Origin: an uncultured Nitrososphaerota archaeon
GTDB taxonomy: Archaea > Korarchaeota > Korarchaeia > Korarchaeales > Korarchaeaceae
Direction: 5' to 3'
Length of the DNA stretch: 64,000 nucleotides
Assembly (NCBI GenBank): GCA_964594835.1
Contig: CAZQNA010000001.1
Coordinates: 32,001-96,000 of the forward strand
In this document: positions 1 to 64,000 of the stretch, one piece after another
Layout: every line of letters begins with the position of its first letter
Numbering within the stretch: position 1 is the stretch's first letter
Program-made: the position numbers and the translations under genes
The notes under the pieces: model-generated
Seen by the model: only the letters and a program-made list of their open reading frames with translations
What the model was told of the DNA's origin: nothing
The model's database searches: none

Positions 1-165
1 TCGGCGGTCCAGTTTCAGTCCTCGGCACGGGCGCTCGGGGAGGAGCTGGCTGGGTATGGGGGCCACTCGGGGAGGGCGGCAGACTACCTGGGAGACGTCC
101 TCGACAGGCTTATCGACATCTGCGATCTCGTCTCTCCTGGGGCGGGACACCAGACCCTCGACTGA
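1..165 (+). CDS. 3' end of a gene entering from the left edge (helical, possibly a PhoU-like C-terminus)
   Basis: Frame 1 is open from base 1 to TGA at 163-165: ...RAADYLGDVLDRLIDICDLVSPG...; the family guess is weak. Confidence 0.4.
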   Translation, partial: SAVQFQSSARALGEELAGYGGHSGRAADYLGDVLDRLIDICDLVSPGAGHQTLD

Positions 166-182
166 CTCCCCGGGCCTCAGAG

Positions 183-1010
183 TCACCGCCCCAAGACCGG
201 GCCGTAGAGGTCCGGTCTCCTGTCCCTGAAGAGGTCGTTCCTCTCGGTCACCCTCTTGTCGTCCGCCTCCCCCGGGTCTATGGTCACGACGGCGACGTGC
301 TCCCGGTCCCTTGGTCCCCTCACCAGGATCTCCATCCCGGGAGAGGTCACCTGGCTCTGCCCCGTGAAGCCTATCTTCTTCCCGCTGGGCCTGGCGTCCT
401 CGCCCACGCGGTTGGCGGTGACCGTGAACACCCGATTCTCAATAGACCTGGCGAGCATGGCCGTCTGGGCGTAGGGGAGAACGAGGTTCGCGGGATGAGC
501 TATTATCTGGGCTCCGCTGAGCGCCAGCACGCGGGCGGATTCCGGGAAGAACCAGTCGAAGCATATCATGACGCCGACCCTGGCCCCGGCGACGTTGAAC
601 ACTCTGAACCCCAGGTCCCCGGGCTCGAACCAGACCTTCTCCTCGTTGAAGAGGTGCACCTTCCTGTAGACCCCTCTGACGTCCCCCGTCCCGTCCACGA
701 CCACGGCCGAGTTGTAGGGCTGGCCGGACTCGGGGTCAAGCTCCGCGAACCCCGCGACGAGGGCGGTGGAGGTCTCGGCGGCGAACTTCGCCAGCGCCCT
801 CACGGTGGGCCCCTCGAGCCCCTCGGAGAGCCTGACTGCCTCCTCTCGGGACTCGAAGAGGTAACCGGTGTTGAAGAGCTCCGGAAACACTAGCAGGTCC
901 GCCTCCACCTTTGAGGCCAGATTGAGGGCCCTCTCAACGTTCGACTCCACTTCTCCAAATCTGGGCCTAGTCTGGACGTAGCCGACGACCAGCTCGCCCA
1001 TGGATCTCAC
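183..1010 (-). CDS. Carbon-nitrogen hydrolase (nitrilase superfamily)
   Basis: E-K-C triad motifs FPELF, YRKVHLF and MICFDWFFPE. Confidence 0.9.
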   Translation of the reverse strand: MRSMGELVVGYVQTRPRFGEVESNVERALNLASKVEADLLVFPELFNTGYLFESREEAVRLSEGLEGPTVRALAKFAAETSTALVAGFAELDPESGQPYNSAVVVDGTGDVRGVYRKVHLFNEEKVWFEPGDLGFRVFNVAGARVGVMICFDWFFPESARVLALSGAQIIAHPANLVLPYAQTAMLARSIENRVFTVTANRVGEDARPSGKKIGFTGQSQVTSPGMEILVRGPRDREHVAVVTIDPGEADDKRVTERNDLFRDRRPDLYGPVLGR

Positions 1011-1119
1011 CGCAGGTCCTCGCCCCCGAACGCCATAAACCCCTCCGGCGATCGGTCCCCCACGTCCCCTCCAGAACGACTAAATCCCCCCGCCGCCTGA
1101 AGCAAAGGGTGCCCCCAAC

Positions 1120-2334
1120 TTGTCGCGGGCCCTATCGCCGTACAGAACGCTCGGTCGGAACGCAAGGCTGATGTTGGCGTATAGCGGGTTGTCCGCAATT
1201 TGCTGGGGAGCTTACGGAGCCGTCTGGCAGCTCTACTTCAAGTCCGCGGGCTACGGGGGCACCTGGATAGGGACTTACGCCTTCATCAGCGGGGTGACCA
1301 TGACGGCCCTCACCCTCCCGCTCGGCGTGGTGGCCGACAGATTCAGGAGGAAGGCCATGATACTGGCGAGCACCGTCATCTCGGTCGCCTCCACCGCGAT
1401 GATCCTTTTGTCGACCTCCAGGACGGCGCTCGTCGCCTCAGCCGCCTCCTTCGGCGTCTCCTGGGCACTCGGCGGACCGGCGAAGGAGGCCCTCTTTGCG
1501 GAGACCGTTCAGGAGACGGGGATGGAGAGGGGATACAGCGCGGTGGCCTCCGTGGAGGCCCTGGCCCTCTCCGCCGGGGGACTCCTCGGCTGGGTTCCGG
1601 AGGCACTCGCCGCTGGGAGGGGCCTCGATTACCTCTCCTCCTACAGGATCTTTCTCTGTGGAGTGGCCACGCTGGAGATCCTCGCCGCGTCTCCCCTGAT
1701 CCTTATCTCTGAGAGGTTCGGGGCCCGGGCGGCCGCCCGGGCTCGGCTGCCGCTGGACCTGAAGGCGAAGGGCGTCGCGCTGAGGTTCGCCCTGATAAAC
1801 TCCCTGGTGGGCTTCGGGGCCGGCCTCTCCATCCCCCTGATGGGCTACTACCTCAGCGTCAAGTTTGGGGTGGAGTCCGGCCCAATAGGAACGCTTTTCG
1901 CCGTGGGGAACGTGGTGGCGGCCCCCGCCTACCTCCTGGCCGCCGAGGTGTCCGCAAGGCTGGGCACGGTGAGGGGTGCCGCCACGCTCCAGGCGGCCTC
2001 GATCCCCCTCCTGGCAATGATACCCCTGGCCCCGAGCTTCCTGGTGGCCTCAGCCCTCTACGTCCCGAGGTCGGTCCTGATGAACATGGCCAACCCCCTG
2101 ATCAGCGCCCTGGTCATGAAGCTGACGCCTGAAAGTGAGAGGGGTACGATGGCGTCGATATCCCAGCTCTCCTGGAACCTCCCAAACTCCGTCGCCCAGC
2201 AGGTCGGCGGCGTGGTCATGGACCGCCTCTCCCTGGACGCCCCCCTCTACGCCACCTCGGCGATCTACGTCCTGTACGTGACCACCTTCTACCTGATGTT
2301 CAGCAGGCTGGAGCGCGGGTCTGGGGCTCGGTGA
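1120..2334 (+). CDS. MFS transporter
   Basis: About 12 hydrophobic segments, motif A-like GVVADRFRRK, ESERG in the C-domain. Confidence 0.88.
   Translation: MSRALSPYRTLGRNARLMLAYSGLSAICWGAYGAVWQLYFKSAGYGGTWIGTYAFISGVTMTALTLPLGVVADRFRRKAMILASTVISVASTAMILLSTSRTALVASAASFGVSWALGGPAKEALFAETVQETGMERGYSAVASVEALALSAGGLLGWVPEALAAGRGLDYLSSYRIFLCGVATLEILAASPLILISERFGARAAARARLPLDLKAKGVALRFALINSLVGFGAGLSIPLMGYYLSVKFGVESGPIGTLFAVGNVVAAPAYLLAAEVSARLGTVRGAATLQAASIPLLAMIPLAPSFLVASALYVPRSVLMNMANPLISALVMKLTPESERGTMASISQLSWNLPNSVAQQVGGVVMDRLSLDAPLYATSAIYVLYVTTFYLMFSRLERGSGAR
1802..2327 (+). repeat. Direct repeat copy 1 (526 bp, C-terminal half of MFS gene 1)
   Basis: From ccctggtgggcttcgggg to cgcgggtctggggc; matches 3139-3664 by eye with no mismatch found (offset 1337). 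Confidence 0.92.
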
Positions 2335-2441
2335 GGGCGTCGTTGGGGCGTCGACGGCCTGACGAAGTTTCCACCCGAGGCCAATCCCCGTACAAAATTC
2401 GCGGCCATCGGTAAATATCAGGTCCGCAGCGCGCGGGTCCG

Positions 2442-3683
2442 GTGAGGCCCGGACTCGATGGCAGGCTGTCCAATCTAAGGAGGCTGGGGAGAAACGCAAG
2501 GCTCATGCTCGCCACGACCGCCATCTCGGGACTCACCCAGGGGGCGTACTTCTCAGTATGGCAGCTCTACCTCAAGTCCGCGGGCTACGGGGGCACCTGG
2601 ATCGGGACGTACGCGCTGATAGGGACCGTGGTGGCCACCCTGCTCAAGCTCCCCGGAGGCCTCGCCGCCGACAGGTTCAGGAGAAGGTGGATCGCCGTCC
2701 TCAGCTTCGCCGCCGCTGCCAGCTCGGGCGCGGTGGTGGCGTACTCGGTATCCGAGGCGGCGCTGGTAGTCTCGGCCGCCGTGGGCGGGATAGGTTGGGG
2801 GGTGGGCGGGCCCGCGTGGAGCGCCCTCTTCGCCGAGAGCGTGGAGGACGCAGGAATGGACCTCGGGTTCAGCGTCTCGGCCTTCGTGAACAGCGCGGCC
2901 ACCTCCCTCGGAAACCTGATGGGCTGGATCCCGGAGTACTTCGTGGGCTCGCTGGGGATGGGGTACTTCGAGGCCTACAGGTGGTTCATGTGGATCATCG
3001 TGGCGATCGAGGCGTCGTCGATCCTCCCGATCCTACTGATCTCGGAGAGGTTCCGTCCATCCTCCGGGAGGTCGGGAGGCTCATGGAGGCCTAAGCTTCC
3101 ATCTAAGAGGCTGATATTCGCGGTTATGACTACGTATGCCCTGGTGGGCTTCGGGGCCGGCCTCTCCATCCCCCTGATGGGCTACTACCTCAGCGTCAAG
3201 TTTGGGGTGGAGTCCGGCCCAATAGGAACGCTTTTCGCCGTGGGGAACGTGGTGGCGGCCCCCGCCTACCTCCTGGCCGCCGAGGTGTCCGCAAGGCTGG
3301 GCACGGTGAGGGGTGCCGCCACGCTCCAGGCGGCCTCGATCCCCCTCCTGGCAATGATACCCCTGGCCCCGAGCTTCCTGGTGGCCTCAGCCCTCTACGT
3401 CCCGAGGTCGGTCCTGATGAACATGGCCAACCCCCTGATCAGCGCCCTGGTCATGAAGCTGACGCCTGAAAGTGAGAGGGGTACGATGGCGTCGATATCC
3501 CAGCTCTCCTGGAACCTCCCAAACTCCGTCGCCCAGCAGGTCGGCGGCGTGGTCATGGACCGCCTCTCCCTGGACGCCCCCCTCTACGCCACCTCGGCGA
3601 TCTACGTCCTGTACGTGACCACCTTCTACCTGATGTTCAGCAGGCTGGAGCGCGGGTCTGGGGCCGAAGCTGGAATCGGCTGA
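2442..3683 (+). CDS. MFS transporter, paralog of the upstream gene
   Basis: GLAADRFRRR motif A; C-terminal ~175 aa identical to the upstream MFS. Confidence 0.88.
   Translation: MRPGLDGRLSNLRRLGRNARLMLATTAISGLTQGAYFSVWQLYLKSAGYGGTWIGTYALIGTVVATLLKLPGGLAADRFRRRWIAVLSFAAAASSGAVVAYSVSEAALVVSAAVGGIGWGVGGPAWSALFAESVEDAGMDLGFSVSAFVNSAATSLGNLMGWIPEYFVGSLGMGYFEAYRWFMWIIVAIEASSILPILLISERFRPSSGRSGGSWRPKLPSKRLIFAVMTTYALVGFGAGLSIPLMGYYLSVKFGVESGPIGTLFAVGNVVAAPAYLLAAEVSARLGTVRGAATLQAASIPLLAMIPLAPSFLVASALYVPRSVLMNMANPLISALVMKLTPESERGTMASISQLSWNLPNSVAQQVGGVVMDRLSLDAPLYATSAIYVLYVTTFYLMFSRLERGSGAEAGIG
3139..3664 (+). repeat. Direct repeat copy 2 (526 bp, C-terminal half of MFS gene 2)
   Basis: Matches 1802-2327. 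Confidence 0.92.
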
Positions 3684-3760
3684 AGACACAGCCGCGTCGG
3701 TCTTGATCGGCCCCAGGAAGGGTCGATCGGCTTCCCTCACGCAGAGTCAGGCGATATCTC

Positions 3761-4948
3761 TTAGTCACTTTCCATCGGCCGTTCGGGCCCCTCATCGGCC
3801 CGACGTCGCGAGGGGTCGGTTGGACGGTCCCTCCTTCCCCTGCAGGAGACCTCAAGGGTCGGAGCCGCGAGGGCGCTCAGTCCGACGGCTATCCACATAG
3901 CCGCATCGAGTCCGAGGGACCCTACCACGACGCCCCCCATACCGTTTCCAAGCGCCTCCGAGACTGACCCTATTGCCGAAGTGACGGAGCTGGCAGAGGC
4001 CTTCTCTTCCGGAGCGAGCGAGATGGCGAGGGCGTTTCGGGCGGAGTAATGCAGGGCGAACAGCGGGACCACCATCAGGGCCGCCAGGACCTTGAAGTCC
4101 CTTGCCACGGCGCCGGCAGCGAAATACAGGGAGTAGAGCAGGCACGAGGCCACAAACGCCCTCCTGCCTCCAACCCTGTCCACCAGCCTCCCGTAGATGG
4201 GCCCCATCACGGCCCCAGCGAGTCCAGCAGCCGACACCAGGATCCCCATCAGGGCGTCTGACCTGCCTGAAGCCTCAAACACCTTCAGAGAGAAGGAGAC
4301 GTAGAAGGTGGAGATCGCTGAGCTGGTGAGGAGGAGGGAAGGGATCACCCTTCCGGTGTCCCCCGGCCACCCGAGACTGATGGCCGACCTTATCGCCGCC
4401 GCGAGGTCGGGTCTCCCCGCCCCCCTCTCCTCCCTCACGGTCGCCAGGACCCCGACCGCGAGACTCGACAGTGCGGATGCTATCATCAGGGTCGTCCTCA
4501 GGCCAAGGTACTCCGTGAGGAATCCACCGATCAGCACCCCGACCGTGAAGCCCGCCTCCATGGCCATGAAGTAGTCCCCCGCCGCCGAGCCCCCTGGACT
4601 GCGATCTGCCAGGAAGGCTATGATCACGGGCTCCTCGGAGAGGAAGAAGTACCAGGCCACGACTATCGGAAGCCAGGCGGAAGGCCCGGTAATCGCGATT
4701 CCTAGAGGGAAGAGGGGGTTCAGCGCAGCGGCTGCGAGCATCAGCGGCTTCCTGGCGCCCATCTGATCGCTCAGTGAGCCGTATATCCTCGTCCCGAGGA
4801 AGTAGGCGAGGGCTGGAACCCCCCTGATGAGCGCATACTCCAGGACCGAGCCCCTCTCGTAAGTCTCGAACGCCACGAAGAGGAATGTCATGCTCCAGCT
4901 CAGGTCCCTGAGGAAGGCCGCGATGAGCACCTTCCACCGGTCTGTCAA
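3761..4948 (-). CDS. MFS transporter
   Basis: Motif A-like GSLSDQMGARK and GRLVDRVGGRR, many TM segments. Confidence 0.85.
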   Translation of the reverse strand: MTDRWKVLIAAFLRDLSWSMTFLFVAFETYERGSVLEYALIRGVPALAYFLGTRIYGSLSDQMGARKPLMLAAAALNPLFPLGIAITGPSAWLPIVVAWYFFLSEEPVIIAFLADRSPGGSAAGDYFMAMEAGFTVGVLIGGFLTEYLGLRTTLMIASALSSLAVGVLATVREERGAGRPDLAAAIRSAISLGWPGDTGRVIPSLLLTSSAISTFYVSFSLKVFEASGRSDALMGILVSAAGLAGAVMGPIYGRLVDRVGGRRAFVASCLLYSLYFAAGAVARDFKVLAALMVVPLFALHYSARNALAISLAPEEKASASSVTSAIGSVSEALGNGMGGVVVGSLGLDAAMWIAVGLSALAAPTLEVSCRGRRDRPTDPSRRRADEGPERPMESD

Positions 4949-4999
4949 GGGGGCTCCGCCTCCAACGCCCGGGCGGGTCGATCATAAAAAGGGGAGAAG

Positions 5000-5096
5000 G
5001 AGCTAACGCCCTCAGTTCAGCCCGGCGACTGCCGGGCTGGCGCCACCCATCTTACGATGGGTCGTCTCACCAGCCCCCTGGGGCGACTGGCTCACA
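5000..5096. ncRNA. Candidate structured RNA or regulatory element between the divergent MFS and AEC genes
   Basis: Closing helix 5000-5015/5078-5093; perfect hairpins 5018-5039 and 5045-5062 (GTAA GNRA loop on the minus strand). Confidence 0.4.
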
Positions 5097-5132
5097 TAAA
5101 ACTGAGCCGAGATAGCGAACCCAGAGCCCCCC

Positions 5133-6035
5133 ATGAGCCCTATTGAGCTGGTAGTGCCGGTATTCTCCCTCATAGCCGTCGGCTGGGTGCTCTCTAGAAT
5201 CGGACTCGCCGGAGAAACGTGGATCTCCGCCCTAAACGACTACGCCTACTACGTGGCGTTTCCGGCGCTCATGCTCGCCAGCCTGGCAGAGAGGCCCCTC
5301 TCGGGGCTTGGGGGGATGATTGCCGCGAACGCGGTCTACCTCATGATCTCGATGGTCCTGGCCCTGCTGGCCGCGAGGGCCCTCGGGCTGGACAGCGCCC
5401 TGGCCGCCACGCTGGTCTTCTCTGGAAGCTTCGGAAACGTCGTGTACATGGGGTTCCCGCTCGCCGAGAGGGCCTTCGGGGAGGAGGGTCTGTTCCTGGC
5501 CGCCGGGATAGCCTCCGTGCACCTGGCCATCATGCTCTCGGTGGGCCTCTCGCTGGCTCAAGTAGTGTCGTCCGGGGAGGCGAACGCGCGGGACGCCGCG
5601 GCGAGGGTGGTCAGGGTCCCGCTGTTCTGGGCGGCCGCCGTGGGGCTCGCGCTCTCAGCGCTCAACGTTCCCCTTCCGGAGCTGGTGCTTTACCCCCTCC
5701 AGGCGCTGGGTCGGTCGGCCTCGCCCACCGCCCTGTTCGCCCTCGGGGCCTTCCTCCAGGCGCGGGGCATCGGAGAGGGGCTCTCCAGGCCGGTGTCGAT
5801 CTCGGCCTACAAGCTCCTCGCGCTTCCCGCCATCGCGTACGCGACTGCGAGGGCCCTAGGCCTGGGCGGTGTTCAGCTGGGCTGCACCCTGCTCCTGTCG
5901 GCCGCCCCGCTGGCCATCACCAACTTCGTGGTGGCTGACAAGTTCGGGCTGGACGTGGAGGCGGTCGCGTCGGCGATAGTCCTGTCGACCCTCGGGTCCG
6001 CCCTCACACTGTCGTTCATGGCCGCCTTGCTGTGA
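5133..6035 (+). CDS. AEC (auxin efflux carrier / malate permease) family transporter
   Basis: YVAFPAL, GNVVYMGFPL, PTALFALG and KLLALP motifs; about 10 TM segments. Confidence 0.88.
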   Translation: MSPIELVVPVFSLIAVGWVLSRIGLAGETWISALNDYAYYVAFPALMLASLAERPLSGLGGMIAANAVYLMISMVLALLAARALGLDSALAATLVFSGSFGNVVYMGFPLAERAFGEEGLFLAAGIASVHLAIMLSVGLSLAQVVSSGEANARDAAARVVRVPLFWAAAVGLALSALNVPLPELVLYPLQALGRSASPTALFALGAFLQARGIGEGLSRPVSISAYKLLALPAIAYATARALGLGGVQLGCTLLLSAAPLAITNFVVADKFGLDVEAVASAIVLSTLGSALTLSFMAALL

Positions 6036-6062
6036 CTCTCGCAGCACTCGAACCGCGCGCGA

Positions 6063-6767
6063 CTAGCCGAGCACCGACCGGACTGCCCCGGGAACCTCTT
6101 CAAAATCTCGGATCACCGCGTCGGCGGCCCCGTGATCCGAGCCGGGGGGCCCAATCAGTATTGCCCTCACCCCCGCCGACCTGGCACCGATCACGTCGTC
6201 AACGAGTTCGTCTCCGACCATGACGGCCTCCGAGGGCTTCGCGCCCAGGGACTCCAGGGCGCGGACGAATATCTCTGGGTGCGGCTTCCTGAGGCCCACG
6301 TCGTACGAGGTCACCACCTCGTCAAAGTAGCCCAGCAGCCCGTGCATCCTGAGCTTCTCAATGACCATCGGACCGTAGGTCACGTTTGAGACCACGGCCA
6401 GCCTGTACCTTCCACTCAGCTCCCTGAGGGCCCGCTCGACTCCCCTCCTGAGAGCCGTGTACTCCAGATACGGCGCCGAGTAGGCCCTCAGGTGAGCCTC
6501 GGTGACCTCGGAGCCCACCCCGATGGTCCTGAGGAAGGCGCGGATGTCCTCTTCGGCCGGGATCTCCACCAGCCTCGTGGTGCGCTCGAGCCAAAGCGCG
6601 TCCCAGTGCCGCTCGTACTCGGCGACCGCCCTCTCCAGGACCTCGGATGTGGGCTCCACGCCCGAGGCCTCCAGAAGCCCCCTGACTCGGGCCACCCTGA
6701 AGTCCCTCCTGGATCGCGCCGGCTCGATTATGGTCCCCCACATGTCCACCAGGACCGCCCGACTCAT
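6063..6767 (-). CDS. HAD-superfamily hydrolase
   Basis: DMWGT motif I, VVSN, KPHPEIF, GDELVDDVIGA. Confidence 0.9.
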   Translation of the reverse strand: MSRAVLVDMWGTIIEPARSRRDFRVARVRGLLEASGVEPTSEVLERAVAEYERHWDALWLERTTRLVEIPAEEDIRAFLRTIGVGSEVTEAHLRAYSAPYLEYTALRRGVERALRELSGRYRLAVVSNVTYGPMVIEKLRMHGLLGYFDEVVTSYDVGLRKPHPEIFVRALESLGAKPSEAVMVGDELVDDVIGARSAGVRAILIGPPGSDHGAADAVIRDFEEVPGAVRSVLG

Positions 6768-6779
6768 CCTACCACCCGC

Positions 6780-7448
6780 TCAGAAGGTGAACCCCGGCCT
6801 TCCGGCCCTGGACACCTTGACCTCCGCGATCTCGCCCTCCCTCAGTCTGACCGAGCAGTACATCCCCCTGCTCGCAGGTCCGGGGTTGACCGCGATAGTC
6901 CTCCCCAGCCTCTCCATGCCAGCCGACTCGTGTATGTGCCCGCAGACGCACATGAGGGGCTGAAACTCCTCGATGTACCTTCGGACCGACGCGGACCCGG
7001 CGTGTCCCCCGGAGTGCGGGACGTCGAGGGTCGTGCCGTGGGGCGGCGGGTGGGACAGGAGGATGTCCACCCTCCCCAGCCCCCTCAGCAGGTCCCAGAG
7101 CCGCTCCTCGCTCAGCTCGATCGGCGTTGAGAAGGGACCCGGGTTGGCCCCCCCGACCCCGCCGAACGTCACGCCCCGGAAGCTGACCGTTCTCCCGTGG
7201 ACGTTCTCCGCCGACCCGATCCTCTCCACGCTGAGGAGCTCGGGGGGATCCATGTTGCCCGGGACGAACAGGGTCGGAAAGTCTTCGAAGTATCCCAGCA
7301 CCTCCTCAACGTCCTCCAGGTCTCCAGCGTTCGTTAGGTCCCCGGAGAGCACGACGAGGTCTGGGCTCTCTTCGGTCAGGGCTGGGAGGATTGCCTGGGG
7401 TCTCCCGTGGATGTCCACCGCTGCCAGTATCCGCAGCGCGCCGCCCAT
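6780..7448 (-). CDS. Metallophosphoesterase (Icc-related)
   Basis: DIHG, GDLT, GNMD, HPPP and GHIHE motifs. Confidence 0.9.
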   Translation of the reverse strand: MGGALRILAAVDIHGRPQAILPALTEESPDLVVLSGDLTNAGDLEDVEEVLGYFEDFPTLFVPGNMDPPELLSVERIGSAENVHGRTVSFRGVTFGGVGGANPGPFSTPIELSEERLWDLLRGLGRVDILLSHPPPHGTTLDVPHSGGHAGSASVRRYIEEFQPLMCVCGHIHESAGMERLGRTIAVNPGPASRGMYCSVRLREGEIAEVKVSRAGRPGFTF

Positions 7449-7501
7449 CGCGCCGGCCGGGTCGGGGAGTCGATATATTCTCCTCGCCCACCCGCCTTCC
7501 G

Positions 7502-8512
7502 GTGCCCCCGGCCCTGGTCAGAATTCCAGAGGACGCGGCGGTCCCCCTTATCGGGACCGTGGCCTTCGGCCTGATAGACAGGGGGACGACCCTGATCCAG
7601 GTGAGGCCCTCCAGCGCCTGCGTCCTCTCGTGCGTCTTCTGCTCCACCGACGCCGGGCCACGCAGCAGGACCAGGCTGGCGGAGTATCTCGTAGACCTGG
7701 ATTACCTGCTCCAGTGGTTCGACGAGTTGGCCGCCTACAAGGGCGTGGGTGACCTAGAGGCTCACGTTGACACCGTTGGCGATCCGTTCGTTTACCCGAA
7801 GGTCATGGAGCTGTTCAGGAGGCTCAAGGCTCACCCCCAGGTCTCGGTGGTCTCGGTCCAGACCCACGGGGCTCTTTTGGGGCCGGAAGACGTTCCAAGG
7901 CTCGAGGAGTCTGGCCTCGACAGGGTCAACCTCAGCATAGACAGCCTAAACTCGGAGAAGGCCCGGGCGCTCTCGGGCACCCCCTCATACGACGTGGAGA
8001 GGGTGAAGGAGTTCGCCAGGAGGCTCGCCGATAGCGAGGTGGACCTCCTGATAGCGCCCGTGTGGGTGCCCGGCCTCAACGACGATGACATCCCCGAGAT
8101 CATAGAGTTCGCCCTCGATATTGGAGCGGGCAAGAGGTGGCCATCCCTGGGGATACAGAAGTACGAGGCTCACAGGCACGGCAGGCGGCCGAGGGGCGTC
8201 CGGCCAATGCCCTGGTCGAGGTTCTACACCGCCCTGAGGAGGTGGGAGGAGGAGTATGGGGTGAGGCTGGTGCTGACGCGGGAAGACTTCAACATCAGGC
8301 CCGCCAGGAGCCCGCCGAAGACCATGAGGGTCGGCGAGAAGGTGACCGTGAGGGTCGTCGGGCCCGGCTGGAGGAGGGGAGAGGCCCTCGGCGTCGCGAG
8401 GAGGAGGGCGGTGACTTTGGTCAACGCGGAGGCATACCCCACGGGATCGGAAGTCAGGGCCGTCGTTCTCAGGGACAAGGACAACGTCTACGTCTTGAGG
8501 CCCGCCCCCTGA
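7502..8512 (+). CDS. Radical SAM protein with a C-terminal TRAM-like domain (archaeal COG2100-type)
   Basis: CVLSCVFC motif preceded by FGLIDRGT; start moved to GTG 7502 to avoid overlap with the divergent gene. Confidence 0.8.
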   Translation: MPPALVRIPEDAAVPLIGTVAFGLIDRGTTLIQVRPSSACVLSCVFCSTDAGPRSRTRLAEYLVDLDYLLQWFDELAAYKGVGDLEAHVDTVGDPFVYPKVMELFRRLKAHPQVSVVSVQTHGALLGPEDVPRLEESGLDRVNLSIDSLNSEKARALSGTPSYDVERVKEFARRLADSEVDLLIAPVWVPGLNDDDIPEIIEFALDIGAGKRWPSLGIQKYEAHRHGRRPRGVRPMPWSRFYTALRRWEEEYGVRLVLTREDFNIRPARSPPKTMRVGEKVTVRVVGPGWRRGEALGVARRRAVTLVNAEAYPTGSEVRAVVLRDKDNVYVLRPAP

Positions 8513-8553
8513 CCGAAGGGGTTAAGGCCCCCCAGAGGATCTGATCACGTAGC

Positions 8554-9660
8554 TTGAGGAGGACGGGAGAGGCTGTACTCCCACTGCACGTTGGGAGGGC
8601 TCCTCGCTGGCTCTTCGTGAGGATGAAGAGGCTGGCGGGGCTGGTCTCAGAGGCTATCGTGCGAGAGTACGGCAGGCTCGAGCTCCTGAGGAGGCTCTCA
8701 GACCCGGTCTGGTTCCAGGCCTTCGGGTGCGCCCTGGGCTACGACTGGCACTCCTCTGGCGTGACCACCGTCTTGACTGCCGCCCTCAGGGAGGCGCTTG
8801 AGGAGCGTGAGCTCGGGGTTCTGGTGCTGGGCGGGAAGGGGAAGGCCTCCATGAGAATCCCTGAAGAGGTCCGAAGGGTGGCGGAGAGGCTCGACCTTCC
8901 GGACTCTACCGTTCAGAGCCTGAGGAGGGCCAGTAGGATGTCGGCAAAGGTCGACAACGCCGTCCTGCAGGACGGGTACCAGATCTACCACCACGCCCTC
9001 GTGGTCTCGGAGGAGGGGTCGTGGGCAGTCATCCAGCAGGGGATGAACCCGGAGAGGAGGCTGGCCAGGAGGTACCACTGGCTCGGGGAGAGGGTCTCCA
9101 GCTTCGTCGTAGAGCCGCACTCGGGCATCGCCGGCGAGAGGAGAGAGCCGGCCGTGCTCGACATGACCGCCAGGGAGAGCGAGGAGGCCAGGAGGGCCTC
9201 CGTGGATCTGGTTATGGAGGGCCCGGAGAGGCTCTCTAGGATGCTGAGGAAGGCCGCGGTCGGGCCCCTCTCGAGGTACCTGGGGGAGGAGAGGGGGATC
9301 CCCGTCCTCGTCATGCCGAGGAGGGTCGACTGGTCCGCTCTCAGGAGGGCCTACGAGACGTCGATCTCCACGTACGAGGGGCTCGTCGAGGTGCGCGGCG
9401 TGGGCCCGGCCACCATAAGGGCCCTCGCGCTCCTGGCGGAGCTAATCGAGGGGGCCGAGCCCAGCAGGAGGGACCCGGTCAGGTACTCGTTCGCGTTCGG
9501 CGGGAAGGACGGCGTGCCCTTCCCGGTGGACGTGAGGAGGATGGACAGCGCCATAGAATTCCTGACAGAGCTGATCAGGGGATCGGACCTCCCCGAGGGC
9601 GAGAGGAGGGAGGCGCTCGAGAGGCTGAAGAGGCTGGCGAGGCGCGTCCCAAATGCTTAA
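8554..9660 (+). CDS. DUF763 family protein
   Basis: LPLHxGRAPRWL, [33 protein letters not shown]. Confidence 0.85.
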
Positions 9661-9821
9661 TTAGGTTCGGAATAGACCTGGCCGAGCTGGGGGAGGAGGG
9701 GATGCCCTGCCAATTTACCCGGCCCTGATCGACCCGCTCCGCCTGGTGGAGTCTGGTCCATCTCCTCTCGCGGCCGGAATGCTCTCGCCCCCTCCCACGC
9801 CTAGAACGCCTGTCCTCAGGG

Positions 9822-11330
9822 GTGGTGTCCTTGGTTAGCGAGGTCTCGCTCACAGAGGGAGAGCTCAGACTGCTCAGGCTCTTGGCGGACCTGGGAGGCG
9901 AGTCGGACGTCGACCGCCTGCCCATGGACCGGAGCGCGGCCCTGGCCCTGGCCTCCCTGCTCTCGGACAAGGGGCTTGTCCGCGTCGAGAGGAGCGTGAA
10001 GAAGGTTCTCAGGCTCACTGATAGGGGCCGAGAGGCCTTGGATCGCGGTCTACCGGAGGAGCGCCTCCTGAGCCTGCTCAGATCGTCAGGCGGCTCGGTC
10101 CCGCTCAGGGCGGTTAGGGAGTCCAGCCTCTTCGCCGACAGGGCCGAGCTGGACGCGGCCCTCGGAGAGGCCAGGAGGGCTGGCTGGATCTCCTTCCAGA
10201 AGGTGGACGGCGAGACGGTCGTCGGGCTGTCCAATGCTCCGGAGGAGGTCCCACTGGCCAGGGCGCTGAGGGCCGCGGCCGCCGGTGAGCAGGTGCCGGA
10301 GGATATGATCAGGAGGCTGAGGTCCAGGGGGCTCGTGAGGGAGGAGGAGCTGGCCCAGTTCACGGTCAGCCTCACGGACGAAGGCCTCCGCGTGGCCCGC
10401 GGCGAGGTGCCCGTGGCGATAGAGGTGGCGAAGCTGACCAGGGAGCTGATCGAGACCGGCTCCTGGAGGAACGTCAGGCTCAAGTCCTACGACGTGACGC
10501 TCCCGCCCCCGACGGTTTACCCCGGCAAGTCCCACCCGTACGTCCAGTTCCTCGAGGAGGTCAGGGAGATCCTGATTGGGATGGGCTTCGAGGAGGTGAA
10601 GAGCCCCATCGTGGAGATGGAGTTCTGGAACTTCGACGTCCTGTTCCAGGCTCAGGATCACCCCGCCAGGGAGGTGCACGACTCCTACTCGCTGGCCTAC
10701 CCGTCCCGGGCCCCGAGGACCCCGGACGATTCCTTAGTCGATAGGGTGAGGAGGACCCACGAGGACGGGTGGAGGACTGGCTCCACGGGCTGGAGGTATC
10801 GGTGGAGCTTCGACACGGCCATGAGGCTGATGCTCAGGTCCCAGACGACCTCAGCCTCCGCGAGGACGCTGGCGAGCAGGAGGGAGCTGCCGCTGAAGAT
10901 ATTCGTCATTGACCGGGTCTTCCGGCCTGAGGCCCTCGACAGGACCCACTCCATGGAGTTCCACCAGTGCGAGGGTGTGGTGCTGGCCGAGGGACTGACC
11001 GTGAGGCACCTCCTCGGGTACCTGAGGGAGTTCGCCAACAAGCTTGGGTTCGAAGAGGTGGCCTTCAGGCCGGCCTACTTTCCGTTCACGGAGCCGAGCG
11101 TGGAGGCCTACGTCAAGCACCCCGAGCTGGGGTGGATAGAGATCGCGGGGTCGGGCCTGTTCAGGCCGGAGGTCCTCATCCCGCTGGGCTACGACTACCC
11201 GAAGGTCCAAGCCCTGGCCTGGGGGATCGGGATAGGCAGGCTCGCGATGGTGAGGCTAGGCATAGAGGACATCAGGGACCTGCACAGCCAGGACCTCCAG
11301 TTCCTCAGGGAGTTCCCGGCGAGGTGGTAG
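9822..11330 (+). CDS. pheS: Phenylalanyl-tRNA synthetase alpha subunit
   Basis: FWNFDVLFQAQDHPARE, HSMEFHQCEG, FPFTEPSVE, AWGIGIGRLAM. Confidence 0.96.
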   Translation: MVSLVSEVSLTEGELRLLRLLADLGGESDVDRLPMDRSAALALASLLSDKGLVRVERSVKKVLRLTDRGREALDRGLPEERLLSLLRSSGGSVPLRAVRESSLFADRAELDAALGEARRAGWISFQKVDGETVVGLSNAPEEVPLARALRAAAAGEQVPEDMIRRLRSRGLVREEELAQFTVSLTDEGLRVARGEVPVAIEVAKLTRELIETGSWRNVRLKSYDVTLPPPTVYPGKSHPYVQFLEEVREILIGMGFEEVKSPIVEMEFWNFDVLFQAQDHPAREVHDSYSLAYPSRAPRTPDDSLVDRVRRTHEDGWRTGSTGWRYRWSFDTAMRLMLRSQTTSASARTLASRRELPLKIFVIDRVFRPEALDRTHSMEFHQCEGVVLAEGLTVRHLLGYLREFANKLGFEEVAFRPAYFPFTEPSVEAYVKHPELGWIEIAGSGLFRPEVLIPLGYDYPKVQALAWGIGIGRLAMVRLGIEDIRDLHSQDLQFLREFPARW

Positions 11331-11331
11331 C

Positions 11332-13011
11332 ATGCCCGTGATATCGGTCGGCTACTCGGACCTTTGCAGGCTCGTGGGAGAGCTCATCCCCACGGAGTCC
11401 CTCGAGGACCTCCTCTCGAGGGTTAAGGTGGAGCTCGAGGGCGAGGAGGATGGACAGCTTGAGCTGGAGGTGACGGCTGATCGGCTTGACCTCGTGACCG
11501 TGGAGGGAATTGCGAGGGCGCTGAAGGGACTCTTGGGCAGGGAGACCGGGCTCCCAAGGTACGAGGCCCTCGACTCCGGCTGGGAGATCCGCGTGGACCC
11601 TTCGGTCGAGCGGGTGAGGCCATACGTGGTCGGCGCAGTCGTGGAGGGTGTGGAGTTCGACGAGGATGCCCTGGTGGCGCTGATGAGGGCTCAGGAGAAG
11701 CTACACCAGACTTTGGGGAGGGACAGGCGGAAGATGTCGATGGGAATTCACAACGCCGACGTCATCGAGCCCCCCATATCCTACGCGGCCGAGCCCTCGG
11801 ACCGGGTGAGGTTCGTCCCCCTCGGAGAGGCGGAGGAGATGACGGCGAGGGAGATGCTCAGCAGGACCGAGAAGGGCAGGGAGTACGCTCACCTGGTGGG
11901 CGACGGGTCCGTGGTTCCCGTGCTCCGCGACTCGAAGGGAGACGTCCTCTCGATCCCGCCCATCCTGAACGGGGAGCTTACGAGGGTGACCGAGTCCACC
12001 AGGAACCTGTTCATCGACGTGACGGGCCCCGACCTGAGGGCCATCTCCCAGGCCCTCGTGCTGATCACCACCGCGCTGGCCGAGAGGGGGGGCAGGATAG
12101 GAACCGTGGTGGTCAGGTATCCGGGGGAGCCTGGGGAGCTGATCACGCCCGACCTCTCCACGTCGGAGCTGACGGTGGACGTGAATTACGTGAACTCCGT
12201 GATGGGCCTCAACCTGACGCCGGAGGAGATCGCTGACCTGCTGAGGAGGGTCAGACTGGGGGCCGAGGTCCAGGGGGACTCGGTGAGGGTGCTGATCCCG
12301 CCGTACAGGTTCGACTTCCTCCACCCGGTCGACGTGGTCGAGGAGGTCGCGCAGGCCGTGGGCTACGACAGGCTCGAGCCAGAGCTCCCAGCCTGGGTAT
12401 CCACGTTCGGCCGCAGACACCCGATCGAGAAGGTCTCCGCCCTCGTGCGGACGCTGATGATCGGGATGGGCTACCAGGAAATACTGAACTACGTGATGAC
12501 GAGCAGGGAGGCGCTGTTCGAGAGGGTCCTCAGGCAGGAGTCTCCCGTGGTCGAGGTGGCGAACCCCGTGACGGCCTCCTACTCCGTTCTCAGGGACTCG
12601 CTCCTGCCGGGCGTGATCGCTTTCCTCGCCAGGAACACGGGCGCGCCCCTCCCGCAGAAGGTGTTCGAAGTGGGCGACGTGGTGATACCCGACGAGTCCG
12701 CCGAGACGGGAGCGAGGGACGAGAGGAGGGTCTGCGCCGCCATAGCGGACAGCGAGGTGGGATTCGAGGACATACAGGCCGACCTCTACGCGCTCCTGAG
12801 GAACCTGAACGTCGACTTCGAGGTCAGGCAGGCCCGCCACCCGACGCTCCTGCCCGGCAGAACTGCGGAGATACTCGTGTCCGGAAAGACCGCGGGGGTT
12901 GTGGGCGAGGTCAACCCGGAGGTGCTGGAGCTGAACAAGATCAAGACTCCCGTCGCCGCCTTCGAACTCTCACTTCCGGCCCTGAAGATTATAGGCCCCA
13001 GGGGTCCATAG
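11332..13011 (+). CDS. pheT: Phenylalanyl-tRNA synthetase beta subunit
   Basis: QEKLH, PPILNG, RFDFLHPVDVVEEVA, VFEVGDVV; adjacent to pheS. Confidence 0.95.
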   Translation: MPVISVGYSDLCRLVGELIPTESLEDLLSRVKVELEGEEDGQLELEVTADRLDLVTVEGIARALKGLLGRETGLPRYEALDSGWEIRVDPSVERVRPYVVGAVVEGVEFDEDALVALMRAQEKLHQTLGRDRRKMSMGIHNADVIEPPISYAAEPSDRVRFVPLGEAEEMTAREMLSRTEKGREYAHLVGDGSVVPVLRDSKGDVLSIPPILNGELTRVTESTRNLFIDVTGPDLRAISQALVLITTALAERGGRIGTVVVRYPGEPGELITPDLSTSELTVDVNYVNSVMGLNLTPEEIADLLRRVRLGAEVQGDSVRVLIPPYRFDFLHPVDVVEEVAQAVGYDRLEPELPAWVSTFGRRHPIEKVSALVRTLMIGMGYQEILNYVMTSREALFERVLRQESPVVEVANPVTASYSVLRDSLLPGVIAFLARNTGAPLPQKVFEVGDVVIPDESAETGARDERRVCAAIADSEVGFEDIQADLYALLRNLNVDFEVRQARHPTLLPGRTAEILVSGKTAGVVGEVNPEVLELNKIKTPVAAFELSLPALKIIGPRGP

Positions 13012-13027
13012 CAGCAGTGCAGATCCC

Positions 13028-13393
13028 ATGCTGGTGGAGTCCACGGGCTTCGGCCACATAGTGATCGACGGCAAGCGGTACGGGCACGACGTCGTCCTGA
13101 CGGACGAGGTTCGCCCCAGGAGGAAGGAGCTCTCCAAGTCCCTCAGGTCGAGGTTCGGTCACACTCCGCTCACGGGCGACGAGATCCTCGCCTACTTCAG
13201 GGACTACAGGCCCGAGGTGATCGTGGTGGGCACCGGGCAGTTCGGGGCTCTCCCGCTGGTCGGGGTCGAGGAGGCGGCCAGGGAGCTCGGTGCGGAGCTG
13301 ATCGCGAAGAGGACGGGGGAGGCCCTGAAGGAGTACAACAGGCTAGTGAAAGAGGGGAGGAGGGTGGCGGCCCTCTTCCACGTCACCTGCTGA
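13028..13393 (+). CDS. Mth938-like (DUF498) domain protein
   Basis: FGHIVIDGKRY, PEVIVVGTGQFG, C-terminal HVTC. Confidence 0.85.
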   Translation: MLVESTGFGHIVIDGKRYGHDVVLTDEVRPRRKELSKSLRSRFGHTPLTGDEILAYFRDYRPEVIVVGTGQFGALPLVGVEEAARELGAELIAKRTGEALKEYNRLVKEGRRVAALFHVTC

Positions 13394-13402
13394 GGCCGCC
13401 CC

Positions 13403-14512
13403 TCAGGATCCCTCCCTGGCCCAGTCCAGCACGTACTCCGCCAGGAGCCTGCTGTTCAGCACTAGGTCCCTCAGGTCCACGACCTCGACGCCGCTGTGCA
13501 TGTACCTGTTGGGGATGGACGAGAGGGCCGTCTTCACGCCGCCCCGGGCTATCTGTATGGCCCAGGTGTCCGTCCCCATGCCCCTGGGGTCGGCCTCCCT
13601 CTGGTGGGGTATCTCCCTCTCCTCCGCGATCTTCAGGAGCCTCTCGACCACCTCCGGGTGGTAGATGGGCCCTATTGAGATCACCGGACCCTTGCCCAGC
13701 TCGGCCCTGACCCTCTCGGGCGGCAGGCCGGGCGAGGTCGCGAAGGTGACGTCGACCACGAGGGCCACGTCTGGCCTCAGCTCGTACCCCATCATGTAGG
13801 CGCCCCTGAGCCCTATCTCCTCCTGAACCGTGGCCACCACGTGAACCCTCACGTCCCTCAGCTCTTCCCTCCTCTCCCACAGCCTCTTGGCTGCCATGAA
13901 GATCGTGGCAACGCCCGACTTGTCGTCGAACCCGCTTCCGACGACCCTGTACCTGGTCAGCTCGTCGTAGGGCGCGTCGAGGATCACGTAGTCCCCGATC
14001 CTCACCCCCATCTCCTTCGCCTGTTCCTTGCTCTCCGCCCCGATGTCTATGGCGAGGTTCTCAAACTCCGGCGGCTTCTCCCTCTGCTCCTTCTTCATGA
14101 GGTGAGGCGGTACCGTTCCTATGACCCCCTTGACGGGCCCCTTCCTGGTGAGGACCCTGACCCTCCAGCCGTACGGGACCTTCGGATCCCACCCTCCGAC
14201 GGGGGAGAACTTCAGGTACCCCTTGTCGTCGATCGCCCTGACGATGAAGCCTACCTGATCGATGTGGGCCACCAGCATGACCGACCGCTTCCCCTCGGGA
14301 TTGATCGTGCCTACGTAGTTGGCCCACCCCGTGACGCGGATCTCGTCGACGTAGGGGCTCAGGAGCTCTCTGACGACCTCTTCGGCCGAGCGCTCCATCC
14401 CAGTCACGGTGGGGGTGGAGACCAGGCGATTCAGCATCCGGGCCGCAAGGGTCCTCTCCTCCTCTGGGACCTCAACGACCTCCCCCTTCTTCTCCTCCTT
14501 TTCCTTGGCCAT
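13403..14512 (-). CDS. M42 family (TET) aminopeptidase
   Basis: AHIDQVG, FDDKSG, QEEIGLRGA, VDVT, RYMHS. Confidence 0.92.
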   Translation of the reverse strand: MAKEKEEKKGEVVEVPEEERTLAARMLNRLVSTPTVTGMERSAEEVVRELLSPYVDEIRVTGWANYVGTINPEGKRSVMLVAHIDQVGFIVRAIDDKGYLKFSPVGGWDPKVPYGWRVRVLTRKGPVKGVIGTVPPHLMKKEQREKPPEFENLAIDIGAESKEQAKEMGVRIGDYVILDAPYDELTRYRVVGSGFDDKSGVATIFMAAKRLWERREELRDVRVHVVATVQEEIGLRGAYMMGYELRPDVALVVDVTFATSPGLPPERVRAELGKGPVISIGPIYHPEVVERLLKIAEEREIPHQREADPRGMGTDTWAIQIARGGVKTALSSIPNRYMHSGVEVVDLRDLVLNSRLLAEYVLDWAREGS

Positions 14513-14741
14513 AGTAATCGCCGATCGGCACGTAGAGTGGGTAGAAATAAAACCAGCGGTTGGTGAGGCAGGAGATTGGTATTCTACGGTCTCTTCGCCC
14601 TTATCAACCCGCAGAGATCCCTAATGCGAGCGCGTGACCCGCTTCGCGCGGACGACGAGACTGCGAACAGCTATAAGGCAAAGCGCCCCGGACTCGGGAT
14701 CCGGTCGGGGGGCGGCGGGCCTCCCGCAGGGGGTGCGGGTG

Positions 14742-16019
14742 ATGAAAGAGTTCCTCATTGAGGATGTCAGGTCCATGGAGGTCCTCGACTCTAGGGGCAA
14801 TCCCACCGTCAAGACCTGGATTAGGACCTCTGGGGGATTCGTCGGCTCATTCTCGGTTCCGTCTGGTGCCTCCAAGGGTGTTCACGAGGCGGTGGAGCTG
14901 AGGGACGGGGGAAGGAGGCTGGGCGGCAGGGGAGTCCTCAAGGCAGTCGCCAACGTAGAGGGTCCCCTGGCGGCGGTCGTGGTGGGAAGAGACGTCAGGA
15001 TGCAGAGGGAGATAGATCTGGCCATGATAGAGGCCGACGGCACCCCCGACAAGTCGAGGTTCGGGGCCAACGCCATCCTATCCGTCTCGATGGCAGCCGC
15101 GAGGGCCGCCTCGATCGGCCTGAGGATGCCCCTATACCGGTACGTGGGTGGGGTCAACGCCCACGTCCTGCCAGTCCCACTGATGAATGTACTGAATGGG
15201 GGCCTCCACGCTGGAAACGACCTCTCGATCCAGGAGTTCATGATAGTCCCAGCCGCCTTCGACTCTTTCCGCGACGCCCTCTACGCGGCGGTCGAGGTCT
15301 ACAGCGAACTCGGGAGGATCCTGGTGGACAGATACGGGAAGACCGCCAGAAACCTGGGAGACGAGGGGGGATACGCGCCGCCCATGAAGGAGACCAGGGA
15401 GGCCTTGGACGCCCTCATGTCCGCCGTTGAGGCGGCGGGGCACGACGGCAAGGTGTTCCTCGCTCTTGACGCCGCGGCCAGCAGCTTCTACAGGGACGGC
15501 ACCTACTCGCTGGACGGGAGGGACCTGTCCCCGGACGCCCTCCTGGACTACTATGAGAGGCTCCTGGAGGAGTATCCGATAGTCAGCTTGGAGGATCCGT
15601 TCTACGAGGAGGACTTCGAGATCCTCGCGAGGATGACGAGGGAGTTCGGAGACAGGGTTCAGATCGTCGGGGACGACTACTTCACGACGAGCGTGGAGCG
15701 GCTCAAGGTGGGGATAGCGAGGGGCGCGGCGAACTCCCTCCTGTGGAAGATCAACCAGGTCGGGACGCTCACAGAGGCCCTGGAGGCGGCCAGACTGGCG
15801 CAGAGCAATGGATACACGGTGATCGTCAGTCACAGGTCGGGAGAGACGATCGACACGGCAATAGCGGACCTGGCCGTCGCCATAAACGCGGGGCAGATCA
15901 AGACAGGGGCCCCAGCGAGGGGAGAGCGCGTCGCGAAGTACAACAGGCTCCTTGAGATTGAGGAGGATCTCGGCTCAGCCGCCGTGTACCCCGGGCTCTC
16001 AGCCTTCAGGAGGGGCTAG
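14742..16019 (+). CDS. eno: Enolase
   Basis: LDSRGNPTV, PSGAS, GDEGG, SHRSGET, QIKTGAP, KYNRLL; ATG 14742 chosen as start. Confidence 0.97.
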   Translation: MKEFLIEDVRSMEVLDSRGNPTVKTWIRTSGGFVGSFSVPSGASKGVHEAVELRDGGRRLGGRGVLKAVANVEGPLAAVVVGRDVRMQREIDLAMIEADGTPDKSRFGANAILSVSMAAARAASIGLRMPLYRYVGGVNAHVLPVPLMNVLNGGLHAGNDLSIQEFMIVPAAFDSFRDALYAAVEVYSELGRILVDRYGKTARNLGDEGGYAPPMKETREALDALMSAVEAAGHDGKVFLALDAAASSFYRDGTYSLDGRDLSPDALLDYYERLLEEYPIVSLEDPFYEEDFEILARMTREFGDRVQIVGDDYFTTSVERLKVGIARGAANSLLWKINQVGTLTEALEAARLAQSNGYTVIVSHRSGETIDTAIADLAVAINAGQIKTGAPARGERVAKYNRLLEIEEDLGSAAVYPGLSAFRRG

Positions 16020-17411
16020 GTACCTGGCGAAGAAGTCCCTCCGCCTGATCAGCATCTCCCACATGACCGGGAGCAGGTCTCCCCACGCGGGAAACTCCGG
16101 GTCTCCGTCGGTCATGACCCTCGCCCTGTCGGCGGACAGCCTGAGGATCTTTGGGAGGGGGCCTCTCTCGCCGAGGAACTCTCCGGCAAACTCCGTCAGG
16201 TTGCGGGGCCTCCTGAGCTTGTAGACGACCCACCTGCTCCCCTCGATGTAGGGGCCGCCGAGGGTGTCCCTCGCCCGGAGGTGCCTCTCCAAGAACCCCT
16301 CCTCCCCCGGTCCCCCCACCTCTGGGCCCCTCCTCTTGATGACCTCGGGGAGCTCCACCCTCTCCACCTCGGCGATCAGGGCTACCCTGCCCTCCTCGTC
16401 AGTCCATCCCTCGGCCTGTACCGGCAGGAACCCTCGCTCCTCGAGGAACCTCTCGAGCCTTCGCGCGCCGCTCAGGGCCTGGGACCACAGCACGTCCGGC
16501 GCCTCCCGCAGCCCGTCGAAGAGGAAGAGGACGAGGTGAGTTCCCCTCCTCCTGAGCTCGTCCTTCACGTCCTCCAAGCCCACCGGTGGAGTGCCCTTCT
16601 CCGCGAAGAACTCCTCGGTCGGATTTCGCAGCAGAGCCCTGCAGGCCGCCCTGAACCTGCTGAACTGTGTCTCACTCACCGCAGACGCCACGTTCCTCCT
16701 GGGGTCGACCGGATCCACCACGATCATGGGTTCGGCGCACTCACTGACCCAGGCCGGGGGCTCTCCTTCGAGGGTGATCATCACCCTCCTCCCCCAGGAG
16801 GCCGCGGCGCGCACCAGGCCTACGAAGGACCCGTGCGACAGTATAAGGAGCTCTGCGAGGTACCCGCTGAACCCCGAGGTGGATATCTCCGCCCCGTAGG
16901 CGCCTATCCCCCTCATGAACGCCTTGAGGACCCTTACCTCGTCTCTCAACCTGTCGTTCAGTCTCCCCTGGAGGAACCTGTTGTGGAGAACCGTTCTGTC
17001 CACTGGCGACTTGATCTCGTCGTGGCTTGTCACCCTGTAAGCGGGGACTACGTCTATCTCGAACCCCCTTAGCGTGACCACGGCGTAGGGGTGGCTCGCG
17101 TACCTGAGCCTGTACTCCCCAAAGGCCCTCTCGGCGGCGGCCAGGGCCGAGGGCCCCAGCCGGTCGTACGGGTACTCAAGGGGAAAGAGGAGGAGGATGT
17201 CGATATCGGCCTTGCCTGGCAACCAGGTGTCTCTGACGGCTGATCCAACAGGCGCAGGCTCTGCGGGGATCTCCAGATCCTTTAGGGCCGATCTCAGCCT
17301 GTCGACCGATTCCCTAATGACTTCCCTGACCCTCTCCCTCTCGGAGGTTGAGGGCCTCAGCTCCTCCTTCATCCTCTCGACGAGTTCTAGTAGGGGGGAT
17401 TCGTGGCCCAA
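15999..17411 (-). CDS. cca: Archaeal class I CCA-adding enzyme
   Basis: GSxxRDTWL..DIDI, YASHPY, VDRT, GFSGYLAELL, DPVDPRRNVASAVS. Confidence 0.93.
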   Translation of the reverse strand: MGHESPLLELVERMKEELRPSTSERERVREVIRESVDRLRSALKDLEIPAEPAPVGSAVRDTWLPGKADIDILLLFPLEYPYDRLGPSALAAAERAFGEYRLRYASHPYAVVTLRGFEIDVVPAYRVTSHDEIKSPVDRTVLHNRFLQGRLNDRLRDEVRVLKAFMRGIGAYGAEISTSGFSGYLAELLILSHGSFVGLVRAAASWGRRVMITLEGEPPAWVSECAEPMIVVDPVDPRRNVASAVSETQFSRFRAACRALLRNPTEEFFAEKGTPPVGLEDVKDELRRRGTHLVLFLFDGLREAPDVLWSQALSGARRLERFLEERGFLPVQAEGWTDEEGRVALIAEVERVELPEVIKRRGPEVGGPGEEGFLERHLRARDTLGGPYIEGSRWVVYKLRRPRNLTEFAGEFLGERGPLPKILRLSADRARVMTDGDPEFPAWGDLLPVMWEMLIRRRDFFARYLAPPEG

Positions 17412-17470
17412 CGCCGCGTCGCGGCTGCGGCCCGCGGGGCAATAATATCATCCCCCCACATCCCGACTCG

Positions 17471-18244
17471 GTGACCGCCTGGACGGCCGTCAGGATAGCC
17501 TACCTGGGCTCTGGCTTCTTTGGGTTCGCGAGGCAGCCGGGCTTGAGGACCGTTCAGGGTGAGCTGGAGGACGCCCTCGCGGACCTGGGGTACCTGAGGG
17601 AGGGAGGGCTCAGGGTCACCAGCAGGACGGACAGGGGGGTATCCGCCCTGGACAACGTGGTCGTCTTCAGGTCCGAGGGGGAGGTCTCCCTCGGGGCCTT
17701 GAACGCCAGGCTCTCAGAGGACCTCTGCGCGTGGGGAGTGGCCAGCCTTGGGGGCCCCGGAGACCTGAGGTGCCGGTGGAAGGTGTACCTCTACGTCTCG
17801 CCGGCCCTCCTGGCCCCTCCCCTCGATGCCCTGAGGGGGGCGCTGCTGGAGGCCAGGAGGCTTGGGGGAGCCGCCTTCTGCAGGAGCGGCGAGGCACCCT
17901 TCCCCGAGGTCGGAGTGCTCGACCTCTACCCACTCACCAGGGGGCTGATCTTTCGGGGTGAGAGGTTCTGCTGGGAGATGGTGAGGCGGATCGTGGGGTT
18001 CACCCTCGAGCTTTCCACCAGGGGGAGGAGTGTGGTGAGGCCCGCCCCGCCCGGCGGGCTCCTCCTGCTGAGGACAGCGTGCGAGGGCGCGGACTTCCAA
18101 CTTGACCCGAGACCCCTGCGCAGGATGGCGGAGAGGTACGCCAGACTCGCGGACTTCTGGGCGGGTCAGGTGGCGCTGGTGTCCCTGGCCTCCGGCTCGG
18201 TGGACGTGGAAGAGGTCATCTCTTGGTCGCGATCACCGTTCTAG
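17471..18244 (+). CDS. truA: tRNA pseudouridine(38-40) synthase TruA-like
   Basis: IAYLGSGFFGFARQPGLRTVQGEL, SRTDRGVSA, FCWEMVRRIVG. Confidence 0.82.
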   Translation: MTAWTAVRIAYLGSGFFGFARQPGLRTVQGELEDALADLGYLREGGLRVTSRTDRGVSALDNVVVFRSEGEVSLGALNARLSEDLCAWGVASLGGPGDLRCRWKVYLYVSPALLAPPLDALRGALLEARRLGGAAFCRSGEAPFPEVGVLDLYPLTRGLIFRGERFCWEMVRRIVGFTLELSTRGRSVVRPAPPGGLLLLRTACEGADFQLDPRPLRRMAERYARLADFWAGQVALVSLASGSVDVEEVISWSRSPF

Positions 18245-18494
18245 TCTCCACGACGTACCACCTGACCCTGTCCCGGAACCACCTCCAGAACCTGACGTAG
18301 GCGTCCATGCTGTCACACTCCAGCATCAGGAAGCCGTTGTAGGACGTCCCCCAGGCGTGGTCGTAGACGCCGAGCAGCCTGACCTCCGGCGGCCACTCGG
18401 CCATCATCTCCTCCCACTCGCGCCTGGCCTTCTCCTCCTCCTCGTCCGACATCTCCTTGAGCTTGTAGAAGACGATGTACACGTACGTGGGCAT
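18216..18494 (-). CDS. Small hypothetical protein (dimeric alpha-beta barrel / GYD-like)
   Basis: 92-aa ORF from ATG 18494 with genome-like codon usage and a TATA-like upstream sequence; the fold is inferred. Confidence 0.6.
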   Translation of the reverse strand: MPTYVYIVFYKLKEMSDEEEEKARREWEEMMAEWPPEVRLLGVYDHAWGTSYNGFLMLECDSMDAYVRFWRWFRDRVRWYVVETRTVIATKR

Positions 18495-18528
18495 GGCTCC
18501 AACCCAGCGGGACGGGCGGCCGTTCATA

Positions 18529-20079
18529 TTAAGGGTGAGGGGGACGGACCGGACACACCCCACACGCCCAGCAGCGCTCGTCGCAGCTCGGCGTCACCTG
18601 GCCAGCCTCCGCCCTCTTGAGCTCCGTGAGGAGCGCCTCGTCGGTCACCCCTGTATCGACGGCTCTCCTCCAGGGAACGTCGCGGCGGCCGTAGAGGACG
18701 CGCTCCGGATCGATGCCCCACCTGGAGAATGAACGGGCGTAGTTTGACAGCTGGTAGGGGCCCGTCGAGGCCTCGATCAGGGCCTCCCCGGACCCGCGCG
18801 GGGCGAGGGAGATGAGGCCCTGCACTGCCGCCCTGCCGGGGTGGACGGCCTTGACCCTCACCCCTGCCCTGGACCTGAGGTACCCCACTCTCGCCCTGTA
18901 GACCTCCCGCCGAGTCATGGGGACGCCCTGGAACGGGGTGTGCGGCTTGGGAACGAACTGGCTGACGGAGACGTCGACCCTCACGCCCGCCGACTTGACT
19001 CGGGATACCATCTCCGCGGTCGAGGCGAGGTCCTCCTTGGTCTCTCCGGGCAGGCCGACCATGAGGTAGAGCTTGACCTCCCAGATGTCCGCCGACTTGA
19101 GGATCTCGACGGCGCTCAGGATCTCCTCGAGGACCGTCCTCTTGTTGATCGCCGCCGCCAGCCTGGGGCTGCCTGTCTCGGGGGCGAGCGATACCTTCCT
19201 CACACCCGACCCCCTCAGGACCTCTCCCATCTCCGGGGTCAACATGTCCGCCCTGAGCGACGGGAGCGAGGGCCTGAGCCCCGCATCCACCACGCTCTGC
19301 AGGACGTCGACGGTCCTTGGATGGCCGAGGACGTCGCTTCCTATCACGTAAACCCTCTCAAACCCCAGCTCCGCGGCGAGCTCCACCTGACCCAATAGCT
19401 GGCTCAGCGGCCTGTCTCTCCTCGGCCTCTGAGTCCAGCCCAGGAGGCAGAACCTGCACCCGTGAGAACACCCCCTCGAGAGTTCCAGGAGGAAGGGGTT
19501 CTGACCCCCGTCACGGAACCTTGCCCTTATCTGCCTCTCGGGCAGGTAGGTCAGGGGGGATCGCCTGAACCTCGCCCGCCCTCCGGGGAGGTAGGCCCCC
19601 TCGACCTCCTTGAGGCTCTCCGCGTCTCCCCCCTCTAGGAAGACCCTCAAGATCTCTTGGACGACCCCCTCTCCGTCCCCCACGACCGAGACGTCGGCGA
19701 ATCCCTCGAAGGGCAGCGGGTTGGCGGTGACGGGTCCACCGACGACCAGCCTGACCTCCCTGTCCCCCCTGCGAGGGGAGATAGAGTACTCCCTAAGCAT
19801 TCGGAGCAGCGTGTGGACCTGCCCCTCGAAGTGCAGGGACGCCAGTATCACGTCGAACTCTCTCAGATCTGATCCGCTCTCCACCGATCCGACCGAGTCT
19901 GACGTGAACCTCTCCGCCATCACCCCGGGCACGGAGTTGGCCAGGAAGTAGATCATCTGATGGCCGAGCGAGTTGACCGCGGCCTGGTAGGGTCCCGGGT
20001 ATACCACGGCCACCCTGAGCCCGTAGTCCCTAGGATCTCTATCGTAGAAGCCGCCTTCCTCCAGGACCCCCCGGTGCAT
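18529..20079 (-). CDS. Radical SAM protein (B12-binding-like N-domain, YgiQ-related)
   Basis: ELSRGCSHGCRFC, APETGS, YLMVGLPGET, FVPKPHTPF. Confidence 0.85.
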   Translation of the reverse strand: MHRGVLEEGGFYDRDPRDYGLRVAVVYPGPYQAAVNSLGHQMIYFLANSVPGVMAERFTSDSVGSVESGSDLREFDVILASLHFEGQVHTLLRMLREYSISPRRGDREVRLVVGGPVTANPLPFEGFADVSVVGDGEGVVQEILRVFLEGGDAESLKEVEGAYLPGGRARFRRSPLTYLPERQIRARFRDGGQNPFLLELSRGCSHGCRFCLLGWTQRPRRDRPLSQLLGQVELAAELGFERVYVIGSDVLGHPRTVDVLQSVVDAGLRPSLPSLRADMLTPEMGEVLRGSGVRKVSLAPETGSPRLAAAINKRTVLEEILSAVEILKSADIWEVKLYLMVGLPGETKEDLASTAEMVSRVKSAGVRVDVSVSQFVPKPHTPFQGVPMTRREVYRARVGYLRSRAGVRVKAVHPGRAAVQGLISLAPRGSGEALIEASTGPYQLSNYARSFSRWGIDPERVLYGRRDVPWRRAVDTGVTDEALLTELKRAEAGQVTPSCDERCWACGVCPVRPPHP

Positions 20080-20102
20080 CCGTGACCACACCTGAAGAAG
20101 TC

Positions 20103-20178
20103 TGGTGGGCCGGGTGGGACTCGAACCCACGGCCTCCGCCTCGTAAGGGCGGCGTCATAGCCACTAGACCACCGGCCC
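20103..20178 (-). tRNA. tRNA-Val(TAC), CCA encoded
   Basis: GGGCCGG acceptor stem, anticodon loop CT-TAC-GA, GGTTCGAGTCCC T-arm, ACCA end. Confidence 0.96.
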
Positions 20179-20188
20179 TCCCTGGGAG

Positions 20189-20276
20189 TGGCGCCGGGGG
20201 TGGGATTCGAACCCACGCGGCCCAATGGGCCACGGGCTCTCCAGGCCCGCCCCCTACCTGGCTAGGGCACCCCGGC
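20189..20276 (-). tRNA. tRNA-Ser(GGA), CCA encoded
   Basis: GCCGGGG acceptor stem, loop CT-GGA-GA, long variable arm, GGTTCGAATCCC, GCCA end. Confidence 0.96.
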
Positions 20277-20301
20277 TCCCTGTCCACCCCTTTAACCTCG
20301 G

Positions 20302-21321
20302 TTATAACGATTTGCGTCCCCTCCAGGCGGGAGGGTAGAGGTCCCTCGGCATTACCACCCTCTCGAGATCGGCGGCTATCCCCCTCTCCGCCTGCAGGAT
20401 CTCGGAGGCGTCCATCCTCGATTGGACGAGCGCCACGAGTTCGCCCTTCAGCGTGACGGCCAGGGCGACCCCTCCCCTCCTGAGCCCCTCGCTCACGGCG
20501 ACGATCCCGGGCACCTTGACCGCGTCTCCGTGTGTTATAGCCGACACCGCCGTGTCCTTGACCACGATCCTGGGGACGTAGTCCAGTACCTCCTCGATCG
20601 GCCTGACCACCCTCCTCAGGAGCGTGTCGTCCCCCTCCAGCCAGGCCCTCGAGGCCTTCTCCAGGTCCTGCAGGGTGACCGAGTCCCTCTCGTGCATGGG
20701 GCCAGACCTGACCCGCCTGAGCTCCCTCATGCTCGCCCCAACGCCAAGAACCTCTCCCACATCGTAGAAGAGCCTTCTGATGTAGGTACCGGCCTCCACG
20801 ACGGCCCTCACGAGCGCGTACCTCCCCTCCCTCTCCAGGAGTTCGAGCTCGCAGACCCTCCTGACTCTGAGGTCCCTCGCCACGGCCGCCTTGACGGGGG
20901 GCCTCTGGTATATCGGGCCGGTGAACATCTCCAGGGCCCCCCTCAGCTCCTCGTCCCCCACATCCCCGTGCAGGTAGAGCACGCCGATGTACTCCTTCCC
21001 GGCCCTGGTGACCAGCCTGCTGAGCCTCGTGGCCCTGCCGAGCAGGATGGGGAGCACTCCCGTGACCTTCGGATCTCCCCGGCCTCAGAGGGCCTCTAGG
21101 GTCCCGCAGTGCCCCACCCTGCCCGGGAACCCCAGGATGGTCCTGACCCACCTGGTGACCTCATGCGAAGTGGGCCCCGACGGCTTGTCCAGGTTGATCG
21201 CTCCAAAGTCCAGGTAGACGTCGATGGGCCTCTCCCGGGGTGGGTAGCCGTATGGCCCCGGCTCCGACTCCTCCCTAACCAGGAGTCGACCGGGCCCCGG
21301 CTCCCCGGGGGGGCAGATCAA
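20302..21321 (-). CDS. cbf5: H/ACA RNA-guided pseudouridine synthase Cbf5, intron-containing: join(21096..21321,20302..21074)
   Basis: Exon 1 has LDKPSGPTSHEV...GHCGTL; exon 2 has DPKVTGVLP, KEY, QRPP, GTYIR and the PUA domain; TTG start overlaps the eL14 stop. Confidence 0.93.
21075..21095 (-). other. 21-nt archaeal pre-mRNA intron with a bulge-helix-bulge motif in cbf5
   Basis: Minus strand GGA-CCCT-AG^A-GGCC-CTCTGA-GGCC-GGGG-AG^A-TCC; removal restores CTA GAT CCG (L-D-P) and removes an in-frame TGA. Confidence 0.9.
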
Positions 21322-21611
21322 GAGCCCCCTCCTCCCCTGACCCGCGCCTCCTTCTCCAGCTCCTCGTAGATTGTCGTGGCCTTGAGGGCCTCCAGGACCT
21401 CCCCGTCGTCGGCACCCTCCGAGATGTCGATCTTGACGGGCAGGGGAACGAGGTGCTTGATGTTGGCCCTCCTCCGCCGCACGCCCGTCAGCTCCTTCGG
21501 TCCGGTGATCTCCACGAAGTTCTTGTCTATCACCCGAACCACGACGCACTTCCTTCCGGCCTCACGGCCCGCCACCTTGACGCACAGCCGACCTACCTCG
21601 ATAACTCCCAT
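21318..21611 (-). CDS. rpl14e: 50S ribosomal protein L14e
   Basis: IEVGRLCVKVAGREAGRKCVVV...GVRRRRANIKHL. Confidence 0.95.
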   Translation of the reverse strand: MGVIEVGRLCVKVAGREAGRKCVVVRVIDKNFVEITGPKELTGVRRRRANIKHLVPLPVKIDISEGADDGEVLEALKATTIYEELEKEARVRGGGGS

Positions 21612-21662
21612 GAATCACCACCTCTCGCGAGGCTGACAGATCTCGCCCCATCGGCCCGATCC

Positions 21663-21977
21663 TCAGGCGAGACCCCCGGCTGGCGAGAGCCTGGCCCAGC
21701 CCGTCTCTATCGCGCGGGTAACCATGAGCTCCCTGAGGCACTTGGAGCACAGGTACCCGCCGTAGGGCCTGTTGGGCCTCTTTTCACTCTTCGCAAGCCT
21801 TGCCATGACCGAGCGGGGCCCGGTGCGCGTCCCCGTGAGGGGCCTACCGCATCGGGCGCACCTCGCCTTCCCGTGCACCTTGTGCCTGTAGTGGTAGACC
21901 GTCCTACCTCCCGGAGTCCTCACGGCGACCCTTCTCTTCCTTGAGCCCCTCGGAGGCCCGAATGGATCCTCTGGCAT
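21663..21977 (-). CDS. rpl34e: 50S ribosomal protein L34e
   Basis: RTPGGR, CARCG, KRPNRPYGGYLCSKC. Confidence 0.93.
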   Translation of the reverse strand: MPEDPFGPPRGSRKRRVAVRTPGGRTVYHYRHKVHGKARCARCGRPLTGTRTGPRSVMARLAKSEKRPNRPYGGYLCSKCLRELMVTRAIETGWARLSPAGGLA

Positions 21978-22037
21978 CGCCAAGCCCTCCGCCGGGATCT
22001 GGGGGGCTCTCCCCCTGGGATATTTAAGGCTTGACCC

Positions 22038-22553
22038 CTAGTCCAGCGAGATTCCCAGGAGCCTCTGTAGGATCATGGAGAACATGAAGCTGGACAGGAA
22101 GTAGAGGCCCACGTATCCTATCACGTCCGGCGCGAAGGAGCTACCGCGCCTCAGCAGGCCTATCATGGGGATGGCGAAGGGGAGCCTCACTATCGGAACC
22201 TCGTAGTAGAACCCCCTGAGGACCCAGAATATGGCTAGGAGGGGAACCGTGGTGTAGAGCATGGGCCTCATGCTCATCTTCGTCATCTCGGCCTGGGCCT
22301 CGGAGTAGGCCGGCTTCATCTTCTCGAGCCTCTTTGCCAGCTTTCTGTCCCCTCCCGAGAGGGCGTACTCTCTCTGGAGCCTCGTGTACTCCGTCACTAT
22401 CTTCCGGTAGTACCTCATCTTGTCGTAGTCGATGGTCTTCTTGCTGACCAGCGTCGTTATCACGGATATCACGAAGGAGATGGCGACTATGAACAGAATG
22501 GAGTAGGGGGGGAAGGCGAGCTTGTCGACCAGCCCCTCGAACAACCCCCTCAC
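22038..22553 (-). CDS. DUF106 / EMC3-TMCO1-like membrane protein (Oxa1 superfamily)
   Basis: TM, coiled coil, MRPMLYT, two further TM segments; conserved position after secY. Confidence 0.82.
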   Translation of the reverse strand: MRGLFEGLVDKLAFPPYSILFIVAISFVISVITTLVSKKTIDYDKMRYYRKIVTEYTRLQREYALSGGDRKLAKRLEKMKPAYSEAQAEMTKMSMRPMLYTTVPLLAIFWVLRGFYYEVPIVRLPFAIPMIGLLRRGSSFAPDVIGYVGLYFLSSFMFSMILQRLLGISLD

Positions 22554-22554
22554 C

Positions 22555-23970
22555 TCACGCCCCGAGGAACTTGGCGAGCCTCGGGTAGAGCTCCAGGGCC
22601 CTCTCCTTCGCTATAACCTCGTAGAAGGACGCTGTTATCGTAACAGCCAGCAGGATTCCGCTCCCCGTCCCTATGGCCCCGCTGAAGTCTGCCAGAGCCG
22701 CGAGGGCACCGACGAGCGCCCCTCCCAGGAGCGTCACCGCCTCTATGTACCCCTTTATCGTGTCGGCCAGCACCTTGGGGCTGGACCTCCTCCCAGGGAC
22801 GACCATTCCCTGGGCGACGAACTGGCGCGCCACGCTCTCGGCGTCCATCCCCGAGGTTATCACCCAGACCTTGGCGAACACCACGGAAAGGATTACGTAG
22901 AGGGCGAGGTAGCCTAGGGCCTTGCCCGGGAGGGCGGCCACGGCTCCCGGACCGTTCGGGGGAGTCATGTAGTACATGAGCCCTCCCGTCGGGATTGTCC
23001 TCCCGCTCATCGGGTCGACCTGGTACTCACCCAGCAGGGAGACGAGGGTCCGCACGATCTGGTTGCTGGAGGTTGAGAACTTGTTCCAGAGGATTGAGGA
23101 AACGATCCTGACGTCCCCGAAGAGGGCCTGAGTGAATATGATGGGTATGTTGCTCACGTAGAGCAGCCTGAGCGGGTACCTCATCCTCTGACCGCCAACC
23201 CTGGAGAAGGCGATCGGGACCTCCACCCGGACCTCGTAGGCCCAGACGACCACCAGGAACACGATTATCGTGGCTATGAGGCCGGCCATGTCCGGCAGCG
23301 ATCCTCCCCTGTAGAAGGCGTCGATGCCCTCCTCGATCAGCGCGGGTATCGCCCCGACGACCCTCTCCTGGTACTTGATCGGAGAGAAGGCGCCCCAGAT
23401 CACCCTCTGCGCGACCCCGGCCAGGATGAAGAGGCTTATTCCGCTGCCTATCCCCCACTTGCTGACCAGGTCGTCCAACATCATGAGGAGGAAGCTTCCC
23501 AGGGCGAGCTGGGCCACAACGAGCGCGGCCACGTTCCACGGGACCTCGGCCGGTACGGCCCCATACCTCCCGCCCATCACGTAAGCGGCGTTCTCCAGGA
23601 AGATGAACAGGAGGGCCGCCACCCTCTGGGCCTGCTGGAAGTATACCCTGTTCTCGGGATCCGTGAGGTCCAGGGGCACTATTCTGCTTCCCACGAGAAG
23701 CTCGAGAACTATGCCCGCGGTCACCACGGGGCCTATGCCCAGCTCCACGATGCTCCCCGAGGCCCCGGCGAAGATCACCCTGAACTCGCTGAGTATGTCC
23801 GTCGCGGGGGTCTTGACCCCGTATATCGGTATCTCCGTCAGTATGTAGTATATGAAAAGCACGACGGCGGTCCAACCCAGCCTCTCCTTCAGGCTGGGCC
23901 TCTGCTTGGGCTTCTCTACCTCGGGGATCACCCTATTCACGCCGGCAACGAGGCTCCTGAAGAGGCTCAC
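22555..23970 (-). CDS. secY: Preprotein translocase subunit SecY
   Basis: ELGIGPVVTAGI, KWGIGSGISLFI, LLYVSNIPII, GTGSGILLAV. Confidence 0.97.
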   Translation of the reverse strand: MSLFRSLVAGVNRVIPEVEKPKQRPSLKERLGWTAVVLFIYYILTEIPIYGVKTPATDILSEFRVIFAGASGSIVELGIGPVVTAGIVLELLVGSRIVPLDLTDPENRVYFQQAQRVAALLFIFLENAAYVMGGRYGAVPAEVPWNVAALVVAQLALGSFLLMMLDDLVSKWGIGSGISLFILAGVAQRVIWGAFSPIKYQERVVGAIPALIEEGIDAFYRGGSLPDMAGLIATIIVFLVVVWAYEVRVEVPIAFSRVGGQRMRYPLRLLYVSNIPIIFTQALFGDVRIVSSILWNKFSTSSNQIVRTLVSLLGEYQVDPMSGRTIPTGGLMYYMTPPNGPGAVAALPGKALGYLALYVILSVVFAKVWVITSGMDAESVARQFVAQGMVVPGRRSSPKVLADTIKGYIEAVTLLGGALVGALAALADFSGAIGTGSGILLAVTITASFYEVIAKERALELYPRLAKFLGA

Positions 23971-24437
23971 TCACCCACCCCCTCCACAGGGACGGCCTTT
24001 CCCCCGGCCGACTCGATCTTGGAGACGGCCTTCTCCGTGAACCGGGCCGCCTTCACGATCAGGGGAGTGCTCAGCTTGCCCCTACCCAGCACCTTCCCGT
24101 AGGGCGTCTTCGTGAGGTCCACCTCCACGGTGCCGTCCTCCCTCCTCGTGACGGCCCCCATCCCCTCGAGCTCCGGCAGGATGTCCTCGAGCTCGCCGAC
24201 GTTTATAGTCCCAACCTCTCTGACCACGGCCCTGGGCCTCTTCATGCCCCTCCTTCCCCTGCCGAAGTAGTCCGGCCAGTAGGTGGTGTACCACGACCAG
24301 AAGTGCTTGTGTCCACCGGCCTTCCCGAACCCACCTCCCCTCCCGCTCCTCCTATGCTGCCTCTGTAGTCCGTACCCGTGGAGCCGGCTACCCCTGTACT
24401 TCCTGGTCTTCTTCCTCCTTCGGGGTATGCCCCTCAT
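23967..24437 (-). CDS. rpl15: 50S ribosomal protein L15
   Basis: RGSRLHGYG, INVGEL, KVLGRG, KIESAGG. Confidence 0.95.
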   Translation of the reverse strand: MRGIPRRRKKTRKYRGSRLHGYGLQRQHRRSGRGGGFGKAGGHKHFWSWYTTYWPDYFGRGRRGMKRPRAVVREVGTINVGELEDILPELEGMGAVTRREDGTVEVDLTKTPYGKVLGRGKLSTPLIVKAARFTEKAVSKIESAGGKAVPVEGVGE

Positions 24438-24438
24438 C

Positions 24439-24942
24439 TCACATCATCCTCCTCAGGAGCGGGTTGATGTCGCGGCCCCTGTACCCCAGCTCTCCGCCGT
24501 CCCTGTAGCCCCTCTTGGTCGTCCTCTTAAATCCCCCGCTGGGGGGATGGAGCCTGAAGTAGGGCTTGAGCCAGCTCAACTTGTGGAGCCTCGCTCTCCC
24601 GGAGAGCAGGGCCTCGGCCAGGTCCTCCACCCCGTCGAACTCGGTGTTCTCCCTCAGCCAGTCGTCGGTGACCCTCCCGCCAGACCTGAGCTCGCCCCTC
24701 CTCCTAAGCAGCTCCACGAGCGTGTCCCTGTCTATCTCTCCGTAGGTCGTGTAGTCCTTGACGACCCTGAGCATCCCCAGGTAGCTCTTCGTCGCCGGAA
24801 CCACCGTGGCCCAGAACTTCCTCCTCATGTGGAGCATCTCCATGGTCCTCCTGATCTCGGGCCTCACGTCGACCCTTCCCCTAATCCTGACCACGGCTAT
24901 CAGGGGTTCTTCACCTCCAACGTCGCCGGACATTACCCCCAC
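24439..24942 (-). CDS. rpl30: 50S ribosomal protein L30P (uL30)
   Basis: AVVRIRG, FRLHPPSGGF, GELGYRG..IN.LLRRM. Confidence 0.95.
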   Translation of the reverse strand: MGVMSGDVGGEEPLIAVVRIRGRVDVRPEIRRTMEMLHMRRKFWATVVPATKSYLGMLRVVKDYTTYGEIDRDTLVELLRRRGELRSGGRVTDDWLRENTEFDGVEDLAEALLSGRARLHKLSWLKPYFRLHPPSGGFKRTTKRGYRDGGELGYRGRDINPLLRRMM

Positions 24943-25013
24943 CTCTCGTGGCGAGGCCTCATTGAGCGCCCGGCCGCGCCTGTGGCCCGCCGACGGCCCT
25001 CACCTCTAGTGAG

Positions 25014-25670
25014 TTATAAAGTAGTGGTCTCGGGCGGGCGCAGCCTGACCTCCCGCCAGTCGGTCGGGAGGGTCATCAGCAGCAGTCTCCTGAGCGCGTC
25101 GTGTATCGCGTAGGCGTAGTTCATCCTGTTCCGGGTCTCCCCCCTGGAGAACACCCTCACGTCCTTGACGCCGCCCAGGCTCAGCACCACCTTTGCCACC
25201 TCGTTTGCCACGAGCCCGAGGCCCCTGGGGGCGGGCATGAGGGTCACCCTGACGGAGCCGGACTTACCCTCCACCCTGGCGGGGATGGAGTGGGGCCTCC
25301 CGCACATGCACTCCAGGGAGCCGCACCCCTTCCTGACCTTCACTATATTCAGCTTCGCCGCCCGGACCGCGTCGGACAGGGCGTCCCTGAACTCCCTGCC
25401 CTTCCCCTTTCCAACGCCGACGTAGTCGATGCCATCTCCGACGGCCACGACGATCCTAAGCTGGGTGAGTTCTCCCGCGTCGGTCTGCCTCTGGACTCTT
25501 CGGACCTCGATTATCTCCTCCCTGAGGCCCGGGAGCAGGGCGTCCACTATCTCCGGCTCCTTTATCGGCGCGCCGGTGCGCAGTATCTCGTCTATGGATT
25601 GAACCTTCCCCTCGGCCACCAGCCTGCCCAACCTGGTCCTGGGGACCCACTCGCCCTCGATCTCGCTCAT
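25014..25670 (-). CDS. rps5: 30S ribosomal protein S5
   Basis: [29 protein letters not shown]. Confidence 0.96.
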
Positions 25671-26308
25671 CTTGGGCTCTCCTCCCCACCCTCAATTAAT
25701 GTCTGACCCTCCGTCGCAGCTCCCTGGGAGGACTTGATGGCCTCGAGCACGCGCTCGAACGCCTCTGGAATCTCCTCGGGGTTGACCCCCTCCCTCAGAT
25801 ATTCTGAGAACTGCCTCCCGTAGAGGTCGGGGTCCTCCTCCCTGAGCCTCGCGGCCCACTCGGCTATGTGCTCCCCCCTCATTCTCTCCTCTTCAGGCAG
25901 GATCTCCTCACCGTGGGGGATCCGCAGGCCAGCGTCGACGGCCCCCTTCAGGGCCGCGTATATCCTCGACCCCCTGGTGGAGGCCTGCCTCCCGACGTCC
26001 AGAACCGCCTCCTCCACGCCGGCCCGCCTCGCCCTGAGGGCCGCGAGGTAGCCCGTGAGGTAGGCCGCGGGAGTGCTCTTGAGGGAGTACCTCCATCCGA
26101 ACTCTCTGAGTTCCTTGGAGAAGGCGTGCGCCAGGGTCCTGTCCCCGCCTGGTGAGTACTCGACGACCTGAACTATGATGTGCCTGTTCGTCCTCCTCAC
26201 CACGAGCCTGGGCAGGCCGCTCTTCAGCAGGGCGAGCCTCCTCCTGTAGTCGGTCTTGCCCTCCCTCCTCCTCCTGAACTTCACCTTGTACCTGCCCGAC
26301 CTCGCCAA
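25667..26308 (-). CDS. rpl18: 50S ribosomal protein L18
   Basis: [32 protein letters not shown]. Confidence 0.96.
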
Positions 26309-26309
26309 C

Positions 26310-26771
26310 TCACCGCGCCTCCCTCTCTGAGAGCTTCAGCTCCTTCTCCAGGGCAGACCTGAGGTGCCTCACGGAGGAGTACATGGAGAGCCTCCTGTAG
26401 AACTCCCTGTACTCTCCCCTGGATATGGCCCCTGAGTCCCTCAGCCTCCTGAGCTCCCTCCTGAGGGCCCTTATCCTCCTGACCCACCTCTGCTTCCTAC
26501 TCAGCGTCGCGTACTTACCTCCCTTCCTGCTGCCCGGGCCCTTCCTCCTCCTCTTTCCCCTGACCCTGCCCCTGCTCACGCCCCTGGCGGGCCTGATCAC
26601 GATGGCCCCGGACCTTATGAGCCTCTCGACGTCCCTCCTGGTTATGGCCTGAGCTATCTCCTCGGCCCTCTCGGGGACGAGCTTCACCCTGTCGAGGCCC
26701 ACTCCAGCTATCTTGGCGGCTAGCCTCTTCTGATAACTCAGGCTCTTTATCCTGATTTCCTCCTCAGCCAA
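26310..26771 (-). CDS. rpl19e: 50S ribosomal protein L19e
   Basis: [29 protein letters not shown]. Confidence 0.95.
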
Positions 26772-26772
26772 A

Positions 26773-27180
26773 TCACTCCCCTCCCGGCTCGGGGTTGGCC
26801 ACGGGCAGGTTGAGCTCGCGGGCCCTGCTCTCTATCTCGGCCCTCTTCCTCCTCCCAACCGAGGAGGCTATGTACACTATCACGGGCTCTCCTGACTCGG
26901 CCGCCCGCTCCAGATCCCCCAGGCTGTGAACTATCACCGGCCTCCTGCCAGACGGGTGCAGCCCTCGGATCCTCTCGGGGTTCCTGTAGCCCACGGTCGG
27001 ATGCTTGGGTCTGCTCTTCAGCTTGAGCCTCTGCTTGTTGTCTATCCCTCTGGGCCGCCTCCAGCTCTTAACGCTCCCCCTGTGCCACCACCTGGCGAGG
27101 TTCAGGAACCTGGGCTTCTTCTTCCCCAGCCTCTCCCTGAGCGCCCTTAGCTCCCTAACGGCCTCCTCCGACACCATCAC
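26773..27180 (-). CDS. rpl32e: 50S ribosomal protein L32e
   Basis: WRRPRGIDNK, GYR, RGLHPSG. Confidence 0.94.
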   Translation of the reverse strand: MMVSEEAVRELRALRERLGKKKPRFLNLARWWHRGSVKSWRRPRGIDNKQRLKLKSRPKHPTVGYRNPERIRGLHPSGRRPVIVHSLGDLERAAESGEPVIVYIASSVGRRKRAEIESRARELNLPVANPEPGGE

Positions 27181-27199
27181 TCACCCCCACACCACATCG

Positions 27200-27757
27200 T
27201 CACTCCTCCATGACGTAGATGCCGTCCATGAAGACCCTCGGATCCTTCCTCTTGATCCTAGTGGCCTGTCTGATGTTTGCGGCCGTCTGACCGACGTCCT
27301 CCTTCGATATTCCCTCGATGTGTATCCTGTCCCCCTCGACCTTGACCTTGACGTCTCCCACTATCTTGGCGAACCTCGGGCTCCTCTCGCCCAGGAAGTT
27401 GTGGATGAGCACCAGCCTCCTCTTCTCGTCCACCTCAACCTTGATGGGGAAGTGGGCGTAGACCACGATCATCTCCTTCTTGAAGCCCTCGGTGACGCCC
27501 CTCATCATGTTCCTTATGTGGGCGGCCACGGTCCCGATGTACGACCTCTGGAACTTCCTCGGGTTGTAGGTCCTCAGGACCACCTTCCCCTCCTCCTGAT
27601 CCACCTCAACATCGACCATCCTGGGGTCGTACCTCCTACTCAGCTCCCCGAGGGGCCCCTTGACCCTGATTACGTCGCCCTCGACTGACACCTCCGTCCC
27701 CTCGACTATCGGGACCTCCTTGACGAGCACCTCCGCCGCGACCTTTGGGTAGGGCAT
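27200..27757 (-). CDS. rpl6: 50S ribosomal protein L6
   Basis: VKGPLG, YAHFPI, NFLGE, KDPRVFMDGIY. Confidence 0.96.
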   Translation of the reverse strand: MPYPKVAAEVLVKEVPIVEGTEVSVEGDVIRVKGPLGELSRRYDPRMVDVEVDQEEGKVVLRTYNPRKFQRSYIGTVAAHIRNMMRGVTEGFKKEMIVVYAHFPIKVEVDEKRRLVLIHNFLGERSPRFAKIVGDVKVKVEGDRIHIEGISKEDVGQTAANIRQATRIKRKDPRVFMDGIYVMEE

Positions 27758-27777
27758 TGAGCATCACCTCCATTCAG

Positions 27778-28179
27778 TCAGTAGAAGTAGGCCAGGAGCA
27801 CCCCGCCTATCCCCAGCTCCTTGGCCCTCCGGTGAGTCATCACCCCCCTCGGGGTGGAGACGACGATGGCCCCGACGTTGTAGGCGGGTAGGAACCTCCG
27901 CTCGAAGTCCTCAAACTCGTCCTTCTTCACTGGGAATCTGGGCTTGACGGCCGCCGCCCTGTTGAGACGCCCGATCAGCCTGACCCTGTACTTGCCAGCC
28001 CTGCCGTCGTCTATGTACTCGAACTCCCCTATGTAGCCCTCCTCCTGCATGACCCTCAGTACCTGACCTATGAGCTTGGAGGCGATCGGGATCACGACTT
28101 CACGCTTACCCAGCCTCGACGCGTTTGTCAGGGCGCTGAGGGCGTCCGCCAGTGGATCCAGCCTCGTCACGGGCCACAC
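27778..28179 (-). CDS. rps8: 30S ribosomal protein S8
   Basis: [31 protein letters not shown]. Confidence 0.96.
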
Positions 28180-28183
28180 CCCC

Positions 28184-28366
28184 TCACTCGTACTTCCTCC
28201 AACCCATCAGCGGGGCGACCTCTCTGAAGCAGGACCTGCACAGGTACAGCCCGTACTTCCTTATGATGCCGTAGCCGACTCTCCCGCATCTGCGACACAC
28301 GTAGGCGCCCTTTCCCTTGGTCCTGACCTTCTTCTTTGGTCTCACCAATTTCCCCACACCTCTCAC
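28184..28366 (-). CDS. rps14: 30S ribosomal protein S14 (zinc-binding)
   Basis: CRRCG...[15 protein letters not shown]. Confidence 0.94.
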
Positions 28367-28929
28367 TCCTCCTCGACCACCTCGATCTTTAAGCGCTTCC
28401 TGACGTACTCGATCGCCTCCTCCCGGGTGAGCCTGTGCCTCCTCGGTACCCTCTTCCTCCTGAGCCTCCTCCTCGCCACCCTGTAGCCGGCCCTCCCCAG
28501 CGTGACGATCACGTCCATGCCGAAGACCCCAACCTCTGCCTTGTACCTCATGCCAGGGATGTCTATGTGCTCCCTGATCCCGAAGGCGAAGTTTCCAAAC
28601 TCGTCGAATGAGGAGGCCTTCACCTTCCTGCCGACGGCCTCGACGACCCTGTCGAGCACCTCGTAGGCCCTCTTGCCCCGGACCGTCACGGACACGGCGA
28701 TCGGCTCCCTCTTCCTGATCCCGAACTCCTTAATCGTCCTCTTGGCCCTTCGCTGCACAGGCTTCTGGCCCGTGAGCTCCTCCAGCACCGAGGCGGCCCT
28801 CTCCAGGACCTCGCCGCTCCTCCCAACCGCTATGTTAAGCGTCACGGCCATGAGCCTGGGCTCCAGCATCGGGTTGCTCTTCCACCTCTCCTCGTAGCTC
28901 TCCCTGACTCCCTCGGTCTCCGCCCCCAT
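28363..28929 (-). CDS. rpl5: 50S ribosomal protein L5
   Basis: [27 protein letters not shown]. Confidence 0.96.
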
Positions 28930-28934
28930 TCAGG

Positions 28935-29660
28935 TCACCTCACCTTGATGACCGGCGACTCCCTTCCGACGACTATCAGGCTCTCCTTTAGGGCCCTGTA
29001 GGTCAGGTTCGGATCCTCTAGGTCTCTCATCTCCATGAACTCCGAGATCCGCTCCACCTTCCCGATTCTACCGGCCCTCCTCCCGCTTATCACAAGGGCG
29101 GTCGCCCCCTCCTGCAGGGGGAGGACCTGGACCACCTCCTGGCTCGGGACCCTGATGAGGAGGGAGTCCCCAACCCTCACCCCCGCCAGCTCGGTGCCGG
29201 GCTCCGCGAGGAAGTTTCTCCCGTCGTGGCCCGTGAGCTGGATCTTCCCGCCCTTCACGGCAGTCTTCCTCTTGATCCTCACGACCTTGAGCCCAGCCTC
29301 CTCCTCAGGTATCTCGATCAGCCTGAGGAACTTCGTGGGGTCCGAGGTCATCCTGAGGTGCATCTCGGCCCTCGGTATCGAGATCGTGTCCAAGAGCCCG
29401 ACCTGGAACTTGTGATCGTACACGGGCCTGCCGTCGACCAGTACCTCCTTCTGGTGGATGATCCTCTTTGCCTCCCTGGCCGTCGTGGCAAGCCCGAGGA
29501 TGTCCCTGACTATGATGAGCAGGGGGACCCCACTGTCGATGGGGTGGGGACCCGGCCTGGGCTTGACGGTCCACTTGAACTCCCTCTTGGCGATGGGCCA
29601 GTAGCCAGGAGCCTTCATCCTCTTGAGGTGTCTTCCCCCTCCCTTCTTTGTCATGGTCAC
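28935..29660 (-). CDS. rps4e: 30S ribosomal protein S4e
   Basis: HLKR..AP..W, PGPH, VDG, GLLD. Confidence 0.95.
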
Positions 29661-30037
29661 TCAGCCTCCTCTCTCCTCTCCAGGGCGGCCTTCCTTCTCT
29701 CGTCGCCCAGGTCGAGGTCAATTATCATGACCTTGGAGGGGTGCACGGGGATCGGGACCTCCGTCCCGTCGGCCCTCTTCCTGGTCAGGCCCTCCACGTG
29801 GATCCGGTACTTCTCCCTGTCGATCCCTATGACCTTTCCCTCCCTCCCCGCGTAGTCACCCCTCATTATCCTGACCTTGTCTCCCTTCCTGACCGGGAAG
29901 GACCTCCTCCCGTACCTCTCTCTGAGTTCGGGTGAGAGCGGGGCGGCCATCATCTTCGCCCTGAGGTGAAGGGGAGCGTTGTAGAGGAACTTCCTCTGCT
30001 TGGAAGGCTTAGAAGACGTCACTCTTCCCCCGGACAT
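29657..30037 (-). CDS. rpl24: 50S ribosomal protein L24
   Basis: [32 protein letters not shown]. Confidence 0.96.
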
Positions 30038-30040
30038 TCT

Positions 30041-30469
30041 TCACACCACCGTCATCGACACGGCGCTGAGGGTCGGCCACTTCTCGAGCGCCTCCTTGGC
30101 CACCGGACCCTTGACCTCGCTCCCCTTGGGGGTGCCGTCGTCGTTGACCAGGATGGCGGCGTTGTCCTCGAACACGACCCACTGCCCGCTCTTCCTCCTG
30201 AAGGGCTTCCTCTGCCTCACCACGACCGCCTTGAACGGCTTGTGGAGGAGGTCGTGCTTGCCCTGCTTGACGACCACCACGACCATGTCCCCCACGCTGG
30301 CGGTGGGGAGCCTGCCCTTGCGGCCCTTGTACCCCATAACCCCGATTATCTGCAGGACCCTGGCCCCCGTGTTGTCGGCGCACCTGAGCTTCGCCATCAC
30401 GGGCAGGCCCCGCGATACCCTCGGCTTCACGCCCTTCAGCTTCCGCCTTCTTACGGCTCTACGGGCCAT
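30041..30469 (-). CDS. rpl14: 50S ribosomal protein L14
   Basis: CADNTGA, VGD, FEDNAA, GPVAKEA. Confidence 0.96.
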
Positions 30470-30542
30470 TTACACCCCTCCGGAATCCCAACTCGGGGCC
30501 CCTGCCCGGGTCGGCTATAAAAAGGTTCAACGGGGCCCTCGA

Positions 30543-31937
30543 TCAGCCCGCCAGGCGTCTGGCCACGTCCCTTCCGATCACCACTCCCGACGCGGACGCC
30601 TGGACCAGCCCTCGCGAGACCCCGGCGGCGTCCCCACCGGCGTAGAGACCCTCAACGGTCTTGCTCTCCAGGTTCCCCTTGAGGTCCAGCTTTGCGGTGT
30701 GGAGCTTTATCTCGACCCCGTACAGCAGCGTGTGGTCCGAGTATATGCCCGGCATCACGTTGTTGAGGGCCTGCAGGGTCTCCAGTATGTCCACCAGATA
30801 CCTGTAGGGGTAGACGAAGCTCAGGTCTCCCGGGACCGCCCCCTCCAGCGTGGGCTCCACCACGCTCCTGGAGATCCTCGCCGGGGTGGACCTCCTCCCC
30901 CTGAGGAGGTCCCCCAACCTCTGGATGATGGGCTGGTTGTCGGCTATGTTGTTTGCCAGCCTGGCTATGTCTAGGGCGTAGGAGATGGAGTCCTTGTATG
31001 GCTCGGTGAACTTCACCGAGACCAGCAGCGCGAAGTTCGTGTTGTCGGTCTTCGAGTCCTCCCTGGCCGCCCCGTTCACGGTCACGATTCCCCAGTAGGA
31101 CTCGGTGACGACGAACCCTCCCGGGTTGACGCAGAACACCCTCACCTTGTCGTCGAAGGTCTTGGTGTAGTAGACGAGCTTGGGCTCGTAGAGGACGTCG
31201 GTGAACTCCCTCATGACCTCCGCAAGGACCTCCACCCTGACGCCTATGTCGACCCTCCCGGACTCCACCCCAATGCCCAGCCTCCTGGCCTCCGAGACGA
31301 GCCAGTTCGCGCCCACCCTCCCGGGGGCCACGATCACGTACCTGCTCGAGAGGAACTCACCCCCGGCCAGGGTGACCCCCCTGACCCTCCCACCCTCGAC
31401 CTCTATCCTCTCGACGGGGGTCCCGAACCTGAACTCAACCCCCAGCTCCTCCAGCAGCCTCCTGAAGTTCTGGAGTACCCTGTATCCGCCGTCGCTTCCC
31501 ATGTGCCTTATCCTAAACGGGATTAGGAGGAATCCCTGCCTGTAGGCCTTCCTCTTGAGCTCCGCTATGGCCCCCTCGTCGGTCCCGTAGACCCTGTCCG
31601 GGGCCCCGAGCCTAAGGTAGACGGAGTCGACGTACGAGATGAGCTCCCTCACCTGCCCGCCGTCGAGGTACTCGGCCAGCTCCCCTCCCACCCTGTCTGT
31701 CAGGTTGAGCTTTCCGTCGCTGAAGGCTCCAGCCCCGCCGAAACCTGACACGACGGTGCAGGTGGGGCAGAGGACGCACCTCCCTGTCGACTGAGCCGGG
31801 CAGCGGCGGCCAGGCAGGTCGGGGCCCACCTCCACCACCAGCACCCTGGACTCCGGCGCCCTCCTCTTGATCTCGTGAGCCGCAAACAGCCCCGTGGGAC
31901 CGGCTCCCACGATGACGACGTCGTATTCCGGAGCCAG
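30543..31937 (-). CDS. FAD/NAD(P)-dependent oxidoreductase (COG2509-like)
   Basis: YDVVIVGAGPTG Rossmann motif, Cys cluster, GGAGAFSDGKL, GDAAGVSRG; start extended to CTG 31937 so the first beta-strand is included. Confidence 0.85.
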   Translation of the reverse strand: MAPEYDVVIVGAGPTGLFAAHEIKRRAPESRVLVVEVGPDLPGRRCPAQSTGRCVLCPTCTVVSGFGGAGAFSDGKLNLTDRVGGELAEYLDGGQVRELISYVDSVYLRLGAPDRVYGTDEGAIAELKRKAYRQGFLLIPFRIRHMGSDGGYRVLQNFRRLLEELGVEFRFGTPVERIEVEGGRVRGVTLAGGEFLSSRYVIVAPGRVGANWLVSEARRLGIGVESGRVDIGVRVEVLAEVMREFTDVLYEPKLVYYTKTFDDKVRVFCVNPGGFVVTESYWGIVTVNGAAREDSKTDNTNFALLVSVKFTEPYKDSISYALDIARLANNIADNQPIIQRLGDLLRGRRSTPARISRSVVEPTLEGAVPGDLSFVYPYRYLVDILETLQALNNVMPGIYSDHTLLYGVEIKLHTAKLDLKGNLESKTVEGLYAGGDAAGVSRGLVQASASGVVIGRDVARRLAG

Positions 31938-31978
31938 CCCTATCCCTTCCGCCCCTCCGGGGCACTGCGATATTAACC

Positions 31979-32755
31979 TTATTCCCTCGCCCTCCGCCCC
32001 CCTTCGAGCTCCTCCAGCGTTCCCAGATACGTGCCGTCGAGCGATATCAGGTGGGTTGGACCCCCCACTGAGAGGAGCCTTGAGAGAGGCCCGAACCTCC
32101 TCACCAGAGATCGGGAGTTTACCACGCCCGAGCCAACGAGCCCGTTGTACGCTGGCATGACGACGACCCTCACGCCCTGGGGGATCACCCCTCCCCGCGG
32201 GGGCGGGCCCTCCGTGGAGGAGAGGACCCAGACCCTGACCAGGCTCTTTCGGCCCGTGTTCGGATCCGTGACCAGCGCCGCAGGGTGGATGTGTCCCGCC
32301 AGGATCAGCCCCGCGGACAGGACCTCCTCCAGCGGCCAGGAGTGACCGTGCACGAGCCCGGCCTTCCCCACCCGGTACCCCCGGGGCCCGACGACCCTGA
32401 CGCTCTGAGGTAGGTAGGCCTCGATCCCGCCGTCGTGATTCCCCTTCACAAGGGTCACCTCCACCCCCCTCCCCGAGAGCTCGCCCACCAGCCTTCTGAT
32501 CGTCAGGGCGGTCGACCTGCTAGGAGGTCCGACCCCGTGCTTCAGGTCGCCGAGAATCACGAGTTCGTCGGGCCTCTCCCGACCGACGAGCCCCAACAGC
32601 CGATCGGCGATCCTCTCTGAGAGTCCCGGGACGCTGATCCCCCTGAGCCCGAGCTCGTCCTCCAGACCGAGGTGGAGGTCGGCGACCACCAGCAGCCTCC
32701 TGCCCTCAACTGTAAAAGCAAGGGCCGGCTCGCCATCCACCACGGTGATCCTCAA
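31979..32755 (-). CDS. Metallophosphoesterase (ICC-like, COG1407-type)
   Basis: ADLHLG, GDLKH, GNHDG, HGH, GHIHP, MPAYN; TTG 32755 taken as start. Confidence 0.87.
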   Translation of the reverse strand: MRITVVDGEPALAFTVEGRRLLVVADLHLGLEDELGLRGISVPGLSERIADRLLGLVGRERPDELVILGDLKHGVGPPSRSTALTIRRLVGELSGRGVEVTLVKGNHDGGIEAYLPQSVRVVGPRGYRVGKAGLVHGHSWPLEEVLSAGLILAGHIHPAALVTDPNTGRKSLVRVWVLSSTEGPPPRGGVIPQGVRVVVMPAYNGLVGSGVVNSRSLVRRFGPLSRLLSVGGPTHLISLDGTYLGTLEELEGGRRARE

Positions 32756-32803
32756 CTGCCGACAGCCCCCCACCCGAGGGAGAGGACGAGGGAACTCCTC
32801 AGG

Positions 32804-33121
32804 ATGCTCCCTCCCGACAGCGCCGTGAAGGCCATCAGGGCCGTCGAGGAGGGTCGGGTGATAAGGGTAACCTCGCCGGATGGCTTCGAGGCGTGGCTGG
32901 TCGAGGGGGAGAGGGGGGCGTACCTGGTGCTCGGGGACTACTACTGCACCTGCACCGACTTCTACGTCGAGGCCCTCCTCAGGAGGGGAAGGCCCTACTG
33001 CTATCACCTGATCGCCAAGGAGATCGCCGAGTCGGAGGGTAGGGTCAGGGAGAGGAGGCTAACGAGGGGCGAGATGATCAGCCTCCTGACCAGGCTCACC
33101 GACTTCAGGGGCGACCCCTGA
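32804..33121 (+). CDS. SWIM zinc-finger protein
   Basis: YYCTCTDF...CYHLIA (CxC..CxH); start uncertain. Confidence 0.75.
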   Translation: MLPPDSAVKAIRAVEEGRVIRVTSPDGFEAWLVEGERGAYLVLGDYYCTCTDFYVEALLRRGRPYCYHLIAKEIAESEGRVRERRLTRGEMISLLTRLTDFRGDP

Positions 33122-33203
33122 CGCCGCGGCCCGTCCCGTCAGCGACGGTCGATGAACGCTTTATAAATGAGCGGAGGCCGCCGCTGCCCGAGCCTTCGGA
33201 AAG

Positions 33204-33968
33204 GTGGTGCTTTTGTCAGAGGGAGGCTCCTCAGAGGAGGTAGTGGCATCCTACCACAGGCGCATACTGAGGGAGACCATCGCCAAGAAGATAGCCGGCG
33301 ACATCCTGTTCTCCAGCGACATAGGTCTGGCGATGAGGAAGTGGAGGCAGTACTTTGGGATCAAGCAGAGCGAGCTCGCCAGGGCCCTGGAGGTGTCCGC
33401 CTCCGTGATCTCCGACTACGAATCTGGAAGGAGGAGGAGCCCGGGATCCCTCGTTCTGAGGAGGTTCGTCGAGGCCCTCCTGGAGCTGGACGAGAAGAGG
33501 GGGGGCGCCACGATCAAGACCCTCGCGAGAACCCTCGGCATCTCCGACATGCTCGTCAGCGTCGTCGACATCAGGGAGCTGGCGGCCCCGGTCGAGACCG
33601 ACAGGTTCGTAGAGGTCATAGAGGGCGAGGTCCTCGTGGAGCCCTCGGGCTCGAAGTACATATACGGATACACGGTGATCGACAGCGTGAAGGCCATAGA
33701 GACGCTCTCGGGGGCGGACTTCATGAGGCTGTTCGGATCCTCGACCGAGAGGGCCCTGATATTCACGAAGGTCTCAACCGGTAGGTCCCCGATGGTGGCG
33801 ATAAGGGTCTTCGACGTGAGGCCGGCCCTGGTCGTCCTCCACGGGCTGAAGCCGGACTCCGTCGATCCGCTGGCCATGAGGCTCGCTAAGCTCTCCAACG
33901 TGGGACTTGTGGTGTCCAAGCTGCCCGAGATCGGCGACCTGGTTGAGAGGCTCAGATCGTCCCTCTAG
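33204..33968 (+). CDS. XRE-type HTH transcriptional regulator (archaeal COG1709-type)
   Basis: IAGDI, QSELA...SVISDYESGRR, GYTVIDS, STGRSPMVAIRV. Confidence 0.88.
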   Translation: MVLLSEGGSSEEVVASYHRRILRETIAKKIAGDILFSSDIGLAMRKWRQYFGIKQSELARALEVSASVISDYESGRRRSPGSLVLRRFVEALLELDEKRGGATIKTLARTLGISDMLVSVVDIRELAAPVETDRFVEVIEGEVLVEPSGSKYIYGYTVIDSVKAIETLSGADFMRLFGSSTERALIFTKVSTGRSPMVAIRVFDVRPALVVLHGLKPDSVDPLAMRLAKLSNVGLVVSKLPEIGDLVERLRSSL

Positions 33969-34151
33969 GCGGACGCCAGGTGGGGTAGTCTGCGGCGGTT
34001 AGTCAACATTTATTTGATCTAGAGCCAGGAGGGTAAATCGCCGAGGTATCGGACCTATCTGAAGTTACTTTCTCACTAATTCTCCGCCGAAATATTTAAT
34101 AAACCGCCGGTGTTTGGCGATCGTCTAAAAAATCACGCCAAGGTGATGGCA

Positions 34152-36041
34152 ATGGCCGCAGTCCTGCTGGGGGAGGAAGACAAAGTAGTCCTGATGATGG
34201 GCAACGAGGCCATTGCTCGGGGCGCGCTGGAGGCGGGGGCTCAGTTCATCACGGCCTACCCGGGGACGCCAAGCAGCGAGGTGCTCGCCAACCTCTCCAG
34301 GGTGGCCGACAGGGCCGGGATCTACGTAGAGTGGTCGACCAACGAGAAGGTGGCGTTCGAGGCCGCCTACTCGGCGGCCCTCGCCGGGCTGAGGTCAATG
34401 ACCGTCATGAAGCACCTCGGCACCCACTGGATAGTCGACCCCCTTGCCGTGGCCGCCATTACAGGGGTGGACGCGGGCCTGGTCGTGGTCTCGGCTGACG
34501 ATCCGTACCCGCACAGCTCTCAGAGTTCGGTCGACACCAGGTTCCACGGCAGGATAGTGAACATCCCCGTGGTAGAGCCCTCTGATCCGGCCGAGGCGAA
34601 GGACCTCATAGTCTGGGCCATGGATCTGTCCGAGGAGACGGGCACCCCGGTCCTGTTCAGGTACACCACGGCCGTTGCCCACTCCAAGTCCCCGGTCAGG
34701 CTCGGGCCCCTCCGACTCGAGAGGAGGAGGCCCAGGTTCCCGAGGGACCACCCTCGCCTGGTCAGCATAGCCCCCCACGCGAGGGCCAACATCCCCAAGC
34801 TGTACGACCGGCTGGAGCGCGTCAGGGAGGCCTTCGAGAGGGAGCCCTTCGTCCAGAGGTTTGGACCGGGATCCGGGGAGTGGGGGATCATCACGGCGGG
34901 AGTCCCCCACAACTACGCAATGGATGTCCTGGCCGCGGAGGGGCTGCTGGGGGATGTTCCCGTTCTGAAGCTTGTGGCTCAGTATCCCATTCCCGAGGGG
35001 AGCGTCCTGAGTTTCCTCCGTTCGGTCGACCGGGTCCTCGTTCTGGAGGAGCTCGAGCCCTTCGTCGAGGATCAAGTCGTCAGGATAGCCAAGCTCAACA
35101 AGGTCGAGGTCGAGATCTACGGCAAGAACACCGGGCACCTGCCGAGATACGGAGAGTACAGCCCTGATATGGTTGGGGGTGTCATGAGCGACCTCTTCGG
35201 CCTCAACTACCCTGCGCAGGCGCTCGCCACGTTTGAGGAGGTCTCCTCCTCCGTGGACAGGAGGATACCCCAGATGTGCGCCGGCTGCCCGCACAGGGGC
35301 TCTTACCTGGCGATCAAGTCGGCGTTCTCGAGGCTGGGGACCGAGGGACTCGTCTTCGGGGACAGGGGCTGCTACAACCAGGGCTCGAATCCGCCCCTGG
35401 ACGCCATCGACACCTGCATAGCAATGGGCTCGAGCATAGCCATGGCCGCCGCCGCTAAGAAGGCGGGTGAGGAGAGGCCCGTGGTGGCCGTGATAGGGGA
35501 CTCCACATTCTTCCACGGGGGGCTCCCGGCCCTGGTCAACGCGGTGGTCAACCGGGCGCCGATCGTGGTGGCCGTGTTCGACAACAGGTGGACGTGCATG
35601 ACGGGACACCAGCCGAGCCCCACTTCGGGGGTGAACGCTCTCGGGAATCAGGCGCCGGTCCTGAAACCCGAGGACGTGGCAAGGGCGTTTCAGGTCCCGT
35701 TCGTTAAGGTCCTGAGCCCCTACAACCTCAAGGCCGCCGAGGAGGCGGTGGTCGAGGCCATAAACTCGGCCGAGTCTTCCGGCATGCCAGCGGTCCTCGT
35801 CTTTCGGGCCGAGTGCACGCTTCAGGTGCTCAGGCGCCTGAGGAAGAGGGGGGTAAGGCCCAAGCCCATGACGGTCAACCCCTCCGCGTGCGTGGGCTGC
35901 AAGGAGTGCATCAAGACCGGGTGTCCGGCACTGGGCTTTGACGAGGAGCTCAACAAGGCGTTCATCTACGAGGACAAGTGCACCGGGTGCACGATATGCG
36001 CGCAGGTGTGTCCAACGGGGGCCATAGTGAGGGGGGAGTGA
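34152..36041 (+). CDS. iorA: Indolepyruvate:ferredoxin oxidoreductase alpha subunit
   Basis: GNEAIARG, YPGTPSSE, NEKVA, CAGCPH, GDSTFFH, two C-terminal 4Fe-4S motifs; AGGTGA SD before ATG 34152. Confidence 0.93.
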   Translation: MAAVLLGEEDKVVLMMGNEAIARGALEAGAQFITAYPGTPSSEVLANLSRVADRAGIYVEWSTNEKVAFEAAYSAALAGLRSMTVMKHLGTHWIVDPLAVAAITGVDAGLVVVSADDPYPHSSQSSVDTRFHGRIVNIPVVEPSDPAEAKDLIVWAMDLSEETGTPVLFRYTTAVAHSKSPVRLGPLRLERRRPRFPRDHPRLVSIAPHARANIPKLYDRLERVREAFEREPFVQRFGPGSGEWGIITAGVPHNYAMDVLAAEGLLGDVPVLKLVAQYPIPEGSVLSFLRSVDRVLVLEELEPFVEDQVVRIAKLNKVEVEIYGKNTGHLPRYGEYSPDMVGGVMSDLFGLNYPAQALATFEEVSSSVDRRIPQMCAGCPHRGSYLAIKSAFSRLGTEGLVFGDRGCYNQGSNPPLDAIDTCIAMGSSIAMAAAAKKAGEERPVVAVIGDSTFFHGGLPALVNAVVNRAPIVVAVFDNRWTCMTGHQPSPTSGVNALGNQAPVLKPEDVARAFQVPFVKVLSPYNLKAAEEAVVEAINSAESSGMPAVLVFRAECTLQVLRRLRKRGVRPKPMTVNPSACVGCKECIKTGCPALGFDEELNKAFIYEDKCTGCTICAQVCPTGAIVRGE

Positions 36042-36044
36042 CCC

Positions 36045-36674
36045 TTGACGCGCGAGGAGGTCTCGGAGGTGAACGTCGTCCTGGCCGGAGTGGGCGGCCA
36101 GGGCGTGGTCGTGGCCTCGGACATCCTGGGTTTAGCCGCGGTGAGGGCGGGCCTCAACGTCAGGATAGCCAACATGCACGGGCTCGCTCAGAGGGAGGGA
36201 TCTGTGTACAGTCACGTCAGGATGGGGAGGGCCGTCTACAGCCCCAAGATCCCCCTGGGCAGGGCCGACGTCATAGTGGGATTTGAGATATCCGAGGCTG
36301 CGAGGCACCTTAGGCTGCTCAAGCCCGTCGGGGGGACCCTCATCGTGAACAACTCGCTGATGTATCCGCTGGCCCACTTCACGGGCCACGTCAGGTATCC
36401 CCCGAGGGAGGAGTTCCTCGGCCTCCTGGAGGAGAGGATCCCCTCTGGGAGGATCCACGTGATAGACGCTCCGTCTCTGGCCATAAGGGCGGGGAACCCC
36501 CGGACGGTCAACGTGGTCATGCTGGGGGCCCTGTCGGCCACAGAGATACTTCCCATACCTCTCGAGGATCTGGTGGAGGCCGTCAAGGCCAGGGTTCCGA
36601 AGTTTGCCCTCGAGGAAAATGAGAGGGCCTTCTGGATGGGATATAACGAGGTTTCTGGAGGTGGGACGAATTGA
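36045..36674 (+). CDS. iorB: Indolepyruvate:ferredoxin oxidoreductase beta subunit
   Basis: [23 protein letters not shown]. Confidence 0.92.
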
Positions 36675-37747
36675 AGCCTCAGAGGCCGGTGGGAATCGTG
36701 GGTTGGGGGGCGTACGTCCCTCAGTACCGCATCAGGGAGGAGGATCTGGCTCAGGCCTGGGGTCGAGATTACAAGAGGTACGCATCCGGGCTGATGGTCA
36801 CGGAGAAGAGTGTGCCCGGCTTGGACGAGGACACCCTCACGATAGCCTACGAGGCCGCCCAGAACGCGCTGGCCAGGGCCGGCATAGATCCCTCTCAGCT
36901 GGGGGCCGTCTACGTCGGAACTGAGTCAAAGCCTTACGCTGTGAAGCCGACCTCGACCGTGCTGGCCGAGGCCATAGGGGCCAGTGGGGCGACCACCGGC
37001 GCCGACTTCGAGTTCGCGTGCAAGGCTGGGACAGAGGCCATTCAGGCCGTCACGGGCCTGATAGGCTCTGGGATGATCAGGTACGGACTGGCCGTCGGCG
37101 CGGACACGTCTCAGGGGGCCCCGGGAGATCCCCTGGAGTACACGGCCTCGGCCGGAGGGGCGGCGTTCGTCCTCGGTCCGGCGGAGGAGTCCGTCGCCGA
37201 GATCGTCGCCTCCCACTCCTACGTGACCGACACCCCTGACTTCTGGAGGAGGGCCCACATGAAGTACCCCTCTCACGCGAGGGCGTTCACCGGGGAGCCG
37301 GCCTACTTCCACCACATCGTGTCGGCGGCCCGGGCCCTGATGGAGGAGATGGGCACCGAGCCCCGGGACTACGACTTCGTCGTGTTCCACCAGCCCAACG
37401 GCAAGTTCCCCAGGAGGGTCGGCAAGAGGCTCGGGTTCACGAGGGAGCAGATCGAGCCGGGGCTGATAACGCCAATAATAGGCAACACCTACAGCGGGTC
37501 CTCTCTGGTCGGCCTGTCGGCGGTGCTCGACGTCGCGGAGCCCGGCGCCAAGATCCTTGTCGTATCCTTCGGCTCGGGAGCCGGCAGCGACGCCTTCCAC
37601 ATCGAGGTCAGGGACAGGATAACTGAGGTCAGGGGCCGGGCCCCCGGGCTGGAGACCTACCTGAGGAGGAAGGTGTACGTGGACTACCCCTACTACGCCA
37701 GGAGCATGAGGATGTACGTGATGCCCTCCGACGTGGGGGCCTACTGA
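36671..37747 (+). CDS. Hydroxymethylglutaryl-CoA synthase (archaeal type)
   Basis: [49 protein letters not shown]. Confidence 0.93.
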
Positions 37748-37753
37748 CGGGAG

Positions 37754-38920
37754 GTGAGTGCCGTGCGGGATGTCTACGTGATAGGGTCGGGCCTCACGAA
37801 GGTGGGGAACCTGTGGGACAGGGGGCTCAGGGACCTGGCGGCCGAGGCTGGCTTGGCCGCCATGGAGGAGGCTGGCGTCGAGGGAGTCGACGCCGTGTTC
37901 GTGGGGAACATGATGTCCGGCATCCTGAACGCTCAGGAAAACCTGGGGGCCTATGTCGCCGACTATCTCGGCCTCTCAGGGGTTCCGGCGTTCAAGGTCG
38001 AGGCCGCCTGCGCCTCCGGTGGGGCGGCCCTGGTGAGCGCGGCCCTGGCGATAAAGTCCGGCCTGTTCGAGAGGGTGCTGGTGGTCGGCGTGGAGAAGAT
38101 GTCCGACATGACGGCCACGGAGGACGTGACTTCTGCCCTTGCCACGGCCTCTGAGGCCGACTACGAGCTCTTCTGGGGGGCCTCGTTTGTCTCCCTCAAC
38201 GCGCTCATCATGAGGGCCTACTCGAGCAGGTACGGGCTCGGCGAGGAGGACTTCGGGTGGCTGCCGATCTTGATGCACAAGAACGCTTCGGATGTTCCCT
38301 ACGCTCAGCTGCGGTTTCCAATAACGATGGAGGGATACCTGTCATCCCCCAAGATCGCAGATCCGATCAAGCTGCTGGACTCGGCCCCCATGGGGGACGG
38401 GGCCGCGGCCGCGGTCCTCTCGGCCAGGGAGAGGAGGGATGGGGAGGGGGTCTCGGTGAGGCTCGCGGGCTTCGGGTCGGCGACCGACACGGTGGCTCTC
38501 TACACGAGGGAGGACCTCGTGGAGCTGAGGGGGGCCAAGTTGGCCGCCAAGAGGGCCATGGAGATGGCGAGGGTATCTCCGGGCGATCTACAGGTTCTCG
38601 AGGTGCACGACGCATTCAGCGTCATGGGGTACCTGAACCTGGAGGCGCTCGGCGTGGTCGAGCCCGGCAAGGCCAGCAGGATGATAGCCTCAGGAGACGC
38701 CGATAGGTCGGGCAGCCTTCCCGTGAATCCTGAGGGCGGCCTGAAGGCCAGAGGACACCCAGTTGGGGCCACGGGGGTCTACCAGTTCGTGGAACTCTAC
38801 AGGCAGCTCGCCGGCAGGGCGGGCCCCGCTCAGGCGGGAAGCCCGGAGCTGGGCGCCGCCATGAACGTCGGGGGGACGGGCTCAAACGTGGTTGTGACCA
38901 TCCTGAGGAGGGTGAGCTGA
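37754..38920 (+). CDS. Acetoacetyl-CoA thiolase
   Basis: EAACASG, GVEKM, EVHDAF, GGLKARGHPVGATG. Confidence 0.93.
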   Translation: MSAVRDVYVIGSGLTKVGNLWDRGLRDLAAEAGLAAMEEAGVEGVDAVFVGNMMSGILNAQENLGAYVADYLGLSGVPAFKVEAACASGGAALVSAALAIKSGLFERVLVVGVEKMSDMTATEDVTSALATASEADYELFWGASFVSLNALIMRAYSSRYGLGEEDFGWLPILMHKNASDVPYAQLRFPITMEGYLSSPKIADPIKLLDSAPMGDGAAAAVLSARERRDGEGVSVRLAGFGSATDTVALYTREDLVELRGAKLAAKRAMEMARVSPGDLQVLEVHDAFSVMGYLNLEALGVVEPGKASRMIASGDADRSGSLPVNPEGGLKARGHPVGATGVYQFVELYRQLAGRAGPAQAGSPELGAAMNVGGTGSNVVVTILRRVS

Positions 38921-38921
38921 G

Positions 38922-39335
38922 ATGTGGGCGTTCATCCCGAGCATACCGTCGATCAAGCGGGAGATGCCCTCCCGATACAGGCTCGAGGGCTTTGAGTGCC
39001 GCGACTGCGGATTCCGTTCACTCCCACCTAGGCAGGTGTGCCCTCGATGTGGGTCGAGGAACTTGGAGAGGGTCAGGCTGCCTGGGAGGGGTAGGGTCCT
39101 ACAGCACACGGTGGTCCGCTCCGCCCCCAGGGGGTACGAGTTCTACACACCCTACGTGCTGGCCCTAATTGAGCTGGAGGACGGCACCAGGGTGTTCTCC
39201 CAGCTGACGGACGTCGACCCCGATGAGGTGTCTCCTGGCATGGAGGTCGAGGCTGTGCTGAGGAAGGTCAGGGTCGGCGGCCACGGGGGACCGGTGGCCT
39301 ACGGCCTGAAGTTCAGGCCCGCGCTCGAGCGGTGA
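38922..39335 (+). CDS. DUF35 Zn-ribbon/OB-fold scaffold protein
   Basis: CRDCG..PPRQVCPRCG, PYVLALIEL, YGLKFRP; follows the thiolase. Confidence 0.9.
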   Translation: MWAFIPSIPSIKREMPSRYRLEGFECRDCGFRSLPPRQVCPRCGSRNLERVRLPGRGRVLQHTVVRSAPRGYEFYTPYVLALIELEDGTRVFSQLTDVDPDEVSPGMEVEAVLRKVRVGGHGGPVAYGLKFRPALER

Positions 39336-39342
39336 GGACCAC

Positions 39343-40581
39343 TTGGAGGATCTTCTGAGGAGGCTGATCTCCGGGGAGATAAAGCTCAGGGAGCTTGACT
39401 CGGAGCTGGGGGACTCAAACGCCGCGGCCGACGTGAGGCTGTCCTTCCTGGAGAGGGTTACCGGGGCGGACCTGGGGCCCCTCCGGAGGGGCAGACTCGA
39501 CTTCAACAGGCTGGTGGGCTGGAACATCGAGAACCCGGTCGGAGAGGTCAGCGTCCCCGTGGGGGTCGTCGGCCCCCTGTGGGTAGAGGGAGACTACGCC
39601 AGGGGCACCTTCTACCCCCTGCTCGCAACCACCGAGGGTGCCCTCGTGGCGTCGGTGAACAGGGGGGCGACGACGATCACGATGGCGGGGGGCGCCAGGA
39701 CAAAGGTGCTACGTGACGGCATGGCCCGCGCGCCCACCTTCGTGGCGCCCAACGCGTCCAGGGCGGCCGAGCTGGCCGAGTGGGCCGTGAAGAACGTGGA
39801 TTTGCTCGCCGAGTGGGTCCGGGAGGTCACGCGGCACGGGAGGCTGAGGCAGGTCCAGCCCCTCCAGGCTGGTAGGACCGTGTACCTCAGGCTCGTTTTT
39901 GAGACCGGTGACGCCATGGGGATGAACATGGTGACCCTTTCGGCCGACAGGATAGTCAGGGGGATAGCAGAGTTCTTCCCCGACGTCGACCCGGTGGCGC
40001 TTAGCGGAAACGTGTGCTCGGACAAGAAGGCCGCGGCCGTGAACTGGATAAACGGTCGGGGAAAGACCGTCGTGGCCGAGGCCTTCATCCCGGGGGAACT
40101 CGTGCGAAGGAGGTTGAAGACCACCCCTGACAGGCTGGTTGAGGTCGGCTGGAGGAAGAACCAGCTCGGCTCCTCCGTCGCGGGAACCCTCGGGGGGTTC
40201 AACGCCAACGCGGCCAACGTCGTCGCGGCCATGTTCATAGCCTACGGACAGGACCCCGCGCAGGTGGTGGAGTCCAGCACCGGGATCACGACGGTCGAGC
40301 GGTGGGAGGGAGGGGTCTACGTGTCCCTGACCCTCCCGTCCCTGGAGGTCGGCACGGTGGGTGGGGGCACCAGGTTGCCCTACGCGAGGGCCGCCCTAGA
40401 GGCGCTCGGCTGCGCCGGAGGCGGGGATCCGCCGGGATCCAACGCCAGGAAGTTCGCCGAGATAGTGGCCGCCACGGCGCTGGCGGGGGAGCTCTCCCTC
40501 CTCGCATCTCTGGCGGAGGGATCGCTCGCCCGAAGTCACGCGAGGCTGGGCAGGGGAGGCTCGCCGAGCGGAAGGCGATAA
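39343..40581 (+). CDS. hmgA: HMG-CoA reductase (class I, NADPH)
   Basis: ATTEGALVASVNRG, DAMGMNM, SGNVCSDKK, GQDPAQ, VGTVGGGT. Confidence 0.95.
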   Translation: MEDLLRRLISGEIKLRELDSELGDSNAAADVRLSFLERVTGADLGPLRRGRLDFNRLVGWNIENPVGEVSVPVGVVGPLWVEGDYARGTFYPLLATTEGALVASVNRGATTITMAGGARTKVLRDGMARAPTFVAPNASRAAELAEWAVKNVDLLAEWVREVTRHGRLRQVQPLQAGRTVYLRLVFETGDAMGMNMVTLSADRIVRGIAEFFPDVDPVALSGNVCSDKKAAAVNWINGRGKTVVAEAFIPGELVRRRLKTTPDRLVEVGWRKNQLGSSVAGTLGGFNANAANVVAAMFIAYGQDPAQVVESSTGITTVERWEGGVYVSLTLPSLEVGTVGGGTRLPYARAALEALGCAGGGDPPGSNARKFAEIVAATALAGELSLLASLAEGSLARSHARLGRGGSPSGRR

Positions 40582-40608
40582 CCGACACCGTTTTTGTTGA
40601 CCGAGGGA

Positions 40609-41964
40609 ATGGCCGTTGGGATGAGCCTCTCCTACTCGGGTAGGGCCAGGGACCTGCTGGAGTCGGCCGGAGCCAGGGACTACGACCTGCTGAGGATTTC
40701 GGCTGGGAACAGGGTCTACGAGGGCATCCTCATGCCGAGGCCCGAGATCTTGGACGACAGGCACGTGGTCCTCAAGCTCGCGAACGGCTACAACGTCGGG
40801 ATAGACGTCGAGAGGATCTCCTCCGTTGAGGTTCTCGGGAGGGCGAAGCCGCCCGAGAGGCCCTCTCCCCCAAGGGTTCCACCGAGGGAGGGCCTGCCAT
40901 CCGTCCCCATCGTGGTGACGGGCGGCACCATAGCCTCCAGGGTGGACTACTCCACAGGGGCGGTAAAGCCGACGGAGACCCCGGAGGAGCTGATAGACCT
41001 CATACCGGAGATCGCGGAGCTGGCGAACGTCTCCTACGTGCCCCTGATGGCAAAGCTGAGCGAGGACATCACGCCGGATGAGTGGGGCAGGATAGCCGAG
41101 AGGGTCGCCGAGGAGCTCAACTCCGGGGCCAGCGGCGTCGTGGTGGCCCACGGTACGGACACCATGCACTACACCGCCTCGGCGCTGGCCTTCATGCTGG
41201 AGGGCCTGACGGGGCCCGTTGTCCTGGTGGGCTCTCAGAGGTCGATAGACCGGCCCAGTACGGACGCGGTCCTGAACGTCGCCTCTGCCGTCAGGGTCGC
41301 GGCCGAGGGGCCCATGGCGGAGTCCGTGATAGTCATGCACGGCAGCACCTCCGACGACTTCGCGTGGGTGATCAGGGGGGTCAGGGCAAGGAAGATGCAC
41401 ACCTCCCGGAGGGACGCCTTCATCTCGGTGAACGAGCCCCCCCTGGCCAAGGTGACGGAGGGGGGGATAGAGGTGCTGAACCCCAGGTTCAGGGCCAGGC
41501 CGGGCGAGCCCGGTGATGTCGTGGCGAGGACCGAGATAGAGCCTCGCGTGGCCCTGATTCACGCATGGCCGGGGATAGAGCGAGGTCTCCTGGAGGCCGT
41601 CGCCTCGATCGGCTACAGGGGCATCGTGATGGCCGGAACCGGCCTCGGACACGTCCCCAACAGGGTGATCGAGGAGATAGGGTCGATCGTGGACTCCGGA
41701 GTCCCGGTGGTGGTGACGTCTCAGTGCCTCTTTGGGAGGGTGGACCTGAAGGTCTACTCCACGGGCAGGAGGATGCTCCAGGCCGGGGTGATACCGGCGG
41801 CCGACACGCTCCCGGAGGTGGCCACCGTGAAGCTCATGGTGGCCCTGGGCAGGGGTATGGAGGGCGAGGACCTCCGGAGGTTCATGACCACCAGCCAGGT
41901 GGGAGAGCTGACCGAGACCATCAGCCCGGCGGCCTACCCGCCCTGCTTCTCGGGAGGTGCCTGA
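40609..41964 (+). CDS. gatD: Glu-tRNA(Gln) amidotransferase subunit D
   Basis: TGGTIASRVDY, HGTDTM, GSQRS.DRP, KMHTSRRDAF. Confidence 0.95.
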   Translation: MAVGMSLSYSGRARDLLESAGARDYDLLRISAGNRVYEGILMPRPEILDDRHVVLKLANGYNVGIDVERISSVEVLGRAKPPERPSPPRVPPREGLPSVPIVVTGGTIASRVDYSTGAVKPTETPEELIDLIPEIAELANVSYVPLMAKLSEDITPDEWGRIAERVAEELNSGASGVVVAHGTDTMHYTASALAFMLEGLTGPVVLVGSQRSIDRPSTDAVLNVASAVRVAAEGPMAESVIVMHGSTSDDFAWVIRGVRARKMHTSRRDAFISVNEPPLAKVTEGGIEVLNPRFRARPGEPGDVVARTEIEPRVALIHAWPGIERGLLEAVASIGYRGIVMAGTGLGHVPNRVIEEIGSIVDSGVPVVVTSQCLFGRVDLKVYSTGRRMLQAGVIPAADTLPEVATVKLMVALGRGMEGEDLRRFMTTSQVGELTETISPAAYPPCFSGGA

Positions 41965-43885
41965 CTTGGCCGACCTGGACTATCGAGACCTGGGCCTCAG
42001 GGTCGGGATAGAGATCCACCAGAGGCTGGCCACTAGGGAGAAGCTGTTCTGCCACTGTCCCCCCATCATGAGGCACGACGAGCCCCACATGTGGGTCAGG
42101 AGGAGGCTGAGGGTATCCTACAGCGAGCTGGGCTCAATAGACCCGGCCGCCAGGTTCGAGACGCTGAGGGCCAGGGTTTTCGAGTACGGCGTCTACTCCG
42201 ACACGACCTGTGAGGTGGAGCTGGACGAGGCCCCTCCCCTCCCCCTCAACAGGGAGGCCCTCGAGGTGGCGGTGGAGGTCGCCCTCATGCTGAACATGGA
42301 CGTGGTGGACGAGGTCCACGTCATGAGGAAGATCGTCGTGGACGGTAGCAACACGACGGGATTTCAGCGGACGGCCCTGGTGGCCCTCGGGAGCGAGGAC
42401 AGCTCGATAGATACCTCGGAGGGCAGAGTGGGCCTCTCCACACTTTGTCTGGAGGAGGAGTCGGCGTACATCGTGGAGACCACGCCCAGCGGAGCCCGGT
42501 ACAGGCTCGACAGGCTTGGGATACCCCTCATCGAGCTGGCCACCGAGGCCGACATAGGGTCCCCGGACCAGGCGAGGGAGGCGGCGCTCAAGCTCGGCCG
42601 GGTGCTGAGGGCCACGGGCAGGGTTCAGAGGGGGATTGGGAGCATAAGGCAGGACCTCAACGTGAGCGTCGAGGGCGGGGCCAGGCAGGAGATCAAGGGG
42701 GTTCAGGAGCTCGACCTGATCAGCGAGGTCGTGAGGAGGGAGGCCCGCAGGCAGGTGAGCCTGCTGGAGATCCGGGACGAGATGGCCTCGAGGGGGTTGT
42801 CCCCCTCGTCGTTCGAGGGCCTCGACGCCCTGGACGTAACTAAGCTCCTGGAGGGGTCCAGCTCCAAGCTGGTCCGACGCGCGCTGTCTTCGGGGTCGCG
42901 AGCCCTCCTGCTACCCCTGCCGGGGATGGGCGGCCTGCTGGGGAGGGAGGTTCAGCCCAACCGGAGGTTCGGCACGGAGCTCTCGGACTACGCCAAGGTC
43001 TTCGGGGGGGTAGCGGGCATACTCCACTCCGACGAGCTGCCGGGATACGGGATCACGGAGCGGGAGGTGGCCTCCCTCTACGCAGAGGCTGGACTCGACG
43101 GGTCAGATGCCTTCGTCCTCGTTCTGGCCTCAGGAGAGAGGGCCAAGCTGGCGCTGGACGCGGTCAGGAAGAGGGTGGCGCAGGCGGCGGTCGGGGTGCC
43201 GGAGGAGACTAGGAGGGCCCTGCCAGACGGGAACACGGCATTCATGAGGCCCCTTCCGGGGTCCGCCAGGATGTACCCGGAGACCGACGTGCTGCCCGTG
43301 GATACCGGCCCCATAGTCGCGGAGGTCACGGCCAGGGGACTCCCCGAGATGCCCGACAGGGTGGTCTCCAGGCTGATCGCCCGGTACGGCCTCACCGAGG
43401 ACCTGGCAAACATGCTGCTGGACGACGGGCGCATCTCACAGTTTGAGAGGGTGGCCTCGTCCATCTCTGGCCTGCCCCCCAGGTTCATAGCGTCCACCCT
43501 CACGTCGACGCTCCGGGGGCTGGCGGGAGAGGGCGTCGACGTTCACAGGATACCTGACCCGTCCCTCGAGACCACCCTCAGGCTGGTTGCCGAGGGCCGG
43601 CTCGCCAAGGAGGCCATCCCGGAGATCCTGAGGAGGCTGGCCGAGGACCCGGATCTGGACCCCTCCGACCTGGCCGCCAGCCTCACCATGAGCGAAGAGG
43701 AACTGGATGAGGTGATCGGGAGGGTCCTGGAGGAGGAGCGAGACGTCGTGATGAGGGTGGGGATGCGGGCCTTCGGCAGGCTCATGGGCAGGGTGATGTC
43801 GATCGTTCGCGGCAGGATAGACGGGGCCATCGTCAGCAGGAAGCTCAGGGAGGCCATCAGGGAGGCGGCGGGCGATCAGAAGTAG
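41957..43885 (+). CDS. gatE: Glu-tRNA(Gln) amidotransferase subunit E
   Basis: GIEIHQRL, MRKIVVDGSNTTGFQRT, RPLPGSARMYPETD. Confidence 0.96.
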   Translation: MPDLADLDYRDLGLRVGIEIHQRLATREKLFCHCPPIMRHDEPHMWVRRRLRVSYSELGSIDPAARFETLRARVFEYGVYSDTTCEVELDEAPPLPLNREALEVAVEVALMLNMDVVDEVHVMRKIVVDGSNTTGFQRTALVALGSEDSSIDTSEGRVGLSTLCLEEESAYIVETTPSGARYRLDRLGIPLIELATEADIGSPDQAREAALKLGRVLRATGRVQRGIGSIRQDLNVSVEGGARQEIKGVQELDLISEVVRREARRQVSLLEIRDEMASRGLSPSSFEGLDALDVTKLLEGSSSKLVRRALSSGSRALLLPLPGMGGLLGREVQPNRRFGTELSDYAKVFGGVAGILHSDELPGYGITEREVASLYAEAGLDGSDAFVLVLASGERAKLALDAVRKRVAQAAVGVPEETRRALPDGNTAFMRPLPGSARMYPETDVLPVDTGPIVAEVTARGLPEMPDRVVSRLIARYGLTEDLANMLLDDGRISQFERVASSISGLPPRFIASTLTSTLRGLAGEGVDVHRIPDPSLETTLRLVAEGRLAKEAIPEILRRLAEDPDLDPSDLAASLTMSEEELDEVIGRVLEEERDVVMRVGMRAFGRLMGRVMSIVRGRIDGAIVSRKLREAIREAAGDQK

Positions 43886-46428
43886 GCTGCCAGCCCCTCC
43901 TCGGACACGCCGCCGGCGACCTCGTCGAAGTCTATCCCGAGCACGTCCAGTATCTGCTCGAAGGTCGTCTTCATTATCTCCATGTACTTCTGGACGTCTA
44001 CCTCCTCCCTCCTCGCCAGAGAGACCGGCTTCACTCCCTGACGACCGGTGGTCTTCACGAACTCTATCACGGTCCCGGGGTAGACCCTGACGCCCCTTGC
44101 CTCGAGCATCCGGGCCGCCTTGACGTGCTGGGGGGTGGTCTTCACGTAGGACCTAAGGGGCTTGGTCAGGACCATCCTGAACGAGACCTCCTCGAGGCTG
44201 AACTCCCTGCGCTTGAGCCTGTTCACGTACTCCCTGATCTTCTCTTTGATCTCTCTCCTGGCGTTTTCAAAGTCCTCGGGATCCTGGACCGACCTGAGGA
44301 TGTCTATGACCTCGGCGAAGGCCCTCCTTATCAGGTCCGGGACGTTCCGCTTCTTGCCGAGGAGGCCCTTGATGTCCACCGTCCCGTCGTCCCTCACCCC
44401 GAGGTAGTTCTTCTTCAGCCTCGACAGGATCACGTACCGGTAGTGCTTCTCCAGCTCTATGTCTATCCCGAGTTCCTCCTCGACGCGACGCTCAAGCGCC
44501 CTGAGCTCGCCTCTGAGGGCCCCCTTTATGAACAGGGAGTCCGTGTCCCCGTAGACCACGTTGAGCCCCAGGTCCCTGGCTATCCTCAGGGCGGTGACCA
44601 TCGCCTTCCGCGCCAGGGCCGTTATCATCTCGGCCGCCGGGGGGGAGTAGAGTGGGAAGTTCTCGTACCCGAAGACGCCGTAGGAGGCGTTCAACAGGAC
44701 CTTTAGACCGCTCTGGACCACGTCGTACCACCGCCTCTGCTCCTCGGGGAGGCTCTGGTCCTTGGCCAGCCTCTTGTACCGCCCAACCCTAAGGTCCCTC
44801 AGGACCCCGATCAGCCTCGGGACGAGGCCCACCTCCTCGTGCGTGCAGATCCAGTGAGGGAGTCCCTCGGCCGGCCTATTCGAGCGGCACTCCTCGTGCG
44901 GGCAGTTCACCGTCTCGAAGCTGACCCTCCAGCGGGCTATTATGCTGGGGTAGAGGCTGGCGAAGTCCATGACGTGGACGTCGAAGTGGACGCCCGGCAC
45001 CGGCTCGAGCACTATGGCCCCCATGTACTTCTTCCCCTTGATCAGCGCCCGGCTGTAGGTCTCAGCTCCCCTGACCAGCACTATCTCCTCCTTGTTTGGG
45101 ATGAGCCACCCCCTCCTCCTGTACTCGAAGTAGATCATGTTCTTGATCCACTGGGATATCCCGAGCCTGGAGACGTCCTCCAGCGGGAGCTTGCTCAGCC
45201 TGGAGAACAGCATGAGGAGCTCAATCAACCTGCCGTCGAGGACGTTCCCAAGCATGTACGTGATCTTGGCGTCCCTGTAGCAGTAGCTGGCCAGCTTGGC
45301 GGTCCCTATGGAGGTGAAGTCCCTCCCGACCTCGAGCTTCCCCACCCCCACGACGGCCTGGGCTATCTCGTCGAGCGTGGTCCCGAGGTACTTCCCCCCG
45401 AAGATGTAGACCTGAACGGAGCGGTTGCTGTACAGCTGGTAGAGGTCGATGTGGACCCCCGTGTCCAGCAGGGCTCTATCACGCTCGAGCCTAATGGGCT
45501 TCGGGCTCACTCCAAGCTCCTGAGCCCTCCTGGCCAGGTAGGGCATGTCGAACCCGTCGCCGTTGAACGTGAACACGATCGGGTATCTGGAGATCTTGTC
45601 GAGGATCGTCCTGATGAGCTCGGCCTCGCTCTCGTGGACCACGACTCTGGCCTCGTCTATCCGGTCGGGGACCTCCGACGAGCCCCGCCTCAGGAGGTGA
45701 ACCTCGTTCTCCTCCTCTCCAGCCAGCGCCGCGGCGATGACCGGGTGCTTAACCTCCTTGGCGGACGGGATCTGGTTCTCGGCGGCAGCGACCTCTATGT
45801 CGACGGCCACGCCCCTCATCCTGGGGGCCCTGATCTCCAGGATCCTTCCGAGGTCCTCCAGAAGGCGGCGGCTGGTCTCGTCTGTGGCCGCATGCGGTAT
45901 CTCCGGGGCCCGCGATTCCTCCGGAACCAGGGGTTCTAGCCCACCGTCCTCCCTCACCCTGTACGGCAGCCCGGGGATCAGCCCGAGGTCGTAAATGTAG
46001 CTCTCGTAGTACTTGATGCGGGCCTCCCACACCTGTCGTCCGGACCTCTCTAGGAGGTCTCTCAGGCCGCCGCCCTTCTCTCCCCCGACCGCCAGGGGGT
46101 CCTTCGTCTCCACCTTCGTCAGGCGGGCCGCCCTCAGCCTGACTACGTCCCACCTCTCCACAGGGGCGTATCCCGAGATCCTGGCGGCCAGCCTCCCCGC
46201 GAGTTCCTGAATCTCCTCGGGGCTGGCGTCCGTGAGGAGGTAGGGCCTGTGGCCGGTCCAGTCGGGAACGTGGAAGACCTCTCCGCTCTCGGGGTCGTAC
46301 AACTTGGCGACGGCCCTCCTCTCGGAGCCCTCATAGTAGACCGACAGGAGGTACCCGACTCTCCCCGCGGAGGGCACCAATTGGGACGCCTCTCTTCGCG
46401 AAATCCCCGACGCCACAAGGCGAACCAT
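43876..46428 (-). CDS. polB1: Family B DNA polymerase, PolB1 type
   Basis: Exonuclease motifs DIE, FNGDGFD and YCYRDA; polymerase motifs DFASLYPSII, KVLLNASYG, YGDTDS, KKNY; TTPQHVKAA. Confidence 0.93.
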   Translation of the reverse strand: MVRLVASGISRREASQLVPSAGRVGYLLSVYYEGSERRAVAKLYDPESGEVFHVPDWTGHRPYLLTDASPEEIQELAGRLAARISGYAPVERWDVVRLRAARLTKVETKDPLAVGGEKGGGLRDLLERSGRQVWEARIKYYESYIYDLGLIPGLPYRVREDGGLEPLVPEESRAPEIPHAATDETSRRLLEDLGRILEIRAPRMRGVAVDIEVAAAENQIPSAKEVKHPVIAAALAGEEENEVHLLRRGSSEVPDRIDEARVVVHESEAELIRTILDKISRYPIVFTFNGDGFDMPYLARRAQELGVSPKPIRLERDRALLDTGVHIDLYQLYSNRSVQVYIFGGKYLGTTLDEIAQAVVGVGKLEVGRDFTSIGTAKLASYCYRDAKITYMLGNVLDGRLIELLMLFSRLSKLPLEDVSRLGISQWIKNMIYFEYRRRGWLIPNKEEIVLVRGAETYSRALIKGKKYMGAIVLEPVPGVHFDVHVMDFASLYPSIIARWRVSFETVNCPHEECRSNRPAEGLPHWICTHEEVGLVPRLIGVLRDLRVGRYKRLAKDQSLPEEQRRWYDVVQSGLKVLLNASYGVFGYENFPLYSPPAAEMITALARKAMVTALRIARDLGLNVVYGDTDSLFIKGALRGELRALERRVEEELGIDIELEKHYRYVILSRLKKNYLGVRDDGTVDIKGLLGKKRNVPDLIRRAFAEVIDILRSVQDPEDFENARREIKEKIREYVNRLKRREFSLEEVSFRMVLTKPLRSYVKTTPQHVKAARMLEARGVRVYPGTVIEFVKTTGRQGVKPVSLARREEVDVQKYMEIMKTTFEQILDVLGIDFDEVAGGVSEEGLAAYF

Positions 46429-46480
46429 GATTTAAATATCCTGCCGTCGGGAGCCCCGAGTCGAAGGAGGGCTGAGGAGG

Positions 46481-47506
46481 ATGGGAATAATCTCGCGGGC
46501 GGCGGCGACTGCGCTGATAGCCTTGATCACCCTTTCCACCCCCTACGTCAACTCGGTTCCGCCCATAGGAATGAAGACCCCGATGCCCGACGAGTCTGTC
46601 GTGACTGTGTTGCTGAACCCGGACTTCAGCGCGAACTTCTCCGGCCGCATCTACAGGGCGTTCTCCACCGTTGAGTTCAGCTACTACACGAGGAGGGGGG
46701 TCCCCCTTGCCATGGGAATAAGGTACGAGGGCTACATTGACCTCAAGAGGTCGGGTGACGCCCTTGAGGGCACATACCGCCTCTACGTGACGCCCAACCT
46801 CCCAGAGGGGGCGGACCCCGACCTGGCGATCCGGCTCCTGAACACCCTGCAGTCGATGGGGTCCCCGTACCTCTCCCTCCAGGAGCTGATGAAGACCCTG
46901 TTCGGCGAGGGCTTCCTGATGATCCCGAGGCCCACCCTGAAGACCGACCTGACGGTTACCTTCGCCAACCCGGTTACCGGGAAGAACCTGACCGGCAGGG
47001 GATTCACGGTCGAGGCGCCGGTGAGGAGCGAGACGCCCTTCCTCGAGGAGTACAGGGTACACTTCATCCTGCAGTCACCCAAGCCTCCAGTGAACCCCGG
47101 CTGGGTGGGCTACCTGTTCTACGAGGTCAGCGGGAAGACCGTTCGCTTCGAGTCCCCCTACCCCCTCAAGAGGGAGGGGCACGTGACCTCCCTGTATCTC
47201 GATCCCATAACCACGGCTCTCCCGAGGGGATCGCCGTACACCCTGATATTCACGGATGAGGTGCCGGGGCTGGTGGTCGTCGGAGCGGAGCCCAACCCAT
47301 TCGAGTTGACTCTGGACCAGGTCGTGTGGGAGGTGAGCGCGGCCGAGGACGTGGAGGGGGTGAGGGTGGACCTCGGGGAGCTGGAGGTCGGGGGGTTCGG
47401 ATCATCCGCGACCCTCTCGGGGGTGCTCCCCCTGATCCCTCCGCTGGCCGGGGCGGCCGCGCTGGCCTACGCGGCTCAGAGGAGGAGGAAGCGGAGGGCG
47501 GGATAG
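46481..47506 (+). CDS. Hypothetical secreted protein with a C-terminal membrane anchor
   Basis: N-terminal signal peptide, beta-rich body, C-terminal hydrophobic helix followed by RRRKRR. Confidence 0.7.
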   Translation: MGIISRAAATALIALITLSTPYVNSVPPIGMKTPMPDESVVTVLLNPDFSANFSGRIYRAFSTVEFSYYTRRGVPLAMGIRYEGYIDLKRSGDALEGTYRLYVTPNLPEGADPDLAIRLLNTLQSMGSPYLSLQELMKTLFGEGFLMIPRPTLKTDLTVTFANPVTGKNLTGRGFTVEAPVRSETPFLEEYRVHFILQSPKPPVNPGWVGYLFYEVSGKTVRFESPYPLKREGHVTSLYLDPITTALPRGSPYTLIFTDEVPGLVVVGAEPNPFELTLDQVVWEVSAAEDVEGVRVDLGELEVGGFGSSATLSGVLPLIPPLAGAAALAYAAQRRRKRRAG

Positions 47507-47577
47507 GCGGGGCCTCCCGGCCATGTTTAAATAACCTCGCCAAAAGGTGTGGGCGAAAGCCTAGAGGTGGTGGCCCA

Positions 47578-48042
47578 GTGCCTAACTTCGGTTACTCCTA
47601 CGCAGGGGAGCTCGCTGAAAACCAAGTGAGAGCTTCTGCCAGGGATCTGAGGGTCTCATTCAAGGAGATGGTCGAGCTTGCCCGCGAACTCAGGGGCAAG
47701 TCACTAGAGGATGCCCGCAGGGTGCTTGAGGACGTCATCGCCCTCAGGAGGCCAATCCCCTTCAGGAGGTACAAGAAGGGGGTGGGTCACAGGCGTCAGC
47801 TGCAGGGCTGGAAGGCGGGCAGGTATCCCGTGAAGGCCGCCAAGCTCGTGATGAAGCTGCTCAAGAGCGCGGAGGCCAACGCCGAGCAGAAGGGGCTCGA
47901 CACCGAGAGACTATTCATAAGGCACATAGCGGCCCAGCAGGGCCCGAAGCTCCGGAGGTTCTTTCCGAGGGCCTATGGGAGGGCCACCCCCAAGGTAGAG
48001 CAGCTGGTCCACGTGGAGGTGGTCCTGGAGGAGGGGGGGTGA
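47578..48042 (+). CDS. rpl22: 50S ribosomal protein L22
   Basis: VSFK, PIPFRRY, GRYPVKAA, NAEQKGLD, PRAYGRA. Confidence 0.95.
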   Translation: MPNFGYSYAGELAENQVRASARDLRVSFKEMVELARELRGKSLEDARRVLEDVIALRRPIPFRRYKKGVGHRRQLQGWKAGRYPVKAAKLVMKLLKSAEANAEQKGLDTERLFIRHIAAQQGPKLRRFFPRAYGRATPKVEQLVHVEVVLEEGG

Positions 48043-48049
48043 CCTGCGC

Positions 48050-48895
48050 TTGAGCGCCAAGGCGAGTCCAACCTACAAGAAGATAGTCGAGGAGGGTCTG
48101 ATAAAGGCCAGGGTGTACGAGTTCCTGCAAGGGGAGCTCGACAGGGCCGGTTTTCACGGGGCGAAGGTCGTAACCACGCCCGTGAGGGACGTCGTGACGC
48201 TCTACGTGGAGAGGCCGGGCCTCGTCATCGGTAGGGGTGGAAGGATAGCGAAGAGGCTGACGGAGATCCTCAAGAGGGAGTTCGGATTCCAAAACCCCTA
48301 CCTCAGGGTCGAGAAGGTCGAGCAGCCATTCCTGAGCGCCGGCATAGTTGCCAACTACATAGCCAGGAGGATAATGAGGGGAGAGCGCCACAAGAGGGCC
48401 GCCTTTGCCGCCCTGCGGAGGGTCATGGCGTCGGGCGCGAAGGGGGTCGAGATCAGGATAGCGGGGAAGTTCACCGGTCAGAGGGCTCGGGAGGAGAGGT
48501 TCAGGGCCGGCGTCATATACAGGTGCGGCGAGGAGCCCACGAGCTACGTTGACTACGCCGTCCGTCACGTGATGCTCCCCCAGGGGATGCTCGGGATCCG
48601 GGTGAGGATAGTTAGGCCCGTGGACGAGTCAACGATGCCGGACCAGGTCGTGGTCGTCCCCGAGAAGGTTGAGGAGCTTCTATCCGAGCTCTCTGGGGAG
48701 GCCCCCGGAGAGGCCGAGGAGGGTGCCGAGGTGCCCCCCGAACTCTTGGGGGAGGACGCGGGGGAGGAGAGCGACCGTCCCTCCGAGTCCGAGGAGGGCG
48801 AAGATGTGGAGGTGAGTGAGGCTGCCGTTGAGGAGCGAGACTCTGGAGGAGCTGAGGGGACTGCCGGAGGAGGAGCTGAGGAGGAGGCTCAGTGA
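48050..48895 (+). CDS. rps3: 30S ribosomal protein S3 with an acidic C-terminal extension
   Basis: RPGLVIGRGG KH domain, GAKGVEI.IAGK, GMLGIRVRI. Confidence 0.94.
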   Translation: MSAKASPTYKKIVEEGLIKARVYEFLQGELDRAGFHGAKVVTTPVRDVVTLYVERPGLVIGRGGRIAKRLTEILKREFGFQNPYLRVEKVEQPFLSAGIVANYIARRIMRGERHKRAAFAALRRVMASGAKGVEIRIAGKFTGQRAREERFRAGVIYRCGEEPTSYVDYAVRHVMLPQGMLGIRVRIVRPVDESTMPDQVVVVPEKVEELLSELSGEAPGEAEEGAEVPPELLGEDAGEESDRPSESEEGEDVEVSEAAVEERDSGGAEGTAGGGAEEEAQ

Positions 48896-49034
48896 CCTCA
48901 GGAGGGAGTACTTCGACCTCCAGGCCAAGCTGGCCGCGGGAGCTCCCCCCGAGCAGATACACAGGTTCAAGCAGGTTCGCAGGCAGATAGCCCGGCTGCT
49001 CACTGTGATGAGGGAGAGGGGGTTCCTGGCTTGA
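48816..49034 (+). CDS. rpl29: 50S ribosomal protein L29
   Basis: ELR...EEL..RL..LR.E, VRRQIARLLT; position between uS3 and Rpp29. Confidence 0.88.
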   Translation: MRLPLRSETLEELRGLPEEELRRRLSDLRREYFDLQAKLAAGAPPEQIHRFKQVRRQIARLLTVMRERGFLA

Positions 49035-49339
49035 TGAGATCGCTGGAAGAATTCTATCGTCGTGTCAGAGTCTCTAGAAAGCCCTCCGACATCCTCTACC
49101 ACGAGTTGATAGGCCTCAGGGTGGAGGTGGAGTCGTCCCCCGACCCGGACCAGGTGGGGCTCTCTGGCGTCGTCGTGGATGAGACCAGCGGCTTGCTGGT
49201 GGTAGAGACGTCCCTCGGCCCCCGAATGGTGCCGAAGTCACACAGAGTGTTTTTGTTCACCCTGCCCTCGGGCAGGAGGGTCAGGGTCATGGGCGACAGG
49301 CTGGTGGGAAGACCGGAGGAGAGGGTGAAGAGGATATGA
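49031..49339 (+). CDS. rnp1: RNase P protein component 1 (Rpp29/Pop4)
   Basis: HELIGLRVEV, G.VVDET, VPK, L.GRPEER. Confidence 0.92.
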   Translation: MMRSLEEFYRRVRVSRKPSDILYHELIGLRVEVESSPDPDQVGLSGVVVDETSGLLVVETSLGPRMVPKSHRVFLFTLPSGRRVRVMGDRLVGRPEERVKRI

Positions 49340-49701
49340 GCGGCAGCAGGGTTAGGAACTTACCCGATTACCTGATCTCCGACGTGATCCCCCCCGAGAG
49401 GGAGTGCGACGATGACAAGTGCCCCTGGCACGGCACGATATCCGTCCGGGGGAAGGCCCTAGTTGGCGAGGTCGTCTCGACGAAGATGACCGGAACGATC
49501 ACGGTCCAGGTGAGCTACCTCCACTACGTCCCCAAGTTCAAGAGGTACGAGCGGAGGAGGAGCAAGATCCACGCGCACCTCCCCCCCTGCATAGACGTGA
49601 GGGAGGGGGACCTGGTCAAAATCGCCGAGACGAGGAGGCTGGCAAAGACCGTCAGTCACGTTGTCCTGGGGGTGGTGAGGGGCGAGAGGAAGGAGGGGTG
49701 A
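49336..49701 (+). CDS. rps17: 30S ribosomal protein S17
   Basis: CDDDKCPWHG, KRYERRRS, PPCI, ETRRLAKT. Confidence 0.95.
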   Translation: MSGSRVRNLPDYLISDVIPPERECDDDKCPWHGTISVRGKALVGEVVSTKMTGTITVQVSYLHYVPKFKRYERRRSKIHAHLPPCIDVREGDLVKIAETRRLAKTVSHVVLGVVRGERKEG

Positions 49702-49704
49702 CGG

Positions 49705-50808
49705 TCAGCCCACCTTCCTCCTCCACCCGTACCTGCTCGTGTCGTAGAAGGGCATGCTTGAGATCTGGACCTCTATCCTGCCGGCGCCCTCGGCCACAAG
49801 CCTCGTGCCCGGCTCGGCCAGGTCCGACCTGACGTATCCCATAGCCACGCCGACCCCGACGGTGGGGCTGTAGACGCCGCTCGTTACCCTCCCGACGGGC
49901 TCTCCATCCTTGACGAGTCTGTCCCCGTGTCGGGGCGCCCTGCGGGACAGGCTCCTGAGGCCCACCCGCTTCTCCCTCGGTCCACTCTTCAGGGCCTCCT
50001 CCACGGCGTCCTTCCCGATGAACTCCTCCTTCTCGAGGTTGACCGCGAACATCAGATCCGCCTCCACCGGATTGGTGCCCTCGTCCATGTCCTCTCCGTA
50101 GAGGGGGAGCCCAGCCTCCAGCCTCAGTATGTCCCTTGCCCCCAGCCCGCAGGGAGAGGCCCCCTCCCTCACCAGCTCCCTCAGGAGTTCAGAGGCGACG
50201 GACGCATCCCAGAGTATAATCTCGTATCCGTCCTCCCCAGTGTAGCCGGTCCTGCTTATCAGGGCCTCCCGTCCATGGACGCGTGTCATTGTGTTTCTGA
50301 ACTTCCTGATCTTGATGGTCGTGCCGATTACCCTGTGGACGAGGTCTCTGGCTGAGGGACCCTGGACTGCCAGCATGGCCGAGTCGAAGGTCTCGTCCGC
50401 GACGGACGCTCGAAAGCCCCTCTCCTCCAACACGCTCTCGAACCAAGACAGGATCTTCTCCCTGCTCGCGGCGTTCACGACCAGCACGTACTCCTCTGGA
50501 CCGATTCGGAAGACCATGTCGTCGTCCTTGATCCCGCCCCCTGGGTTAAGGGTCAGGGTGTACCTGCTCCTCCCCACCTCCACGTCCACCTGGTTTGAGG
50601 TCACGTAGTTCAGGAACCCGGCGGCGTCCTTCCCCCTTATCCTCAGCCTCCCCATGTGGGAGACGTCGAAGACCCCGGCCGAATTTCTGACCGCGGCGGT
50701 CTCTTTCAGGGAGCTCGTGTACTTTATTGGCATTCTCCAGCCGGCAAACGTCGTGAAAGAGGCCCCCAACTCCTCGTGGACTTCCATCAGAGGGCTCTCG
50801 TGGGACAT
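49705..50808 (-). CDS. gcvT: Glycine cleavage system T protein (aminomethyltransferase)
   Basis: FAGWRMP, FDVSHMG, SRTGYTGEDGYE, GLGARDILRLEAG. Confidence 0.94.
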   Translation of the reverse strand: MSHESPLMEVHEELGASFTTFAGWRMPIKYTSSLKETAAVRNSAGVFDVSHMGRLRIRGKDAAGFLNYVTSNQVDVEVGRSRYTLTLNPGGGIKDDDMVFRIGPEEYVLVVNAASREKILSWFESVLEERGFRASVADETFDSAMLAVQGPSARDLVHRVIGTTIKIRKFRNTMTRVHGREALISRTGYTGEDGYEIILWDASVASELLRELVREGASPCGLGARDILRLEAGLPLYGEDMDEGTNPVEADLMFAVNLEKEEFIGKDAVEEALKSGPREKRVGLRSLSRRAPRHGDRLVKDGEPVGRVTSGVYSPTVGVGVAMGYVRSDLAEPGTRLVAEGAGRIEVQISSMPFYDTSRYGWRRKVG

Positions 50809-50870
50809 CTAGCCCACGGCGTGCGCGAAATCTTAAACCATTTCTCCGGAGAAATCGCGCCGAGTTCGAT

Positions 50871-52214
50871 ATGCCAGAAGACCTGGTCAAGATACTGGGT
50901 AAGATTCTAGAGGAGGACAGGGTTCTATCCGACGAGATATCCCTGGCGGCCTTCTCCTTCGACGCTTCGAACGTCAGGCAAATGCCTGACGTCGTCGTCC
51001 GCCCCTCCTCAGAGGAGGAGGTGGAGGAGATACTGAGGGCGGCGACGGAGCACGGCTTCCCCGTTACCCCCAGGGGGGCCGGAACTTCTCTGGTGGGCGG
51101 GCCTGTCCCCATAGAGGGGGGCGTGATCCTGGACCTCACGGACCTCAACGAGGTGTACGAGGTCGACGAGGAGGAGGGCTCGATCGAGGCCGGGCCTGGG
51201 CTCCGTGTTTCGGAGCTGCAGGAGAGGGTTGGAAGGGACTACTTCCTACCCATAGGCATGTACGGTGGAGGCAGCGCGACAATAGGGGGCCTGGCAGCCG
51301 TGGACGCCGCCTCGAGCCTCTCTAGCTTGTATGGGACGATGAGGAGCTTGGTAGTCGGTCTGAGGGCCGTCGCGCCCTCTGGCCAGTGGATAGACCTCCG
51401 GGGCTACCACGCCGGCGGGCCCAGGTTCCTCCTCGACTCCATCCTGGGCTCCGAGGGAACCCTGGCCGTGATAACCAGGCTTGTTGTTCGGCTGAGGAGG
51501 CGCCCTCACGTTGCAACTCACTCTCTTGAGCTCCTGGATTCTCTCGACGCCCTGACCCTCTTCTCCGAGCTTGCAGCCAGGGGGGTTGAGGTGGCGGCGC
51601 TGGACGTGTTTCACCGGGACGTCTTGGAGGCGGCCGGAGAGGGGGACTCAGAGGCCGGGGCCAGGGCCCTAGTCACATTTGTCGGGGCCACCCAGGAGTG
51701 CGTGGACTCGGCCTCGAGGATCCTGCAGGAGGTGCTTGACGAGATCAGGCCCCTCGGTCAGGAGTCGCTGGGAGACTCCCTCCCCGACAGGAACGAGCCC
51801 GTAGTCGGGGCGATAAGGGAGGCCAAGCAGGCGGCCATATTCGTCAGCGCCTCAGTTCCACCCTCCACCCTGAGGGACATAGTCCCGGAGGTGGAGAGGA
51901 CGGCCGCGCGGTACAGGGTGTCGACCCTGACCGTGTCGTCCGTACCGCTGGGGTGGGTCACCGTGGGCTTCCTCTTCGACCCACTGGACGACAAGCTCTT
52001 GGGGAGAGCAGTCTCTGCCTCTCAGAGCACTGCCGAGCTGTTCGCCAAGAGCGGGGGTGCCCTCGGCTTCGGGACGGGGATAGGTCGAACCATGGCTCAC
52101 GCGTTCGCCAAGCACAGGCCGGAGGCGGCGTCGGCATTCGCGGCCCTCAAGAGGGTGTTTGACCCTGCTTGGATCCTCAACCCAGGCAAGATAGTGCCCT
52201 CAAGAGGGGGCTAA
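50871..52214 (+). CDS. FAD-binding oxidoreductase (GlcD/D-lactate dehydrogenase-like, divergent)
   Basis: PRGAGTSLVGG, TIGG, GSEGTLAVIT, DP..ILNPGK. Confidence 0.85.
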   Translation: MPEDLVKILGKILEEDRVLSDEISLAAFSFDASNVRQMPDVVVRPSSEEEVEEILRAATEHGFPVTPRGAGTSLVGGPVPIEGGVILDLTDLNEVYEVDEEEGSIEAGPGLRVSELQERVGRDYFLPIGMYGGGSATIGGLAAVDAASSLSSLYGTMRSLVVGLRAVAPSGQWIDLRGYHAGGPRFLLDSILGSEGTLAVITRLVVRLRRRPHVATHSLELLDSLDALTLFSELAARGVEVAALDVFHRDVLEAAGEGDSEAGARALVTFVGATQECVDSASRILQEVLDEIRPLGQESLGDSLPDRNEPVVGAIREAKQAAIFVSASVPPSTLRDIVPEVERTAARYRVSTLTVSSVPLGWVTVGFLFDPLDDKLLGRAVSASQSTAELFAKSGGALGFGTGIGRTMAHAFAKHRPEAASAFAALKRVFDPAWILNPGKIVPSRGG

Positions 52215-52218
52215 GAGC

Positions 52219-53316
52219 ATGTCAGCCGAGGAGGAGCAGAAGGAACCTCTGTTTAGTGAGGAGCTGACCCGAAGGCTGCAGTTCTGCCTGAGGTGTGGCG
52301 AGTGCAACCTTCACTGCCCCATCTATAGGGCCTTTGGGTTCAACGAGGCTTACTCTCCCAGGGGATGGGTGAACCTGGCCTCCATGCTCTCCCTCAGGGA
52401 GATCCCAGTGTTCATAGACAAGATAGAGCACATGTACCTCTCCGTACTCTGTGGGAGCTGCGACCCGCCCTGTCCCTACGACGTCAGGCCGTCTGAACTC
52501 ATACTGGCCGCCAGGAAGGAGCTCATAGACCTGGGTTACGTTCCCCCCCTCGACGTGGCGGCCATTCCTAGGAGGATCAGGTCGAACCTCCCCCTGCTCG
52601 AGCCCTCCCCCCAGGAGGAATGGATGCCGCCCGAGAAAGCGGGCCCCTCCGAGTCGACCGTCCTCTACCTAGGCAGGTGGGCTCTGAACTCGCCGGAGTC
52701 TGCCTCGGCGGCCTCGGAGCTGGCCTGGAGGTTCTTCAAGGCGCCGGCCCTGGCGGACAGCAGGCCGTCCTGCGGAGAGGTCTTGAGGCTGGCGGGATAC
52801 TTTGACGAGGCGAGGGAGGAGCTTGAGCTTCTCGTGGAGCGGCTTGAAGGGATGGGAGTTCGAGAGGTCCTCACTGCCTGCCCCGAGGCGGCCTCGAGGA
52901 TATCTGAGCTGGGAGTCGAGGCCAGAAGCCTGCTCGAGGCCCTCTCCGAGGCGCAGGTCGTGGACGAGAAGGTGGCCTCCAAGAAGCTGTCAAAGGGGGT
53001 CCTGCTGGTCCCGGAGTGTGTAGACAGGTCAAACGAGGCTGCCCTAGAGCTCCTGTCGGCCGCGGGCGTGCCGACAACCTTGGCAAGCTTCTGCGCGTCC
53101 TGCGGATATACCATCACCTACAACGCGAGGCCCGACGTCGTCGGGCGGCTGGGCGAGGATCTGGCGTCTCAGGCAGAGGTGAAAGGGGCCCCGCTCGTGG
53201 CCTTCGTTCACCCGGCCGCATATTCAGCCGTGAGGGCTGCCCTCAGGGGAGCCAAGCTCAAGCCGAAGATCCTCGACGTGTTCCAGCTCTTGCTTCAAGT
53301 GGCCAAGAAGCCCTAG
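52219..53316 (+). CDS. Fe-S oxidoreductase subunit (GlcF/HdrD-like, divergent)
   Basis: CLRCGECNLHCP, SPRG, partial second 4Fe-4S motif, relict CCG domains (SCG, TACP). Confidence 0.75.
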   Translation: MSAEEEQKEPLFSEELTRRLQFCLRCGECNLHCPIYRAFGFNEAYSPRGWVNLASMLSLREIPVFIDKIEHMYLSVLCGSCDPPCPYDVRPSELILAARKELIDLGYVPPLDVAAIPRRIRSNLPLLEPSPQEEWMPPEKAGPSESTVLYLGRWALNSPESASAASELAWRFFKAPALADSRPSCGEVLRLAGYFDEAREELELLVERLEGMGVREVLTACPEAASRISELGVEARSLLEALSEAQVVDEKVASKKLSKGVLLVPECVDRSNEAALELLSAAGVPTTLASFCASCGYTITYNARPDVVGRLGEDLASQAEVKGAPLVAFVHPAAYSAVRAALRGAKLKPKILDVFQLLLQVAKKP

Positions 53317-54670
53317 CCAGGGGTTCTCCGATGCCCGAGTACACGAAGCCAGCCTCCTCCACGTTTTCCCTATCGAAGACGAGTCTCCCGTCGTAGAAGA
53401 GGACCGGCCCCTCTGGGTCACAGGACTCCCTGAGCCTGGTCAAGTCGAGGGACCTGAACTCGGGGTGGTCGGTGGCCAGCACGACGCACCTGGCCCCTGC
53501 GGCGGCCTCATAGGGATCTCTCGACCTCTCAGACCCGAAGCTCTCCTCGCAGAGTGGATCGTAGGACCTGACCCTGACCCCGGCGGACTTCAGAGCCGCA
53601 ACGAGATCCTTCGCCGGGCTCTCGCGGGGGTCACCGACCCCGCCCTTGTAGGCCGTGCCCAGCAGGGCTACTGTCGCCCCCCTGGCCCCACCGGTCTCCT
53701 CGAGGAAGGACAGTATCTCCTCGGCCGCAGACCTGGGCATCTCCTCGTTCAGCCTTCTGGCTCGAAGTATCAGCTCAGGGATGTACCCACTGTCCGCCGA
53801 GGCGTTTGCCAAGAAGAGGGGGTCCTTCGTCAGGCAGCTCCCCCCGACGCCGATGCCGGGCCTGAGCAGGTTCACCCTGGGGTGAAGGTTGGCCAGTCCT
53901 ATGACCTCCCTCGCGCTAACGCCGAGGGCGGAGCACACCCTCGCAATCTCGTTGGCGAGGGCTATGTTCACGTCCCTGTAGGTGTTCTCAACGAGCTTCA
54001 CCACCTCGGACGTGGTGGCGTCGGTCGTGATTATCTTCCCACGCGCGAAGGAGGAGTAGAGCTCCCTCGCCAGCTCTGCGGACTCCTCGTCAACGCCTCC
54101 GACTATCCTGTTCGCCTCCGTCAGCTCTCGGATCAGTCGACCGGGCATGGCCCTCTCCGGACAGTGAGCCAAGAACACCCTCCGAGCGTGCCTCGGGCGG
54201 ACTAGCCTTGCCACCATCTCCGAGGTCGTCCCCGGGGGGACCGTGCTCTCCACCACGACCAGCGCGTCCCCCGAGATTGACCTCCCCACCTCCTCGGCCG
54301 CCGAGATTAGGTAGGTGAGGTTCGGTTCTCCCCCGTTTATCCTGGGCGTCGGGACGGCTATTATGAACACGTCGGCCCCGAGGATCTCGTCGGGATCGGC
54401 CGTTGGCCTGTACCTGCCCGACGACAGGCCCAGCTCGAGGAGTTCGGGGAGGCCAGGCTCTCCCGGATAGGGGACAGATCCCGTCCTGAGCCCCTCAACG
54501 AGGACCTCGTTCACGTCGTACCCGACGACGTTGAAGCCAGCCCTTGACAGGAGCAGGGCTATCGGGAGCCCTATGTAGCCCTGCCCCAGGACGGCGACCC
54601 TGGCCCTCCTGCTGCGGATCTCGTTCATCAGCCTGTCGAAGGCCGACTCCCCGAACTCCTCCATCCCCAC
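53258..54670 (-). CDS. Nucleotide-sugar dehydrogenase (UDP-ManNAc/GlcNAc dehydrogenase family)
   Basis: GQGYIGLP, IAVPTP, ESTVPPG, CPER, KLVENTYRDVNIALANE, GVGGSCL. Confidence 0.92.
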   Translation of the reverse strand: MGMEEFGESAFDRLMNEIRSRRARVAVLGQGYIGLPIALLLSRAGFNVVGYDVNEVLVEGLRTGSVPYPGEPGLPELLELGLSSGRYRPTADPDEILGADVFIIAVPTPRINGGEPNLTYLISAAEEVGRSISGDALVVVESTVPPGTTSEMVARLVRPRHARRVFLAHCPERAMPGRLIRELTEANRIVGGVDEESAELARELYSSFARGKIITTDATTSEVVKLVENTYRDVNIALANEIARVCSALGVSAREVIGLANLHPRVNLLRPGIGVGGSCLTKDPLFLANASADSGYIPELILRARRLNEEMPRSAAEEILSFLEETGGARGATVALLGTAYKGGVGDPRESPAKDLVAALKSAGVRVRSYDPLCEESFGSERSRDPYEAAAGARCVVLATDHPEFRSLDLTRLRESCDPEGPVLFYDGRLVFDRENVEEAGFVYSGIGEPLARASWPLEARAGTRRGSSA

Positions 54671-54757
54671 CCTCCAGCGGAGGGGTGGGGCGGAGTAATA
54701 ACCCTGACAAGCGAAACGATTGAAAAGGAGCGAATCGATCGATTGGCCGGTTTTAAT

Positions 54758-54961
54758 TCAGACCAGTGTGCCCTGGAGTTCTCTCCGCTTGAGTCTGGTT
54801 ATGTAACCCGCCACGCGGTTTCTGTAGACCTTAGAACGGACGTTGGCTATCCTCTGGAGGACCATCTTGTTGTGCTCGAAGTCGGTGGTCCAGAGTTCCG
54901 GGTACTCCTTCACGAGCCTGTAGGCAACCCTCTTGATGGCCTTCTCCCTGACAGTTCCCAT
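54758..54961 (-). CDS. rps17e: 30S ribosomal protein S17e
   Basis: MG.VR...IKR, DFEHNK, RNRVAGYIT. Confidence 0.95.
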   Translation of the reverse strand: MGTVREKAIKRVAYRLVKEYPELWTTDFEHNKMVLQRIANVRSKVYRNRVAGYITRLKRRELQGTLV

Positions 54962-54981
54962 TGGCCTCTCTCCCGACCGCG

Positions 54982-56127
54982 CTAGGTCAGCTTATATAAA
55001 GGTTGACGCTCCGAGGCCCGCTCTACGATCTTCTTGGCCAGTGGGAGGACCTCCTCCCTCCTCTTCTCATGCTCCCTCATCTCTCTGACAAGCTCCTCGA
55101 CTATCTGAGCCTTGCACTCTCCGCAGAGCCGCTCTCCCGCGGTACACTCGGAGTATATCCTCTCGAGCTCGCGGTCGTCGTTGGGGTAGAGGTGAAACTT
55201 CGCTATCTCGTAGACTACGCATCTCCAGGGCTCCCCCCCAAGCTCCCTCTGGAGCGTCGCGGTCTCCCTCCCGCCGGTGAACGCGTTCATGATCTTCCTC
55301 CTGACCAGCTCTTCGTCGTCCCTCAGGCTGATGTAGCTCATGGGATCTCGCTTGGACATCTTCTTGTCGCCCAGGAGGCTCCTGATGATCAGGTGGTAGG
55401 TGGACGCCGGCTCCAAGAAGCCCCACTTGGACCTCAGCTTGGCGGTGACGTCCCTGGTGAGGCGCAGGTGGGGGTCCTGATCCACCCCCACCGGGACTAT
55501 GGTGGGCTTAGGCCCCCCGAAGTCGGGGTGCTGCGGGAGCAGGATGTCCCCTATCTGGACCAGCGCGGACAGGTAGAGGCCCATGTGCCTCTCGCCGTAC
55601 ACGGCCCTCATCGTTGAGAGCGTTATTCCGCGGGCGGCCAGGGCGGCTATCTCCTGGACCCTGATCTCCCTGCTCTGGAAGTACACGTAGGACCTCTCCG
55701 GGTCCAGTCCGGCTGCGAGAAGGTCGGCGACGTTGCTGACGGCCACCCTCCTGCTGACGTCGAAGTCCTGTCCGTTGTCCTCCCACGCCTCTATGTCCGC
55801 TATGGCGAATACGGCCAGCGCACTCTCGGACTTCCTCTGGAAGTACACGAACTCCTTCACAGTCTGGAACGTGCCCAGGTGATACTCTCCCGTGGGCTTT
55901 ATCCCCGTCAGAACCGCGTACTCCTTTCCGGACCTGATGGCCTCCGCAATCACGTCCAGGTCGCGGTGCGCGAAGATGATTCTCCTCCGGAAGAAGGGGG
56001 CGTCTCCGAAAATCTCCAGGTGTCTCTCTGTCACCTCCGATAGACCGAACTGCTCCACTAGCCTCCTGTAATCCTGGATGAGGTCGCTGGACCAGGGATC
56101 CAACTCATTTGGGGGCAGGCGGGTCAC
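54982..56127 (-). CDS. trpS: Tryptophanyl-tRNA synthetase
   Basis: LDPW, HRD, TG.KPTG..HLG, PVGVDQDPHLRLTRD, KMSK, AFTGGR. Confidence 0.93.
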   Translation of the reverse strand: MTRLPPNELDPWSSDLIQDYRRLVEQFGLSEVTERHLEIFGDAPFFRRRIIFAHRDLDVIAEAIRSGKEYAVLTGIKPTGEYHLGTFQTVKEFVYFQRKSESALAVFAIADIEAWEDNGQDFDVSRRVAVSNVADLLAAGLDPERSYVYFQSREIRVQEIAALAARGITLSTMRAVYGERHMGLYLSALVQIGDILLPQHPDFGGPKPTIVPVGVDQDPHLRLTRDVTAKLRSKWGFLEPASTYHLIIRSLLGDKKMSKRDPMSYISLRDDEELVRRKIMNAFTGGRETATLQRELGGEPWRCVVYEIAKFHLYPNDDRELERIYSECTAGERLCGECKAQIVEELVREMREHEKRREEVLPLAKKIVERASERQPLYKLT

Positions 56128-56194
56128 CCTCCGTGCCCGCCGGCTGCGTTTTAAAAACTGGTTCCGCCGGGCTCACCGAGACGGTGTGGACGGC

Positions 56195-57265
56195 ATGGCG
56201 GGGGTGCTGGATACCTTCATCTCGGAGAACAAGGGGCGGATCGACGAGGAGCTTAACAGGTTCATGAGCGAGGTAATGGGTCAATCACCGTCCCCTGAGG
56301 CGCTGGAGTACTACAGGAGGCTTCAGGAGTACCTGCTGAGGGGAGGAAAGCGGCTCAGACCCCTGTCCGTGGTGGCCTCCTACCGCGGCTTCGGGGGGGA
56401 TCAGGAGGGCATCTACCGGGCCGCCATCTCCGTCGAACTCCTCCACGCGTCCTCGCTAATCCACGACGACATAATGGACGAGAGCCCAACGAGACGGGGT
56501 GGACCGGCCTTTCACGTCCTTGGAGAGGACTGGTTTGAGTCCCTGGACGTGGAGAGGGTTCCTCAGAACATAGGCACATCCATAGGGATACTGGGAGGAG
56601 ACAGCCTCCTGGGGCTGGGGATTGAGGCCCTGCTGAAGTCGGGGTTCCCGGCCGCCAGGACCGAGGCGGCCGTGGGGGAGTACGTGGAGGCCTACAGGAG
56701 GCTCGTGGAGGGACAGCTGCTCGACCTGTTCCTGAGCTGCAGCAGGGAGATCCCCAGCGAGGAGGCGGTGCTCGAGATGCTGTCTCTCAAGACCGGGGCC
56801 CTCTTCGCGGCCTCCCTGAGGATCGGCGCCACGCTGGCCGGTGCCCCGGACTCGGCCCTTCAGGCCCTCTCAGACTACGGCCGTCGGGTGGGGGTCGCCT
56901 TCCAGATAGTCGATGACATCCTCGGGCTCTTCGGAGACCCCAAGGTGACCGGCAAGCCGTCGGACTCCGACGTCAAGGAGGGCAAGCGCACCATACTGGT
57001 GATAAGGGCCCTGGAGAGGTGCTCTTCCCGAGATAGGGAGAGGTTCTTGAGCATCCTGGGAAATCCACGGGCTGGGAGCGAGGACGTGGACTTCGTCAGG
57101 GACGTTGTCCGGGAGACGGGATCGCTGGACTACGCGCGCGCAAAGGCAATAGAACTCCTCGAGGAGGCAAAATCCTCCCTGAGATCGCTTGAGGGGGTTG
57201 CTGAGGCTGAGTTCTTGCGGCTCCTCTCTGAACTGGCCGACGCGCTGGTGTTCAGGAACCGTTAA
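56195..57265 (+). CDS. Polyprenyl (geranylgeranyl) diphosphate synthase
   Basis: GGKRLRP, HDDIMD..RRG, GQLLD, KTGALF, FQIVDD. Confidence 0.93.
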   Translation: MAGVLDTFISENKGRIDEELNRFMSEVMGQSPSPEALEYYRRLQEYLLRGGKRLRPLSVVASYRGFGGDQEGIYRAAISVELLHASSLIHDDIMDESPTRRGGPAFHVLGEDWFESLDVERVPQNIGTSIGILGGDSLLGLGIEALLKSGFPAARTEAAVGEYVEAYRRLVEGQLLDLFLSCSREIPSEEAVLEMLSLKTGALFAASLRIGATLAGAPDSALQALSDYGRRVGVAFQIVDDILGLFGDPKVTGKPSDSDVKEGKRTILVIRALERCSSRDRERFLSILGNPRAGSEDVDFVRDVVRETGSLDYARAKAIELLEEAKSSLRSLEGVAEAEFLRLLSELADALVFRNR

Positions 57266-57293
57266 ATTTGGGGTCCGCCGGAAAGTAGGCATG

Positions 57294-57373
57294 GCGCCTG
57301 CCACTGAATGACCCCGGGCGAGGGAGGACGGCGTGGGCCGACCTGTGAGCCCGTGGGATTAGTTGGCAGGCGC
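57294..57373 (+). ncRNA. Candidate K-turn-containing hairpin RNA or 5' leader of dnaG
   Basis: 10-bp terminal stem gcgcctgcca/tggcaggcgc, tandem GA/GA next to gggc/gccc; TATA-like ttaaat about 25 nt upstream. Confidence 0.45.
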
Positions 57374-57496
57374 TCAACCCTCACGCACCGGGTGTTGAAG
57401 AGAGTGAGACCGGTAGTGCTCGATTGTTCACCACCCGTTGGTCGGGTCGTCGGGTCTGGGGAGCCACCCAGATCCCTTTAGTCGTTGGGAGAGGTG

Positions 57497-58789
57497 ATGT
57501 TCGACTTGAGGAATTCTCCCGGATACGAGTCCAGGCCCCCTGGCAACAGGAACAGGGACGCCGAGCACCACCCCAAGTACCTCATCCACCTGGACATAGT
57601 GGTGAACGGCCACGTGGACGACAGCGACGTGATAGGCGCCCTGTTCGGCCAGCTTGAGGGGCTCATCGGACCGGAGCTTGAGCTGAGGGAGCTTCAGAGG
57701 ACCGGGAAGATAGGCAGGATAAAGGTCCACCTGAAGAACGAGGGGGCCAAGACCAGGGGGGTCATTCAGGTTGGGTGCAGCCTGGACAAGGCCAGAACGG
57801 CCATAATAGCCGCAGCAATGGAGAGTGTCGACCGGGTCGGTCCCTACACCGCCAAGGTCAAGCTCAGGAAGATAACCGATGAGAGGGAGGAGAAGAGGAG
57901 GTTCATAGCGAAGAGGGCTGTGGAGATCCTCAAGGATTGGAGGAGCCAGGCGGCCGAATCCTCGAAGGACCTGCTCGACAAGATACTGAGGGAGGCGTCG
58001 CGCGAGGAGGTGATCTTCTACGGGCCCGAGAGGCTGCCCGCGGGTCCCGGGGTGGACGAGTCCGACGAGCTCATCGTAGTGGAGGGGAGGGCTGACGTCG
58101 TCAACATGCTGAGGTACGGCTGGACGAACGTCATATCCGTTGGGGGAGCCGTTGAGAGGGTCCCAGACACGGTGGTCAAGCTGATCTCTCAGAAGGACGC
58201 GATCGCATTCGTCGACGGTGATCGCGGCGGTGAGATGGTTCTCAGGGCCCTGCTTGAGCAGACCGACGTGGACTACGTCGCCAGGGCGCCTCCCGGGAAG
58301 GGAGTTCAGGATCTCACCGCCAAGGAGATCAGAAAGGCGCTCGAGTCCGCCGTTCCAGCCTCTGAGGAGCGGGAGAGGCTGGGCATTCCAAGGCCCGAGG
58401 CGCGCGCCGCGCCGGCTCACCCGGCCGCCGAGTCCCCGCGAGTGGCCCAGGGTACCTCAGCCGGCGCGCGCGTCGGTGAAGCGGCCGCCGGGGAGCCCTG
58501 GGAGAAGAGGATCCCGCGTGAACTCAGGGAAGTGGTAAGGGAGGCGATCTCGTCGGGCAAGGCGATCCTCCTGTCGGAGGATCTTGCCAAGGTCGGTGAG
58601 GTCAGGGTCAGCGACCTCCACGAGCAGCTGGGGTCCGTGAACGGGGCCAAGTACCTCGTCTACGACGGGAACGTGACCCAGCGCATCGTGGACAAGGCGC
58701 ACCTCTCGGGGATAAGGGTGATAGTCGGGAGGAGGGCGTACGAGCTCAGCAGGATTCCCGTGGGGCTGAAGGTCTACACGCTCGAGTGA
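57497..58789 (+). CDS. dnaG: Archaeal DnaG (exosome-associated TOPRIM protein)
   Basis: DVIGALFGQLEGL, GKIGRI, VDRVGP, VEGRADV, DGDRGG. Confidence 0.94.
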   Translation: MFDLRNSPGYESRPPGNRNRDAEHHPKYLIHLDIVVNGHVDDSDVIGALFGQLEGLIGPELELRELQRTGKIGRIKVHLKNEGAKTRGVIQVGCSLDKARTAIIAAAMESVDRVGPYTAKVKLRKITDEREEKRRFIAKRAVEILKDWRSQAAESSKDLLDKILREASREEVIFYGPERLPAGPGVDESDELIVVEGRADVVNMLRYGWTNVISVGGAVERVPDTVVKLISQKDAIAFVDGDRGGEMVLRALLEQTDVDYVARAPPGKGVQDLTAKEIRKALESAVPASEERERLGIPRPEARAAPAHPAAESPRVAQGTSAGARVGEAAAGEPWEKRIPRELREVVREAISSGKAILLSEDLAKVGEVRVSDLHEQLGSVNGAKYLVYDGNVTQRIVDKAHLSGIRVIVGRRAYELSRIPVGLKVYTLE

Positions 58790-58796
58790 CCTCGGC

Positions 58797-59885
58797 GTGA
58801 TCGCCATGAGGGTCCTCAAGAGGGACGAGAGAAGGGGGACTGTGACAGTAAAGGTCGACGGACAGGAGGACCTGTACTGGCTCTCCCTGATAATCAAGCC
58901 GGGGGACCTCGTCACCTCGAGGACCACCCGGAGGTACAAGCCCGAGGGCCAGCAGAGACCGGACAGCGGGGAGAGGGTCCCTGTCACCCTCACCATAGAG
59001 GTGGAGAAGGTGGAGGTTGGGCCCAAGGGAGCCTCCCTCAGGGTCCTCGGGGTCGTAAGGAGGGCGCCGGATTGGCTGGGAATACAGGGAAAGCACCACT
59101 CCCTGGACGTGTCCCCGGGGGCCCAGCTCACCATACAGAAGGATCGGTGGAGCGGCATGCTCCTGGAGTTCCTGGAGAGGGCCGAGAGATCGACCCTCTC
59201 CCCGAAGGTCCTGGTAGCCGCGGTCGACGACAGATCCGCGACCGTCGCGGTGATCTCAGACTTCAGGGTGACCCCGGAGGTCACGCTTCGATCGCGAAGG
59301 GCGGCGGACTCTCGCTCCAAGAGGCCTCAGAGCGTCCTGGATCCGAATTTCCAGAGGGAGCTCGGGGAGCTGCTGGAGAGGCTGGTTGAGAGGTACTCTC
59401 CGGAGGCGCTCGTCCTCACAGGGCCAGGGTTCTTCAAGGAGGAGCTGGCAAGGTACCTCCAGGAGAGACACCCGAGCCTTGCAGGCTTGATCCGAGTGGT
59501 GGACTCATCCTCGGCGACCCTGAGCGGGATATACGAGGTCCTACGAAGGGGCGAGATTGACAGGGTGGCGAGGGAGCTGGCGATCTCCAGGGACTCTGGC
59601 CTCCTCCAAGAGTTCCTCCGAGAGGTGTCCAGGGGGTCCAGGCTGGTGACTTACGGCGTCGGGGAGGTGGGTCGGGCGCTCGATATGGGGGCGGTTGAGG
59701 TCCTACTGATATCCAGCGCGATGCTCTTCGACCCGTCAACGAGGGAGGAGGCCATGCGGATGCTGGAGATGTGCAGGAGGACGGGGGCCAGCTTCCGCAT
59801 CGTGGACTCGGAGTCAGAGCCGGGACAGATGCTCGACTCCCTCGGCGGAGTCGTGGCCTTCCTGAGGTTTCCGGCCTCGGCCTGA
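58797..59885 (+). CDS. pelA: mRNA surveillance / ribosome rescue protein Pelota
   Basis: EDLYWL..II.PGD, HHSL, GPGFFKE, YG..EV..A...GAVE.LL, LGGVVAFLRF. Confidence 0.92.
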   Translation: MIAMRVLKRDERRGTVTVKVDGQEDLYWLSLIIKPGDLVTSRTTRRYKPEGQQRPDSGERVPVTLTIEVEKVEVGPKGASLRVLGVVRRAPDWLGIQGKHHSLDVSPGAQLTIQKDRWSGMLLEFLERAERSTLSPKVLVAAVDDRSATVAVISDFRVTPEVTLRSRRAADSRSKRPQSVLDPNFQRELGELLERLVERYSPEALVLTGPGFFKEELARYLQERHPSLAGLIRVVDSSSATLSGIYEVLRRGEIDRVARELAISRDSGLLQEFLREVSRGSRLVTYGVGEVGRALDMGAVEVLLISSAMLFDPSTREEAMRMLEMCRRTGASFRIVDSESEPGQMLDSLGGVVAFLRFPASA

Positions 59886-59898
59886 TCGGACTGCCGGA

Positions 59899-60195
59899 CT
59901 AGCTCAGAAGCTCGAGGACGAAGTAGAGGATGACGCCGGAAGTGATGAGCTTCCTCCCCTTGTAGGAGAATACGTCGGAGGCCCACAGTACCACTCCCAC
60001 CGCTATGAGGGTCCCCGCGAGGATCCTCCCCAGCTCGATGGCCGTCTCCCTCAGGAATGACAGGATCTCGATGAGCTCCGCCTTGAACCCCTCGAGGACC
60101 CGGGAGTGAGATAGCTGGGGATTGGCCGAGGAGGTCCCCACGGCGCCCAGCAGAATCAGCAGCATTAACAGCGCTGCCGAGAGCCACTCCCTCAT
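59899..60195 (-). CDS. Small membrane protein, VirB2/TrbC/CedA1 pilin-like architecture
   Basis: Signal peptide, amphipathic helix, TM, basic loop KGRK, TM. Confidence 0.55.
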   Translation of the reverse strand: MREWLSAALLMLLILLGAVGTSSANPQLSHSRVLEGFKAELIEILSFLRETAIELGRILAGTLIAVGVVLWASDVFSYKGRKLITSGVILYFVLELLS

Positions 60196-60243
60196 GCTCC
60201 TCTCGAAGGGAGGGGTCTTGGGGGGTAATCTCCCTGCCGGACA

Positions 60244-60969
60244 TTAAAACATTTCCCTCAGCCTCCTCCGGAGGCCCTTCTTGAGGTTTGCGAGCCTCTT
60301 GAGGGCCCCCTCGAAGCTCTCGTCCAGTCCCAGCGTGTAATGGACGTAGAGACCCGTCTTCCCTCGAACCCTCCTCTCGGTCAGCACCCTCACCCTCTCC
60401 TCGACGGTTCCAACCGAGATCCCCAGGATCCTCGCCACGACCTCCTCCCTCCCGACCACCGAGACCTCCTCGTGCCCGTCCGGCGTGGGCACCACGAGGG
60501 TGAGCCTCTTGTTCACCCCCGGAACCCTCTTGAGGCTCCTTATCTGGGCCAGATCCGCGCACCCGCCGAACCTGTAGAACTCCTCCTCCCTCTCTCCGAG
60601 CACGGTCAGCGGGACGGAGACCACGACGTTTCCCTCAAAGTGTATGTACCCCTTGACCGAGCTGGACGGGGTGGCCTGGATTATCTCCCTCCTGACGGGC
60701 TCTCCGATCCTCTCCCTGAGCGTCATCTCTATGGCCGACGCCGGCAGTCTGGGTCTGAGGACGACCACGTCCACGTCGCTCCTGCGATCGACATCTCCCC
60801 TGGCGACGCTCCCGTAGACGAGTGAGGGCTGACCGACGCTGATCATCGCCTCCATGACGGCCTCCGCCCTTCTCCTCAGCTCTCTGAGTAGGTACCACCT
60901 CGCCGGTCCGTAGACGACGCGTCGATCAGGTTTTAGTCCCAGCAACCCTGTGATCGGGCGGGGGATCAC
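60244..60969 (-). CDS. Predicted nucleotidyltransferase (Pol beta-like, COG2413-type)
   Basis: YGSVARGDV...SDVDVV, QATP, EFYRFGG, RVPGVNKRL, GKTG. Confidence 0.85.
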   Translation of the reverse strand: MIPRPITGLLGLKPDRRVVYGPARWYLLRELRRRAEAVMEAMISVGQPSLVYGSVARGDVDRRSDVDVVVLRPRLPASAIEMTLRERIGEPVRREIIQATPSSSVKGYIHFEGNVVVSVPLTVLGEREEEFYRFGGCADLAQIRSLKRVPGVNKRLTLVVPTPDGHEEVSVVGREEVVARILGISVGTVEERVRVLTERRVRGKTGLYVHYTLGLDESFEGALKRLANLKKGLRRRLREMF

Positions 60970-60995
60970 CCTTTAACGCGGCGCCAGCCGACTCG

Positions 60996-61634
60996 ATGTG
61001 CACGACCTGCGGGCTGAGGCCTGCAGTCTATCACAGGAGGTACTCTGGGGAGAGGCTCTGCCTCGAGTGCCTCGGGGAGTCCCTCCGGCGCAAGGTCAGG
61101 AGGGCCATCGCGCGCTATCAGACGCTGACCCCGGACTCGAGGATTCTGCTCGTCCTGAGGGGAGATGTGATGGAGGATGAGCTGGCGGCTAGGCTATTCA
61201 TGGAGGTTGAGAGAGATTTTCCCGGAGTTCAGATCTCATTTCTCGTGCTCTTTGGCGCCGGGAGGCCCATGAGGTGCCCTCAATTGAAGGCCGCCATCCG
61301 GGAGGCAGAGGCCAGGGGAGTTCAGAAGGTGGTCCTCCCCCTGGCCGCGGAGGAGATAGTCGCCAGCGACATCCTCTGGATCTCCGGTAGGAGTGGATGC
61401 CTCTTCCTGAGGGGCCGCCTGCTCTACCCGAAGCCCCCAGAAGGACTGGACGTGATTCTACCCCTGTACGACGTGCTGGGCTGGGAGGTGGCGGCGGCCT
61501 TCCGCCGTCGCGCCTCAGACCCCCCTCCGGCGCTCAATCTGATCCACTCCCTCGAGGAGGACTTTTCGGGGTCAACCTACAACATGCTGAGATCGATGGA
61601 GAGGATGGCCGACGCCCTGGGTGACATCCTTTAA
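60996..61634 (+). CDS. Degenerate TtuA/Ncs6(Ctu1)-like protein
   Basis: N-terminal CxxC...YSG..LCxxC zinc finger and KVRRAI..Y retained; PP-loop SGGKDS absent. Confidence 0.65.
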   Translation: MCTTCGLRPAVYHRRYSGERLCLECLGESLRRKVRRAIARYQTLTPDSRILLVLRGDVMEDELAARLFMEVERDFPGVQISFLVLFGAGRPMRCPQLKAAIREAEARGVQKVVLPLAAEEIVASDILWISGRSGCLFLRGRLLYPKPPEGLDVILPLYDVLGWEVAAAFRRRASDPPPALNLIHSLEEDFSGSTYNMLRSMERMADALGDIL

Positions 61635-61681
61635 TTTGGGGCCCAACTCGGCGGTGCCGCGAAGGGCGGGGATGGTCTCAG

Positions 61682-63127
61682 ATGTCCGAGAGGAAGGCGT
61701 TCGAGCTGACGCCCAAGGATGAGGACTTCTCGAGGTGGTTCGACGAGGTCATCTTCAAGTCGGGCATCCTGGACGAGAGGTACCCCGTCAAGGGCATGTA
61801 TGTGTGGCTGCCATTCGGCTACGCCATAATGGAGGCGATCATGGACATAATGGAGCGCCTCCTCAGGGAGACTGGGCACAGGAGGGTATACTTCCCGGGC
61901 GTCGTGCCTCAGAGCGTTCTGGGGAGGGAGTTCGAGTTCATCAAGGGGTTCCAAGACTCGGTCTACTGGATAACGCGGCTCGGGACCGACCCAGCCCCGG
62001 AGCCCATGGCGCTCAGGCCGACCAGCGAGGCCATCATGTACGAGGTCCTGTCGAGGTGGATACAGAGCTATGCGGACCTCCCCCTCAGGATATACCAGAT
62101 AGTCCCGGTGTACAGGTTCGAGACCAAGGCCACCCGCCCTCTGATAAGGGTCCGGGAGATAGCCTTCTTCAAGGAGGGTCACACGTTCCACGCCACTCTC
62201 GAGGAGGCCGTGGAGCAGGTCAAGTTGGGGGTCAGGATCTATCGAGAGTTCTACGACGAGCTCATGGTCCCCTACCTGGTCGTGAAGACCCTGCCCTGGG
62301 ACACGTTCCCCGGCGCGAAGTACAACATCGACCTCATCACCATAATGCCGGACGGGAAGGCCCTGGAGCTGGGCAGCGTCATCAACTTCGGGGACCTATT
62401 CGCCCGGGCCTACGACCTGACCTACATGGACGAGAGCGGGGAGCAGAGGTACGTGAACACGACCTCCTTTGGGATCTCTGAGAGGAGCCTGGCGGCGGTG
62501 ATCGCAATCCACGGCGACGACAGGGGGCTGAAGCTCCCACCGAAGGTGGCCCCCGTCCAGGTCGTGGTCATACCGATACCGAGGGCCGACGAGAGGGAGG
62601 CCGTCGTCGAGAAGGCACGGGAGATCTACAGGAGGCTCAAGGAGGCCGGATTCAGGGTCGAGATAGACGAGTCGGACGAGAGGCCCGGCTACAAGTACTA
62701 CAAGTGGGACATGAGGGGGGTCCCGCTGAAGGTCGACGTCGGCCCGCAGGAGGTCGGGGGAGGCTACGTCTCGGTCGCCCGGAGGGACGCGGTAGAGCGC
62801 ATCAAGATCCCGGAGTCTGAGCTCGAGGAGGGGATCCGTCAGATGCTCGCCGAGTACGAGCGCTCCCTTCGAGAAGAGGCGAATAGGTACTTCCAGGCCA
62901 GGCTGGCCCGGGCGGAGAGCTTCGACGAGATCAGGAAGGGGATCTCTGAGGGTAAGCTCGTGAGCTTCGCCTGGTGCGGGCGGGAGGAGTGCGCCCACGC
63001 GGTGGAGGAAGAGATAGGCTACGGAATCCTCGGGTACGAGGAAGACGCCCTGAAGGGGAGCGAGCAGCCCTGCATCGTGTGCGGCTCTCCCTCGCCTCAC
63101 AGGGCGTGGATAGGCCGCAGTTACTGA
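61682..63127 (+). CDS. proS: Prolyl-tRNA synthetase (archaeal/eukaryotic type)
   Basis: FSRWF, ALRPTSE, RFETKATRPLIRVRE, FGISER, HGDDRGL, C-terminal Y. Confidence 0.96.
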   Translation: MSERKAFELTPKDEDFSRWFDEVIFKSGILDERYPVKGMYVWLPFGYAIMEAIMDIMERLLRETGHRRVYFPGVVPQSVLGREFEFIKGFQDSVYWITRLGTDPAPEPMALRPTSEAIMYEVLSRWIQSYADLPLRIYQIVPVYRFETKATRPLIRVREIAFFKEGHTFHATLEEAVEQVKLGVRIYREFYDELMVPYLVVKTLPWDTFPGAKYNIDLITIMPDGKALELGSVINFGDLFARAYDLTYMDESGEQRYVNTTSFGISERSLAAVIAIHGDDRGLKLPPKVAPVQVVVIPIPRADEREAVVEKAREIYRRLKEAGFRVEIDESDERPGYKYYKWDMRGVPLKVDVGPQEVGGGYVSVARRDAVERIKIPESELEEGIRQMLAEYERSLREEANRYFQARLARAESFDEIRKGISEGKLVSFAWCGREECAHAVEEEIGYGILGYEEDALKGSEQPCIVCGSPSPHRAWIGRSY

Positions 63128-63177
63128 GCCCATCTACCTTTTATAGGCTCGGACCGACCCAAGACGGGGAAGGGCTC

Positions 63178-63516
63178 ATGCCAAAGAAGAGGAAGAGCAG
63201 GGGCAGGAAGCTTTCGGACTCAGGCCACGAGAAGCCCGTGCAGTGCCACGCCTGCGGCAGGCTCGTGCCCGCGGACAAGGCCGTCAGGATAACTAGGTGG
63301 GTCTCCCCCATCGGGGGGCCCCTGGCCAGGGAGCTGGAGAAGCAGGGGGCGTACATCTCCAAGCGCCTGGAGACGAGGTACTACTGCATCAGCTGCGCAG
63401 TACACATGGGCCTCGTCAGGCCGAGGGCTGAGGAGGAGCGGAAGGTGAGGAGGCCGCTTCAGGCCAGGGGCAGCAGGCAGACGGGCAAGCTCCCCCTGAA
63501 GTTCCTGAAGCTCTGA
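63178..63516 (+). CDS. rps26e: 30S ribosomal protein S26e
   Basis: MPKKRKSRGR, VQC..CG..VP.DKA, YCISCAVH. Confidence 0.93.
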   Translation: MPKKRKSRGRKLSDSGHEKPVQCHACGRLVPADKAVRITRWVSPIGGPLARELEKQGAYISKRLETRYYCISCAVHMGLVRPRAEEERKVRRPLQARGSRQTGKLPLKFLKL

Positions 63517-63534
63517 GCCACCCGGGTTCGGGGC

Positions 63535-64000
63535 TTAGAAGAACTCCTCCAGCCCCTTTCTCCCCTCCTCGACACCCACGCCCTTGAGCGCGTTGAGCGT
63601 TCTCTCTACGACCTGATCGAACAGCTTCAGGTAGTACTCGAGGTCGCAGTCCCCTATGTCGAAGAACTCGGCGGGTCTGGCCCTCTCGTTTATGCTCCCC
63701 CGCCCCCTCACTATGAGTATCCTGAGCACCTGCCCCCTGTGGACCTCGATCCCCTTGTTCTCCTCGAGCCACATGCCGGCCACGTAACCCTTGGTCTTCC
63801 TCTCGAAATCCTCCAGCCTCTTCCCGAGCGTCTCGATGAATATCAGGTCCTCCTTCTGAACCCTGCCCTCCTCTAGCGCCCGCCTGAACTCGGCGACCCT
63901 CCTCTCGATCTCCGACAGGGGCTTCCCCTGGAGGGCCATTCGCACGGCCTCCTCCTGAGCCCTCTTGATGACGGGCGGATAGTCCCTCCTCAGGAACTCG
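63535..64000 (-). CDS. C-terminal part of a second family B DNA polymerase (runs off the right edge)
   Basis: RRD.P..IK.AQ, D.EYY, PIP-box-like GLEEFF C-terminus. Confidence 0.72.
   Translation of the reverse strand, partial: EFLRRDYPPVIKRAQEEAVRMALQGKPLSEIERRVAEFRRALEEGRVQKEDLIFIETLGKRLEDFERKTKGYVAGMWLEENKGIEVHRGQVLRILIVRGRGSINERARPAEFFDIGDCDLEYYLKLFDQVVERTLNALKGVGVEEGRKGLEEFF

Follow-up and report, generated by a model that had tools for sequence, protein, structure and literature searches.

The cbf5 gene of the window (the window being the whole 64,000-nt stretch of DNA that was analysed) lies on the minus strand, and reading its sequence reveals an insert of 21 nt at 21095..21075. Exon 1 (21096..21321, minus strand) extends from a TTG start to the G of a split Asp codon and codes for DKCLD together with the first part of TruB_N, as far as GHCGTL. 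Exon 2 (20302..21074, minus strand) begins with the AT of that codon, continues with DPKVTG and ends at a stop codon at 20302-20304; its product is the remainder of TruB_N, followed by TruB_C_2 and PUA. Across the site the minus strand reads GGG ACC CTA G^AG GCC CTC TGA GGC CGG GGA G^AT CCG AAG GTC ACG, with carets at the borders of the insert. Three lines of evidence mark the 21 nt (21075..21095, minus strand) as a bulge-helix-bulge (BHB) intron: the predicted fold, the alignment to Cbf5 structures in the PDB, and the use of the same site in relatives.

Mechanical ORF calling splits cbf5 in two, the C-terminal ORF being a 251-aa frame at 20302-21057. The break is an in-frame TGA at 21085..21087 (minus strand), within the loop of the intron; it appears as X79 in a read-through translation, which has 339 residues in all, 78 of them before the X. 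Pfam matches on the read-through span both ORFs (DKCLD 13-55, TruB_N 68-181, TruB_C_2 182-246, PUA 250-322), and its best match among solved structures is an archaeal Cbf5 of the Pyrococcus type (3lwo_A, E 1.4e-91). The sole gap against the Cbf5 structures is one of 7 residues facing EALxGRG, between GTL and DPKV. With the intron removed, a 332-aa protein with an ungapped GTLDPKV results. The Asp at this junction is the established catalytic residue of the TruB/Cbf5 family.

The split call lends itself to another reading, in which cbf5 is broken, or split and never spliced: either a decaying pseudogene, or a 78-aa N-terminal piece and a 251-aa C-terminal piece acting without the catalytic Asp. 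Indeed, the 251-aa piece stands as a protein of its own in public collections (P0002, with an 88%-identical relative, P0003). However, a C-terminal piece started at its GTG would lack both the Asp and DPKVTG, and the gene is the single cbf5 match in a genome (G000) that is 97% complete (24 contigs, 1.82 Mb). Both exons are, moreover, under purifying selection: compared with the congener L002, exon 1 has pN 0.048 and pS 0.32 and exon 2 has pN 0.061 and pS 0.472, and pN/pS is about 0.13-0.23. We regard a broken gene as very improbable.

Upstream of cbf5 lies a ribosomal protein gene whose stop overlaps the TTG start of cbf5 (TTGA, 21318-21321), which suggests coupled translation of the two. The only Pfam match of this upstream gene is to the KOW motif; we take it to be L14e. 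The order is L34e, the KOW-motif gene, cbf5, and this group is located upstream of tRNA-Ser and tRNA-Val genes. The 5' end of a mechanically called 533-aa radical-SAM ORF (18529-20130) overlaps the tRNA-Val gene (20103-20178), so its real start is probably farther downstream.

Anatomy and weight of the motif

The full hBHBh' recognition motif occupies 21071..21104 on the minus strand, both in the MFE structure and by a scripted motif check. It comprises a 3-bp outer exon helix (GGA 21104-21102 paired with TCC 21073-21071), a central helix paired at all four positions (CCCT 21101-21098 with GGGG 21080-21077; three C-G pairs and one U.G), two AGA bulges (21097-21095 and 21076-21074), a 4-bp inner stem belonging to the intron (GGCC 21094-21091 with GGCC 21084-21081) and a hairpin loop, CTCTGA (21090-21085). 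The intron itself starts at the last base of bulge 1, continues through the GGCC/GGCC hairpin, looped by CTCTGA, and the GGGG strand, and ends two bases into bulge 2. A 4-bp helix between two 3-nt bulges, one on each strand, constitutes a BHB. In the canonical hBHBh' form, as described in excerpts of PMC7714728, the helices on either side, h and h', both have 2 bp or more; here the outer helix has 3 bp and the inner helix 4 bp. In silico, cuts after the second base of each bulge (after G21096 and G21075) remove 21095..21075 and join ...CTA G^AT CCG..., which encodes L-D-P. The predicted exon-exon junction in the RNA is ...ACCCUAG^AUCCGAAG.... An earlier note on this DNA had described two ORFs, this BHB geometry, and a 21-nt cut restoring GTL-D-PKVTG, and each of these elements is present in the sequence.

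How much weight does the motif carry by itself? The MFE fold of 21110-21060 (-17.3 kcal/mol) recovers the hairpin of the intron, the 4-bp helix and both 3-nt bulges; in it, A21102 bulges out of an outer helix of 4 bp. For so GC-rich a sequence the stability of this fold is ordinary and does not exceed that of shuffled sequences (z = +0.50; 136 of 200 shuffles were at least as stable). Nor is the bare motif enriched: a lenient scan (H of 4 bp, both h and h' no shorter than 3 bp, no more than 2 G.U pairs, introns of 16-120 nt) gave 15,097 matches across the 1.82-Mb genome and 14,886 in reversed-sequence controls. From these figures the chance of finding the motif at one given position and length is ~4e-5 (15,097 matches over ~3.6 million positions x 105 lengths), and the cut sites of the motif coincide with the borders of the 7-codon insert, which the protein alignment sets independently. 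As judged from these sequence comparisons, significance comes from the placement of the motif and its recurrence at the same codon in relatives, and not from the motif or its stability as such.

A search of the genome for further mRNA introns between split ORFs, by ORF merging and a GC3 filter that required 100-codon flanks, returned 79 candidates. These resemble ordinary gene junctions, and the filter overlooks even cbf5, whose exon 1 falls short of the required flank; the result has no bearing on the existence of other mRNA introns. Up to E 1, Rfam assigned no family to the intron region, the two downstream tRNAs being the only credible matches.

The same codon in relatives

The genome belongs to a class-level group of 40 species genomes and a phylum-level group of 43. 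Across the 43, an intron stands at the same codon in 16, while 23 have none and 4 are unreadable. The window's own genus, g1, carries it in five of five genomes (21, 21, 21, 19 and 19 nt). Three genomes of genus g2 (G005, G009 and G012) have introns of 29, 33 and 33 nt, and one of genus g4 (G007) an intron of 16 nt. At greater distance the intron is found in both genomes of family f2 (20 and 20 nt), both of family f3 (25 and 22 nt) and all three of families f4 and f5 (23, 15 and 15 nt). The 23 intronless genomes comprise seven that were read at the junction (three of g3 and four of g5) and 16 of g3 whose matches are continuous and stop-free. The unreadable four are G015 and G016 (no match), G018 (a fragment) and G032 (broken at contig ends). 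The last of these has cbf5 on two contigs; we attribute this to an assembly break, both pieces stopping at contig ends, and did not count it as a split gene.

These comparisons bear directly on two further alternatives. The 21 nt could be translated, with the TGA read through or recoded and a 7-residue insert placed before the catalytic Asp, and the window's insert is indeed a multiple of three with a single TGA. Most intron lengths, however, are not multiples of three, so read-through cannot account for the inserts: those of 19, 16, 20, 22, 23, 25 and 29 nt in relatives are not readable through. The stops within the inserts also vary among TAG, TAA and TGA, and the insertion falls inside the invariant GTLDP, which is ungapped in all matched solved Cbf5 structures. 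Translation of the insert would be a highly improbable explanation.

The 21 nt might instead be an artefact of assembly or sequencing, given an assembly of 24 contigs that is probably metagenome-derived. Yet across 20800-21400 the contigs of four DNA runs, drawn from two studies, show 0 differences, and none has the exons joined, although these may be the source data of the assembly. A search of sequencing runs for 20302-21983 gave no RNA run with this locus. The four other g1 species, too, have an intron of 21 or 19 nt there, and the loop sequences differ. An artefact is therefore, in our estimation, next to impossible.

The relatives are also informative about the cut position. In L004 the bulges are AGT and ATA, and the Asp is restored solely by a cut after the second bulge base; a cut between bulge bases 2 and 3 is the rule given in excerpts of PMC2738675. 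In the congeners L002 and L003 the Asp codon is GAC, which places an A.C mismatch beside bulge 2, and the motif is relaxed there.

Other lineages

The Desulfurococcales were represented by 121 genomes, the class that includes a MAG with the title 'uncultured Desulfurococcales archaeon'. Their cbf5 matches are split in 82 (best match from query residue 54-81) and continuous in 37, with 2 special cases. Reading 30 of the 37 continuous matches gave 16 with in-frame introns of 21-57 nt and 14 without. The class introns that were read (17 intron-bearing genes; L043, L051-L074) have an identical position, G^AY, and the same CCCT/GGGG helix, so the window's intron occupies the published site. A MAG of this title (L175:3-2336; G048:C7, minus strand) has a 42-nt BHB intron at the cbf5 Asp codon and, separately, an intein of ~520 aa in exon 2, between TruB_N and TruB_C_2 (Pfam Intein_splicing and LAGLIDADG_3). 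Expression of this cbf5 would require RNA splicing as well as protein splicing.

A domain-wide sample covered 251 genomes. Ten genomes of other phyla with low-scoring or multiple matches were read, and the intron was present in one, G327 (13 nt). This genome (0.9 Mb, 99% complete) belongs to another phylum-level group. Its mini-intron, on contig G327:C15 (L079, L082), sits at the same codon and reads, with its surroundings, GGGA CTCT AGA ATAAAA GGAG ACA TCCC; it has no inner helix. Thirty further matches in other phyla had been flagged for stops inside; 29 are intronless and one is without the motif, the stops being terminal. In one more genome of another phylum (G371:C1:442241-443175; L089, L091) the cbf5 match changes frame at residue 191/192, with abutting pieces. 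Either a frameshift or a sequencing error may lie behind this switch, which is unrelated to the Asp-codon site.

We also scanned metagenomes, with a 253-aa 'Candidatus Jorda...' Cbf5 as the query. Among 80 loci, 39 have the intron, 28 are intronless and 12 are unreadable; L127, flagged as a 40th intron-bearing locus, was discarded as a false motif pairing. The metagenome introns (L095-L174) are of 14-39 nt and occupy the same site. The NCBI '[Candidatus Jorda...' Cbf5 proteins P0106 (253 aa) and P0186 (239 aa) are missing the DKCLD part. P0106 begins right after DPKVTG, as exon-2-only ORFs do, and close relatives at 81-85% identity are of 249-255 aa. These protein sequences by themselves suggest that the same intron is present in the Jorda... 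lineage of Asgard archaea. Gene callers split intron-bearing cbf5 genes into a short ORF and a ~250-aa ORF that lacks the catalytic Asp, and such pieces are common in public collections, where they can mislead functional annotation and marker-gene counts.

Covariation and coding consequences

The comparative set contains 68 distinct junctions and 67 distinct introns, with lengths of 13-57 nt. The rejoined codon is Asp in all 68 junctions (GAT in 52, GAC in 16). The four pairs of the central helix are formed in 66, 66, 68 and 68 junctions, respectively. Pair 2 is C-G in 55, T-A in 10 and A-T in 1, and pair 3 is C-G in 63 and T-A in 5; at these two pairs, where a Thr or Leu codon differs at its third position (synonymously), the intron thus differs to match. 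The first pairs of the inner helix vary among G-C, A-T, T-A and C-G. This pattern also speaks against a broken gene: a decaying gene would not keep GAT or GAC in 68 of 68 junctions, nor compensatory changes between exon and intron.

In the frame of exon 1, a stop is present in 56 of the 67 introns, compared with 11 and 7 of 67 for the other two frames. The 11 introns without an in-frame stop are of 14-32 nt and never a multiple of three. Judged by reading frame, no copy would be translatable into full-length Cbf5 unless spliced. The excess of in-frame stops suggests that unspliced mRNA may be meant to yield no long product.

Splicing machinery and proposed pathway

EndA is encoded by one 363-aa ORF (G000:C4), in which a unit made of an N-terminal and a catalytic part occurs twice; 41 of the 43 genomes of the phylum-level group have such a two-unit EndA in a single ORF. 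The C-terminal unit aligns without gaps across EKPR to chain 3p1z_B, presumably the A. pernix enzyme. By residue count from the alignment, EKPR corresponds to positions 43-46 of this chain, and its K and R stand opposite K44 and R46. In A. pernix EndA, K44 and R46 lie in the specificity loop (PMC3241643). RtcB is also encoded in the genome (E 1.5e-179).

Other substrates for the same machinery are likely to exist. ARAGORN predicted 61 tRNAs and flagged 20 as having introns. Twelve of these 'introns', of 191-2544 nt, we regard as artefacts of the intron mode; the other 8, of 23-71 nt, are the predicted intron-bearing tRNA genes. On contigs C1, C8 and C12 several of the predicted short introns are at non-canonical positions, for example 30 or 32 rather than 37/38, which would fit an EndA of broad specificity.

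Taken together, the data make it very likely that the window's cbf5 is a two-exon gene whose BHB intron, at the catalytic Asp codon, is spliced via EndA and RtcB. In the proposed pathway, the primary transcript would fold into the canonical hBHBh' at the exon-intron borders; the fused two-unit EndA (363 aa) would cut between the second and third bases of both bulges; and RtcB would ligate the exons, the 21-nt intron probably being circularised. Ligation would rebuild GAT, the codon for the catalytic Asp, and so give the 332-aa Cbf5. Unspliced mRNA would stop at the TGA after 78 residues, so that active Cbf5 would come from spliced RNA only. That cleavage and ligation occur, and that EndA and RtcB are the enzymes, we infer from the sequences. 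The earlier note's proposal of a tRNA-type intron splitting the Asp codon is borne out by the exact match of the insert to the gap against the structures, the 68 of 68 junctions, the non-triplet lengths in relatives, and the presence of EndA and RtcB. Its estimate of a ~78-aa product from unspliced mRNA agrees with the 78 residues counted before the TGA, and the excess of in-frame stops lends this some support; its further idea that splicing 'gates' pseudouridylation is speculation. If the two-exon reading is right, mRNA substrates would not be confined to (alpha-beta)2 EndA: a fused two-unit enzyme would have one too.

Host placement and intron history

According to excerpts of PMC2738675, the cbf5 intron is limited to the Desulfurococcales and Sulfolobales, a statement repeated in passages of PMC7714728 and PMC10485636. 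The same excerpts of PMC2738675 score Ca. Korarchaeum cryptofilum, the Thermoproteales and two thaumarchaea as 0 and put the gain of the intron in the ancestor shared by the Desulfurococcales and Sulfolobales. A full-text literature search, with subscription journals and supplements outside its scope, gave no report of a cbf5 intron outside the Crenarchaeota. In a broader search on archaeal groups, PMC7714728 was the only one among the matches listed to mention cbf5.

We read the 43-species phylum-level group that includes the window's genome as Korarchaeota-type. Of the full-length Cbf5 proteins that bear a name, the closest (57-58% identity) are labelled '[Candidatus Korar...', and their junction motif is as in genus g3. 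Excerpts of PMC5829648 describe (alpha-beta)2 EndA as general in TACK except Korarchaeota, and the fused EndA found here matches the type named there as the Korarchaeal exception. We also built a tree of Cbf5 exon 2 (57 rows, quick search, midpoint root). The rows of the window's class cluster weakly (SH-aLRT 69), and none of them nests within the 30-row Desulfurococcales-class group (SH-aLRT 94); the 57 rows give no sign of a recent transfer of the gene. As far as can be told from these indirect lines, namely the type of EndA, the nearest Cbf5 proteins and this tree, the host probably lies outside the Desulfurococcales and Sulfolobales. The earlier note had named cbf5 introns from exactly these two orders, in agreement with the excerpts of PMC2738675, and had argued that the known range would be extended if the organism lay elsewhere; to the same degree of certainty, it is. 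What is new here is the occurrence of a cbf5 intron in a Korarchaeota-type lineage, where the motif is canonical and EndA is built differently.

Within the group, every sampled deep branch (f5, f4, f3 and f2) has the intron and only g3 and g5 are without it, so one or two losses are more parsimonious than five or more gains. The Cbf5 exon-2 tree does not place g3 and g5 as sisters. Between groups the picture is less clear. The site and the helix are as in the crenarchaeal intron, and both are constrained by coding sequence and by pairing; the intron could share descent with its crenarchaeal counterpart, or it could be an independent insertion at a place where the coding GGGA...UCCC already pairs. 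Its occurrence in most deep branches of the Korarchaeota-type group, in the unrelated 0.9-Mb genome and in 39 of the 80 metagenome loci points to an older origin or to repeated insertion, and the new lineage accordingly either moves the origin earlier, with repeated loss, or implies repeated gain at one hot spot.

A more far-reaching scenario, which we put forward tentatively and consider rather doubtful, is that the intron predates the split between Korarchaeota and Thermoprotei, was lost repeatedly, possibly reaches Asgard archaea, and has been kept by selection as a fail-safe. The intron would then have a far greater age and a wider spread than in the published single-gain picture, with repeated losses, for example in the genus nearest the named Korarchaeum proteins. 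A fail-safe role would mean that Cbf5 is made only when tRNA splicing works, coupling H/ACA pseudouridylation to the activity of EndA and RtcB.

Comparison with known systems

The closest known system is the cbf5 intron of the Desulfurococcales and Sulfolobales (Aeropyrum, Sulfolobus; Watanabe 2002, as cited in Yokobori 2009, and Yokobori 2009 = PMC2738675), which lies in the same gene. As there, the window's intron is inserted between the G and the AY of the catalytic Asp codon, has a CCCU/GGGG central helix and AGA, the usual sequence there, as its first bulge, is cut, by prediction, between bulge bases 2 and 3, and is short and of variable length. The host is different, namely a member of the Korarchaeota-type group. 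In addition, most published cbf5 introns are, in the excerpts of PMC2738675, 'unconventional' BHBs cut by a hetero-oligomeric (alpha-beta)2 EndA, whereas the window's motif is a canonical hBHBh' and its EndA is a fused two-unit polypeptide instead of the (alpha-beta)2 heterotetramer of the published cases.

Archaeal pre-tRNA BHB introns share the arrangement of 3-nt bulge, 4-bp helix and 3-nt bulge, with EndA and RtcB as the presumed enzymes in both cases. Unlike in those introns, the host RNA here is an mRNA, and the exon strands of the motif are Gly-Thr-Leu and Asp-Pro codons; since these strands are coding, not only pairing but also the protein sequence constrains the structure. Finally, Haloferax volcanii HVO_1309, as described in excerpts of PMC7714728, likewise combines a BHB in an mRNA with a two-unit EndA of the homodimeric type. 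That intron is in the 5' UTR of another gene in another phylum and is experimentally tested, while the cbf5 intron described here lies within the reading frame and is predicted from sequence.
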